Part shown: one piece after another, positions 1 to 64,000 of the stretch
How positions within the stretch are numbered: the stretch's first letter is position 1
How the letters are laid out: every line of letters begins with the position of its first letter
From: Podarcis bocagei
Taxonomy: Eukaryota
Length of the DNA: 64,000 nt
Direction: 5' to 3' (one strand)
Assembly (NCBI GenBank): GCA_964188305.1
Contig: OZ076888.1
Notes under the pieces: generated by a model
The model's input: the letters and a program-made list of their open reading frames with translations, nothing else
Databases searched by the model: none
What the model was told of the DNA's origin: nothing
Program-made: the position numbers and the translations under genes

Positions 1-1278
1 TCATTGTGAGCTTTAAAACGGTTGTTTTCAGAAAGTTTTCAGAGTGTTTTGTTTTTTATAGCTGTGTAGATCTAGCCTTGGAAAAGGCAGGTGAAGGTAG
101 TAGAAGGAAGAGAAACTGGTAGCTCCAGGGATTGGCAGTGAGCTCCAGATGGATGTGGGCCTTGGGGGGTGTCTAACAATGACATCTCTGAGTGTGCCTC
201 TAATTTGAACTCACATAAGAAGGTATCAGCTATCAAGTTTAGAATACCATAGCTCCTGCCTGTTTCCAATAGATTTTCATGTACTCTCAGTCTGAAATCC
301 AGAACCACTGTGGTGTAATGATCAAGGCTATTAGGCTAAGACATAGAAGACCCAGATTCAAATCATGCTGTTGCTTGAGTGTCTGACCCAGAACATGTTT
401 GCTGTCTCATATCTCAATATCCTCTGGGCATGAGAACTGAGGTGGTATATATTTGTTAGAAAGTGTACTAATGATACTCAGGGCTGCAGGGCTTCCCCTG
501 GAGAAGAATAGATCTTAGAAAGGAATGAACCAAAGGATCCATGAGACATCCTCGAGCTTATAGATGATGGAACTAGACTGGACCATTCCACCAGTAGCAG
601 ACTTGTTTAACCACTGTAGTTTTCAGACATATGCTGGTGTGACATTTCTCTCATCTTGGCAGTAGCAATGATAATGGATTCCTAAAAATTGATTATTAAG
701 ATTCAGTAGCCACTTCCACTGTCAGCCAGGATTGTTTCAAAGCGGCTGCAATTTGTCATTAAGACATAGAGCATTATGAAAGAAATTATACATGGAGCTT
801 TACTGCAAAATGGGAATTGCAGACAAGGTGGCCAAACTCTCACAATTGTTAGAAATGGGAACAATAAATGCATTTGACATTCTCAGCTGGGTACTTATGA
901 GTCAGAGGTGGGGTATCTTTGGTGGGGGGGGGGCAATTTCCTGGATTTCCACTTTCTGAATGTTTGGATGTTATTCTATGAGCCATATCGTATGACATCT
1001 GTTTGATGTGAAATTTTACAAAAGAAAGGAGGGAACCAGCTTTGGGGGATTAGGCACTTACCAACATGTTTGTTTGTTTGTTTGTTTGTTTGTTTGCTTG
1101 CTTGCTTGCTTGCTTGTTTGCTTCCCACCCTTCAACCTAAGGTCCCAGGATGGGTTTCACAATATAAAAACATTTTAAAACAACTTTAAGAAATGGAGAG
1201 CACAAAACAGTATCAGCTATAGTGTGCACAGTTATGATATTCTTATAAATATTAATCTTAAAGATATTAATTGTTATA

Positions 1279-1761
1279 ATGGAATTTATGGAGCTGGCTG
1301 ATCTCACCGGGAGATTCCGCGACCAGAAAGAAGAGGACTACCAAGAAGACTGGAAGAAATTTAAAGACTATTTGAACAAATATTCTAATATTAAAGAAAT
1401 GTAACCACTTGAAAGAACCAATCAGACCTAGGATTAAATTAGACTTAAATATATAAATAAGAAAATGTACTATAAGAAAGGTAAAGAAATTGGAATACGA
1501 CTGTAATATTGTTTTATGAAATAATGATATTGGAAACTGCTACATTCAAATTAAGAGGAAATTCAGATGGAGAGGATTAGAGGAAGTCAACTAAAATGTT
1601 TATGAAAATGGATTTTAATTAATTAATTGAGTTTCTTTTTTCTGTTTAGGTATTTTAAGTTTGTAATTCTTTTTTCTTCTTTTTTCATTTCTCTATTGTG
1701 TTGTTGCATATTTTCTCTTTTGTTATGTCTATTAAAATTAATAAATATTATTGTAAAAAAA
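1279..1761 (+). mobile_element. 5'-truncated L1-clade LINE 3' end (ORF2 C-terminus, 3'UTR, A-tail)
   Basis: 1279-1404 reads MEFMELADLTGRFRDQKEEDYQEDWKKFKDYLNKYSNIKEM*, homologous to the C-terminus of the 14813-15208 ORF. AATAAA and A-tail follow. 13-bp TSD ATTAATTGTTATA at 1266-1278 and 1762-1774. Confidence 0.88.
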
Positions 1762-2439
1762 ATTAATTGTTATAGCACACCATGTAGCCTTTCCACACTG
1801 TTTTGGTTAACCTAGAATCTTCTTGCTTTAATATACCAGTCAGCAATGAAGAAAAATGAAAGTTCTCTCCTCATATTAATTCAAAGGATTGGAGGGATTT
1901 TGGCTTCCTTAGCACCCAAAAAGCTACGGTGAGATTTCACCTCACATTCACGTCCAAAAAGAGCACACTGTTTGCCTTGAATTTTAACAGGTCCTCCTAT
2001 TATTATTTCGAGCACAAAGAACCAAAGGACTTTCAGTGCTGAGAGAAGTTAGCTGTCTGCTGATGGCAGATGGGCAGAAAGAGGAACTCAAACCACGTGG
2101 TGAGAAAACAAAACCCAACTGATTTATTTCAAGCACATGGTCCTCTAGTTCTAATAGTTACCCGAGGCCTCCCGAGGCTCTTTGCATCTGACAAGAAGCA
2201 GATTTAAAGGATGGCTGTGCAAACTCACTTGGGGCATTTGCCATCCATTTTGTCCAAAGGGAAGCATCATGCTGGGAATATTCTGCTTTCCCTTCCATCA
2301 TTCCTCAGTAAATATCTGTAGGCTTAATAAAATCTTTAATCCCCCCTGAAAATATTCAGATGTTTTGTCCAAGCAGAACCACCAGATTCACCTCAGATTT
2401 TACTGTAGGTGAAAATCCATGATAAACTCCCTACTGCCA

Positions 2440-2740
2440 TATGAATTTGCCTGGGCTTTACCAACAGTGGCTGAGGCCCTGCTGTCTGTCCCATCTGCCT
2501 GTGAGTTTAGACAGCCTGGTATAAAGGACAGGGCCTTTTCAGTGACAGCACCAAGACAATGGAAATCCCTGCTGGTGGAGCTCTATTTTGCCCCCTCCTT
2601 ATCTGTTTTCAGGCGACTTATGAAGACCTTTTCCTTTCAGGCTGCTTTGAGAGTACAATCTAGGTTTTCAATCCATTGCTGCTGACTTTGAAGTCTTCAT
2701 TGCTGTCTGCTTTAATCGTTTTAAACTGGGACTGTTACAT
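2440..2740 (+). mobile_element. Old degenerate L2 LINE 3' fragment
   Basis: Translation contains DRAFSVTAPRQWKSL...SLSVFRRLMKT, matching the L2 ORF2 C-terminal motif RAFSAVAPIWWNTL...LTSFRRACKT of the element at 9306. Confidence 0.7.
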
Positions 2741-2914
2741 ATGTTCACATGTACTCTGCTTTTCTTACCTGTAGAAATGAGGTATGAATAATAAACCAAG
2801 CTGAATTCAGCAACATGTTGACTGATTTCTAAGATGGACTTACTGAAACGAGAATGGAAGTCACTGAAACCCTAACATTTTCCTATAGCAGAATGCTGGA
2901 CTAGATAGGAAAGG

Positions 2915-3006
2915 GAGAGAGCTGTGGTCCTCCTAATGTCAGACTGCAACTCCCATGATTCCTGACCATTGCCCTGTTGGCTGGGGCTGGTGGGAGTTGG
3001 TGTTGG
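2915..3006. mobile_element. Degenerate palindromic hAT-type MITE (actacaactccc...gggagttg family)
   Basis: Inverted core caactccca...tgggagttg; similar sequence at 43315-43445 and 51030-51884. Confidence 0.55.
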
Positions 3007-6000
3007 AGAAAAAAATAATTTCATAAAACTGTATTTTCCATTTTTCCATTTTCTTTTGAGTCTGTGGCCTATCTAAACTCAAAGGTCCTGTACCTGCATT
3101 TTACAGTACAGAACTAGCTGCTTTTAGGTACTGTACATAATGAATGGCCATTCCAGGATACTGAAAAGAATAAACTGTTAGAATCTATGGTGGCTGTGGT
3201 ATGCCTGAAAATAAAATCAGCTAGGCATGGCAACTGTGATTAATCTTGAATTGTTTTGTAGACACATGAAAGAGGACATTGGAAGCCTTTTAATGAACAG
3301 GAAAATTAGTCAAATAAAGAAAGACAACAAAAAAATGTTATATGTAATCACATGATATTACGATGAGGGCCAATCTGAAGAACCAAATGATTTTTGATTG
3401 GTTCAGGATGATGACATCAGGTTTGCAACTATTAAGATTGTTGTGATCCTTTGATTGATTAATAGAAATGACATGTGCAATTTGGAATTGTATTAAAAAC
3501 ATTGCTGTGGATGTGGTTCTTTGCAGCCTCCTCCTTATTTCTGAGGCTGTCACTATGCATATTTGTATTTTGATAAAGACCTATCCTTTCACTTGGAACC
3601 TGCACTTTTTACCTGTTCTAGCAAGGCTCTTCTATTCTTCAGGAAATAATGAAAGAATTTGTCAAAATACCCCAAAATATATTTTAAATGTCTGTACTCT
3701 TATTCCTGATGAAGGTTTCATCTTCCTTGGACTTTCTTTTTTTTTTTTTAAGCATCAAGCATTACTTTTGAGTCATAAATAAACCTAACCCACCCTAAAC
3801 CATGACATGAGCACCCAGTCACTGTGTGGAAGCAGAGATGAAGGCACTTGAATATTTTTCACTCCATAACAGGCAAGAAAGCAGGTTCTCATTACTGAAG
3901 AGCTGGAAGCATACACTCTGGTAATACTCACCAGGGGCTCTGTAGCTAAGTAAGCAAAAGAATTACAGTTGCTAATCAATAAGAAAATAAATCTGGAAGG
4001 CCTGAAGACATGATACTTGAATAAAATAAAAAAGTGTTTTATTTTGCCCTGGAGAGTAATAGTAAAACACTTTTCCTTTTGAAAAAGTTGATCTTATTCT
4101 CTCGAGTTGGCCACTGGACAGTAATTTTAATCCTCACCACAGGTAGGTAACAGAACACTAGCATTTTTCCTATATCCATTATATGCATGTAGGAGTAATA
4201 TTTGATCTTTTTGAACAGCAATACCCATGAGAGATTGTTCAGTTCATTATTTCTTCCCAACTATGCACCAGGTTTTTGTCTGGCGTTTCTCATGCTAATG
4301 ATGATTAATAACTGTGAAAGATATTCATCTTTAATTATTTATCAATACAATGCCAGCCCTTGTGGAAAACATGCTAATATATTATTTCTCTTCTTTCAAA
4401 CCAAGAGAAGTTTCATCATGGGGTAGGTAAACGTTTGAGATCTGAAGATCAAGGAAGCTGTAGGGGAATCTGCTACTTGAACTGGACATCTTGTGGACCA
4501 TGGCTGGGACTGAGCCTAGTGATCTCCCTGGAAATGTGAATCCTTAGACTTTCCATTGAGCACAGAGAGTAATAGGGATTTAAGTAATCAGCTTCTGTGT
4601 ATGGCATCCAATAGGAAGGCTCTAGACCAGACTCATATAAGTACTAGGAATCTGGTCTTCAGCCATTGCCTGATCAACATAGTATGCTCCATATACTACC
4701 CTCTGTTCCTCATTTCTCACACTAGTTCAAGGCTTCAACTCCAGCAAAGGATGGAAAGGAGGTTGGGTTGAAAAATCTGTATCCCACATCTTTATTTGAA
4801 GGCTACTCAAGGCTAAGGTAGCTATGAGTTATACCCTACAATTCTACGTTTGAAAGGCTATCCGGTCCAAATCTGGTTGAACAATAAAGAGTCATAAGAA
4901 GGTAGAGGGGGAACCTTGAAGTTGCCATCAACAAATTGACATGGGCAGCAGATTGAGCTATACACAGGTTGCAGTCTTCCCCGCTATGCTGAGCTGTATT
5001 GTGTTTCTATTTAGATTATAATTATTATTTCTAAATTCCCATCTATACATACAAAGATAAATTTTAGCTGGGCATGAGTTAAGTGGTAGCCTTACATAAG
5101 GCCCAGGTCTGGCCCTAACAGGAGTAACAGGAGTAACTGGGGGCTTAGCCTTGTGTTCATATTGCGCTCAAATTTATGGAAAGAACTGTGTTATCTTTGG
5201 TTCTGGCAAATATTCCATAAATTTATTATAATACATCAGATTGAGTCTTATTAGTTTGAAATATATGGGGAAATCACTGAAGAGCCGCCCACCATGAAAC
5301 TGGTGAACGGACACTATTGAAAACAGCCGCCACATATCTCTTGATCATTTCCCACTACTTCCTCTTGCTTGGCAATTATTGGTTCACACACAAACTCTCT
5401 TTATTGACTGCTCAACTTTTGAGAAATCTAAAAGTAAATACCTCAGAGAGGAGTCTTAGACCCTTGCTATCTCTAACACATTCTTTTAGCTGGGCCTAAT
5501 TATTTCCGGTCTTTCCTTTATCTATGCCTCTTGTGACTCCTGCTGTTACTTTTTTTCTTTTGTGTTACTCACTGATGGGATTCTTCTATTCAATGTGTGT
5601 TCTTATTGGGAGGGAGGGGGAGAGAAAAGAAAAGAACCTTTCTGAATATGTTTTCTGCATGGAAATGTTCTCCAGACATTTTTTTACGTGCTATTTAGTC
5701 TTTCCTGCATCCAAGAGCACTTTTAAACCCTCTTGTTTGTACCCAGCTTGCTACACATACTGCATTAAATCCATCTCTCTGGTTCCATTGATTTAAAAAG
5801 CAGTTTGGGGACTAAGAAAGCACAGGTGCAGTCTTGGAAAGTTGTATGAGAACATTCTGCTGATGGTCCTTCTATTGGGGGATAAAAAAATATCTGTTCT
5901 TTCCATAGCATTGCTTCTAATGAAGAGGGGAAAGCATGACATGACAAGAAAATGTGGGAAGGAAAAAGAAATCTCTATGCTTCCATCTTTGGCTAGAGGA

Positions 6001-6497
6001 TGAGATCAGGTGCGGGGAGCATTTATTTAGTCTGTGGGCCACATTCCCTTAGCGAGTAGCTTCTAGGAACCACATGCCAGTGATGGGTGTGGCCAAAGAC
6101 AAAAGTGGTTGAAGTGGTCACTGACCCTTAGCTTTGTACAACAGGCTACATTCTAGCCAGACAAAATTCAAAGGTATCTCCTCAACACACAATCTCCATC
6201 CTTTCAAACAAGCAAGAGGCCTTATCACAGTTCAAAGATACATTCAAGCCAGGCATAAGAGAGCATGGAGCAGGAAAAGTGAGGGGTGTTTCCTGGTGAG
6301 GCAAGTGGCCCATGGGTTCCATTGATAAATCTTGAGGCCCCCATTCATTCCCCAGGCCAGAGGTTTACTACCCCTGAGAGAGAGCTGTGGATGTATTAGG
6401 CTAAGATTTAGCCACTGAGAAAAATCAATTCTTGGCAGCAAACTAGGGACCTGTCAAATGTGCAACTTGCAGCATTTTCTGCAGGACTTTTTTGTTT

Positions 6498-6752
6498 AAG
6501 AAGAAGAAGAAGAAGAGTTTGGATTTGATATCCAGGTTTATCACTACCCAAAGGAGTCTCAAAGTGGCTAACATTCTCCTTGCCCTTCCTCCCCCACAAC
6601 AAACACTCTGTGAGGTAAGTGAGGCTGAGAGACTTCAAAGAAGTGTGACTAGCCCAAGGTCACCCAGCAGCAGCATGTGGAGGAGCGGAGACGCAAACCT
6701 GGTTCACCAGATTACGAGTCTACCGCTCTTAACCACTACACCACAGTGGCTC
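6498..6752 (-). mobile_element. tRNA-derived CORE-type SINE (Squam3/MIR-like) with (CTT)n tail
   Basis: Minus strand begins with a tRNA-like head (tgtggtgtagtggttaagagcggtagactcgtaatctggtgaaccaggtttgcgtc), then a gggtgaccttgggc core and a simple-repeat tail. Confidence 0.75.
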
Positions 6753-6956
6753 TCATGTAGGCCCATTTAAGTGTAGGCCCTCCACTTTTCATTGGGACCA
6801 CAGCACAAAAACCAACCTCCATACTCCAATAAAGAAAAGGGCTTTTTTGAGAATCAATTCTTAAATGGTTAATAATAAGATATATTTCAGCTCCTCAGTT
6901 CCATCACATATCATATAACTAATGTATCTCAACAGGCCTTTTCCTAAGTTACTCAC

Positions 6957-7115
6957 TCTCCAGTTATCCCTCTTCTGCTGGTCAGTCTTGACCACACTGG
7001 TGTCTCCTTTAATTTTTCACTCCTCTCTGTCCAGTCTGGTCCAGAATTCCATCCCATCTCCTCAGGCATATTCAACACGATGGTAGCTTCGTATGCAATG
7101 CTGCTGAGCTTTAGC
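6957..7115 (-). other. Candidate 159-nt exon, product not recognised
   Basis: Acceptor ttctgtcag/ and donor GA/gtgagt; length divisible by 3; one open frame LKLSSIAYEATIVLNMPEEMGWNSGPDWTERSEKLKETPVWSRLTSRRGITG. Confidence 0.25.
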
Positions 7116-7540
7116 CTGACAGAATTGTAAACAGAAGTGGACACATTTAACTTAATTTGAAGCCACTTGGCTTCCCAAGTTTGATCCATGAGACTTTTAA
7201 GGACCACATGTTCTCTGGCCAAAAAGTACTCATTCAGCTTACTTGCTGATTTGTAATGAGGGTTGGCAAGGGGGGGGGAGCTTCTTCACCTTGCCTCTGA
7301 ACTTTAATATAGCCCTAAACAATTTTGTATAATGCAGGATAATATCTATTGTGTTGTAATAACTATGGTACCTTCTTGGACAGAAATAACCATCTTTTGG
7401 AGCTTTTGAATACTCTAGGAATTCCAGAATTGTGTGCCACAGTGTATTAGTGCGCTGAAAGGGGCTATAAAATCTGCCTTGGAAAATTAAGTCACAGCAC
7501 TAGATGCACCTACCACAATAGGGAGATCCATGAAGCGCTG

Positions 7541-7542
<2 letters not shown>

Positions 7543-7580
<38 letters not shown>

Positions 7581-7588
7581 TCTCTCTC
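7543..7588. repeat. (CT)n microsatellite
   Basis: Direct reading. Confidence 0.95.
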
Positions 7589-9079
7589 AGCAAATCTAAA
7601 GCAACTGAAATCATCCTGAGAGGGGAATACATTGGGATTCCTTGATTTAGACCACACTACAACTGAAAAGTGAGGGGGATTCCCACAAGTATCACTGTTT
7701 CCCACCCCTACATTATCTCACCCCTAAGCCATGACTAATTGAAAAAAGGAAAGAATAGGAGACAGGAATATAGGACATGCTTCAATAGGTTCTGATATTC
7801 AGTAGCCCTTCCGTCTTTTTTTCTTTTTGTATTATGTCATAATATCTTATTTTGTACACAGACATTTAAGCAACACAACAAGTCATAACATTAAGATGAG
7901 AACAAACCATTCAAAAATTTACACATGTCCTCATTTCCAGGAGAGCAGCCACAACTGTTATGGCCTCATTGCATTTCAAATGATGCAAAGGAGATTGAAT
8001 GTAATTATGACCCATCTGAGAATAAGAGTTACAGTCATTTATTTTGCCAGAGATGCCACACCATTTTCAATTCCACAGCAATTACTTTATTTTGCACAGA
8101 TCTGTTTTCTGTGTTGTCATTAGCTGATGTGGAAATAAACCTATTTTAGAACACTTTTTCAGCCCACTACTATGCACTTATGTTCAGAAATGGACTTTTT
8201 ATTTTTAAAGTTCCACAAATCCCACTCACCACTGGGTGAAAATTGTTCATGCCTTTTGAGTGCCCTCTGGAAAATAATATTTAAAGGTCATGAACATATT
8301 CAGCAAAGCTTCCAGTTCATCTCAACAGTTAAAAAGTAAACAAATAAAAAAGAAGTTTCTAATATTCATTTCAGCTCTAAAATCAACTATGGTTATCACA
8401 CCAGTATTTGGGGCTGCTTCTTTAAAAAGAGGTAACTTTTGAGCTGATGAGATATTTCTAGCCACTTAACCTGTTAGGTACAACTTTTCCTCCCATTTCC
8501 ACCCACCCCATCCTCTTCAGCATTGCGCAGGAACGATTTGACATATGCAACAGCATGCTCTTCACTGCAAGCTGTGTTCTCATCCTGCAGATCTCATTAA
8601 ATGTCATTACCCGAACACTGGTAGCCATGTGTGGAAGATGTGTTTTATATTTCTCCCTTCCCCAAGCATCCAGATAAGTTCCCTATCCCTCCTACATCAA
8701 TATGATTCAAGCGACAATTAAGAAAGCGCCACTCATTTGCCTGGTACTGGGGAATGCTCCCTGTGCCTGATGGACAGCAACACATCATTGTGTGAGAGAG
8801 ACAAAGAAATCAATATTGTGTGAACTCCACAATCGACTTCAGCAGGGCATAGCTGACATCCCTTGGTGTGTCTGAGGTTGGGGTTCAGGACTAGGGGACG
8901 TGAAGTAGCAGTGGCTGTACTCTCTCTAATTTTGTGTTATGCCATGCCCCCGCAGCAGCCGTATTGTGTTATGCCACACCCCATGGCCGCCATTTTGTGA
9001 CTGGTGTCCCCAGCTCTTTCTTAAAATTCAAAATGTGTCTGCTGGTCCAAAAATGCTGGTGGCCTCTATTGTAAGTTAC

Positions 9080-9129
<50 letters not shown>

Positions 9130-9305
9130 TTTATTTATATCCCGCCCTCCCCAGCCGAAGCCGGGCTCAGGGCGGCTAACAACAATAAAACAGTATAAAA
9201 GTATAGCATAAACAACATTCTAAAATCATTCATTATAAAATTAATTAATTCAGGCCACTGGCAACCATTGGGCCAGAGCTCCGCGAAGATTGCCGAGGGA
9301 GGGAG

Positions 9306-12285
9306 TCAGGCTGTGCCCTGGCCAAAGGCCTGGTGGAACAGCTCTGTCTTGCAGGCCCTGCGGAAAGATGTCAAGTCCCGCAGGGCCCTGGTCTCTTGTG
9401 ACAGAGTGTTCCACCAGATCGGAGCCACAGCCGAAAAAGCCCTGGCTCTAGTTGAGGCCAGCCTAACTTCTCTGTGGCCTGGGACCTTCAAGATGTTTTT
9501 ATTTGAAGACTGTAAGTTTCTCTGTGGGGCATACCAGGAGAGGCGGTCCCGTAGGTATGAGGGTCCTAGGCCGTATAGGGCTTTAAAGGTTAAAACCAGC
9601 ACCTTAAACCTGATCCTGTACTCCACCGGGAGCCAGTGCAGCTGGTGTAGCACCGGGTGAATGTGATCTCGCAGCGAAGACCTCGTAAGGAGTCTCGCTG
9701 CAGCATTCTGCACCCGCTGGAGTTTCTGGGTCAGTCTCAAGGCCAGCCCCACGTAGAGCGAGTTACAATAATCCAGTCTGGAGGTGACCGTCGCGTGGAT
9801 CACAGTGGCTAGGTCCGGGCGAGAGAGGTCAGGAGCCAACTGCTTAGCTTGGTGGAGATGGAAAAATGCCGCCTTTGTTATAGCTGCAATCTGCGCCTCC
9901 ATGGAAAGGGAGGTGTCGAAGATTACACCCAAACTCTTAACGGACGGTGCTGGCACTAATTGCGCCCCAGCAAGAGATGGGAGTTGCCCCCCCAATCCCA
10001 TATCGCCCCGTCCCAGCCACAGGACCTCTGTCTTCGAAGGATTTAGCTTCAACCGGCTCCCACGTAACCATCCAGCCACAGCTTCCAAACATCTGGTCAG
10101 TGTGTCTGGGGCCGAGTCAGGATGGCCATCCATCAACAGATAGAGTTGGGTGTCATCGGCATGCTGATGGCAACCCAGCCCAAAACTCCGAACAAGCTGG
10201 GCGAGGGGGCGCATAAAGATGTTGAAAAGCATCGGGGAGAGTATCGCACCCTGAGGTACTCCACACACCAAGGAGTGGCGCGATGACAATTCCCCCCCAA
10301 GCGCTCTGTCCCCGACCAGAGAGAAACGAGCGCAGCCATTGAAGGACTGTGCCCTGGATCCCCACATCGGCAAGGCGGTGGTCCAGAAGTTCGTGATCGA
10401 CCATGTCGAAAGCTGCTGACAGATCTAGAAGAATCAGCAGCCCCGACCCGCCTCGATCCAGCTGTCTACAAAGATCATCCGTTAGGGCGACCAGAGCCGT
10501 CTCAGTCCCATGACCAGCGTGGAAGCCGGACTGGAATGGATCCAGAGCCGATGTTTCATCCAGAAACCCACCAAGCTGTTCAGCAACCGCTCTCTCAATC
10601 ACCTTACCCAGGAACGGAAGATTCGAAACCAGGCGGTAATTGGATAGATCTAAAGGATCTAATGATGTTTTCTTTAAGAGCGGGCGCACCACTGCCTCCT
10701 TCAGTTCCCCTGGGAATGTCCCCGTGCCAAGGGACAAATTGATGATATCCCCCAGGAGGGCCCGCACCTCGTCTGGACACGCTCTAATCAGCCAAGACGG
10801 GCACGGGTCGAGAGGACAGGTGGTGGGCTTTCCAGCTCGGAGGAGTCTGTCCACATCGGCTGGGGATATCCGGTCGAAGTGGTCCAATACTGGACCCGAG
10901 GACAGTCGAGGGGCCTCCAGTTCCTTTATTGTATCCAAATTGGCAGGGAGGTCATGGCGGAGCAACAAGACCTTCTCCGCAAAAAAGCTCACAAATGCCT
11001 CACAGCTAAGTGTCAAATTGTTATTTAAATTTGTCTGTCCCTCAAGGGACGTTAAAGACCTGATTATACTAAATAATTGCGCTGGGCGAGAGCTAGCGGA
11101 TGCAATGGAGGCCGAGAAGTATGACTTCTTAGCAGCCTTCACCGCCATCTCGTAGGTTTTCATAAAAGCCCTATAAGATGTTCTTGAGGCTCCGTCACGG
11201 GCACCCCGCCATACTCGCTCTAGCCGTCTGAGGTCCCGCTTCATTTTCCGGAGCTCCTCGGTAAACCAGGGAGCCCGGTTTCTGCGGGGTCGCAGAGGGC
11301 GCTTAGGTGCGATCTCATCGATGGCTGCCAGGAGCTGGGTATTCCAGCCCTCAACAAGCTCAGTCAATGAGTCGCCAGGGGGAGTAAGGTGCCGCAAGGC
11401 TTGGCGGAATCTATCAGGGTCCATCAGCCTTTGCGGGCGAGCCCAAATTGGCTTGCCACCTAAGCAGGGTGGGGGTGGAAAGTCAATCCTGGCTTTCAGA
11501 GCGTAGTGATCAGACCATGGCACCTTCATTGAAGGAGACAGGATCACATCTATACCTACGCCAAAGATCAAATCCAGCGTGTGGCCTGCTTGATGTGTGG
11601 GGCCCGAAACAAACTGGGAGAGCCCTAGTGTCGCCATGGAAGACACCAGGTCCAGAGCCTGTGAGGATGGAGTGGCATCAGCATGGATGTTAAAGTCCCC
11701 CAATACCAATAGGTTAGGGAACTCCAAGGCCCAGCTGGCCACCACCTCCAATAGGCCTGACAGGGTGGCTGCTGGTGCGCTAGGTGGCCAGTACACCAGC
11801 CAGACAGCCAAGCTCTCTTCGGAGCCCCACACTAGGCCAACACATTCAATGCCGGGGATCAATGGCGATGGTAGAGCCCTGAAAGGACAATCTTCCCGGA
11901 TTAATAATGCCACCCCTCCCCCCCGGCCCACAGTCCGCGACTGGTGGAGGACGGAGAAACCCAGGGGCGCCATCTCTCGTAAGGTAACTGTTGCCCCTTC
12001 GCGCACCCAGGTCTCCGTCACACAAGCCAGGTCGACCCCCTGTGAGATAAAGAAGTCTCGCAGGGTGGCGGTTTTATTGCCTATAGACCTGGCATTGCAC
12101 AGCACCAGTGACGGAGGTGAGTAATCCTTGCTCACCCTACCCTCGTCCCTTGGGATGGGGCGCAGATTGGAAGGGGTACGAGCATATCCATATCTCGATC
12201 CCCTTCGCCTATAACATCTGCCCCCACCGCCATACCTCCCTCGCCCCTCTACGGTAGCAATCCCAGGCCTCATGGTAGCCTCCAT
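9306..12285 (-). pseudogene. L2 ORF2 endonuclease-reverse transcriptase (about 990 aa), frameshifted near 10305
   Basis: APE motifs CNARSI, VTETW, GGGVALL, GDFNIH, TLDLIF, SDH. RT motifs NYRLVSNL, FQSGF, LLDLSAAFD, GVPQG, HADD. ORFs 10153-12294 and 9306-10373 join at RGQ/ALGG (frameshift consistent with loss of about 5 nt). First ATG at 12285. Confidence 0.93.
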
Positions 12286-12569
12286 TGATGGCAATTAATG
12301 TTATTCTTTTGCAGCCTAAAACAATAAAACCTTAAAACAATAAAACAAAAACAACCCAGAAAGCAATAAAACAATACAAATAAAAACTGCAAAAATTACA
12401 AACTCATCAAAATCCAACAAATTCCCAAGCCCACCCAAACATCCATCCCACCCCCATATATAAAAATCTAAAGGGAAAGGGTTTTTTTTTTAAAAAAAAA
12501 CATGTTAAAAAGAACTCTGCACCCCTACGGGCCCTCCTGGGCAGCAGCAGCAGCAGCGGCAACAACCAT

Positions 12570-13167
12570 CCTTGTGAGGCCCCACCCTGGGCCAGATAGT
12601 AGGTGGCAGGAGCAGTCCTTGTGAGGCCTGTCAGGCCCTCCCTGGGCCAGGTGGTAAGTGGCAAGAAGGATCAGGGCCCTCAGGCACTCACACAAGGGAG
12701 TCCCCCTGGGCAGCAGGCAGCAAGCAGCAAGCAGTCCTTGTGAGGCTTCAGGCCCCGCCCCAAGCCAGATGGTAAGTGGCAAGAGCAGGGCCCTTGGGCA
12801 CTCACCACAGGAGAGTCTTCCTGGGCAGCAGGCAGCAAGCAGTCCTTGTGAGGCTTCAGGCCCCGCCCCAGGCCAGGTGGTAAGTGGCAGGAAGGAGCAG
12901 GGCCCTCAGGCACTCACTCAGAGGAGTCTTCCTGGGCAGCGGGCAGCAAGCAGCATGCAGTCCTTATGAGGCCTCAGGCCCCGCCCCAGGCCAGATGGTA
13001 AGTGGCAAGAGCAGGGCCCTCAAGCACTCACTCAGGGGAGTCCTCCTGGGCGGCAGGCAGCAAGCAGCACGCAGTCCTTATGAGGCTTCAGGCCCCGCCC
13101 CAGGCCAGATGGTAAGTGGCAAGAGCAGGGCCCTCAAGCACTCACTCAGGGGAGTCCTCCTGGGCAG
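12570..13167 (-). repeat. Tandem 108-119 bp monomers in the L2 5'UTR, most with a GC box
   Basis: Unit starts (gtccttRtgaggc) at 12615, 12734, 12842, 12960 and 13074, plus a degenerate unit near 12570. The last four units contain ggccccgcccc (GGGGCGGGGCC on the element strand). Confidence 0.92.
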
Positions 13168-14812
13168 CCTGGGGCGGGGCCTGAAGCCTCATAAGGACAC
13201 GTGAAACCCTGAACATGAAAGACGTACTCAAGAAGACAGGATGTGAAATCAACCACAGAGTAAGCGCTACAAAGCCTCACACATCTGGGCATTACTATAA
13301 AGATTCCCTTAGCAAGAGATGTAGCTTCCAAACTGGTTTGAGCTTCAGCCTCATAGAACATAAGTATTGCCTCTTCAAGAGGCCAAACTCCTAAAGGACG
13401 ATTAAATGGAGATGGGGGGCTTCGACCAATTCCCCCAACCACTGCTTTGCAGTTAATTGAGCATTTAAAGGAAGCAATTTCTCACCTTCAAACAAAAGAT
13501 GCTCTTTTCAGCTGCAGATCTCGCATAAGTAATATTCTCAAATGCAATACATTCATTTTAGTAGTTTTCCATTTCACAGAGGCTCCCATTGAGGCAATTC
13601 AATCTTTTGCGAATGTAGAGAAACTCGGGGGGGGGGGCTAGCTTTGCAGCATCCCTGTGGGGCTCCCAGTCTAATGTGAATGTTTTTGCAGAGAGCCACA
13701 ATCCAGTATCACAACATCCCTATCAACTCCCCGTCATTTTACCTACATGCCATGCGTATACACAAAAAAGGCTTCACGTGCTTAATTCTAGCGTGTGCGT
13801 CTGCTGTGAAATACATAAGAGCAAGTCCAGACTAAACAAGGATTGCAACAGTGAATGTCATTGAAATCATGAGAAAGCTCTGTCCATTATCTGCCTTCCC
13901 TCACAAGAAAGCCACCACAGGGTAGTTGCACTTAAAGATTGATGTTAATTCGTTGTCATCCCCGCATGGTGCAAACTCAAAGGCATAAAGCCAGATATTT
14001 TTGAGAAAGCTCCGTCCTTTTATCTAGCTTTGCACAATTGTTTGTAACAGCAGCTGCTTGAGTAATTGCAAAATTGCTGTTCTCCTAATTATACCTTCAA
14101 TGATCTTCCTTAGGCTGTGGTCCAGTGGACCCTGGGAGAGCATCCCAGGACTCACAGCAGTGCAAATCTCTCTCCCTGTAGGCAGAGAAGCAGGTTTGTA
14201 GGTGAAGGAGGAGGCCTTCTCATTACAGAGGCGAAATGGTGAAACCCTCTTGGGATTTAGGTTCCATGATGGTTCCTGGGCTGCCCTGTCACCTATTTTG
14301 AGTTATTATTCAACTGCCTGGCTAATCATCTCCAATATATGGAATGAGGGAGAGGGGCACATCTTGTCCTTCAGCTCAGTTAGCCAAATTTATTGGGCCT
14401 AAGTTGGTCTGGCGGTCAAAAGTCAAGGCTGAGCAGCTTTCAATGCCACCATGCTAAAGTTCTCTATTCATTTCATGTGCATAGCTGGGTGAGAAAAGAG
14501 AGCAAAGGCCAGTGGGTGGGGCTTCCCTCCATCCTTGTCCATCCCCACCTCACTTTGTGCAACCATTGGGAACCTGACAGGTCCTAGAAGCCATGCCAAT
14601 GTAGAAATTCTAAAGAAGGATAAATTTCAGTGTATGACAAATGCCTTCTTAATTCACTCATCTGTAAATAAACTATAGTTCAGATGTGAGGAGAAGTCCA
14701 TTGGTCACCATGGCCAGCTGAAGACGTTTTGCTACCTGAGGCAAGGACCACGGGTACAAAACTGTATGGGAAACAACCCTACTAGAAAAGCTAACCAACA
14801 AATTGAAATTAG

Positions 14813-15475
14813 AAAGAAACTGAAGGCACTTTCTATCACCTTTGGTGGACATGCCTGAAGATTAAGGCTTTCTGGGAAATGATATACAATGAAATGAAAA
14901 AGATACTTAAATGTACTTTCCCTAAAAAACCAGAGGCCTTTCTCTTGGGCATTGTCGGCCAATTGGTGCCAAAGAAGGACAGAACTTTCTTTATGTATGC
15001 CACAACAGCAGCAAGAATACTCATCGCAAAGTATTGGAAGACACAAGATCTACCCACCCTGGAAGAATGGCAGATGAAAGTGATGGACTATATGACATTA
15101 GCCGAGATGACTGGCAGAATTCGCGACCAGGGAAAGGAGACGGCGGAAGAAGATTGGAAGAAATTTAAAATTTACCTTAAGGACTACTATAAACTTGTTG
15201 AATGTTAGAATGTCAAGGTTTTGAGTAAGAAAGGGTTACAGCGATACAAGATTAGATTGAAGGAAAGATTGAGAGGACAGAGGATTGACAGATGTATTTA
15301 GAGTTGCTAAAAACTTTTGGACATTGGGATGCAGAAAGGGGAGGTATGGGGAAGTCTGAGAAACACGGTTTATGAAAAAAGGTTATGAAATTATACGTGT
15401 TTGTATGTCTTTTTATATGTTTGTATTGTCTTAAAAAATTGTAAAACCAATAAAAAATTTTATAAAAAAAACAAA
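14813..15475 (+). mobile_element. 5'-truncated L1-clade LINE 3' end with intact ORF2 C-terminus
   Basis: Open frame 14813-15208 (KETEGTFYHLWWTCLKIKAFW...ILIAKYWK...EEDWKKF...), containing the HxWWxC half of the zinc knuckle. AATAAA and A-tail follow. 16-bp TSD AACAAATTGAAATTAG at 14797-14812 and 15476-15491. Confidence 0.92.
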
Positions 15476-15775
15476 AACAAATTGAAATTAGCATGGGGAC
15501 AAACAAAAGAGATGCCTTCGCCCCGATGTGGCTCCTGCTGATTACATATACAGCCCAACAAAGATCTAACCCCACCAACAACATTCAAATTGATACCGCT
15601 AATTTGACCCAACAACTCTCTCCCCCTCTCACACAAAACTCACTGCAATCAACTGAATGCAACAAACCACACTCTGGGCTCTCCAACCTCTCACACTGCC
15701 AACATACATACATACATACATAGCCTATCCATGTGACACTGGCACAGAACTCTGCACATACACTATGCAAAATAT

Positions 15776-15929
15776 TAATTATTATTATTATTATTACTAC
15801 TACTATTATTACTATTATTTATACCCTGCCCATCTGGCTGGGTTTCCCCAGCCACTCTGGGTGGTTCCCAACAGACTATTAAAAACACGATAAAACATCA
15901 AACATTAAAAACTTCCCTAAACAGGGCTG
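15776..15929 (-). mobile_element. L2 3' terminal fragment (second L2 family)
   Basis: (TTA)n tail plus the stem-loop tggctgggtttccccagcca, shared with 30347, 35157, 42626, 55893 and 59626. Confidence 0.85.
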
Positions 15930-16737
15930 TAATGAAATATCATTATCCCACACATCTCTCTTCCCCACAACCTCACAGTGCTTATGATAGCAGTATCTCA
16001 CACTGAATGTAACTGACCTGTAGAAAGGACTCTATGAATTGAAAACCGAGACATTAAATGTACCTTTATTATCCATGAAAATATTTCAATCGCAACATAT
16101 ATATTTTTTAAAAAGATGGCAATCTCCACATTCCAAGTATTGGGGATGCCAAGACTGGCAGCTGAATGTTACTTCATGTTGATGATGGAACAGTGTCATC
16201 CATCCACACCTGAAGGCAGAAGGCTGGCATAAAGGATACAGGGCAGATCATGTGGCATGCACATCTCTACCCCACACTGCCACTTCCTATGCCCTACCCT
16301 ACCCCAAACATTTGGCATAAAGGCAGCTGCCTCACTCTGCCTAATATAGCGCCAGACCTGCCCAACAATTTCCCAAAATTTTCAGAGCATCTAATTGTAT
16401 TCATCAGAATGAAATTAAACCTTTGGGGTTTTTTTCCTTTTTAGGGAGGTGAAGGTTTCACACCTTTCTGAGTACACCTCAGTTGCTAGTACAGAGTATT
16501 ACAGTTCAATGAGTTGCTAATTAACACCCAATTATAGAACAATCTGCCATCTCAATCAAGGACCTGAATCAGAACAGAAAGGATTACGAAACTGGATATT
16601 ATTAACTTAGCATCTGGTTATATGTGTTCTGCATCAGAGCCCTAGAACAGGGGTTTTTACACTGGGTTTCAGAGAACCTTGGGATTCCTTGGAAGCTGAG
16701 CAGGAGTTCCTTCATGAGAACAATCAGTAACGGCAGA

Positions 16738-17007
16738 CAGTGCTGGATTTATGTATAGGCTAAGTAGGCTGAAGCTTAGGGCCTCTAAATTTAGGGGGCC
16801 TCGCCAGTCTGCCCTCTCCCTAGTGCCACAGTCTCCCCTCTCCCAAAATTGCAAACCCAAGACTGCATGTGAGGGCAGGACAACTTGGGCCTCTAAATCT
16901 AGGGGGCCTCACCAGCCTGCCCTCTCCCCAGTGCCGCAGTCTCCCCTCTCCCAAAATTGTAAACCCAAGACTTCATGCAAGGGCAGGGCAACTCAGGCCC
17001 AGCAACT
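16738..17007. mobile_element. hAT-like element fragment with an internal tandem duplication of about 109 bp
   Basis: Starts cagtgctggattta..., the reverse complement of the right end of the 45350 element. 16780-16882 is repeated at 16889-16992. Confidence 0.6.
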
Positions 17008-17015
17008 ATAAGACT

Positions 17016-17225
17016 CAGGGCTGGCCAATGGGGCCCAATTTGAAGCAGTGGGGCGCAAATTGAATTTTTTCTTTTTGTAGGGCCCCAGTGCACAGCCAAA
17101 GTCTGCAAAATCTTATAGCTATAAATAAAATCAATCTAAATTGCCCTGATATGAGGGGCCCCTTAGGAGCAGCACGCGGGGCCCAATTTGGCCCAATTGC
17201 TCCAATTGCCTTAAGGTCAGCCCTG
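17016..17225. mobile_element. hAT non-autonomous element
   Basis: TIR cagggctg...cagccctg; 8-bp TSD ATAAGACT / ATGAGACT. Confidence 0.75.
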
Positions 17226-20200
17226 ATGAGACTGTGCAGGGGTTGAACTGACAAGCCCTGCACCTTCTAGGTCACTGGTGTCACTATTCAGAGTACAGAC
17301 TCAAAGACTTGTTATGGAAATAAAGGGGGGCACTTATTGAAAATCAGTTTTGTCACCTCTCCTCCCCCCCTCCGCAAACATTGAGATAATGAGCCCAGTC
17401 ACCTTTTATTCACAGTCGTATAAGCACTACACTACAGCATGGCCATAAACCTGTATGTTCAACCGCTGAAATATACACCCAATATGTAGCAATGGAGATT
17501 TATGTTATTGCTTTATGAATGAGCACTATGTTTTATGAATGGACTGTGTATTTTGTGAATTACCTAAGAACCACCAATAGAGAGCTCTAGAATCTGACAG
17601 CTAACCAATTGGGTACTACCAAACAGTGACCCCTATTGCTGAAAGCAGATAAGCAGCAGGAAATGCTTCAGCTCAGCCTTTGCACTGTTGACTGAACACC
17701 CCCTGCTGTGCAGATAATGGAGAAAGCTCATAAATTGTATACCTTCTGGCATGCTGGCCAACTCTATTACGCTGGTGTAAACCCTGGTGCACCCGAAGCC
17801 CAGAATAGCAGCAAATAAAATCCACTCATCCATCAGCAAATGATGACTTGTCAACCAGTTCTTCCAAAGTCTTCCTAAATTATAAAGCTCCAAAATACAG
17901 GCCAAAAGTGAGCAGCTCTGAGAAGAACGAGGCATACAATGGGCACCACCAGTGAAAAGGCCCTGCTCCGTGTAGCTCCTGCCCTGTCATTTGATAGGGT
18001 GCCCACTTGCCCTCCTTCTTGACATGGAATGCTCTCTGTTGGAGTCTCCAGGGCCTGTACAAAGACCATAAGACGGGAGAGCAGGGACCTTGAAGTTCCC
18101 AACAGCTGTTAAGCAAGCAAGCACACAGGTCACCTTTGTCACAGTCAAGATGCCTATGTCCTGGCCATGCCTGCACCCAATCTTGTTTTTGTACAATCTT
18201 GTTTGTTCTCAACAGCCAAAATTATATTATCAACATATACTAGCAGAAAAGTTGTTTTCCTTCATTTGCAAGGAATCGTACAAAACAAAGTGGCACTAAT
18301 AAAGAAAGGTTCCAGGGTGGCAACAAAAAGCAAAGAAAAAATGCTTTTGCAGTTCATCCAAACTATCCAGCAATATCAAGTTATATGAAAACTGGTGCTA
18401 TTAACAGTAATCCTTCTAGTTGGTTAATTGGTTTGGCAACTTCCATGCACATGACGTGTGATGCTAATTATTTCCCCAAAGAGTTAAATGATAACTAATC
18501 AGAGGCAGCTACAGTTGCAAATGGCAACAAAATATCTGTGAAAGGAAGAGGAGCAGGTTTGCTCAAGTGTGTTGCAGGTAGAAATACTGTTTGTAATGAA
18601 GTGAGAGCAGTAGTTTACTTGCTTGAATTAACAAATAAGAAAGTTTTGAGAATTTAAATTCTAGATTAAAATTGATTACTTAATTGAGAAGGGGATTGTA
18701 ACAAAAACACTGGGGACTAATTTGAATAGTAAAGTGTCTGGTATCTGGTGGGCAATCTCATCCTTTATTTCCACACTGTGGCTGCAGACCAAAGCACTTG
18801 TCAGGAGAGCTATGAGATTCAGGTGAGGGTCAGATGCCTTGTCAATCCCAGCAGGTATATAACAGGAAGACCAGGCAGGCCTGTGGACTACCAAGGCCAT
18901 CTTAGTGCTCAATTAGTGCCCATCTCAACTTTCCTAACATTAATTGTTGTAACTCTGAACATTTCTGCCAGGGGCAGACAAAATACCACCTCTGCCACCA
19001 TATAGGCAAAGTAAAGAAACCCAAACATCCACAGGACATACTATGCTCACCTCCTATTTCAGACATGTAAGGATGTGGTGATGCTGCCATGCACTAGAGT
19101 TCCCTAAGGTGCGCTAGGTCTCATCTCATCTGTCCCTATGGTTCTGTAAGGAGGTGGTCCTGTTTGTGGGCCAGAAGTAGATGAGGTGAGATCTAGCATA
19201 GCCTGATGGATGTCCCCAGGCAATGTTGGATTCCTTCTTGTTTTCTCTGTTAACATATTTCCTTCTTTCAGGCTTTGACTTTTCAGACTTTCATTTATGT
19301 TGAGTGTTCCCTTTTCATGAATGTGAAAGAGAGGGAAAGGTTATTAATGATTTAGAGAGCAGTCTCGGTGTACATTGCCAAGTTACATAAGCAAAAGAGG
19401 CAGATCCTTCCCTGGAAAGAGCTTCCAGTCTAATTATGGAGAATGAGTTTAAGTGAAACAAGGGCTCAACTGAGGTGTTGAAAAATATGACAAGATAGTG
19501 ACAAGAGAAATAGCATGATAAGAGAGTGGATGTACAATAGTGGGTACTAGCGAGATGATGAGCACAGCAGCCAATCAGAACAAAAGAGAAGAAGCAAGAG
19601 TCAAAGTCTTAGGTTATGGGAGAGAGATGCTATTCAGAGATGACATGGATTTGCTCCAAAAACTTGGTGAAATTTCATTCTAGTTCCATTTCTATTGTGT
19701 TCTTTGAATAATGTTCCTTGAATTGCAGGAAGAGATTTTGTTATTTTCAATCTCATTTAATTTTGATATCTGTTACCATGCAACTCACCCATTTTTTTCC
19801 TGACTGCCTGGTTTTGTGAGGAAATGAGGTAAGAGATATAAGTTTCTTTTCCATATTAGCTGAGAGAGTGTCTTGTGCTATCTTCTTTTTGTATAGCCGC
19901 TGACTAGGGAGGGGGCAAATTTCAGCATGCAGACAAGGTCAGAATATTTGTCAGATGGGTCTTGTGTCTTGCAATCTATTATAACTTGGTTGATTTCCAG
20001 GCCTAGTTACCACATTATTTTTAAAGTCATCAAAACAAAGCTCATTTTCCCAGTTATTTTACCATGGAATCCTAGAGATGCCACCAATGCTATGTCAACT
20101 GAAATTTATCCCAGATTTTGGGCTTCCAATTTGGAGCAATGGTGTTCTCCTGAACTAGAAACCCAGCTTCATAGAGGGCTTACATGGATGAATATTTCTT

Positions 20201-21685
20201 CTGAAGCTGCCCTCATTTCTAGTGGCATTCAATTAAGTCCTACTCAGAGTAGGGCCATTGATGTTAATGAACACGACTAACATAGATTCATGAAATCCAG
20301 CATTTAGTCAGCCTGCAATGGGAAACAATTCAGCCCAGCAGGTTAATCACCTTAGTAGGAACTGGACCCTGGTTTCTCCTTCAAGTGCTAGTGTTGAGCT
20401 GCCCATTCATGAGAGATCTTGAGAATAGGATCAACTAATTAATGATTGTCAGTATTGTTCCCTGATATTTCCAGCTTCTGCCATGTTAATTCCATCCCAC
20501 ACACCCACACCCATTCATTGCAGAAGGAAATGATCAGATTTGCTTAACCTGCATGATATGTTGTGGTTTTTGCTACAAAAGCTCTACATTTCACAGTGCT
20601 GTAGTCAGCACAGTATTATTCTCAGTGCAATGCATGGCAGATGGAATCTACACGATATGTTTCACGGCACTGAGAACGTTGTCTTCTTATTCATCTTATT
20701 ATGTCAACCTGACTTTTCCAAATGATGATCATGTGCTACTGATGACAGTTTCAATGATTTACTGCAATAATCCTCGAAGTAATTTCGTAAAACCTATGCA
20801 CCAGAAACATCAACTCTCAATTCAGCCTTGCTGAACACTAAATACTGATTTCCTCAAAGATCCCATAATACTTGATCAAATTAAGAGTGACATTAGAAAC
20901 TCCACAGAATTTAATGACTTGCCTGCATCTCCTGTGGGAAACAATTAATGCAAACTCCCATGACACATATATTTCCTTAATACACCCCTGGAGAGAAAAT
21001 GATCGCACTGATGTCTACTTAGAACTTCACAGAAGTACAAATTAAATTCTTGGAGAAGATCTGCAGGCTTGCTTAGTCCTCTGACATGCTCCATGAACTT
21101 GCTGCCATTGCAGGAGGCTTAATAGCCTTTTGATTAAAACAATGGATTATTTACTCCAGCTATGTATGCAACATGACTATAAAGAGAGCAATGAAGCGAG
21201 TGGAGTGTTGAGCTTATACAAACAGAAAGGTGATATTTCACAAGAGGGAGACAATCAAATAATTAATGGCGATAACAAAGTGTTAGAGATTGGCAAATGG
21301 CTCAGTGGGAACATATTGTGATAAGTTAAAGACTTATCAGAGTGATGTTGATAACTGCATACTCCTGAAACAATATAAATGTTTTGGCTCAAGCTGAATG
21401 CAAAGTCCCTGTGACTATGAAGCATGAGTCTGCACTTGTAGTGTATATGTTTATTAGTAAACTTCTTTCTTTCTTTCTTTTCAAGTCTGCTCAAGCAGGA
21501 ACTCCAAATTTGCCTTAGTTCTGGGGAGAGTTCTTTAGTATCTGGGGAGATTTCTTTAGTATCTGTAAATTTCATTAGATGCATGAAATCCATTGGAGAA
21601 ATTTGACTAATCTTATTACTAGCCTTTTGGCTTATTCCAAAATTTCGCAGATGGTTCTCCATAGGAGCAATGGCAAATTTTGCTT

Positions 21686-22528
21686 TGTGTGGAAAGGCCC
21701 CATGACCACCCTGTTCCCTAAAATGCAAATAACCAGACAAGACATGGCATATTGGGTTTTGGGATCAATTAAGGCCACAACTTTATTGGTTTGACCATAG
21801 ACATAGAGGTAAGCAACTGTGCATGTCACTCCCACCCGTCCACTGGGAGTGTTTCTAAGGGTGAAGCCGGGGGGCACCATATGACCTATGGCGAATCAGG
21901 GTGTTCCCCCAAGCGGTCCCCACTGGAGGAGTGGTATGGCCCTAGCCCCCATCTGGGTGGACAGAGCCACTCCTCCCAGATCCTTTTAACAGGATAACCT
22001 TTCTCATGGAGGGGCAGGTGGAGGCTACAACCTCCCCTCCAACCAAGACTAGGCTTACCCGATGCCTATCCGCTTTACAAAGTTGTGATGATTGCTATGA
22101 GGTAGGTGAAAACCCGAATGGCAGAGCCAATTTGCCAGATGGGAAAAATTCCTGCCCAACCTCTTAATCCAGCGACTGACATTGTCTGTAGCTAGGATGT
22201 ACCATCCGCAGAAAAAAACCCAAACAAACCCTGAACTAAGGGAAGGTGGGTAGGAGAACCGGTGCAGCGAGCATGAGGCCGAAAGGTGCCGCAGCCCAGA
22301 TATTTAATCTTCCTCTGGAAGATGGGCAGCACACCCAGGGGAATGCTCCCTGAATTCCTGCCGCCATTGGACCAATCAGTGTCAGGAAGACAATCTGGCC
22401 TGCTATAGGCCAATTCACAGGGGAGACCCAGTGCCTGCCCGCAAAGCCTGAGAAGGGCAAATGGACTTAGACAAAATTCAGCGTTGCATCTTGTGTATTG
22501 GAGTGTGGCACCACATACGGAAGGCACA
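21686..22528 (-). mobile_element. Solo ERV-like LTR (ends approximate)
   Basis: On the minus strand: CCAAT boxes near 22365-22378 and poly(A) context CAATAAAGTTGTGGC (AATAAA at 21782-21787). A core of about 110 nt is homologous to the LTR at 23284. Confidence 0.7.
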
Positions 22529-23040
22529 GTGAACCTGTCAATATTTAGATCTTCAGCAACGCATAGTTGATTATTTCCTTTAGCTCAGAAACCCCTCGTT
22601 TTTCTATAAAGCAAAGAATCCCAGCATTCTAAAAGAAGGTGAAGAAACCTATACATTGCACAAGAATCTGACCTGTTGCGCAATGTAGACTTGACTGAAA
22701 GAATAGGCCATGAGAAACAGGAAAAAATAGACCACTGCAAATTTCCTTGAAAGATCCTTTCCCTAACCCTAACTCATATATTCTAGTGCATAATATAGTC
22801 ATACTAGTTTCAATGGTGGTAACATTTTACCACTATAGCACCTGCTTTTATGTCTATACACAAGTTATTCAGAACACTGACAGCTAATTTCAGCTTTGAG
22901 GAAGAAATATTTTTAACTGAGTTTCGCTATTGATCTTACCTTAGCAATTGAACTCAGCTTTTAGTTACAGAAGTATGATCAAACTTGGTTAAAAAACATT
23001 TCTTCATATACCATGGTCTCTCTCTTCCCACCCCTAAAAC

Positions 23041-23179
23041 TTAGAATCACAAAGTTGGAAGGGACCACAAGGGTCATCTAGGGGTCCATCTCCCCTGCAA
23101 TGCAAGAATGTTTTGCTAAATGTGGGGCTCGGACCCACAACCCTGCAATTAAGAGTCTCATTTTCTATCAACTGAGCTA
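23041..23179 (-). mobile_element. tRNA-Lys(CTT)-derived SINE with CR1 3' tail
   Basis: Minus strand tagctcagttgatagaaaatgagactcttaa...gggtccgagccccac, followed by the CR1-type tail tagatgacccttgtggtcccttccaac...attcta. Confidence 0.8.
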
Positions 23180-23283
23180 TGTACATCCTAGCTTCAAGAT
23201 ACAGAACTTCTGTATCTTCAACAGAAACTTTTGTTTATCGAGAAAAGCTAAAATAAATAGTTTCCTCCCTAAAAGAGGGCATG

Positions 23284-24061
23284 TGTTGTGGTGAGATCTG
23301 AAAACTGACCTCTTGGTTGTGGGTGGGTCCATTGGATAGCTACAACACCCGATTGGTAGGTCCCTCGATGCTGGGTTTTAATCTGGCCAATGGGGTTGCA
23401 GTCTAAATGGATCTATATAAACCCATGCACATGACCCAAAGCTCCCTTTTTCGGCTTATGCATCGGAACACCCACCCACCTTTCCCTAATTTTAGGGCCG
23501 TTTGCAATTGACCTTGCTATGCCATCGTGTGTCATCTGTCGTTGGGACAGGGGCAGGGCAGGAATTTTCCCACTTGGCTGATTGGCTGTTGCCATTTGGG
23601 TTTTGCCTGCCATGTAGCAATTCGTCACAACTTGTAAAGTTGTGGATAGGCACTGGTTCATGTGATAGGGATGGAAGAATGGTCTTGCCATCCCTACGTG
23701 AAGGGTATTCCATTAAAGGAATCCAGGGACTCAACTTGGTTTGGCCAACCCCCGGAAAAGGGTTGTGCCCATGCCTGAGTCCAGGGGAGCATCTGGGGAG
23801 TGAATAGAGTCTGCTCCCAGGCTTTTCACCTTCCTCAGGTGTTCACCTTTGGCTGACCTATGATAGAGTTCTGGGTCAGCGCTATCTGCATGGCAGGGAG
23901 CTAGTCGAACCAGAGCCTATGCAACCACACACTTTTCTGTAATCAATAAAGTTGTGGCATAAATTCTGCCAAAAACCAAAACTAAAATTTGAGTCAAATG
24001 TGTCTTTATTTAGGAGGGAGGTCCCTGGGTCTGAACACACAAAATTACACACACAATCACA
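23284..24061 (+). mobile_element. Solo ERV-like LTR
   Basis: TG...CA ends; CCAAT/ATTGG boxes 23330-23391; TATATAAA at 23414; AATAAAGTTGTGGC at 23945. No clean TSD. Confidence 0.75.
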
Positions 24062-24191
24062 ATGAAGCAAAACATACGACAGTACAATTTAACGCCATGC
24101 AGACTGTGCATTATTGGGGCAGAACAAGCAATCCAGGGAACAAAACCTTGCATTAAGAATTTGTTTTGTTTTCCTCCATTAGTTTTCTAGC

Positions 24192-24195
<4 letters not shown>

Positions 24196-24262
<67 letters not shown>
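24196..24262. repeat. (CT)n microsatellite
   Basis: Direct reading. Confidence 0.95.
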
Positions 24263-25613
24263 CAAAAGCATCTCTGCTTTCAAACCAGCATCTTCATTTC
24301 ATCCAGGACAAATCTCTCAACTCTAAGCCTTGACCCAAAAATAATTGTGAAGTCCCATCTAATGTGCCTAGGAAGTGTGAAAATGAAGAGTCTGTGGTGA
24401 TCTCAGAGGCAAAGCAGGATGTCATGCCCATATCTGATCATCTTTCAGCAGATGATAAATATCCTTCCCTCCCCACAAAAAACCTAGCTTTTAATCAGTG
24501 ACCTCTGTTACTTTTCATGATGTTTTGCTGAAGTTTTCATACCACTGTCTTTGGATGTTTTAACTATCATTTTAAATGATATATTATGTGGAGGTTTTAT
24601 TTTGTTTTCCTCCTTGTGATGTGTTCTAGGAGTCACCAGGGCAGTTTCTGCTTTGCATACATCCATTCTAGGCACCTGCAGGGCCAGGCAGATTCAATAT
24701 AGAAGATGGCAGATGAGCTTGTATTGCCTGTTCTAAATAGGGTTGCCATATTTCAAAAAGTGAAAAGCAGGAGACCCTGAAAGTTGTTGAGCTACCATCT
24801 TTGTTTCCCTCAACCCCACTTGGGACCAGAGGCGCAGCATTCTGGAAAACAAAAGATGGTGGACATAACTATCTGGAGCTTCACTTGTTAAAACGTGTCA
24901 GATAAGCTTGTAAAGGCAGCTCTTTTCAAAACAGCCTTTTTTCTGTTAGTAAAAGTCTCCCACTATTCCTCTGTTCAAGATACGACAGCTTTAGATTATT
25001 TTTTATTGTAAGCTTGTTTCAGCTATTGTTTGAATAGATAAGCAGAGCACAAATAATAAGTGAACTATACTAACCTAAAAAGCAACAACAAAGAGCTATG
25101 ATAAGATAAGGCTAGAAAATTTGTCATGATTCCAGGCAAGGCGCATTGCATGTCCCTAGTGAATTCTAAATCTAGCATTTGCAGGAGCACAAATTCTGTG
25201 GGTTTTGGATAGATGGACTTGTAGACAGAGGCACAGCTTTTCTTTGTTGATGACTAGTTCTCTTACACTATTCTGCTGGCTTTCCTTTGGATACTTGCCT
25301 GTAATATCACTGTTTTTAACCTGAAAGGACTGCTTCAAGTACTCTTATTAGCATAAAATCCTCTGCTACCTGGAATTATTTGTTCAGCGCTTGACTTGAT
25401 TGTAATTACTGGCTATGATGCTCATGTTTTTGATATTCTGAAAATTTCAACATTCAGAAAACGGCTACTTGCGGGATTTTTGCAACTAATGTAATAACAA
25501 GAAAAAATGTTGATGAGTGTAAAAATCATTTTAAAGTTGGCAGATACAACCTACTGACTTGAAGTCCTGTTTTTCACAACAACATAAATTCTTAATTTAT
25601 CTTACCAAAATCT

Positions 25614-25618
<5 letters not shown>

Positions 25619-25672
<54 letters not shown>
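25619..25672. repeat. (TA)n microsatellite
   Basis: Direct reading. Confidence 0.95.
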
Positions 25673-25675
<3 letters not shown>

Positions 25676-26187
25676 TTTTCATGTCATGGCAGCTTTGCTA
25701 AGCCAAGTGGCACAGAAGTAACCCCAAAGGATTCACCAAGGTGTCATGTTGGACCACAGCATTTTTAACACGTTTTCAGGGAAGAACTGCTTAAATAACA
25801 CTGTTTGGAAGAGACAAATTGGCATCCTGACCAGAAGTAGAATCACCATTGAAAACAGGACCCTTTCACTCCCATGGTAACAAGAGCAATTCCATGTAAT
25901 GCCTTTTTCACTATGGACCTGAACACCACAAATCACTTGGATTATATTCACGTTATAGCAAAGAGAGTAATTGAAGATGAAAATTGCCCTGAGGTCACAA
26001 ATGTTGGATCAAACAGCTGGCGAGGTGGAGGCAGAACAAGACAGAGGTGAAATGAAACAAAACATAGGGAGGAAGAGATTATCAAGCTGAAAAGCTACTC
26101 AGGGTGAGCTTGGGTGACTTCAAAAGAATCTGGCTGTATCTCCTGACAACCTCTGGCCTACTGCTGCTACTTCTTGATCTTTATTTA

Positions 26188-26854
26188 CCGTATTTTTCAC
26201 TCTATAGCACACATCTTGTTTTAGGACCATAGGACGCATCTTGTTTTAGAGGTGGAGAACAAGGAACCGACCCCTCTCACTCTCCAGATAGCCTCGGGTT
26301 CCTTTCGCTGAAGCTTGGAAAGCAAGACTCTCCTGGCTTCAGTGAAAGCAGCCTGAAGGCGAAAGGAACCCAAGGCTATCTGGAGAGCGAGAGGGGCCGG
26401 TGCGCACCGACCCCTCTCACTCTCCAGATAGCTGCCTGGGAAAAAAATTATCCCCCTATCTGCCCAGCGCCCCTTCAGCGAAGCGGCAGGAGAAACGGAG
26501 CCCCTTCCATTTCTCCTCCCGCTTAGCAGAAGGAGCGCTGCGCCTTAGCTGAAGGGGCACCTATCCTTCAGCGAAAGGAACCCGAAGCCTCTGGAGCACA
26601 GCGGGAACTCCCGCTGTGCTCCGGAGGCTTCAGACGGCTATCTTTGAAGCACACAGACCCCTCTCGCTCGCCAGGCTTCAGTAAAAGCAACGCGAAGCCT
26701 CCAGAGTGCGGTGGGAGCGCTCCCACTGCACTTTGGGGGCTTCGCATTGCTATCGCTGAAGCCAAGGAGCCTGCATTCACTCCATAAGATGCACACACAT
26801 TTCCCCTTAATTTTTTGGGGGGGAAATGTGCGTCTTATAGAGCGAAAAATACGG
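26188..26854. mobile_element. Non-autonomous Tc1/mariner-superfamily (Tc2/pogo-like) element with internal palindromes
   Basis: TIR ccgtatttttcactctata...tatagagcgaaaaatacgg; TA on the left flank (CA on the right). Confidence 0.85.
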
Positions 26855-26865
26855 CATCTCTTAAC

Positions 26866-27085
26866 ACATTTTTACCCCACCTTTCCTCCAAGGATCTCAA
26901 CAAGGCATACATGTTTCTCTCCCGGCCCAGTGCAATTTTATCCTCACCAAAGCCCTGTGAGGTCGGTTAGGCTGCAGGAACGCAACTGGCCCAAGGTCAC
27001 CCAGTGAGCTTCATAGGTGGGTGGGGATTTAGACCCTCGTCTCCCAGTCTCCAGTCCAACACTCTAATTTCCAAAACACGGGCTC
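26866..27085 (-). mobile_element. tRNA/CORE SINE (Squam3/MIR-like)
   Basis: ccctgtgaggtcggttaggctg...ggcccaaggtcacccag...ggatttagaccc...agtccaacactcta; similar to 6498-6752. Confidence 0.7.
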
Positions 27086-27138
27086 TCGTAAGAGTTTTTC
27101 TCACTGGTCTGGTCAATCTCCCTGCTCTTTCTCCAGCA

Positions 27139-27274
27139 CAGGCCTAGGCAAACTCAACCCTCCTGATGTTTTGGGACTACGACTCCCATGATCCCTAGCT
27201 AACAGGACTAGTGGTCAGGGATGATGGGAATTGTAGTCCCAAAGCATCTGGAGGGCCAAATTTGCCTATGCCTA
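27139..27274. mobile_element. Palindromic hAT MITE
   Basis: TIR caggcctaggcaaact / aatttgcctatgccta; perfect 8-bp TSD CTCCAGCA; second copy at 51287-51422. Confidence 0.9.
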
Positions 27275-27858
27275 CTCCAGCAGATAGCAGTGCACGAGCT
27301 GAATCTCCACCTGACAACCTCACATAGGTTCAAGACCGACTTAAGTATGGATTTCTCCTCCTTAACCATAATGCTGCCCTTATAGAATTCAGGAGGGACC
27401 AAGATGTGGACAAAACTAAAATTTGTTGGCTCCTCCCATCATTGGCTTTGACTCTGCTTGTCATTGGTTCTGGCTACACCTTCTGTTGACCTACTAGTTC
27501 CTAACTAAATCCAAAATATAAAGTAAAAAACAGCAACCACCACAATAGCCAAAAAAATCCCATTGGCTAGAAGGACCAATGCTGTGACCTAGTATAAGGT
27601 CCTGTGTTAAAAGTTTAAACTTTATACAAGCTGTTTGTCCAGAGCCAACAAAATGCGGGCAATGTATACACCACTTTAATCTCTCTCTTTTTAAAAGCAC
27701 TGTTGTCTGCCTCAAGACTTGGCCTACTGCATTTCCATTGATTTCATTAACATCTCGCTCAACTTCATTGCTGTTAACTCCAGATGAGATTGACCGACCA
27801 ATATTTATGGCCTCTGTTGAATTCTTTTCACCCAATGTTGTTGACAGGTGTTTCTCTC

Positions 27859-27862
<4 letters not shown>

Positions 27863-27903
<41 letters not shown>
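27863..27903. repeat. (CA)n microsatellite
   Basis: Direct reading. Confidence 0.95.
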
Positions 27904-27905
<2 letters not shown>

Positions 27906-28821
27906 CTCTGGGAAGAATTGATTTGTAATCATTTGAAACAAAGAAACAAACAAATAGATTCACCATGACAGACTGAGTTAATGATAGGCAAGGGATTCAT
28001 TTATCAATCATCAAGCCACTAATCTAAATCTAATGTATCTCAACAGTTGTAATTACATATCATTGAGAAAGCAGTAATTCTAGCCATTGTTGTTTCCTTT
28101 TTTCCTACTATACAATGGAAAGGATGTCTGTGTGTTTAGGTAAGTGAGAAATGGTAGGCATTCATTTTGCCTATGTGAGAAATGGTAGGCATATCAAATT
28201 AAATGATATTAACATGAATGCCTGCAGAACACGAAGAGGACCAAATGGGAAAGTACAAAGATATATTGTAGGCTGTACCAATGGAACAACGAATGGGGAA
28301 CAATATGCAATTAAGTCAATTCAAGAACTGCAAAAACCATGGCAAGGTGAAAATCAACAAGTGTTCTAACTATCAAAGATGCAAGGTGTGAAACCTTTCT
28401 CCCCTGGTGAGTCCCAAGCATCCTCAAAACCCTTGTGTTTCGAGGAGAGATACCTGGTGAGCCCATCACACAAGGTAGGAACTCTTTTTATCATAGGAAA
28501 ACCCTCTGCATAAGGTTTCTGTGTAGTCATATTATTTGGCCCACCAATTTTTGAGGAGCTAACCTCAAAAATTCAGAATAGCCTGCCCTCATGTGTTCCA
28601 ACCCTGTAAGGTAGTACTGTCCACCTGACCTTTTGCTGAACAAATCTGTTCCCTTTGGTTTCCCTCCTGCTGCCACTCTTCCTTGGAATTCCTTTTGTGT
28701 CTCTTTGAAGTTCCCGCTGTTCCCCATATTGAGAGACTGGGCCTGGCAGTGGCGGTGGACTTTGGCGGACCTTGGTGCCTCTGCCCACATTCCTTCTGAC
28801 ATTCCAGCCCAGCCACACTTA

Positions 28822-29157
28822 GGCCGCATGTGCAATAAACATTTTAAGCAATGCTGTAAAACAGTCATGGCTTCCCCAAAATAATTCTGGGGACTGTCAT
28901 TTTTTAATAGTGCTTAGCGTTCTTAGGAGACCCCCTCTTTCCTCTTACAGAGGTACAGTTCCCAGAGTTCCCTGTGGGGAGAGAGACTGGTTAAACTGGT
29001 TAAACCACTCAGAGAATTGTAGCTCTGTGAGGGGAACAGGGGCCTCCTCACTATTCTCAGTTCCATTAACATACTACAGTTCTCAGGATTATTTGGGAGA
29101 AGCTATTACTATTTAAAGTGGTATGATACTGATTTAAATTATAGTGCAGGTGGTGCC
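28822..29157. mobile_element. Palindromic PIF/Harbinger-like MITE
   Basis: Flanked by TTA on both sides; inverted arms gtcatggcttcccc...gggagaagctattac; relatives at about 49480-49665 and 53310-53970. Confidence 0.6.
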
Positions 29158-30345
29158 TTACTCTCCCCTTATGCTGTCCTCCACTCTTACCTTCACACAC
29201 GAGTTTTCTCACCTTTGTCTCCTCTTTCATTCTCAGTTATGAGAGGCTGTTGGTTCTACTTTTGCTTGCCATGTTTCCCTCCATTCCTTGCTACCATCCC
29301 TCTGTCTTGGTGTACACAGCCATGCCTGTGTTTCTTTTATTGTCCCACAGTTCAGGCATATCCATGTCTCCAGTGTTCTCCTTCAATTTCCTTACGGTCG
29401 GACCCCTCTCTCCTTCTGAGAAGATTGCTAGTAGCATCAGAAGATGTGGGCCCAGCTCCCACCACACCCACTCCTCACTCCAGTGTTCACAAAAGAAGCA
29501 TCTGTAAAATCAGGTGCTGGTTTGGCATATCCATATCCATTGCCAGCTGAATCTTTGTTCTTTGTGCCTCAGACTTTCATTATTTTTAGAAAGAGCTTAT
29601 TCTGGTCTCATGGCTAGCAATCCATCTTTCCCCCACCCCACCCAAATGCTTCACCTAATGGTTTGTTGGTTTATTTTTATTTTTACCTGCCAGGTCTTTT
29701 CATTTTTGATGTTATTTCCTCTAGGTGTTACAACCCAACACTTCTTGAAAAATTGAATCATCACATGCCTCACAAAATTTGCACATGAAATTCTGCAAGT
29801 TTCATTCTTCATAACTACATTATAAAGCAGTGTGAAAAGCTAGAGTACTATGCAGGGAACATTCCTTAGCAGACATTGAGTTTTTACCATTTAGCAACTC
29901 TCTTGCCTTTCTTCTCCCCTTTGGATCATTTTGTTAAAAGCCTACTTTTTATATTTAGTAGGTGTAAGAAAGATAATATCTCCACTTTCTGAATCCAATA
30001 TGTCCCCAAAGAATGTGTATCTTATTGCTGCTCACTTTTCGATTCCACAAACGATGACTATTTATATTGCTCGAAGCAGGCTCTATAACTGAATTACGTT
30101 TTACAAGCTCTCTTGATAAGCGCAGACCATGCAGATCAGATAAGCAAAATACATTATCTACAGGCTTGTTGAAACAAACTATTTAGAAAAGTATTTCCGT
30201 TTTATACGTCAGCTATACATTGCCACAGTTACCAGAAAAAATTCCAACCGCATCTATGACAATGGGCTAAGATATGTTGCACAACCTCCAACATTCCTCT
30301 GATGAAAATGGAAATTGAGGTGTGTGTCTTTTGGTGCCATGTTCT

Positions 30346-30346
<1 letters not shown>

Positions 30347-30422
<76 letters not shown>

Positions 30423-30756
30423 TTATTTCTACCCCACCCATCTGGCTGGGTTTCCCCAGCCAGTCTGGGCGGCTTCCAACAAAAGATTAAAAATACATTA
30501 AAACATCAGTCATTAAAAACTTCCCTAAATGGGGCTGCCTTCACATGTCTTCTAAATGTCATATACTTGTTGATCTCTTTGACATCTGATGGGAGGGCGT
30601 TCCACAGGGCGGGTGCCACTATCGAGAAGGCCCTCTGCTTGGTTCCATGTAACCTCACTTCTCACAGTGATGGAACCACCAGAAGGCCCTCGGAGCTGGA
30701 CCTCAGTGTCCAGGCAGAACGATGGGGGTGGAGACGCTCCTTCAGGTATACTGGGT
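30347..30756 (-). mobile_element. L2 3' fragment with long (AAT)n tail
   Basis: Encodes the RAFSIVAPALWNALPSDVKEI motif on the minus strand; 3' stem-loop; (AAT) about 25 units. Confidence 0.9.
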
Positions 30757-31827
30757 CTGGAGGATGCAAGGAGGATGAGCCAGCATTTGAAGCCAGGGCT
30801 GGCGCTTTTATGTCTGTTTACTCAGGAGCAAGGGCCACTCTGGCCAGAGCAAAACAAATAGTTTTGATCAGCCAGTCTCTTTGACCCTGCCTTATTGACT
30901 GTTAATGCATGCCTCTTTAAAACAACTGGCTGGCACAAACCACATTTCCATGCGATTGTACTCATGACATTTGTTTGTTTACATAAGATTCCAAATTCTC
31001 GGAGCACCTCAGTCTTAGAAGCAGAATAAATTGTGCTGTTTTGCTTTACTGGTGCAATTTGAATCTTCTTGCTGTCGAATTTAAATGTAGAGCACACTCG
31101 AACAAACATACCTGCAACAACAAGGATGAAAAGCAGTGTGTGTTTTCTTCTTCTTATGGTTTGTAGGTGTGTGTACATGTGCATATATGCATGGATTGTC
31201 CCTTCATCAGGGATCTCTATGAGCCTAACACTCATCAGTTTCTCCCCACCCCCATTACACGAGTTCTTCCATCACTGGCATGCAAGAAGCTCTGTGAAGT
31301 GTTGATACGATACACCCTATTAATTTAATTTGATAAATTCCTCATGCATTAGCAACCTTCAGACTGAATTAGCAAAAATGAACAATAATACCCAGCAAAA
31401 CAAGTCTACAACTGGAATTCCTTAATGTAAAAAGACTTTTGCACTCAGTAAACATGAATGTGTGATGATGAAAGAGCTCTCATACAAGCAACCTTTCACT
31501 TCTTGTTAGCACAGCGCCATTGTTTGTGTCTTTCAGAACCCATCTCAGGGGTGCCAACCTGAATAAACTATTGGGGGTGAGGGGCTTAGGTAAGCCCTGT
31601 CCCACTTAATTGATCACATGATGTAGTGCACCCACACCCTTTGAATGGCAATGCCCATCAACTTTTTTTGGGGGGCAGACCAATCAAATATGTTATTGGG
31701 GGACCAAAGCCCCTGAATCCCATAGGAGTTGGCGCCTATGATATATCCTGAGTCACATGGCGTATCAAGCTAAGCCACACAGTGTATCAAGCATTGAACA
31801 ATGCTTCCCAGTTTTACATAAGCCGCC

Positions 31828-32529
31828 TGTCAGGGATGTGGCTGAATCAAATGCCGGGGAAGAGTCAAACTCTCAAGACGAAGGAATGCCAGTACAGTGG
31901 TACCTCGGGTTACAGACGTTTCAGGTTACAGACTCTGCTAACCCAGAAATAGTACCTCGGGTTAAGAACTTCAGGATGAGAACATAAATCGCCCAGCAGC
32001 AGCAGGAGTCACCATTACCTAAGTGGTTCTTCAGGTTAAGTACAGTTTCAGGTTAAGAACGGACCTCCAAAACAAATTAAGTTCTTAACCAGAGGTACCA
32101 CTGTACAGAGAGAGCCAGAGTCTGACTCTGGAGATGAAAGAATGCAGACAAAACACCAAGAGTTCTCAGACTCGGACAGCTTGCAGGCAAGGGGAGGGGA
32201 AGAGATAGACGGCATTGAGTGGGTTGTTATGCAACCAGGAGAGAAACAGCTTCTTGAGGGCTCTTCTTTTGAGAGCGGGGGGGGGGGATTTCCACCCACC
32301 TTCTCCCCAAACCAGAAGAGCTGAAAGGGTTAAAATGCAATGGAAGGACTGGACTTTGGTGCCCTTCGTGCCATGACGGGGGTGGACACTCAGAGTGAGC
32401 AACTCATAGCTAAGGGGCAGCAGTCTTGGAGTCGCTCTCTGTAATTAATTGTAGAATAAACGTACCATAAAACTGCCAGAGACTCGTTAATTCTTATCGG
32501 AGCTTGCTTGCCTGCCTGAGATCATTACA
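31828..32529 (+). mobile_element. Solo LTR (Gypsy-like) with a nested MITE
   Basis: TGTCAGG...ATTACA ends; perfect 5-bp TSD CCGCC (31823-31827 and 32530-32534); AATAAA near 32455. Confidence 0.88.
31895..32103. mobile_element. Tigger/pogo-like Tc1-mariner MITE
   Basis: TIR cagtggtacctc...gaggtaccactg; TA TSD; copies at 52383, 55117 and 57125. Confidence 0.92.
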
Positions 32530-34373
32530 CCGCCAATGGCTTCTCATTCTCTGATTCATGTGTCCATTTTCACATTTTAGATAAGGATTAAGTTGTTTTG
32601 ATGAGGCTTATTGTGATTCTCTTAGTAGAAGCACAGGAAGTTGCCTTAAAGAAAGTCATATATCATTAGTCCACCCAGTTCAGTTTTTTCTACACTAACT
32701 AGCAACGGCTCGGAGTCTCTCCCACGAGAACCACATGGAGGTGCCAGGGAACCTTCTGTACTGAAAGCAGATGCTCTACAAACCTTCATCAAATATATTT
32801 TTAGGAGTCTGCTTGGATTATTTTATTGTAGTGGATAACAAGTTCTATCAAAGGTGGTCATCTAGCATAGGAATTGTCAGAACTTCTGTCCTTCATGGTT
32901 GTGCAGATATTCATACCCTCGGCACATTGCCTGGAACCATGTGATGTCACTATGTTTGCAAAAGGTTAAAGACAGAAAACTAGAAATAGTTAATCACGAG
33001 ATTTCAGTCAGCATTAGAGCAAATGATAGTTTTTGTTTCTCTACCTATCCATTGTCTCTTTATTCATTTAAAACTATAGTTTTATGCAAACTATGTATTT
33101 AATACATAATCTGAGCACATTTTGCATGTTGAAAGTCCAGCGTTGAGTCTTCAGCATCTTAAGTTGTATGTGTATATGTGTGGGGGGGGTGTGTGTATAA
33201 TGTATATGTGTGTATACATATATTAGGTGGCAAGACTGAAAAAGTCTTTAAATGTCTGGATACTTTGCTTCCACTCCTTTCTTCTGTTTATTTTTTGCCC
33301 TGCTCCTTTTCTGCCTTTCCAAAATCCTCACCTGTACTAGACCCTGAAAGGTGTACAAAGCTAGCAGCCCACCCTATCTATAATTGTCCGCATTGCTTTA
33401 GATGTGGAAATGGGAAGTAGCATGCTTTGTTCTGGAACTATACTGGGGAAGTTCATACCTTTTTAAAATCAAATAAAAGATAGCACTTAAGACAAACATA
33501 AGTGCACACCTCTCCCCTTCTCTGTTTTATGCTATGTGTGAGCTGAACATATCTTCATTCAAGTCTGTTCCATAGCATTTCCTTAGTAATCTCTACTTTT
33601 TTTGTTAAGAAGCCTAATAAAAAAATACCATTTTTAAAACATATTTTCTCACAAAACAAGCATTTCTAAACACATTTTGATACTTGTCCTAGGTGAAAAC
33701 TGCATTGCAAAATTCAGAGAAGTGCAAAATATGAATTATAATGACTCATTCACATGTAAATTCCCATCTGCACATTTGTCCAGGAGGTCAATTTATTTTG
33801 GAGTTCAGAAAAATAAATTTCCTCTAGAATCCCTAATAGCATTGTTAGTAAAATGTGATCCACAGACATCTGCTTTGTTTGCACAACTGGCTAAGCCTAC
33901 AGAATAGAAGAAAATTAAACTGGTAACTTTTCCTTCCAAGAGGTTATTATACACTCTCACCATATTTCTACCAACAGCAATTGCGATTCTAGAGTTAATA
34001 TAATTTATTCTCTCAGCAGTGCTGTTCCACCAAGCTATTATTCCCTTTTTTCTTTTCTCGCCCCTCTTGGCTTAAACCTACATGAGAATCCTCTCTTGCA
34101 ATTAGAAATTTCTTTATCGCAAACTATCACAGCCTCTTCCCACCCAGTCATATTGAATATTGATGCCTTCTGATATCAACATTTCTCTATGAAATATTCA
34201 CATCCTGGTAGGAATAAGCTCTGCATTGGAGATTAGTCTTCATGCAGCCCTAGGTGATTAAGCCAAGATAACGGGCAGGGCTGTTAGTCGGAGGAGCAGA
34301 CTTTTACAGACAACAGAAATTACACACTTCCATCTCGGGGGCTATCTTGCCCATTCAAAGGGAATGCTGAATG

Positions 34374-34386
34374 GTTGCATGGCAAC
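34374..34386. promoter_or_regulatory. RFX X-box-like palindrome in unique sequence
   Basis: GTTGCATGGCAAC; motif match only. Confidence 0.3.
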
Positions 34387-35156
34387 TGCCTCAAGAATGC
34401 ATGCATGGATCCCTCACTATATGGAACTGCAATCACTGAAGGCCATTCATCAACTTCACTGGGGAACATGCTCATACATATCAGTTAAGCTCAGCAACTG
34501 CTGCCTTGTGCAAAGTGCTGGCAGATGATCTGTTAGTTCACAGCATCCACCAGAACCTAATGAAACACTAAAATTCTCAGCATGGCCTGAAGAGTGTACA
34601 GATCCTCGTTCATCTCCCCCTGCCCTTGTAAAATCCCACAGGATGCATTTTGAAATTGTAAGTACGTAGCATTGAGAGTCTTAACGCATTATAGCCGAGC
34701 TCCCCTTGCCCCCCGCTAGTAAGCACAGGGAGAGAACAAAATATGACTCTGGTCTCATTTCTCGCTTTCGAATGGCGACATTTTAAAAACAAGAACACTT
34801 TCTTCGTGTTTTTTTAAGGCATCTCATGTTTCAGATTTCAGTGCTTCCTCTTCAAAAGGCTCATCCAGATGGCAGCTTTCCACTCTTTGATTTGATTCAG
34901 TGGCACTCACTCAGGGACCCACGAAGTGACCTCGAACAAGTTGGTACATTGATCCCATGAGAAGCTAGCCATGTCCATGGAACATTTTTCCAATGCAATT
35001 TCCCTTTGTCAACTTCTTTAGCAAATGGAATTCAAACAGAGAATTCCACTCCCCTAGGTGGAATGGCATTCTCAGTCCCTCAAATTAGGGCCGCCCCAAA
35101 AGTTACCGGTATATGTTTTGATGGCATGTGATTGCATACAGTTCCCTTAGGCCTTA

Positions 35157-35550
35157 TTATTGGCTCCCAGTATGTTTCCGAGCACAATTCAAAGTGTTGG
35201 TGCTGACCTTTAAAGCCCTAAATGGCCTTGGTCCTGTATACCTGAAGGAGCATCTCCACCCACATTGTTCAGCCCGGACACTGAGATCTAACACCGAGGG
35301 CCTTCTGGCGGTTCCCTCATTGCGAGAAGTGAGGTTACAGGGAACCAGGCTGGCCTTCTCAGTAGTGGCGCCTGCCCTTCCTTCAGATGTGAAGGAAATA
35401 AGCAGCTATCTTCTCTTTAAAAGACATCTGAAGGCAGCCCTGTTTAGGGAAGTTTTTAATATTTAATGCTGTATTGTTTTTAACACTCGATTGGAAGCCA
35501 CCCAGAATGGCTGGGGTAACTCAGCCAGATGGGCAGGGTATAAATAATAA

Positions 35551-35598
<48 letters not shown>
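35157..35598 (+). mobile_element. L2 3' fragment with (TTA)n tail
   Basis: WLPVCFRAQFKVLVLTFKALNGLGPVYLKE...FKRHLKAALF, followed by the stem-loop and tail. Confidence 0.92.
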
Positions 35599-35600
<2 letters not shown>

Positions 35601-36532
35601 AAGTTGAGCTAATACACTCATGCATAAAGTGTGTAGTACAGTCCTTCTGGGACTAAACCACCTGAATAGGAAGGGGGTAGATTGCAAAGGCACAGCTAAA
35701 TATTTTCCTATTCCCGCTTCTTTGTGCTTCCCTATGTTGCATTTTGGTACTATGCCTGCAGGTATGACATTGATTCCCCACCTCCAATTATCATCATCCT
35801 CAAATCAAAAGCTCTTTGCCATGGAAAGTTACATGGAGAAGTGTTCTAGTTTAGTTCTTACCCTGGCACTCCTTTTCTGGGGGGCGTTTCCATTTTCAGG
35901 AAGTTATTTTTATATGGGGGATCCAGTTCTATAAAGTTGTTAGAGTGCTGGACTAGAAGCAGGAAGCTCTGTGTTCAAATTCCCACTTCACCATAAAGCT
36001 CACTTGGAGACCATGGGCCAATCGCACCCATCAACCAACCCTCTGCATAGGGTCGTTGTAGGGAGCAGGAGAACAATGTAGACTACCCTGAACTTTGTGA
36101 AGGACAGGATAAAAATGAATGCAATAGTAACTTCCATTCTAAAGTGGTGCAGTCTAGTTCTAAGAGAGAGACATCATCTACTTCTCTGGAAATGTAGACT
36201 AGCTGTTTGACTTGATTCAAGGAACTGAGATCAGTTCCACCAAGCTATGCAATTCTTTGCTGCTGCTTTTATCATAAAGCCAATACGAAACAAATTGTTG
36301 TGAGCAGCTGTGTTTGCTCAAAGTCCTTCATAAGAACACCAGCAACAAATGACACAGATGAAGCTCAGGTGCAAGATCAATGAATTGCTGTAGCTGAAGG
36401 AGGAAAGTAGTGGATTGTGAAGAATCAGGAGTCCTTTTAGAGCTGCCAGCCATTGCAAGCGTAGGTGTGGGAATTTGAATTGCTTTTACCAAGCATTGTA
36501 CCATATTACTTAGATATTACAAGTCCTCCACA

Positions 36533-36775
36533 GATTTCCTATTCATTTCTGGAGTCTGTTCAAGGTACTGGCACTCCAAGGTCTTAACCTGGACTTGGAT
36601 CCATTCAGGTATTTCAGAGTTTGCCTTCTATTTGTTAAGATCTTCCCTTTTGGGTCCCTTCCTTTTCAGTGGTGAGGTTGCTAATCCCAAACGTTTAGGA
36701 CCTTTTCAGTAGCACTTGTCTGTGGAATACCTTTGGAGTTCTGTAAGGTGGGATCCCAACCCACCATTAAAAAAG
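36533..36775 (+). mobile_element. Old degenerate L2 3' fragment
   Basis: ttcaaggtactggcactccaaggtcttaa... and ggaccttttcagtagcacttgtctgtggaata resemble the FKVL and RAFSV..LWN motifs. Confidence 0.5.
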
Positions 36776-37949
36776 AAGAAGAATTTTAAAAGCATATCAA
36801 TGTAAAAATAATAAAAAAGAAATAGAAAAAGTGAATGGGACAAAAATAAAGCTTATAATTAAAAAAAACACCTTAGTAACAATACGAATGTGAAAGAAAA
36901 AGAAGAAGAAGAGAACAATGAAGAAGCAAAACATTAAACTGAAAAAAGTGCTTACCCACTTACATAAAAACGAACAAAAGAACAAAAAGGGAAGCAAAAA
37001 CAGGACTTCTGGCTTGAATCAGGTGCATAGCAGCTTTCTCTTTTTAACGATAAAAATTTTAACTTATTCATAACAGAAAAGAAAAGAAGGGGGGAAAGGA
37101 AAAAAGTGAGCACAATGCTGTTAACAATATTTAAAAATAAAAATCATGAAAAAGATGAAAAAATCATGGAGAGATATGGTTTCAGTTTGTTGCTAACATT
37201 AATAGTTTGTTTGGTTTTATTATTTGACCATGGACTTCCTGCTTGGATATGGAAAAAGAAGAAAGGAGAAGAAAACTCTTAAAAAGTTGGGAAAGGAAAA
37301 ACAATAGGTACTATGAAGTTACAGCTTTAGTAACCCTATCTATATTTAAGTATGTTCTGTATTTACTAATCATATTCAGAATACACACACACACAAATAT
37401 GATATTGATCTATTAAGTGAATGAATACTCTATTTCCCGGATTACATAGAAACCTAGTGAAACAATATATTCTACAAAAAAGAAAAACCCCAAAAACCCA
37501 AATCCTTCTTTTCCCCCTTTACTTTTTTACTCATCCTTCAGTAATTTAACCTTGCCCTTGTGCTGTTTTGCATATCTTTGTAGTGAGGCTCATTTTGTAA
37601 TGCTGTGCTTTTAAAAAACCAAAATGCGTTTACATTATTTATTTTTCTGTTAAATTTAAAATTATAATTCAGGTTTACTGCGGTGTGTGTGACTGAGAGC
37701 TTTCCTTGTAGGCCTCCTGGGCAGAAAATTGGAGTGAAGAGATTTGGGGACACCATTTTTTCAAAAGTCCTACTCCTGGCATGTGTTATAAGCCCTTCTC
37801 TCAGCCCTATGGCATTGATGCAACAAGGTTCTGCAAGTCTTGTCCCTTATACTATTTAACATCTACATAAACTAGTAAGATAGTTCACTTGCCAATTTGG
37901 AGTGAGGGGTCTTCGGTACTCTGATGACGCCCAACTCCTGCCCTCTTCC

Positions 37950-38490
37950 TTGCCTGTAAGAGAGACTTGCTACTTGAGCATAAAAAAGACTGCCAAGTAT
38001 GACCTCATACTGATGCAGTCTCCCTGAAAGAGGGAAATGCTACCTGCCTGTAAGAGAGGCTGGACATTGTGACCTCAGGCTGATGTCACCTGCCCATAAG
38101 AGAAACTGCTATTGTGACCTCATGGTGATGCTGCCTCCTTGAAGAGAGGCTGGACATTGTGATGATGCTGGTGCTACCTGTCTGTGAGAGACTGGCTACT
38201 GTGTCCTCAAGCCCTGTGGGCACTCAATGTTGTTTTTAGGGGGCTGAGCCCCGATTGTTCAGGGTGAACGTGGAGCCAGGCACAGAGTGACATCAAGACA
38301 TCATTGTGTCAGGTCCCCTCAATGTTTTTTTAGAAAATGGCACCTTTGCCTCAAGCTGATACTTCTTGGTGATAGTACTTGTCTATAGGAGAAGACTGGT
38401 GGTTGTGACGTCATGCTGCTACTATTTGTCTGAAGGAGAGTTCATGACCTTGTGACCTTGTGCCAATGCTGCCTGCCTGAAGGAGAGATG
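37950..38490. repeat. Degenerate minisatellite of about 45 bp, interrupted by an insertion
   Basis: Unit is approximately cctgcctgtaagagaggctggacattgtgacctcaggctgatgtca. Insertion 38213-38348 is flanked by CCTCAAGC duplicates. Confidence 0.7.
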
Positions 38491-38776
38491 AACTAGCCAA
38501 CAAGTGAGGGATGATTTTTTCCCACAGGTCTGGAAAGGTGTCCCTTGTTAACAGTCCTGGGTTGCCCCTTTAGAACTAACCAATTCATGCCACAGTTCTG
38601 CATGCGTCAAGGGAACAATCCCCATGGAAAAATCATGAAGATTCATCATGACTTTGTTCCATATTGTTGTACCAGGGTAGCACTGGAAAACACTGTTCAG
38701 TCCACGGAGAAAGGTGGGCTCTGCAATTTGTTGGTGGTTTGGGGCAGCTTCTCTGTAAAAAGTATGCACAACTATG

Positions 38777-38890
38777 GGTTATATTCAACTAAGTTTTGCT
38801 CAGAGGAGGCACATTTAAATTAATGAACATGATTACATTAGGGCCATTAATTTCAGTGGGTGTACTCTGAGTAAAACTTAGTTGAATACT
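38777..38890. mobile_element. Short palindromic MITE (gggttgtattcaac family)
   Basis: Inverted arms tattcaactaagttttgctcagag / ctctgagtaaaacttagttgaata; relatives at about 20225, 58415, 61470 and 63360. Confidence 0.65.
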
Positions 38891-39218
38891 GCTACGTTTG
38901 TTTGTTGTGAGCACTTGTCCAGGATTCCCAGTGAAATTTTATAGGAATTTATTTTCTGTTATTAATTTGGTGGTTCCCCCAGTCACCCAAAGCAGGTTTT
39001 TTGTTTTTGTTTTTACATTGGCAACTGCTATTGTTCTTTTTGGCATTGGTGACCATGCACGTGTATGTATATGGTAACTGAAAGCAGGAATATCTATTTT
39101 ATTTTCTAGCTCTATTCTAGAACAATTATTGCCAGCAACAGGCAATGCAACAGGCAGAACATCTTGGGCTTGTTCACCTCCTCATGTGCCAGCAAATCTC
39201 TTAGGACTGATAAAAGGA

Positions 39219-39345
39219 AGTATTCTTCACACAGCGCATAGTCAGCTATGGAACTCACTCCCACAGGAGCCAGTGATGGCTGCCATCTTGGATAGCTTTA
39301 AAAGAGGACTGGACAACTACATGGGGGAGAGGGCTATCAGTGGCA
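39219..39345 (+). mobile_element. CR1-like LINE 3' fragment
   Basis: LWNSLPQEPVMAAILDSFKRGLDNYM is typical of the CR1 ORF2 C-terminus. Confidence 0.7.
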
Positions 39346-39386
39346 GAAATGCTTCCAAATACCAGGGTGCTGGAAACCACAGAAGG

Positions 39387-39877
39387 TGTTAGGGACTGAG
39401 CAGAGGAGGAATCGTGGAGTCTGCCACCCCATCCTGACTCTTCCAGGGAGGACGAAGAAGAAGACAGTATAGCTTTAAAACAGTGGTTTGAGGGAGGTCA
39501 CAGCTCAGAGGCAGATGGGGGTGGAGCTGGGAAATAATGGGAGAGGAGGAGGCAGGACCGGAACAGCAGCTAGTTGACACATTGTCTTTAGAAAGCATTC
39601 CAGACTCTCCATCTCCCAGAACCTGGCGAGCCTTAAAAGTAGGAGAGCGAAGAGCTCAAAGACAGTACCCATAGAGGAGATGATGATGATGATGACAAAT
39701 GAGGAAGTGGGAAAGACGGGGGGTTGAAGATTCACTCAGGACAATGCCATTATCCAAGAGGCTGGGTTCTATGGCCTCTCTCTTTAATATTGAAATAAAA
39801 AAAGGATGGCAAGAAATTTTCCTTGTCTTTATACTTTCCTGGGCAACCAGCTGGGAGCCACTGACAGCATCCTGACA
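39387..39877 (+). mobile_element. Solo LTR (Gypsy-like), related to the 31828 and 51072 LTRs
   Basis: TGTTAGGGAC...CCTGACA ends; AATAAA at 39794; TSD degenerate (GAAGG/GGAGA); shared translated motifs. Confidence 0.7.
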
Positions 39878-42397
39878 GGAGACGAGAGTGCTCTGGTGTT
39901 TGTGTTCTGCCAGTGAAGTCATCTCTGTGTGCTGGGCTATGTCTGAGCAAAGGAACGTGAGTCCTTGAAGAGATAGCAGTCGCTATTTGAAAGTACCAGA
40001 GAGCCAACTTGAAAGAGGATGTGATTATCCCCACAGAGAACACTGAAAAACTAGAACTAAATTAGCAAAGATGAAAAAAGAAATCAAAACTCAAATGTTC
40101 TACTTCTATACAGATCTGTTCTGTTTATCTGTCATACCTATTCTGTATATATGCCCTGAGAAGGTAATGGGCTGGATGAGGACTAATCTAAACCTCAGTT
40201 AGGGCAAACTTGATAGCAAGTGGAAGGAAAAAGGGGACAGCAAAAGAGTCAAAACTCAGAGAGATGTTGAAATATGTATTTTTAAAAAATCAAATAATTA
40301 ATTGTTCTTGTAAAACAATAAAATGTCATTGTTTCCATTACTGATAACCTTCCTTGTGGGCACTGAAATATCATGTAATTAATATGTAAGAAAACCATTA
40401 TGCAGATAATTATATACATGAATAATACCATAAAACCTCTCTTAAGTTTTTTATATTAAATAAACCATCATTATGTATGGAAAACTTCAACTATTCATAA
40501 TATATGACACACAAAACATATTTATAGATCACTGTGAAATAATAATACATAATAAACACCCACCCACACATATATATATTCTCTAAATTCTATGTTTCTA
40601 ATGGAAAATCATAATATAAATCCCTTCATATGTGTTGAAATAAAATACACTGGATAACAAATATAATCTGTGTGCTTTTATGGTATATACAGAAAAGAAG
40701 GGAGAATTAGAAGGATAAAGGAAAAAAGGATGATATAATTACAAGCACCTCAAGCCACGCTTTAAGTACATATATTAAAAACAACACATTATAATATATT
40801 AATTAACATTAATATTGCTTAGATTGATGGTGTCAGTATTGATGTCTAAAAACTAGTTCACAGGGGTCTGTAATTATTCTGGGCTGGTTCTGAAACAAAG
40901 CCCAAGGTCTGACTGTCTAGATGAAGAGAGGCAAGCTCACTGGATCTCAATTCTAAATGGTTCCCATTTAGAACTTGCTCCAAGTTGCATGATGTATCTT
41001 GCACCGAAGAATAATCTACCTGTGTTCTCCTTGCTGCTGCATGCAATAATACATGAACCAGACCTTTGGATTTAGTAATTAAAACAGTTTAAACTTACTT
41101 AATAGTGTGTGGTCTGTTCATTGCTAGAGGGATAGAGAGAAGGTGCAAGCGTTTTCAGACGGAATAAATGAGATATGCAAAAGGGCTTAACAACCTATGT
41201 GCCAACATTGTGCTGTTGGTTAATTCTGAGAGTGTTTTAGACTCTGCTGGGGGTTCTCACCCACTGAAAAGAACACAAAGCCCCATGTTTTGAATCTAGG
41301 TGCTCAGCCAATTTTTTTTCCTAATTACCCACACATGAGTCAGATCTATTTTCCACTCCACAATTTGACCTTTTGTGAAAGTACTCCAGCTTGAAGACAA
41401 TCAGAAGGACAAACAGAAGGTTGTGAATCCAAGAAAGAAATGAAGATTTACAGTTTGTTCTAAAATAAGTTATATCATTAAGGGATTTCTCTCTGCATTT
41501 GTGTATTGTTTACATATGTAATAAAAGCCATGCCAGTTTGAATAAAATGTCTTTGGCCCAGTGCATTCTTCCACTGCTGGCCAATGGTGAATCTAGCTAA
41601 TACTATCATAGAACATACCAGATCTTTCTTTGCTCCCCACACACACCCCACAGTAAATTGTATAATTTGCATACCACAGTAGCATATTACGAACCAAAGT
41701 CTGGCTCTGGCTCTTGCGGAAGTTTGGATGCTGAAAAAATGACTCGTTGGCACAAGAGACATGGAAACTAGAGCTCAAAATTCATGTCATTAAGAGTGTG
41801 ACTCTGAATGTTTGTGTTACAGTCCAATGGGGTGTGTACTGAGAAGGCAGGATGGATAAAAAATGAAAGCTAAATCCCACTGATCAGAAGGGGGAGTAGG
41901 GGGAGAAAGATTCCAAACCTCACTCTCTCCTCCTGCAGTATTTTAAACTTCCTTTTATTGTTTTCAATAAAATAACACTCAAATTAAGATGTATCCAAAG
42001 AAACATAGGGCAGGATTCACCTAAGGTGCCTGTCAGGAGAAGCCCTGCACAAGGGCTTTTGTTTGCGCAATGGGGCTTTCCTCCTCTCTGATAAGCAACC
42101 ACCTGCCAGGCAGAATTTAGCTGAAAAGAATGAAGTACGGTAAATATTTTAATGACTTTGCACTTTTATGAATGCTGCATAAAGGCTTCATGAATTAAAT
42201 TATAATGGAGGGGGAGGGAAAAAATCTAAGGACTGAGAAACAGAATGAAATGAATGCTTAGCTGCATTGATTGCCAATGTTCCTAACACCTTTGGATCAC
42301 TATGTTTTCCTTTATAGCTTGATACTATGTGGGGGGCAGAGGAAATGTGCCAAGTGAGAGTTCAGTTTAGACTTATGTCATATAGATGTCATCGGGG

Positions 42398-42543
42398 CAG
42401 TGCTTTTTTTCTGGCGAGACACAGGGGTACGTAGACCCCTAAACATTTTGTGAATCTAAGTTTGGCCTCATTGAGGTGCAGTATTTCAATATGAGTAGGA
42501 AAATGAAGTACCCCTATACATTTTTTTAAGAAAAAAAGCACTG
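42398..42543. mobile_element. hAT MITE
   Basis: TIR cagtgctttttttct / agaaaaaaagcactg; 8-bp TSD CATCGGGG / CATCAGGG. Confidence 0.88.
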
Positions 42544-42625
42544 CATCAGGGCATATATATTTTTCCACACTGAGGCACATCTGACTCAAAACACATTTGA
42601 GCAGAGACTCCACCCCACCCGGAAT

Positions 42626-42869
42626 ATAATAATAATTTATTTATTTATTTATTTATTTATACCCCACCCATCTGGCTGGGTCTCCACAGCCACGCTGGGT
42701 GGCTTCCAACAGAATATTAAAAAACAATAAAATACCAAACATTTAAAACTTCCCTAAATATGGTTGCCTTCAGATGCCTTCTAAAAGTCAGATAGTTGTT
42801 TATTTCTTTGACATCTGATGGGAGGGCATTCAACAGGGTGGGTGCCACTACCGAGAAGGCCCTCTGCCC
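42626..42869 (-). mobile_element. L2 3' fragment
   Basis: QRAFSVVAPTLLNALPSDVKEINNYLTFRRHLKA, stem-loop, (TTTA)n tail. Confidence 0.9.
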
Positions 42870-45349
42870 TAATTGCCCCTGCCTGTCAGCAGTTGCCACC
42901 ACATTTGCCATTTTTTGCATCAAAAGTCAAGTAACCAGAGAGTTTGCATGCCAAAGTATCCACAGAATGAGATCCCAACCCTTCATTACTTGACTAGCTG
43001 CTTAACAAGTTTTGGGGGAAATCCAGGCCATTTATGCATTGCACAACTATGTCATGTAGGCATAAGGATTGCACCAGGTCAGTCTTGACTGACTGGCACT
43101 CCTCCCATACCTGATTTTTCTGCTAGAACTTTAGCTTCCATGCCTGTTTGCCATTCCTGGAGAACTGGCACCATAGTCAGCCAACGCTTTGCCTGGCATT
43201 CCATTATGTGTGCCCATCCTTTTCTTTGGTGCACACTCAAAACGATAAAGATTGACTTGGTCCGTTTATAGTTTCCTATTCTACAACAGGCTATGCTCCC
43301 GGAGAGCACAGAACAGACTGAGAAATGGAGGCCCTGCAGATGTGATTGGACTACAGCTCCTATCATTCCTGATCATTGGCTATGTTCCTGGGGGTTGATG
43401 GGAGTTGAAGTCCAACAACCAGGGAGCTACAGATTTGCCACCCTCCCACAGAGTGATAGAGGAATATGTAAGGAAGAAGGAAGACGATACTATGAGGCAG
43501 TTGTCTGAGAGCCAAGATTGTTCCAGTTCCTTTCCACTCTGTGACCATCCTGGGCTTCCTTCTCTATAGGTGTGTCCAATAATTTCCCACATGTTACGCT
43601 CCATATGCAACTGGTAGTCAAAATCTGATCAGATACATCACATGTCTTCAAACGAGCCAGCAGGAAATGCCTTCATTATTGAATATAAGGGTGAGGAAAA
43701 AGATAGCGGGTGAGTGGGTGTCAAGTTGCATTATTTTTACATTTTACAATTCACCCATTTTCTGGCAATATAATCATTTATGCTAATGAACGTCAACTAT
43801 CAAGTGTGCTAAAGAAGGATAATTTTAAAGTCCAAAATTCATTTGTGCTTTGCTTTGTCACATTTTTAATAACCAGATCCATCAAGTTCTTTGCAGAATT
43901 AATTATGAAACAGAACTTAAGCCTGATTAACAAACACCAATTTTAATAATGAAAGGCTTGTTTGTAATTGTTAAACTGCAAACTATTAAAATGAAAACAT
44001 GCCGAGCAGGAAGCGTAATCTCTTTTAATTTTCCATCTCATTCATTTGTTGTGTTAATATTAAAGCAATGCTTCTGGACTGCAGCACTGAGGATTTCCTT
44101 TAAAAATATATATGAAGAACCCAAAGGCTGTTGTTTTTTTCATGTTGACTGAACTTTTAAGGACAACAAAATTCATACTAGTGACTTCAGTAGTTTACTT
44201 ACATGGTGTCACCTCTCTCTTTTCTTAGTTGCTCAGAGTTTTCCTATTTTTTTTTAAAAAAAACCTCTATCCTTGGAAAAGCATTTGCGTAACCTTGCAT
44301 AGGGGTCAAACAGAGCCCAATTAAAGTCTCAATGTGAACAGCCAAAAACAGAAGCTGCCCATTAAATCCCCACTTCTGCCGCCATAATGTTGAGGACAGT
44401 TTCCCCATATCCGGATAAAGTATGTGTTTCCTTACCCCCACCAGTGAGAGCCAGGAAGGTTCAAACCAATGTTACTTTCATTGTGTGGTTCACAGTCACG
44501 TATTGTTGCTGTTGTTAATGCAATACTCCACTGAGTAGAGACGATTCTCACCAGGAATACAATGTAAGGAGAGGGAGGTTAAACCCTTCCCTTCCCAGCT
44601 GTGATCCTGACAAAAAACACCCCTGCGCTGCAATTGGCCTTAGAGGGGGAAAGCTTCTAATACAGTGGTTTCCAATTAGCTAAGCACAGCAGACCCTGTT
44701 TTTCAAAAGCTAAGCCATGGACACCCTATTTTTGAAAATGTTGATATCTCTATGGTAGCTTTGGTCTTCTGAATGGTGCCACAGACCCCATGGGTGGGTT
44801 CCGCAGACCACTACCTTGGGACTACTGATCTAATAGATCTTTGTTTGGATCACGATGCATCCCACCACACTGTAGTGCTGATGAGACCTGTCCCCCATGA
44901 GCTTTCTTTTGCTTTTGCTTTCCAATCACTGTTGGATATGTATGAGATATTTTGAAAGGTGATTAAAGCACTTTGACTGAATACCATGCCCAGTGAATGG
45001 AGCTCAGTGGGTTCCAAAATGGTCGCCTGCTCTGGGCAGGAAGCACTGAGGAAAGGGATCAGAAACAAAGGACTGGGCCTGGAGAAAGGTGGGGAAGGCA
45101 ACAGGACAGCTGTGGGAGGGCTGTTGTGTTACAGATGTTGTCTCAGGAAATGGGCGGCCCTGCCAATTGGTGGTGCCTATGACAGCAGGGGACATAAGAG
45201 TTGGGAGAAGGGGAAACAGTGGGAGACAGGGAGGAAGGAGGAGTGGAAGCCAAGAGAAAGGGCTCATCCTTTCACATGTAGAAAACCTGGAGAAGCACTG
45301 ATGCCAACCCAGCTGAGCTTACGTCATGATGAAAAGCAGCAGCCTCAAA

Positions 45350-45731
45350 CAGGGCCGGATTTAGGTTTGATGAGGCCCTAAGCTTTGTCCTTGAGGCCCT
45401 TTATATGTCCAGCTGTCCTTTGTCAACAACAAATTGTCGTTGTTTTTTGTGTTGAATATATGCTATATTGTAATTTATGGCCCTAATAGGTATCTAGCCA
45501 GTGATATTTTAGGGAGCAGGCTAGCAGGCGGGGCCCATCACTTACAGCATAGGAGCCTACACAAGACAAAACACTGTTGATGTATGTAGATTTTATTTTA
45601 TTTGTTTTTTATCTTATATTTGGAAATGTACACCCAGGTGTTCTTTTCCCCTTTAATTTTTTTTGGGGGGGCCCCAAGAGAATGGGGCCCTAAGCTATAG
45701 CTTGTTTAGCTTATACGTAAATCCAGCACTG
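45350..45731. mobile_element. hAT non-autonomous element
   Basis: TIR cagggccggattta / taaatccagcactg; perfect 8-bp TSD GCCTCAAA. Confidence 0.9.
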
Positions 45732-47255
45732 GCCTCAAAAATAACCCAGTTGTGAGTTATAGGCAACGCTTTATCCTGGGGCTTACAAGGAAGCGGAAAC
45801 TCTAAGGAATGGCTAGGCATAAGAGGTCCATCCAAGGCATTGTGCAACATTAGGTCAACTTTGAAGACGATCAGTACCGCACTCATGATAATTGTATTTG
45901 CAGTGGAATGAATATTTTTGAATGTATTTTCTCTCAAAATGCACATTTCAAATCTTCCCTTGAAAATGCATTTTATTACATTTCTTGAGCTGAAAACCAC
46001 TCCCCCAACATCTGGGAGTAATGTGACATTTGATGGGTAACTATGTTCTAATCCACACATGAGTTCAGGAGATGCCGATCAGGGTCAGTTCATATTGCGA
46101 TTCACGAATACTGAACTCTGGCATCCCTATCTATATATGAGAGCACTTTTGTCATGGAAATACTCACCTGTGTTAGTGTTAGATAGTAATAGCAATTGCT
46201 GATAACAATGGTGGTCATGTCAACAATGCCAACATTACAATATAACTAGTGGGACAGCACTAGTGTTATAACTATCACATTTTTTTTTAAGATAGAAACT
46301 AAATATTTGCTGTAGTGGGTGATATGTCCTTTATTGAGACTTATCTCCAGTACTTTCACAGTATAAAATGGATGCTCTAATAGCTTTTATCTTTCTCCAA
46401 TATTTATGAAGTGCAATTGCTTTTATTTTAATTTATCACAAATGCAAAACCTAGTCATTATTCCGAGCGCTATTTTGTGCGTTTCAAAAATAGATTGGGG
46501 AGCATCAGGGTGCCATTTGTATTTGTTAAAATGAAAAATATCTCCTGGTTATTCCTTTTGATGAATCCAGCCTTTGGAGAAATTAGCATGAAAGGAGACC
46601 AGACAATGAGAAACACAGACATGAGCAATGAATTATGCAACAAACAACACAAAGCACAACATTACTATTTATTAGGAGTCAGGGTTTGGCTCTTTTGCAT
46701 ACAGAAGTTTGGATTCTGGAAAGTAAGAATCATCAGCGCAGGAATTGCTTTTTAAAGTGTCTCAAAACCCACACCATAAAGGTGGGACTCTAATTTGAGT
46801 TTGGATCCAATGGAGTTTCATATGAAAGAGACAGTTGCACAGATGGAACCTTTCATTAAAATCAAAATTCCCTCTGATCAGTTTTTTGGGAGAGGTGGCA
46901 AGGAAAATAAGTGGGTTCGGGTTGGCAGTATTCATCCCTTCTGTTCCCTCTCAACAGCCGTTTGCCAGGACTGCTGGCATGGAGAAGGAAATCACTTCCG
47001 CAGTACTTATTTGTGCATTTAGTATCTCACCAAGCTAAGCATATACTCACGGAAGCCTTCTTCCTGTCTGTGTAGCTGGATTGGGGCCCTGGCTACAAAA
47101 CAAGTCACATGTCACTTTCCCCCATAAAATATGGTAAATATAAATATATTCCCAACTGTATTAGAAGCAATGAACCATCATGTTCCATGCTGGGTCCTAA
47201 ATTCACAGACTTGAGCTTGTCTTCATGCAAATTGCTTTGATGCAAATTATCTGTA

Positions 47256-47392
47256 TTAGAATGATAGAATCGTAGAGTTGTAAGGACCACAATGGTCATC
47301 TAGTCCAACCCCCTGTGATGCAGGAATCTTTTGCTCAACATGGGGCTCAAACCCACAACCCTGAGATGCCTCATGCTCTACCAACTGAGTTA
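47256..47392 (-). mobile_element. tRNA-Lys-derived SINE with CR1 tail
   Basis: Second copy of the 23041-23179 family. Confidence 0.78.
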
Positions 47393-47761
47393 TTATCCAA
47401 AGTCAATTGGTATTAGTGTTCTTCCTGTGCAAGCATTTCTCAACCCATAAAGAAGTTGTTGTGGGGTTGTTTGTTGTTGCTATTGTTCTTCAGAATCACC
47501 TTGACAAACATTTAATATGGGTTGGCATCCCTAGGAGGCTTTTGATTCTACTTCCTGCAACACAGGGGGGGGGGAGGAGGGAGGGAGGGGGGAGGGAGGG
47601 AGGGGTGGCTTGGAACTGCAAAGCCCCAGAACTCTGAAACTCTAATAATAGGCTCCAAATACTTTATTCTCTAAGACAGTCTAGCAGCTTTTGAGAGAAA
47701 GGGACTGCTGCTCTGCTCACTGTGGCAGTTCGCTGCTAGCACTGCTAATATCCAAAGAGTA

Positions 47762-48098
47762 AAAAGGTAAAGGGACCCCTGACCATTAGGTCCAACTCTG
47801 GGGTTGTGGCGCTCATCTTGCTTTATTGGCCGAGGGAGCCGGCGTACAGCTGTCATGTGGCCAGCATGACTAAGCCACTTCTGGCGAACCAGAGCAGTGC
47901 ATGGAAATGCGGTTTACCTTCCCGCCTGAGCGGTACCTATTTATCTACTTGCACTTTGACATGCTTTCGAATTGCTAGGTTGGCAAGAGCAGGGACCAAG
48001 CAAAGGGAGCTCACCCCATCACTGGTATTCGAACCACTGACCTTCTGATTGGCAAGCCCTAGGCTCTGTGGTTTAACCCACAGTGCCACTCATGTCCC
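47762..48098 (-). mobile_element. Full-length Sauria SINE
   Basis: Minus strand gggacatgagtggcactgtgggttaaaccacagagcctagggcttgcc...ggtcaggggtccctttacctt. 12-bp TSD ATCCAAAGAGTA at 47750-47761 and 48099-48110. Confidence 0.93.
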
Positions 48099-50180
48099 AT
48101 CCAAAGAGTAGCATAGCAATAATTAACCAACAAAACAGAGGTCAAAAGACAGAAGGGACCTATAGGGTTCACATTGATCCATAAAGTTGTTGGATCTTCA
48201 CACCGAACTGACCTTGGACTGCCACTCCTTGCTTGATTTTCCAAGCACCCAGACTCTCAGTCCTGTCTGACATTGCTCAAAGAATCTGTTGACTTGCTCT
48301 TCACATCTAAAGCAGGTTTAGTGTTCAAAGGCTGTAAGCACCACCACACTGAACTACCACCGTCCTTAAAGGAAAGATTTCAGAAAGTGCATTCATTCCG
48401 CCATTATGACCTCGTACCATCGCAGAGCATGTGACCTTAGTGTCATGTGACATCAATGTTGTTATCAAACTTGGACATCTGTGACAGGGCACAGGTTGGA
48501 CTAATCATACACGGGCACCCCGAAAACAGAGATAAGTCATCCTTGATTATAAAATATAAAATATTGTTTCCTTCCCACAGCATTTCTTCCCATCCCACAT
48601 ACATAGTCGCTCCAGTGTTGACTGAAGACAAACGGTATTGAAAGAAATGAGTCATTTTTTAATTATTTAATGTATGATAGAGGTGTATAGATTCAATTTA
48701 CGGGCTTCGGGAGCTGACGTTGCAAATGTTTGTAATGTGGGGTACAGTATGTGTGCTAAGCTTCCTCACAGGAGTAAACTCCAAAGCATGCCTTTCTGAC
48801 AGCAGGCAGCAAATAAACTGACAAGAACCTCTGTTGTCTTGGCAACCCAACACTGTCTAAAACTCAGGGGGCAGCCCTACGACAAGCTCTGGGATAAGCA
48901 ACTTAGGATTCAGTGAGACTTTGGCTCAGCCGGCATTAGGTCTCCAACCCTGGCTCGTCCAAAGGTACGCCAGCATAACATGCTCATCCCTGGCTCGGCC
49001 ATAACATGCTCATCCTGACTCAGTCGGCTGAGACATTGCTGGCGGAGCCTTGTCTGGTGCAAGTCCCCCAACAGGGGAACAGTAGGGCTGGATCACAAAT
49101 CCCATTCAGATTGGTCACATAACCTGACAAGCCCCACAATTGAATGGGGTTTGGATCTGGTATAACGTAATGCCAGCTTAATTTACAGCAGCTTGTTTTA
49201 CGCCAGCTTCTTGTGCATAGCATTGCTCTCTAAGTCAGGTCTGGGTAACGACGACAAAACATTCCCTTGCAAAATGATGGTGCCCTTGTGTCACCACAGA
49301 ATTCAGCCCATACATTTTTATCTCACGAAGTGGTTCGTCTTCAAAAGAATCTGATTTCATCCGCAAATCCACTCCAGTGGCAAAATGTCTTCCCCGTTAA
49401 AGCAAAATTTATTCATTTTGTTAATAATACTTGCGGAAACTGTTGCTACTTTTAATAGTCTTGTTCCTTAAGCTTTGCTGGGCCAGCATACACCCCATAC
49501 TTTTCACAAGCATGTTTCAAACACTTGACTTAGCCCCCAACAAATCCTGGCAACTGTAGTTTGCTCATGGTGCTGGGAATTGTAGCTGTGTGAGAGGTAA
49601 ATTAGAGTTCTCGGGATTCTTTGGGGAAAGTCATGTCCTTGAAATGTATGGTTTGTAGGCAGCCAGGTCACTTCTTCCAGTTTCTTTCTTTTAATGAGAA
49701 GCAGTTTGGGAAGAAGGTGCTGGGCAGCAGAACAACTGCAGGGGAACTTTTACCTTTTCCCACTCCTGCTGTTTGTTCCCAAGCTGCTCCCCCGCCCCTT
49801 CCCATGTAGGAAAAGATACAGGATTATAATGCTCTAACAACAGAACAACACCTTGAACTGCTGCCCTAAACATCTCAACATAAGGCTGCAGAACAACTCT
49901 GAAGATTTCAAAATGTTACTTTCTCATTATAGCTTGAACTGTTCTGAAACCCTTCAGCTCTAAATAGCATCTAAACTCTAAAGTGAAATAGGCAATAAAT
50001 TACTGCATTGATATCCTGTCCTTCTTCAGGGCAACACACATGGGTCTCTTTCCCCAATGCACACATATTGGATCCAGCAGACTCTTCTTAGTTTCTTATT
50101 AAATTTGTATCCCACCCTTCCTCTCTGAAATGAGCCCAGGCTAGCTATCACCAAAGTGATAAAACAACAGCTATAACAAT

Positions 50181-50182
<2 letters not shown>

Positions 50183-50212
<30 letters not shown>
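50183..50212. repeat. (GT)n microsatellite
   Basis: Direct reading. Confidence 0.95.
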
Positions 50213-50214
<2 letters not shown>

Positions 50215-51071
50215 AAAAAAACATTTAAACCAATTAAAAACATATATGGAAACATTAGGATCACTTCCTCCAAAAGCCATATTTCTTGTACACAATACTC
50301 CCCCCCACCTCCACATTAGTGTGTTCCAGATTTGTGCTTCAGCCTTGGAAATGTTCTTTGAAATGCAGTCAACTTGCCATCATTTCCTTTCTTTCACGCT
50401 CACCTGTTCTATACGGTGATTAAAGCTTCCAGGCTCAAATAGATTTCTTGGGAGAAGCTTCGCTAAAGTCAATGGGGCCGCTCCAGTGTAAGTGGTTGAA
50501 AGACTGTTGTTTTAATGAGGTTCGATACAGCTGCAACCTGCTGAAAGCAGGCAATAATAAAAAGGGGATATTTCAGAGATATGCAAACATCTCCCCATCA
50601 AAAGGTCAACTATACCAGAAATGACGGGAGTCTTTCAGGAAGGCAGGAGGTTTGGTCTGACATCATGCAATGATTTATTTATGTGTTCGCTCTATGCTTT
50701 CACTGTTTTGCAGTTATTTTCGGTGATTAGTATTTATGGAAAAACACACAGTGGAGTCTTCCTTTTTGAGGTATGAACTACAGAGAACAACAAAAAAACC
50801 CCTCTTCTACTCCTCAAATGTTCTCCTCTTAAAATAAAATCTCCTACAGTCCCATGGGAGTTTATATACACATACCATGTAGCATTTTGTATGAGGAGAA
50901 AGACACATTTTGTACAATGAGCACCCACACTCAGCCCTCAGTTACAGCTTCCTGCTAGGTTTGAGAGAGAACACTTTCACTCCTATGAAAATGGAGTGTC
51001 ACCTAGTTGTACAATCTCCAGGAGTACATCAGGGGTAGTAGCCCATATGGTGTCCTCCATATGTTGCTAGC

Positions 51072-51792
51072 TGACAGGAGCAGTCAGGAGCAGTCAGGAG
51101 CAGGTCAGCAAGAAAACACCCATTGTCAGTGAAGTTAATTCTATTCAAACAAACCAAAACAGCCTAGGCCTAGTGATCACAGCAACTCTTCCCAGTAGGT
51201 CTTACATCAATGAGGCAGTTCCCACCACTCTCTAAGGCTCCTTTCCCGGTTCCTTCCCCAGCAACCTGAGGCTCCTTCATCTTGTCCAGGCATAGGCATA
51301 CTCGGCCCTCCAGTTGTTTTGGGACTAAAACTCCCATCATCCCTAGCTAACAAGACCAGTGGTCAGGGATGACAGGAGTTATAGTCCCCAAACATCTGGA
51401 GGGCCAAGTTTGCCTATGCCTGGCCTTGTCTCTCTTTGTTCCACCCTCTTCATTCCTCTTTGTGTTGTGTGAGACCAGGCAGGAGGAGAGCTGATCACAG
51501 CAGGATGGGGAGACTCCCTAGCTTCTTCTGCAGCCTGCCTCATCTCTGTCTCTTGCCCGCCCCCCTTGTCTCTAGCCTCCGATTCTGGACTTCTCTCTGC
51601 CACAACCTCTTCCTGCTCACTAAACCCTGTTCCCTCTCCAGCTTCCAACACCTCCTCCCAGTCTGCTTCCTCTTCTCCCTCTGAACACTCACTGCCGCCC
51701 CACCACCAATCCACTCTCTGAGATTTCTTCCCCTTGGGTGTTCGCCAGCTGGTGCCTCCCACATCTCCTCTGCATTCAACTGTCCATGATGC
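51072..51792 (-). mobile_element. Solo LTR (Gypsy-like), inserted into a MITE (51030-51884) and carrying a nested MITE
   Basis: Minus strand starts near atcatggacag and ends cctgtca; acidic reading frame as in the 31828 and 39387 LTRs; the flanks rejoin into a caactccc-family MITE. Ends are approximate. Confidence 0.65.
51287..51422. mobile_element. Palindromic hAT MITE
   Basis: TIR caggcataggca / tgcctatgcctg; TSD ATCTTGTC / GCCTTGTC. Confidence 0.88.
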
Positions 51793-52053
51793 TTGACTCC
51801 AACTCCCATCATGCCATGCTGACTGGAGTTGATTATCAACTTGGGCCAAGCAACATATGGAGCACATCTCATTAGCTACACCTGCATCCTGATGTAGTGC
51901 TCCTTTCCTTGTGGTGAAGTGGCAGGTCTTTCCTCCCACCACTCTGATGATCTCAAGTTGAACCATTGATAGTCCATTACTTAGGCATCCAGGGCCTCAT
52001 CCAACAGTACAGCTGTGCCGGTGCACATATATCTCTGTATGTAAATAATCACA

Positions 52054-52222
52054 GTCATAGAACTGCAGAGCTGGAAGGGACCGCAAGGGTCATCTAGTCC
52101 AAGTTCCTGCAATGCAGGAGTCTCAGCTAAAGCAGATGGCCATCCAACCTCTGCTTTAAAACCTCCAAGGATGGAGAGTCCACCACCTTCCAAGGGAGAC
52201 TGCTCCACTGTCAAACAGCTCT
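52054..52222 (-). mobile_element. CR1 LINE 3' end
   Basis: Minus strand cccttggaagg...ggaggttttaaagcagaggttggatggccatctg...ggactagatgacccttgcggtcccttccagctc. Confidence 0.85.
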
Positions 52223-52329
52223 AGCCAGCCCAAAGCACTTCCAAGTGTGACAGACAGATTTTTAAATTGTAAGTTTTTTCAGCATCCTCCCACATGGCAA
52301 CTGTAGGGTAGGAAAATACGGTGGCAATC

Positions 52330-52330
52330 C

Positions 52331-52382
<52 letters not shown>
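52330..52382. repeat. (GATA)n microsatellite, resuming at 52620-52663 after a MITE
   Basis: Direct reading. Confidence 0.92.
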
Positions 52383-52606
52383 GTGGTACCTCGGGTTAAG
52401 AACATAATTCGTTCTGGAGGTCCGTTCTTAACCTGAAACTGTTCTTAACCTGAAGCACCACTTTAGTTAATGGGGCCTCCCGCTGCCGCCGTGTCGCCGG
52501 AGCACGAATTCTGTTCTCATCCTGAAGCAAAGTTCTTAACCCGAGGTACTATTTCTGGGTTAGCGGAGTCTGTAACCTGAAGCGTCTGTAACCCAAGGTA
52601 CCACTG
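52383..52606. mobile_element. Tigger/pogo-like MITE
   Basis: gtggtacctcgggtt...ggtaccactg followed by TA. Confidence 0.9.
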
Positions 52607-53350
52607 TACATGGACATAGCTAGATGATAGATAGATAGATAGAGGATAGATGATCAATAGATAGCAACCCAGCTAGAATAGTGGTCCCCCGTAAAACCAC
52701 ATTAAAAAAATCACTGGAATACCTAAATGCTTCTGACATGAATGCAAATGCACTCTGAATTATGCATGGTGATGCATCGCAATTGTGGATTTACCCAAAA
52801 TGCATTGGTGCATCCTTCTATTTGTGCATGACCTTTTGGTGGTCAGGGTGGTCATATATATTCTGTCAGGGATAAAAGAAATAGGTATTGCATGCATACT
52901 AATCCAGGGAAATCAGGAAACAGGAACCACTGCCAAGGGGAATGCAGCGAACGTACGTAGACAGTACCTTAATGATGAATGAAGTCCCAAGGATTGAAAA
53001 GGGAGCAGGGGACCAAAGGAGAGTCATACCAGGTAATAAGGTGACTTTCACCCAGCATGTAGAACAGAAACAGAATTTTCTATACCAAGTACCAAAATAA
53101 ACCTGTAAGAATGTTTGAGACCATAGATGTGCAGAAGACATCCACCCACACTCTTTTAGAAGTTACCAGAAAATCCACAGTTTCATTAAAAAAAAAAAAT
53201 CTTTGCTTGACTGCAGCACTTAAATCTAGTTGTAACAAAGCAGTCCTTCGGAGATCTGGAGCAAATGTCTGAGTGCTACATATTATCACACACACAACAC
53301 TCTTTTTCCACTTTAATAGTCATGGCTTCCCCCAAAGATTCCCGTGAACC

Positions 53351-53848
53351 TTTCCTGTACAGGGATGCCTTCATATATCTTCTAAAGGTTGTATAGCTAG
53401 TCATCTCCTTGGATTGAGGATCACATAACTCCATCCACGCCAACATTTCTCCAATGAAAATAGGGATGTCCTACCATACCTTCCAACATTTCTCTGATGA
53501 AAATAGTGACGTCCTGCCAACCTAGCAGTTCGAAAGCATGCCAGTGCAAGTAGTTAAATAGGTACTGCTCCGGCGGGAAGGCGTTTCCGTGCGCTGCTCT
53601 GGTTCGCCAGAAGCTACTTAGTCATGCTGGCCACATGACCCGGAAGCTGTACACCGGCTCCCTCGGCCAATAAAGCGAGATGAGCGCCGCAACCCCAAAG
53701 TTGTCCACGACTGGACCTAATGGTCAGGGGTCCCTTTACCTTTAAGGAAAAAAAGTGAGAGAGAGACATTCCAGGATCAAATCACAAACCGGGATGCTTT
53801 CTGTAAATCTGGGACTGTCCCTGGAAAATAGGGACACTTGGAGGGTCT
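53351..53848 (-). mobile_element. Composite repeat (agaccctccaag head plus L2-derived segment), copy 2
   Basis: Reverse-complement homolog of 56861-57075; interrupted by a Sauria SINE. Confidence 0.7.
53512..53743 (+). mobile_element. 5'-truncated Sauria SINE
   Basis: cctgccaacctagcagttcgaaagc...ggggtccctttaccttt. Confidence 0.9.
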
Positions 53849-55116
53849 ATAGTTTGTAAAGGGTGCTGAGACTTGTTAGAGCATGAATAAACTACAGCTC
53901 CCACAATTCTTTGAGGGAAGCCATGACTGTTAAAGGGGTACAAGCGTGCTTTCTATGTATGCTGTGGATTTCCTTCCTAACCCTTGTTCCATTCAAACCT
54001 GTCTTTAAACATTCATTAACAACCAGTGCTCTACAACTCTGAAGTCTTAAGGGTAAAGTAAAGAGCAATATCTTTATATAAAGGAAAAGAACAATTGCAG
54101 CTAGGTGTTCACTGGAGATGAGCCAAACCTTAATTAGCTGTAACAGATTGAAAGAACCGTGACAAATTTGAAACAGTGGCTTACTTCTGCTAACTCAAAT
54201 TACTTCTTGACCTGAGGACGTTAACTTAAGCTGAGCTCTCCTAGGTGTCATAATGACAATTTAATATATATTTGTGCCATCAGACAAAGACTGATTAGAA
54301 GGGAGAACTGCTCTGATAGCACCCTTAGAGGACCAGGTAGAATAGCTTAATGTGGCTTATTAAAAAAGGGAAGACTACTGATATTATCCTTAAATAGGGG
54401 GAACAAAGAACACCCAGCAGGAAGCTAGACGCAGGTTCCAAGAACAGGAAAAAAGAAAGAAAGAGGAAACTCAGCAAGAGCAATGTGTTAGTAATTGAAA
54501 ATTTCCCTCTCTGGAAAAGAACGTCACACTGAGATCTAAATGACATAACCTCAAGGATACATTGAACTCTCAATTAGCATACTTTCTCTGACCCCCATTC
54601 ACTTTTTTAAAAAAGAGTAAAATAAAATATATTCACTGCCATCCAAAAGTGCCAGGGACATGGACAATCAATGCAGCCAAGCCTTCATTTCAGCCTAGGT
54701 CTCAAGCCTTAGGTTCACCTTAGGTTTAATTTGTTTCATTAAGCATTTATGCATCATTCATAAAAGTGTTAAGTCCTTTACAATCTGTATTTCATTCTTC
54801 CCAACTAAAAATTTGCATGATAGGTGGTGATGGTGGTGGTTAGGATCCGGACAATCAGTATCTTATCCAACCCCACCCACTGGGTTGACGGGTTAACTGA
54901 TATTTGAACCCAGGACTCCTGGGTTTGATATCTTGTGCCCCAGACAGGGCAGGGAAGTGCAGAAAACTTTCTTTCCATCAATTTTCTTAACTTAGGATCC
55001 AAGACACATTCCCAGTATTCCCAAAACAGTCATTGAAGAGGAATAAAAATGATAGTAATGGAATGTTCTTGCCCATGCATATCAGTGGGACTCCAAATAC
55101 AAATAACTTTATTGTA

Positions 55117-55358
55117 CAGTGGTACCTTGGGTTAAGAACTTAATTCGTTCTGGAGGTTCGTTCTTAACCTGAAACTGTTCTTAACCTGAGGTACCACTTT
55201 AACTAATGGGGCCTCCCGCTGCTGCCGCGCTGCCTCCACACAATTTCTGTTTTCATCCTGAAGCAAAGTTCTTAACCCGAGGAACTATTTCTGGGTTAGC
55301 AGAGTCTGTAATCTGAAGTGTCTATAACCTGAAGCGTCTGTAACCCGAGTTACCACTG
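55117..55358. mobile_element. Tigger/pogo-like MITE
   Basis: TA cagtggtacc...taccactg TA. Confidence 0.92.
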
Positions 55359-55892
55359 TACTAGTTATTGGCTATGATGAATCTGAATCAAAAATAAATA
55401 CAAGCAAAAGGGGTGTCACACCACAAATAATGGTCTCTATTAAGATCTCTGTGTCTCCCTTTCAGTACACTGCTATATTATCCAGGGTCTTCTTTCTGAT
55501 CTCTTTGGCTAACAAAGCAAAAAGGGTGAGTTTATGAGTCACTGAAGCATTTACACCACTCAGAAGCTATGGGGGGGGGAGAGAGACATATTTCCTATAA
55601 GGTGAGAAATCACCTCCTGGGTCCAATGTATAGTGGTCAATACAGTAAACAATGTCTTCCATATCAGTGGGACCTGGGGTGAACTTTGGTCTTTCTAATT
55701 TCAGCAGCACTCTTTGCAAGGCCAAAATTCCTCTCCCTGACCTCTTGCCTTCTGTTCTGCTCAATTCACTAGGTTATAGTTGCTCCACCCAGTGGCATCC
55801 CCTGGCCTTGGTGCCCAGTGTGGCATCCAGTCACTTGTTTCTTTTCTTTTTGGTAAGGTATATGCAGTCAGAATCTGGATATTCACTGCCTA

Positions 55893-56330
55893 ATACCAAC
55901 AACAATTTATTTGCACCCTGCCCATCTGGCTTGGTTGCCCCAGCCACTCTGGGTGGCTTCCAGCATAGATAAAAAAAATAGTAAAACATTAAACCTTAAA
56001 AAGCTTCCCTATACAGGGCTGCCTTCAGATGTTTCCTAAATGTTATATAATTACTCATATGCTTGATATCTGCTGGGAGGGTGTTCCACAGGGTGGGCAC
56101 CACTACCGAGAAGGCTCTCTGCCTGGTTCCCTGAAGCTCCACTTCTCACAATGTGGGAACTACCAGAAGGCCCTCAGTCCTGGATCTCCATGTCTGAGAT
56201 GAACGATGTGGGTGGAGACACTCCTTCAGGTATTTAGAGCTGGTGCCATTTAGGTTTTTAAAGGTCAGCACCATGGACAGCTGTGAGTCCAAAATGACTC
56301 CCAAGCTGCACACCCGGTTCTTCACACAGA
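55893..56330 (-). mobile_element. L2 3' fragment with an internal deletion near 56272
   Basis: VCSLGVILDSQLSM is joined directly to VLTFK; these motifs are about 95 codons apart in the 9306 ORF. Confidence 0.8.
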
Positions 56331-56860
56331 TCATTTTTTTTTTCTGTATGTATGTATAAATTAAAAATGCAGACCATATTTGTTAATGGGGTAGGTACGG
56401 TATTTTATTTCTCAATGTGAAATCTTGGTTGTTGTCTTATACAATGGGAAATCACTATTATTATTTTTAAGGGGGAGGAGAATTCTAGAAATAAACTTCG
56501 GGGCAAGTTTAGTGAGCCCATCGGGAGTTTTTAAATCTTTTACAAGACTTAGCTCTGTATCAAATTGTCTTATAAAGTATACACTCCTGAATGGAGCGGT
56601 GCAATTGATACAGCAACTATTGTTGGTAATTTGTACAAGTTGAGGGCCCAATGGCCCAGTGAAAAGTCCATCTATGGCCCCTTACTTGTGTAGATTTCTT
56701 TCTATGATATGTTCTACCTTAGCACATATATACCTTGTTTCAATAGATACTGAGACTTTTCTCACAAGGGCAATAAATGCCTTGTTAGAATAACCACATA
56801 CCTTTATATTCTGTTGCCTTTCAGCAGGGTGGCACCTGAAGTGAAATGCCCCACTGGCAC

Positions 56861-57503
56861 AGACCCTCCAAGTCTCTCTGTTCTCTAGGAACATTCCCAG
56901 ATTTATGGAAGCCATCGCAGTTTCTGATTTGATGCTGGAATGTCCTGCTTTTCCTTAGGACGTACCTATTTTCATTGGAGAAATGTTGGAGGGTGTGGAG
57001 TTATGCAACCCTCGAGCCAAGGAGATAAATAACTATACAACCTTTAGAAGACATCTGAAGGCAGCCCTGTATAGAGATGGGGTTGTTTTTTTTAATGTTT
57101 AATGTTTTATTATGTTTTTATATTCAGTGGTACCTCGGGTTACAGATGCTTCAGGTTACAGACTCTGCTAACCCAGAAATAGTACCTTAGGTTAAGAACT
57201 TTGCTTCAGGATGAGAACATAAATCGTGCGGCACTGGCGTGGCGGCAGTGGGAGGCCCCTTTAGCTAAAGTGGTACCTCAGGTTAAGAACAGTTTCGGGT
57301 TTAGAACGGACCTCCAGAATGAATTAAGTTCTTAACCCGAGGTACCACTGTATACTGGAAGTTGCTCAGAACTGCTGGGACAACCCAGTCAGATGGGTTG
57401 TATGTATGTATGTATGTATGTATGTATGTATGTATGTGTACAGTAAGGAAGTAAGTAAGTAAGTAATAAAAAGTAAATAGGATGTCCCTATTTTCAGTGG
57501 TAT
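56861..57503 (+). mobile_element. Composite repeat (head, L2 3' end, repeated head motif), copy 1
   Basis: agaccctccaag...ggagaaatgttggagggt head; L2 tail 57020-57398; aggatgtccctattttca motif recurs at 57479. Confidence 0.7.
57125..57350. mobile_element. Tigger/pogo-like MITE nested in an L2 tail
   Basis: cagtggtacctcgggtt...gaggtaccactg followed by TA. Confidence 0.92.
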
Positions 57504-58676
57504 GCTGGCACGCCTGCAATGGGGTGTGAACTGCATAAGGAGTCTCCTGTGCTGGATGCCAGATTGATTGAATGAATCTTTATTTGCGTCAGCCATCAGC
57601 CACAGCAATAAAACAACAATACGACACACAAAGCCTGTGCTGGATGAGGGGAGAGATGCTTTGTGGGCTCCCCCCTCCTGCCTAGCAGTGGGACTGTGCA
57701 TCGTCTCCTCCCTTCAGGAGATGCTTATACCCCTGTCATACCACCAGGCGGAGGGGAGATTCCTGACCTGCCAGCCAAGAGGCAAAGCTACGTGGCAGAA
57801 TGCCTCCCCTCTCACTGACTTGGCAAGATGGGAGGCATTCAACAGAGCTTTCCCCCCAGTCCCTCTCGGTCCCTTGAGACCAAGAGCAAAACTGGGCAGT
57901 GGAAGGGGTTTACAATCATTTGGGGTGTCCCCTGAGGCAGCCCCCTCACCCAGCCTCATGAGTGAGCCAGCTGTGCCTTTCAGCGGCTTTCTTGCGTTTT
58001 CTTTCAGCCTCGGACTGCGTATATACCCCGCCACCATTTCTTTGATAGCTTTCCTGCATCCATGCTATTTTTGAAACATGTGGGGTGCCGGCATATGTTG
58101 GCACGCAGCAACTACTTCAGCTAAGAGTGGGCTAATTACAGAAAGTGCATCTATCATCCTTGGGCTGGTACAAAAATAGCAAGAAAACAAAGGAAACTGT
58201 CTATTTCGCTGCCCTTTCTCGGTTCATAAAGAGACGGCAGTTAACCACGGAAGTCTTTTGCTTCATGCAGCTACAATTGTGGCTGTTTCAAAATCACATT
58301 AAGAATGCAGTTCAGTACATTTCATTGTAAAGACAAATGTTCCGGAGATTTCTGAAGCAGGTGAATGTGAGAGAGGGGAGACAAGATGATTGTAGTTGTG
58401 GGCTCAGCAGAATGGGCCGGATCCAGACTTAATTGTGCTTAGAGCAAACCCAAGGAAATCAGTAGGATATTAATTAGTCGTAACTAACTTAAGTTCAATT
58501 TATTTCCATGGGTCCCCTATAAAATAAGCCTGGTTCCAACTCTAAGGTTTGAAGGTCTGCTTTTGGATATATTCAATATTAAACTGAAAAGACAGCAGTG
58601 GTTTCTACATGCATTTGCAGTGGTTATTTTCCTTTTTTTAAATTCATAATATAGATAGTAAGACTATGAATATAGA

Positions 58677-59280
58677 AAGTGCCCTTTTTTCAAGAAAATT
58701 GGTGCCAGAACTCACCATGAAATTGTTACAGTAAGTCACTGGGCGACTTGGGGCAGCCCTGAGCAGATGTTGTTTGGACAACAGCCATGTTCACCACCTG
58801 TAGAGATGCTAAAAACTTCAGCAAGCTGTCTCCCTAGCTGGTTTGGGAGTTATCCCTGGTTGTGGTGCAGGTCAAATAAATGTGTCCCCCCTTCCCTTGT
58901 TCTCTAGGGCAGATCAGAAGAGCCCTCGGGCAAACTCATGCAGATGCAATGGTAGAGGTCTGGCTGGAAAGATTAAGGTCTGCTGCCGCTACATGGGAGA
59001 TGGATTCAAGAAAAAGAAATGGGAATTGGCCCCATCCTGAAGCTTGTGGCTAGGAGCAGCTAGGAGCACTTTGGAGCAAGGTGAAGTCATAGACTTTTTC
59101 TTTTTTAAAGTAGACTCGCACATGCTGGCCAGCTTCTGTTTTGAATTGAAAGGTTCATTTGGGGCTTCTCAGGAGTACATAAAGCCAAAAAGCAGGTGGG
59201 AAGACAGCCGGCCTGCAATGGGGCCTACCTGAGGTGCCGAAACTGCACTCCAGAGTGCTCTGGCTGGAAAAAAAGCACTG
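58677..59280. mobile_element. hAT-like element with a long internal segment
   Basis: Ends aagtgccctttttttc / gaaaaaaagcactg (same TIR type as 42398); subterminal ggtgccRRaact motif at both ends; TSD weak. Confidence 0.5.
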
Positions 59281-59625
59281 AATGTAAGTTAAACCAACAC
59301 TCACTGTTAAAATAAAGAGTTTTGAGTCTTTGGCATGCCTAAGCCTATTTAACTGAGCAAAAATGACCCAGGATGACTCAGCATTCTGAGCAGAAGTGAC
59401 TCAGTATGTGAAGACAATGAGTCCATCAGTAAGAAATACATGTGCTCTTCAGTCATAATCACATATAATCTGATACACGAAAGGCAGAGGGTTGCTCTGT
59501 TTGCTTGATCACATTGGCTGCCCTTTTTGGAACCTTTTCTAGCTCTAGTATTTAATTATTACTACTAATAATAATTATATTTATCAAATTTCTATACCAA
59601 CCTTCATCCGAAGAGCACAGTATAA

Positions 59626-59866
59626 CCAGGCAGAGGGCCTTCTTGGTAGTGGTGCCCACCCTGTGGAACGCCCTCCCATCAGATATCAAAGACATAAACA
59701 ACTATCTGACGTTTAGAAGACATCTGAAGGCGGCCCAGGTTAGGGAAGTTTTTAATGTTTGATGTTTTATTCTGCTTCTAATATTCTGTTGGGAGCCGCC
59801 CAGAGTGGCTGGGGAAACCCAGCCAGATGGGTGGGGTAGGTAGAAATAAATAAATAAATAAATAAC
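59626..59866 (+). mobile_element. L2 3' fragment
   Basis: accaggcagagggccttc...tggaacgccctccc, stem-loop and (TAAA)n tail. Confidence 0.9.
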
Positions 59867-59939
59867 AAAAAATGTATACCATGTTAACAACCCCCCTATT
59901 ATTATTTTTATTTTTATTATTATTTATTAAAATTTCCTT

Positions 59940-60110
59940 TTCTGAGTTGAGGCAGCCAGAACTGTGCACTGTATTCCAAATGTGGTTATACCATAGGCTG
60001 GTATAACAGCATTATGATGTTAACATTTTATTTTACTTTCCAACCCTTTCCTAGTGTTCCCTTTTCCTAGTGTTCCTAGTGTGGATTTTACCTTTTTCAC
60101 AGCTGCCATG
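59940..60110 (-). mobile_element. Degenerate CR1 internal fragment
   Basis: ccagaactgtgcactgtattccaaatgtgg is the minus-strand PHLEYSAQFW motif. Confidence 0.65.
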
Positions 60111-62369
60111 TCCCCTAAGTGCTATTGGTTCAGCAAGTCACATGGCATTTTTAATATACTCGAACTGGATTAGCAGAGACTCATTTCTGAAAATGGAAGC
60201 CCAGGTTGTAGGTCTACAGCCTCACATTGTCCTGGTTTTATCACCCCAATGCCTATATTTAAATTTTAAGTTGTGCCTTGTATAAATTGCCAGTGTTAGT
60301 TGCAAATTATTGGTTTTGGATGGACACTAACCAACTTTAGAATATCTCTACACAAATTCTGATCACCAAGGCTCGGTTCTCAGTCTAATTTATACATCAC
60401 GACTAGGTGTTTGTTAAGCCAAAACAGCAGGACTAGGGTCTGCTTAAGTAAATATGCTACATAAAAATAAAATCAAAAGCTCTATTGCTTTAACATCGGC
60501 CTATATACTACCTTGCTTTATTTGAGCTCTTGGTTGCACATTTTAGAACATGGTCCAACCTCCGTTGACCTCTGTGAGATGATGTTTTGTTACACTGCCT
60601 TTTATAACTCAGTGTTGGATGTAATGAGGCTTCACAGCAAAGTCAGCAATATTGAGATCGCTACAGCATTCACCAGAACGCTGCTTCATAGTGGCTTTGT
60701 GAATGTTTGGTCAATGCACTACTTAAAATTCTGCGGAAGTCCACAGTTGTCCTAGGGAGAGTATCGGTTTCTGTAGGTATTCCACATTTGGTAGAAGATA
60801 TATATAAAAAAAAGGAATGGGAGAGTCAGTGAGGAAATAGATGAAATGGAAAATTAAACTTCAGCGAGGCTTCTCAGTGTGAAGCTAATGGTAGGCCAAA
60901 TGCATGCTCTACAGAAGACAAAAATGCTGGGAAATTTGAATTCTTCGAACAGGACAACCTCTGTAGGGGAAATTAGTGGCCTTAGGGAATACTTTACAGG
61001 CGCACATTGGTGAAGGGATAGAAAGTTTATCTCTACTGCCAGCTTCCCAGTGAATAGACAAAGAAGGTGTTTTGTAAGACTCTACTCTGCCTGAGAGAGA
61101 CACGGGTTTTAATTAAAAGCAAATTCCTAAAAGCATTGAGCTTCAAGTGCATTCAATTTCTGCCTCTTTCACAGGAAAATCAAACAGTTTCAGATGTAGC
61201 ACTCTCCTCCTCCCAGATGAATCTTTTTAAGATATACTTTTCCAATCATGGCTAAGTGAATTGAAATGAAGTATCTTCCCCACTGCCCCATGAGTTCCTT
61301 TTGAAATGAAATATCCTAACTGAGTGTATATTATCTTTTACCAATCTGCAGGAAGTCAAGAATTCTGCCTCAGCCGCAAACCTAATCTGAATCGAAAGGG
61401 ATTTACTCCCTAGTAAATAACTCCTTGGGATTGCAGCATTGAAGCATTCAAAATGTGCAAAGAGAAAGGGTGGTAGCCAATTAAGATTTACTCAGAGTAG
61501 ATGCATTGAAATTAGCAACCATGAATATGTTAGGTCTATTACCCTCAATAGGTCTAACTGTGAGTAAAACATAGTTGAGTAATACTCATGGACTTTTAAA
61601 AGCACTTATTTTCAATCCTTCTCCCTTGCTAGCACCATACAATTTTTTTCTCTTCCACATTTTATGTTACCTTTATTCCTTCAATAAATAAGAAAAGAAA
61701 TTGCATTTATCAAAGGGGAGAGGAAATTCCGGTGAAATTCTCATGGCCAGAGTGCACAATTTTTGCTATAGTGAGGGACTGATAATTCTGACAGTTTCAG
61801 TTTCTCTCCACTTCTCAAATCTTAAACTGTGTTCTCCATATTTCCACTGCCATTTGATTTTAAAAATAAAAATCCTCATGAAAATTCATCAGCATATTAG
61901 TGTGAATTTTTCCAAACAAACCCATTTTGGGATGCAGATTGGAGTAACACAAATATTTTTGGAAACAATTTTCCCTAGCATAATAAACAACAACAACAAA
62001 AATAATCCTGAAACCAGTCCTCTCTTGCTCTAGACACCCTCTGAATATACAGATATTTACTAAATATTGACACAGTATTGTATTTTGGCATCCTGTAAAA
62101 GAGGCATGATCTCATTTGATCTATTATGATTAAAATGGAATTGTATAGGGCTTTGGGGTGGGTATTTTATGTTAACAAAGAATCCAAACTCTGTATCGGA
62201 TATCTGGTTATATGTAAAAACGAATACAAAATGGCCAAAATAACCTGGTCCCGATTTCTAAGAGTTTGTATAAATGTAACCTTATACTTAAGAAAGAAGG
62301 TGTTATTGGTATCATATTGAGTGATGCAGAAGGAAAACTTTAAGAAATGGGTTGTTTGCTGGACCTCAG

Positions 62370-62695
62370 TGTTATGTACTGAGTTGAATAGGATCCAAAA
62401 TGCAGCAGTCTGATTGGTCCTAGAACAATAGGATTCAGAATGCAGCAGTCTAATTGGTCCTAGAACAATGCAGCAGTATGATTGGTCCACAGGAGCCACC
62501 CAATCCAGCTCCAGGTGGAAGTGAATCCACAACCTCATTGGCCTACAGGAGAATCCCGGAATTAGCCAATCACGTGGAGCCCATTGTGTAAATAATGTAT
62601 ACAAAGCAGATATTTTGGGGAAACTTTCATTCCTCCTCACCACTATGAGCTGAATAAAGGGCATGAAATCCACTCTCAACTCTGAGTATATTTCA
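62370..62695 (+). mobile_element. Solo LTR, 326 bp
   Basis: TGTTATG...TTTCA ends; perfect 5-bp TSD CTCAG; repeated ATTGG/CCAAT boxes; AATAAA at 62653. Confidence 0.9.
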
Positions 62696-63506
62696 CTCAG
62701 TAACAAGCCAATCTCATCTTTCCATTAAGGGGATGTTTAAAGTTTGTGACTTTTCATCAGTAAGTAGGGGCTAATGGTTGTGTTGCCCTGGGAGAAAAAG
62801 AAAAAACGATTGATTTATAAATTTTTTTCCTGTTTCCCGACATGCCCCACAGAGAAAATGGACCTCATTCCCTCCTACTTTCCCCTTCACCTCCCTCCTC
62901 TTTTCCACTCTGCACACCAGCAGGCCAGTTAATGATGAGCCTTTCGATTCATCAATTATCCAAGGACATTGATCCACTAGTCATTTTCAGAAGGTGAGAT
63001 GATGCCCCTTGAGGCTGCAATTCCAAAACCAATTGCTTTATAGAAGTATTATTTTCAGACATGGGAAGCACATTTAGCACCAACTTACAACACTGGCCCC
63101 ACTTATAACTTAAAAATAAAATAAAATCCCATGGCACCATATCAAAGTCCATTTCAATTGCATTTAATGCTGAGGTTTGGGGGAAGAAAGTTGTGATGGG
63201 GAAAACTAACAGCAAATGCATATAAACAAATATGCTTGATGCCAGCTTAAAGGTTGATTTGCCAGCTTTGAGGAGCCTTATTTTCAAGGGTCCTGGGCAA
63301 TCCTCCATCTTCCTTTACCCTTCCCTAGCCAATGTGACTGTAGGTGGGATGAGGCCATGGGGTTGTATCTAATGTTAGTCATAATCAGACAAGACCAACT
63401 GAGGTCCATTGATTTCAGTGAGTCTACTCAGAGCACAACCTAGTTGAAGACAACCCTTAGTTTTATCAGAATATTTTTAGGATGGGCAGCGCTTGGACTG
63501 CCTTGT

Positions 63507-63692
63507 AAGTCAAACCTCCGTTTCCGAATGTCTCGGCTGCAGAACGTTTTGGAAGTCGAATAGCTTCTGAGGCGCGTTTCTCAATTTTCCCCATTGAACT
63601 TGCTGACAGCCCTTTGGTCCTTGGTTTTTGAACATTTCGGAAGTTGAAAAGACTTCCGGAACGGATTACGTTCGAAAACCGAGGTTCCACTG
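63507..63692. mobile_element. Tigger/pogo-like MITE (second family)
   Basis: aagtcaaacctccgtttccgaa...ttcgaaaaccgaggttccactg followed by TA. Confidence 0.7.
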
Positions 63693-64000
63693 TAATGGGA
63701 TCAGCAGGAATACAGATTCTAAAGCAGACTGTAACAGACTCATGGTCTGATCCGGCACATGATCTGCCTGGATCAAACCAGGTGAGTCTGAGTTTTGTGG
63801 AGTTTTGCTAAATTCCTGTTTGTGACATGCCAGCGACAGCTTCCATTAAAAAAAATGACAGCTTGTTTTAAGAAAAGGAACCATTGTAGTTAAATAAAAA
63901 TAGAAAGAGCAATACGGCAGGTGATGCTGGTGCTCTAAAAGCAGAGCAGGATTCCAAGGGTGGCAAGTCAAATAAGTTTTGGTCAGAGGAGACCCAATGA

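Follow-up and report, generated by a model that had tools for sequence, protein, structure and literature searches.

What does a hairpin with a U-rich internal loop do when two diverged copies of a lizard LTR-like element both keep it upstream of the poly(A) signal? The question arises in Podarcis bocagei (contig OZ076888.1), where two such elements, here termed P and M, lie back to back with about 700-770 bp between them in the 64,000-nt stretch of DNA that was analysed (the window; Table 1). The initial annotation took the hairpin for an ENE, an RNA element that captures poly(A) in a triple helix. Judged from the sequence, the reading of the hairpin as a single-domain, ENE-like clamp for poly(A), set in a structured R region some 520 nt long, has, in our estimation, a slightly better than even chance of being correct.

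P and M are homologous well beyond the hairpin. With nhmmer, P 23458-24051 aligns with M 22267-21676 over about 600 nt (E 3.5e-26); thus, the two LTRs, described in the annotation as otherwise poorly similar, are not independent but one element seen twice. In a global alignment, identity is 57/160 upstream, 45/101 in the first part of R, 40/56 in the hairpin, 25/41 just 3' of it, 109/275 in the middle, 26/33 in the poly(A) block, and 34/70 in U5, the poly(A) block being as conserved as the hairpin. LTR features (TG...CA ends, promoter boxes, AATAAA, and a T/G-rich downstream tract) are clear in P, and the same set is found in M with a weaker TATA and an uncertain 5' end. A GU-rich tract follows AATAAA in both copies, and this layout of CCAAT, TATA, AATAAA, and GU-rich tract is LTR anatomy as given in PMC2664473. 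Transcription of P would start near 23445, and cleavage would occur near 23958-23971 in P and near 21760 in M. This anatomy, from TATA to poly(A) site, would imply an R region of about 520 nt, longer than that of HTLV-1 (228 nt) or foamy virus (193 nt). A downstream promoter, using the loop of the second domain hairpin as TATA, was considered less likely, as the upstream CCAAT/TATA spacing is typical and the homology between the copies begins just after it.

These sequence features are best explained if P and M are LTR-like copies that diverged within a single lineage of lacertid retroelements; on anatomy, the class could be either ERV or Gypsy/other. A LINE protein in the window marks the host as a lacertid-like lizard. 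No convincing target-site duplication was found at the ends of P or M, no primer-binding site was seen after either end, and 41 nearby reading frames (40 of the 53 listed, together with one at 27497) gave 0 Pfam hits. Short purine runs lie upstream of both copies, the one just upstream of P being 9 nt long. Searches with blastn and nhmmer detected no further copies of the family in the 64-kb window; the genome probably holds thousands. By eye, a 13-nt stretch at 22190-22202 matches 23181-23193 in inverted orientation.

Table 1. Positions of the features of P and M within the window.
Feature	Position	Strand	Details	Basis
P, LTR-like element	23282..24039	+	about 758 bp; ends inferred	6-bp terminal inverted repeat, TG..CA; M homology stops nearby
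P promoter boxes	23331..23421	+	CCAAT boxes 23331, 23352 (both reverse), 23387; TATA 23414	motif positions; function inferred
P U-rich internal-loop hairpin	23557..23611	+	U4 23565-68, U4 23601-04	folding, descriptor scan
P block	23625..23633	+	complementary to 23949-23957 (AATAAA end and following bases)	folding
P multibranch domain	23646..23920	+	closing helix 23646-59 with 23907-20	folding, z -7.3
P domain hairpins	23666-96, 23707-22, 23727-82, 23783-849, 23852-80, 23881-901	+		folding
P poly(A) signal	23945..23950	+	AATAAA	sequence
P GU-rich tract	~23992-24011	+		sequence
M, LTR-like element	21688..22517	-	5' end uncertain, 22517 to ~22590	homology to P; ends inspected
M promoter boxes	22300..22414	-	CCAAT boxes 22414, 22376 (both reverse), 22370; weak TATA-like run 22307	motif positions; function inferred
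M U-rich internal-loop hairpin	22101..22156	-	U5 22148-44, U4 22112-09; two A·C stem mismatches	folding, descriptor scan
M block	22077..22088	-	pairs with 21786-21775, 12 bp, most of AATAAA	pair probability 0.95
M multibranch domain	21797..22069	-	closing helix 22069-53 with 21814-797	folding, z -3.1
M domain hairpins	22041-07, 21995-80, 21976-25, 21921-859, 21851-27	-		folding
M poly(A) signal	21782..21787	-	AATAAA	sequence

Both hairpins lie where the annotation had placed them (23557-23611 on the plus strand and 22156-22101 on the minus strand), downstream of the promoter boxes and 333 nt (P) and 313 nt (M) before AATAAA, in keeping with the 315-335 nt that it had estimated. The fold that it had assigned to both copies holds for P, which forms a lower stem of 6 bp, an internal loop with AA and U4 facing U4 and G, and two upper stems of 4 bp each (-23.9 kcal/mol, z -3.3, equalled by 1 of 200 shuffles). 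Within the putative R region, the checked stem pairs of P have probabilities of 0.95-1.0, and its eight loop uridines are unpaired with probabilities of 0.81-1.0. The fold does not hold equally for M, in which A·C mismatches occupy 2 of the 14 stem pairs and the sense hairpin is at chance level (z -0.7; 47 of 200 shuffles as good), compared with z -4.7 for the antisense. In the context of R, the checked lower-stem pairs of M have probabilities of at most 0.01, although forcing the fold costs no more than 1.5 kcal/mol. The P hairpin looks intact and the M hairpin impaired.

Stem covariation had been suggested as a check on the hairpin. Between these two copies of common descent, 12 of the 14 pairs are identical, none shows a compensatory change, and two are broken in M; both stem changes disrupt pairs in the sense orientation, where the antisense would have G·U, a record that counts against an ENE. 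The U tracts, expected to be invariant, are indeed kept in both copies together with the AA, the sole difference being the U4/U5 length. Moreover, 26 of 28 hairpin stem nucleotides are identical, as opposed to 50 of 88 in the stems of the multibranch domain described below (Fisher p 4e-4). An identity so far above that of the domain stems implies that the sequence is constrained along with the shape, which is what a tertiary motif would call for. A stem/U4-6/stem descriptor matched P and M only across 64 kb and both strands: its strict and middle settings found P alone, with 0 matches in 60 block shuffles, and its loose setting found P and M, with a mean of 0.033 matches per shuffled window. 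The descriptor was drawn up after the motif had been seen, and its two matches are homologous and hence count as one event.

Single-domain ENEs have U tracts that face each other between stems rich in G-C, with a poly(A) site downstream (PMC7583470 and PMC8704770). The architecture claimed for the lizard hairpin fits this pattern in that two stems enclose an opposed U loop, in sense and upstream of AATAAA, with G-C pairs abutting the U tracts on the upper side of the loop; it departs from it on the lower side, where AA (5') and G or CA (3') come between the U tracts and the G-C pairs. By analogy, this lower side would argue against an ENE, given that adjacent G-C pairs are described as essential in the Arabidopsis Evade ENE (PMC12501189). 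Interrupted A-minor stems are known for lower dENE domains (PMC7583470). The U tracts had been judged short and at the lower limit for an ENE, and U4 is indeed short; yet four consecutive triples are reported to be sufficient for a triple helix (PMC7583470), so U4 would be workable, and the opposed uridines (U4/U4 in P, U5/U4 in M) allow at least four consecutive triples.

The lizard hairpin, a candidate ENE with most of the sequence features of the family, resembles known ENEs in some respects and differs in others. The ENE of KSHV PAN likewise has uridines on both strands of its internal loop, G-C-rich stems, and a poly(A) site downstream (PMC7583470; PMC8704770), and its five triples compare with the four possible in the lizard hairpin. 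Unlike it, the lizard hairpin has AA and G/CA before the lower stem and 313-333 nt of folded RNA before AATAAA, and is predicted only. ENEs have already been reported in LTR retroelements, some inside the LTR (PMC13541005), and section 3.4 of PMC7583470 names stickleback retroviruses among the bearers. As in these transposable elements, which include plant and fungal LTR elements and Arabidopsis Evade, the lizard hairpin occupies a retroelement 3' region, in some cases within the LTR (PMC12501189); it differs in its squamate host and in the long covarying multibranch R around it, and most of the plant elements have two U-rich loops where the lizard hairpin has one. A double-domain ENE was rejected, as there is one U loop per hairpin and merely a 2x2 pyrimidine loop above it. 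The blunt-ended ENEs of MALAT1 and MEN-beta provide another U-rich internal loop in a vertebrate; the lizard U tracts, however, are free of C/G interruption and are followed by AATAAA rather than a genomic A-rich tract. No tRNA-like element was found, and a MALAT1-type ENE was rejected on these grounds.

The apical loop of the hairpin keeps a CCAAT-box-like 7-mer in both copies. An ENE does not need such a loop, which counts against this reading and raises the alternative that the conserved 55 bp are a DNA element, namely a CCAAT box flanked by inverted NF-kB/NFAT-like half sites, with the hairpin as a by-product. The P loop matches the NF-Y consensus, the arms resemble kB/NFAT sites, and the lack of covariation in the hairpin is in line with a DNA element. 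In addition, M carries the hairpin's opening 10 nt a second time at 22362-22353 (minus strand), in its promoter region beside the CCAAT boxes. Control windows, nevertheless, also contain such repeats: 6.9% of 305 reach the 10-nt repeat in M, and 24% of 307 reach the 8-nt repeat in P. Furthermore, some 145 nt separate the site from the TATA box upstream of it (the TATA of P or TATA-like run of M being 144-151 nt upstream of the hairpin), and three nested stems are kept beside a domain constrained as RNA. A purely DNA-level role is considered very improbable.

That adjoining domain emerged when P and M were folded separately. Each gives a matching structure of about 275 nt, in which a long-range helix closes around six hairpins in P and five in M, arranged in the same order. 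The closing helix has pair probabilities of 0.9-0.99 in P and 0.8-0.93 in M; its energies within the copies are -20.9 and -19.4 kcal/mol, values that 5 and 7 of the 8528 control windows reach, a set that includes the true sites. Across copies, the strands reach only -12.5 and -13.5 kcal/mol, matched by 1011 and 577 control windows. The stability of the domains (z -7.3 for P, -3.1 for M) was equalled by 0 of 60 shuffles, and the tree edit distance between the P and M folds is 116, compared with a shuffle minimum of 142 (2 x 60 shuffles); the placement of the domain boundaries at the closing helix makes both the z and the tree tests favour real folds.

All 44 compared interior pairs are still paired in both copies, with 38 of the 88 positions changed and with two-sided changes in 18 of the pairs. 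A random-substitution null kept 24.6 pairs on average and 35 at most, and reached 44 in 0 of 20,000 trials, which rejects neutral change for the domain; both folds were known when the helix registers were picked, and the paired counts are inflated accordingly. Three of the helices have an anchor in the form of a block, bulge, or loop common to both copies, and in these 23 of 23 pairs are kept, 11 of them two-sided (null 0/20,000). The count leaves out the fourth hairpin, which has no anchor, as well as the sixth P hairpin, a single mismatched column in the closing helix, the helix at the poly(A) signal, which is invariant, and a short helix near the cleavage site, in which three of five pairs are shared, one is found in P only, and one in M only. 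The cross-copy closing-helix test points the same way as the pair count. The domain is thus very probably a real, selected RNA structure within a long LTR R region, on the strength of the two sequences compared. The covariation looked for in the hairpin occurs instead in this neighbouring domain, which the annotation had missed. In the second domain hairpin, a 6-nt loop (23712-23717, plus strand; 21990-21985, minus strand) is nearly identical between the copies on a stem with 2 of 5 pairs compensatory, and is a possible protein site.

The domain may indeed have a protein-binding role of its own, and the whole region could be read in this way, as a protein-binding RNA for export or regulation of the HERV-K RcRE or HTLV-1 RxRE type, in which the U loop would be one protein site and no poly(A) triplex would form. 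Similar to those elements, the lizard domain is a large multibranch LTR RNA fold at the transcript 3' end, with long-range stems across a long R (PMC3185809; PMC3694450; PMC2664473): RcRE sits in U3R (PMC3185809), and RxRE, found where the transcripts end on the 3' side, bridges a long R (PMC3694450). The conserved loops, both the apical 7-mer and the 6-nt loop of the second hairpin, would also suit such a role, which the domain may well have alongside an ENE in the hairpin. The likeness, however, is one of position and fold, and neither a cognate protein gene nor an internal region was found among the 41 nearby reading frames. In HTLV-1, AATAAA lies upstream in U3, whereas the fold of the lizard element has it at its 3' end. 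Opposed U4/U4-5 tracts are not predicted by an export element, and we regard this explanation of the whole region as unlikely.

Whether the folds act in the sense orientation is a further point. The functional strand might be the antisense, with an A-rich internal loop, or the shared fold might be an unselected relic. The strand difference of the M hairpin noted above fits this possibility, and the domain z-scores are nearly alike on both strands (antisense versus sense, -7.0 versus -7.3 in P and -2.9 versus -3.1 in M). By contrast, sense has more G·U pairs than antisense (P, 8 versus 2; M, 10 versus 6; arms defined from the sense folds), one P domain hairpin weakens from -29.6 kcal/mol in sense to -16.8 in antisense, and TATA and AATAAA lie on the sense strand. 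A symmetric test over all gapless helices was noisy, with 10 G·U versus 5 A·C in P and 6 versus 5 in M, against expected ratios of 1.4 (P) and 1.2 (M) and with numbers of helices that shuffles also gave. In favour of sense are the raw energies, the counts of G·U, and the motifs for promoter and poly(A) site; z-scores do not discriminate. A relic is at odds with the rejection of neutral change for the domain, and either form of this alternative is rated extremely improbable.

Structure also reaches the poly(A) signal. A block of 9-12 nt located 3' of the hairpin complements the poly(A)-signal region, a match equalled by 6 and 7 of 8532 control windows; the pairing is identical over 9 pairs in P and M and thus offers no covariation. 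The P block has an alternative local partner at 23637-44, and P folds of 23445-23985 and 23550-23985 prefer local hairpins, while that of 23557-23971 prefers the long-range form. P also contains an 11-nt direct repeat (23635-23645 and 23947-23957, plus strand), of which M has the downstream copy only; according to the fold models, this repeat would let the helices around AATAAA swap partners between two local hairpins and one long rod.

In every fold computed, AAUAAA is partly paired, as would be expected if the structure served only the 5' leader or 3' processing (silencing the poly(A) site that lies in the 5' LTR, packaging, dimerisation, or TAR-like control) and the U loop were incidental. 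When R carries the signal, retroviruses have to keep it silent at the 5' LTR, and RNA structure takes part in poly(A)-site choice in foamy viruses (PMC3694450); a splice-donor-like site (8/11) within the M closing helix, at 22061-22051 (minus strand), recalls the poly(A) control of foamy viruses. That site, however, is without a counterpart at the same place in P, no shared palindromic dimerisation loop was found by inspection, and the invariant U tracts are left unexplained. A role confined to leader or processing functions is judged quite improbable. An H/ACA-like reading was suggested by a hexamer of M that resembles an H box and sits 14 nt below the loop; on inspection it was rejected, as P does not keep the box and M does not keep the ACA.

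If the hairpin is a single-domain ENE, the transcribed part of P and M, the inferred R of about 520 nt, would be under selection as RNA. The poly(A) tail at its 3' end would fold back into the U4/U4-5 loop and form about four U·A-U triples, and this triplex would slow deadenylation of the intronless element RNA. The multibranch domain would take up the roughly 330 nt between hairpin and 3' end, and the downstream fold would partly occlude AAUAAA, by which polyadenylation that comes too early, in the 5' LTR, might be held down. A scaffold that specifically delivers the tail to the loop found no support when tested, as the folded distance from hairpin to 3' end was matched by 6/60 and 14/60 shuffles. 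In a bolder form of the ENE reading, which we find improbable, each LTR, solo copies included, would by itself encode a structured RNA of about 520 nt, intronless, capped, and polyadenylated, with its tail clamped by its own ENE, in the manner of PAN, and the strand swap around AAUAAA would select between short RNA and read-through.

Searches for relatives of the hairpin returned little. Its pattern gave one match in bacterial and archaeal genomes, without flanking similarity and taken as chance, and none in plasmids; protein searches with conceptual translations across the hairpin returned nothing or one unrelated repeat protein, and a motif search of paper full texts returned unrelated papers only. 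Within the window, Rfam 15 covariance models gave 0 matches at gathering score, ribozyme families included, and none of the eight weak matches (E up to 10) covers either hairpin. The annotation had been aware of no description of an ENE in squamate ERV LTRs. No reptile case appears among the literature matches listed, though the tables of the primary ENE surveys may list related vertebrate elements; a vertebrate LTR ENE has a precedent in the stickleback retroviruses cited in PMC7583470. Transposable-element ENEs are reported mostly from plants and fungi. What would be new here, then, is the squamate extension of LTR ENEs with an unusual scaffold. If true, amniote retroelements would join those protected by a poly(A) triplex, and host RNAs ending in such LTRs could be stabilised. 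Whatever the hairpin does, the covarying multibranch RNA of about 275 nt in an unusually long R is well supported and apparently undescribed, none of the literature matches listed describing such an LTR domain.

No host gene was identified in the window. An open frame of 126 codons at 27588-27968 (plus strand) has no Pfam hit and no convincing PDB hit and may be due to chance. Between the two LTR-like elements, 23042-23180 is a tRNA-related SINE-like repeat similar to 47265-47393 and 52058-52119, and 22900-23006 is an imperfect inverted repeat of 107 nt, possibly a small transposon relic, which a miRNA model with a cut-off of 90 bits matches weakly (25.5 bits). A family of repeats some 230 nt long, which have inverted repeats inside them and appear MITE-like, lies at 52383-52611, 55115-55332, 57120-57352, and 31892-32107. 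A young LINE and the tandem repeats of about 110 nt that precede it occupy 9306-12294 (minus strand) and 12581-13145; the LINE has endonuclease and reverse transcriptase in two frames, and the best match of its reverse transcriptase (9306-10424) is a Podarcis muralis entry with 92% identity.
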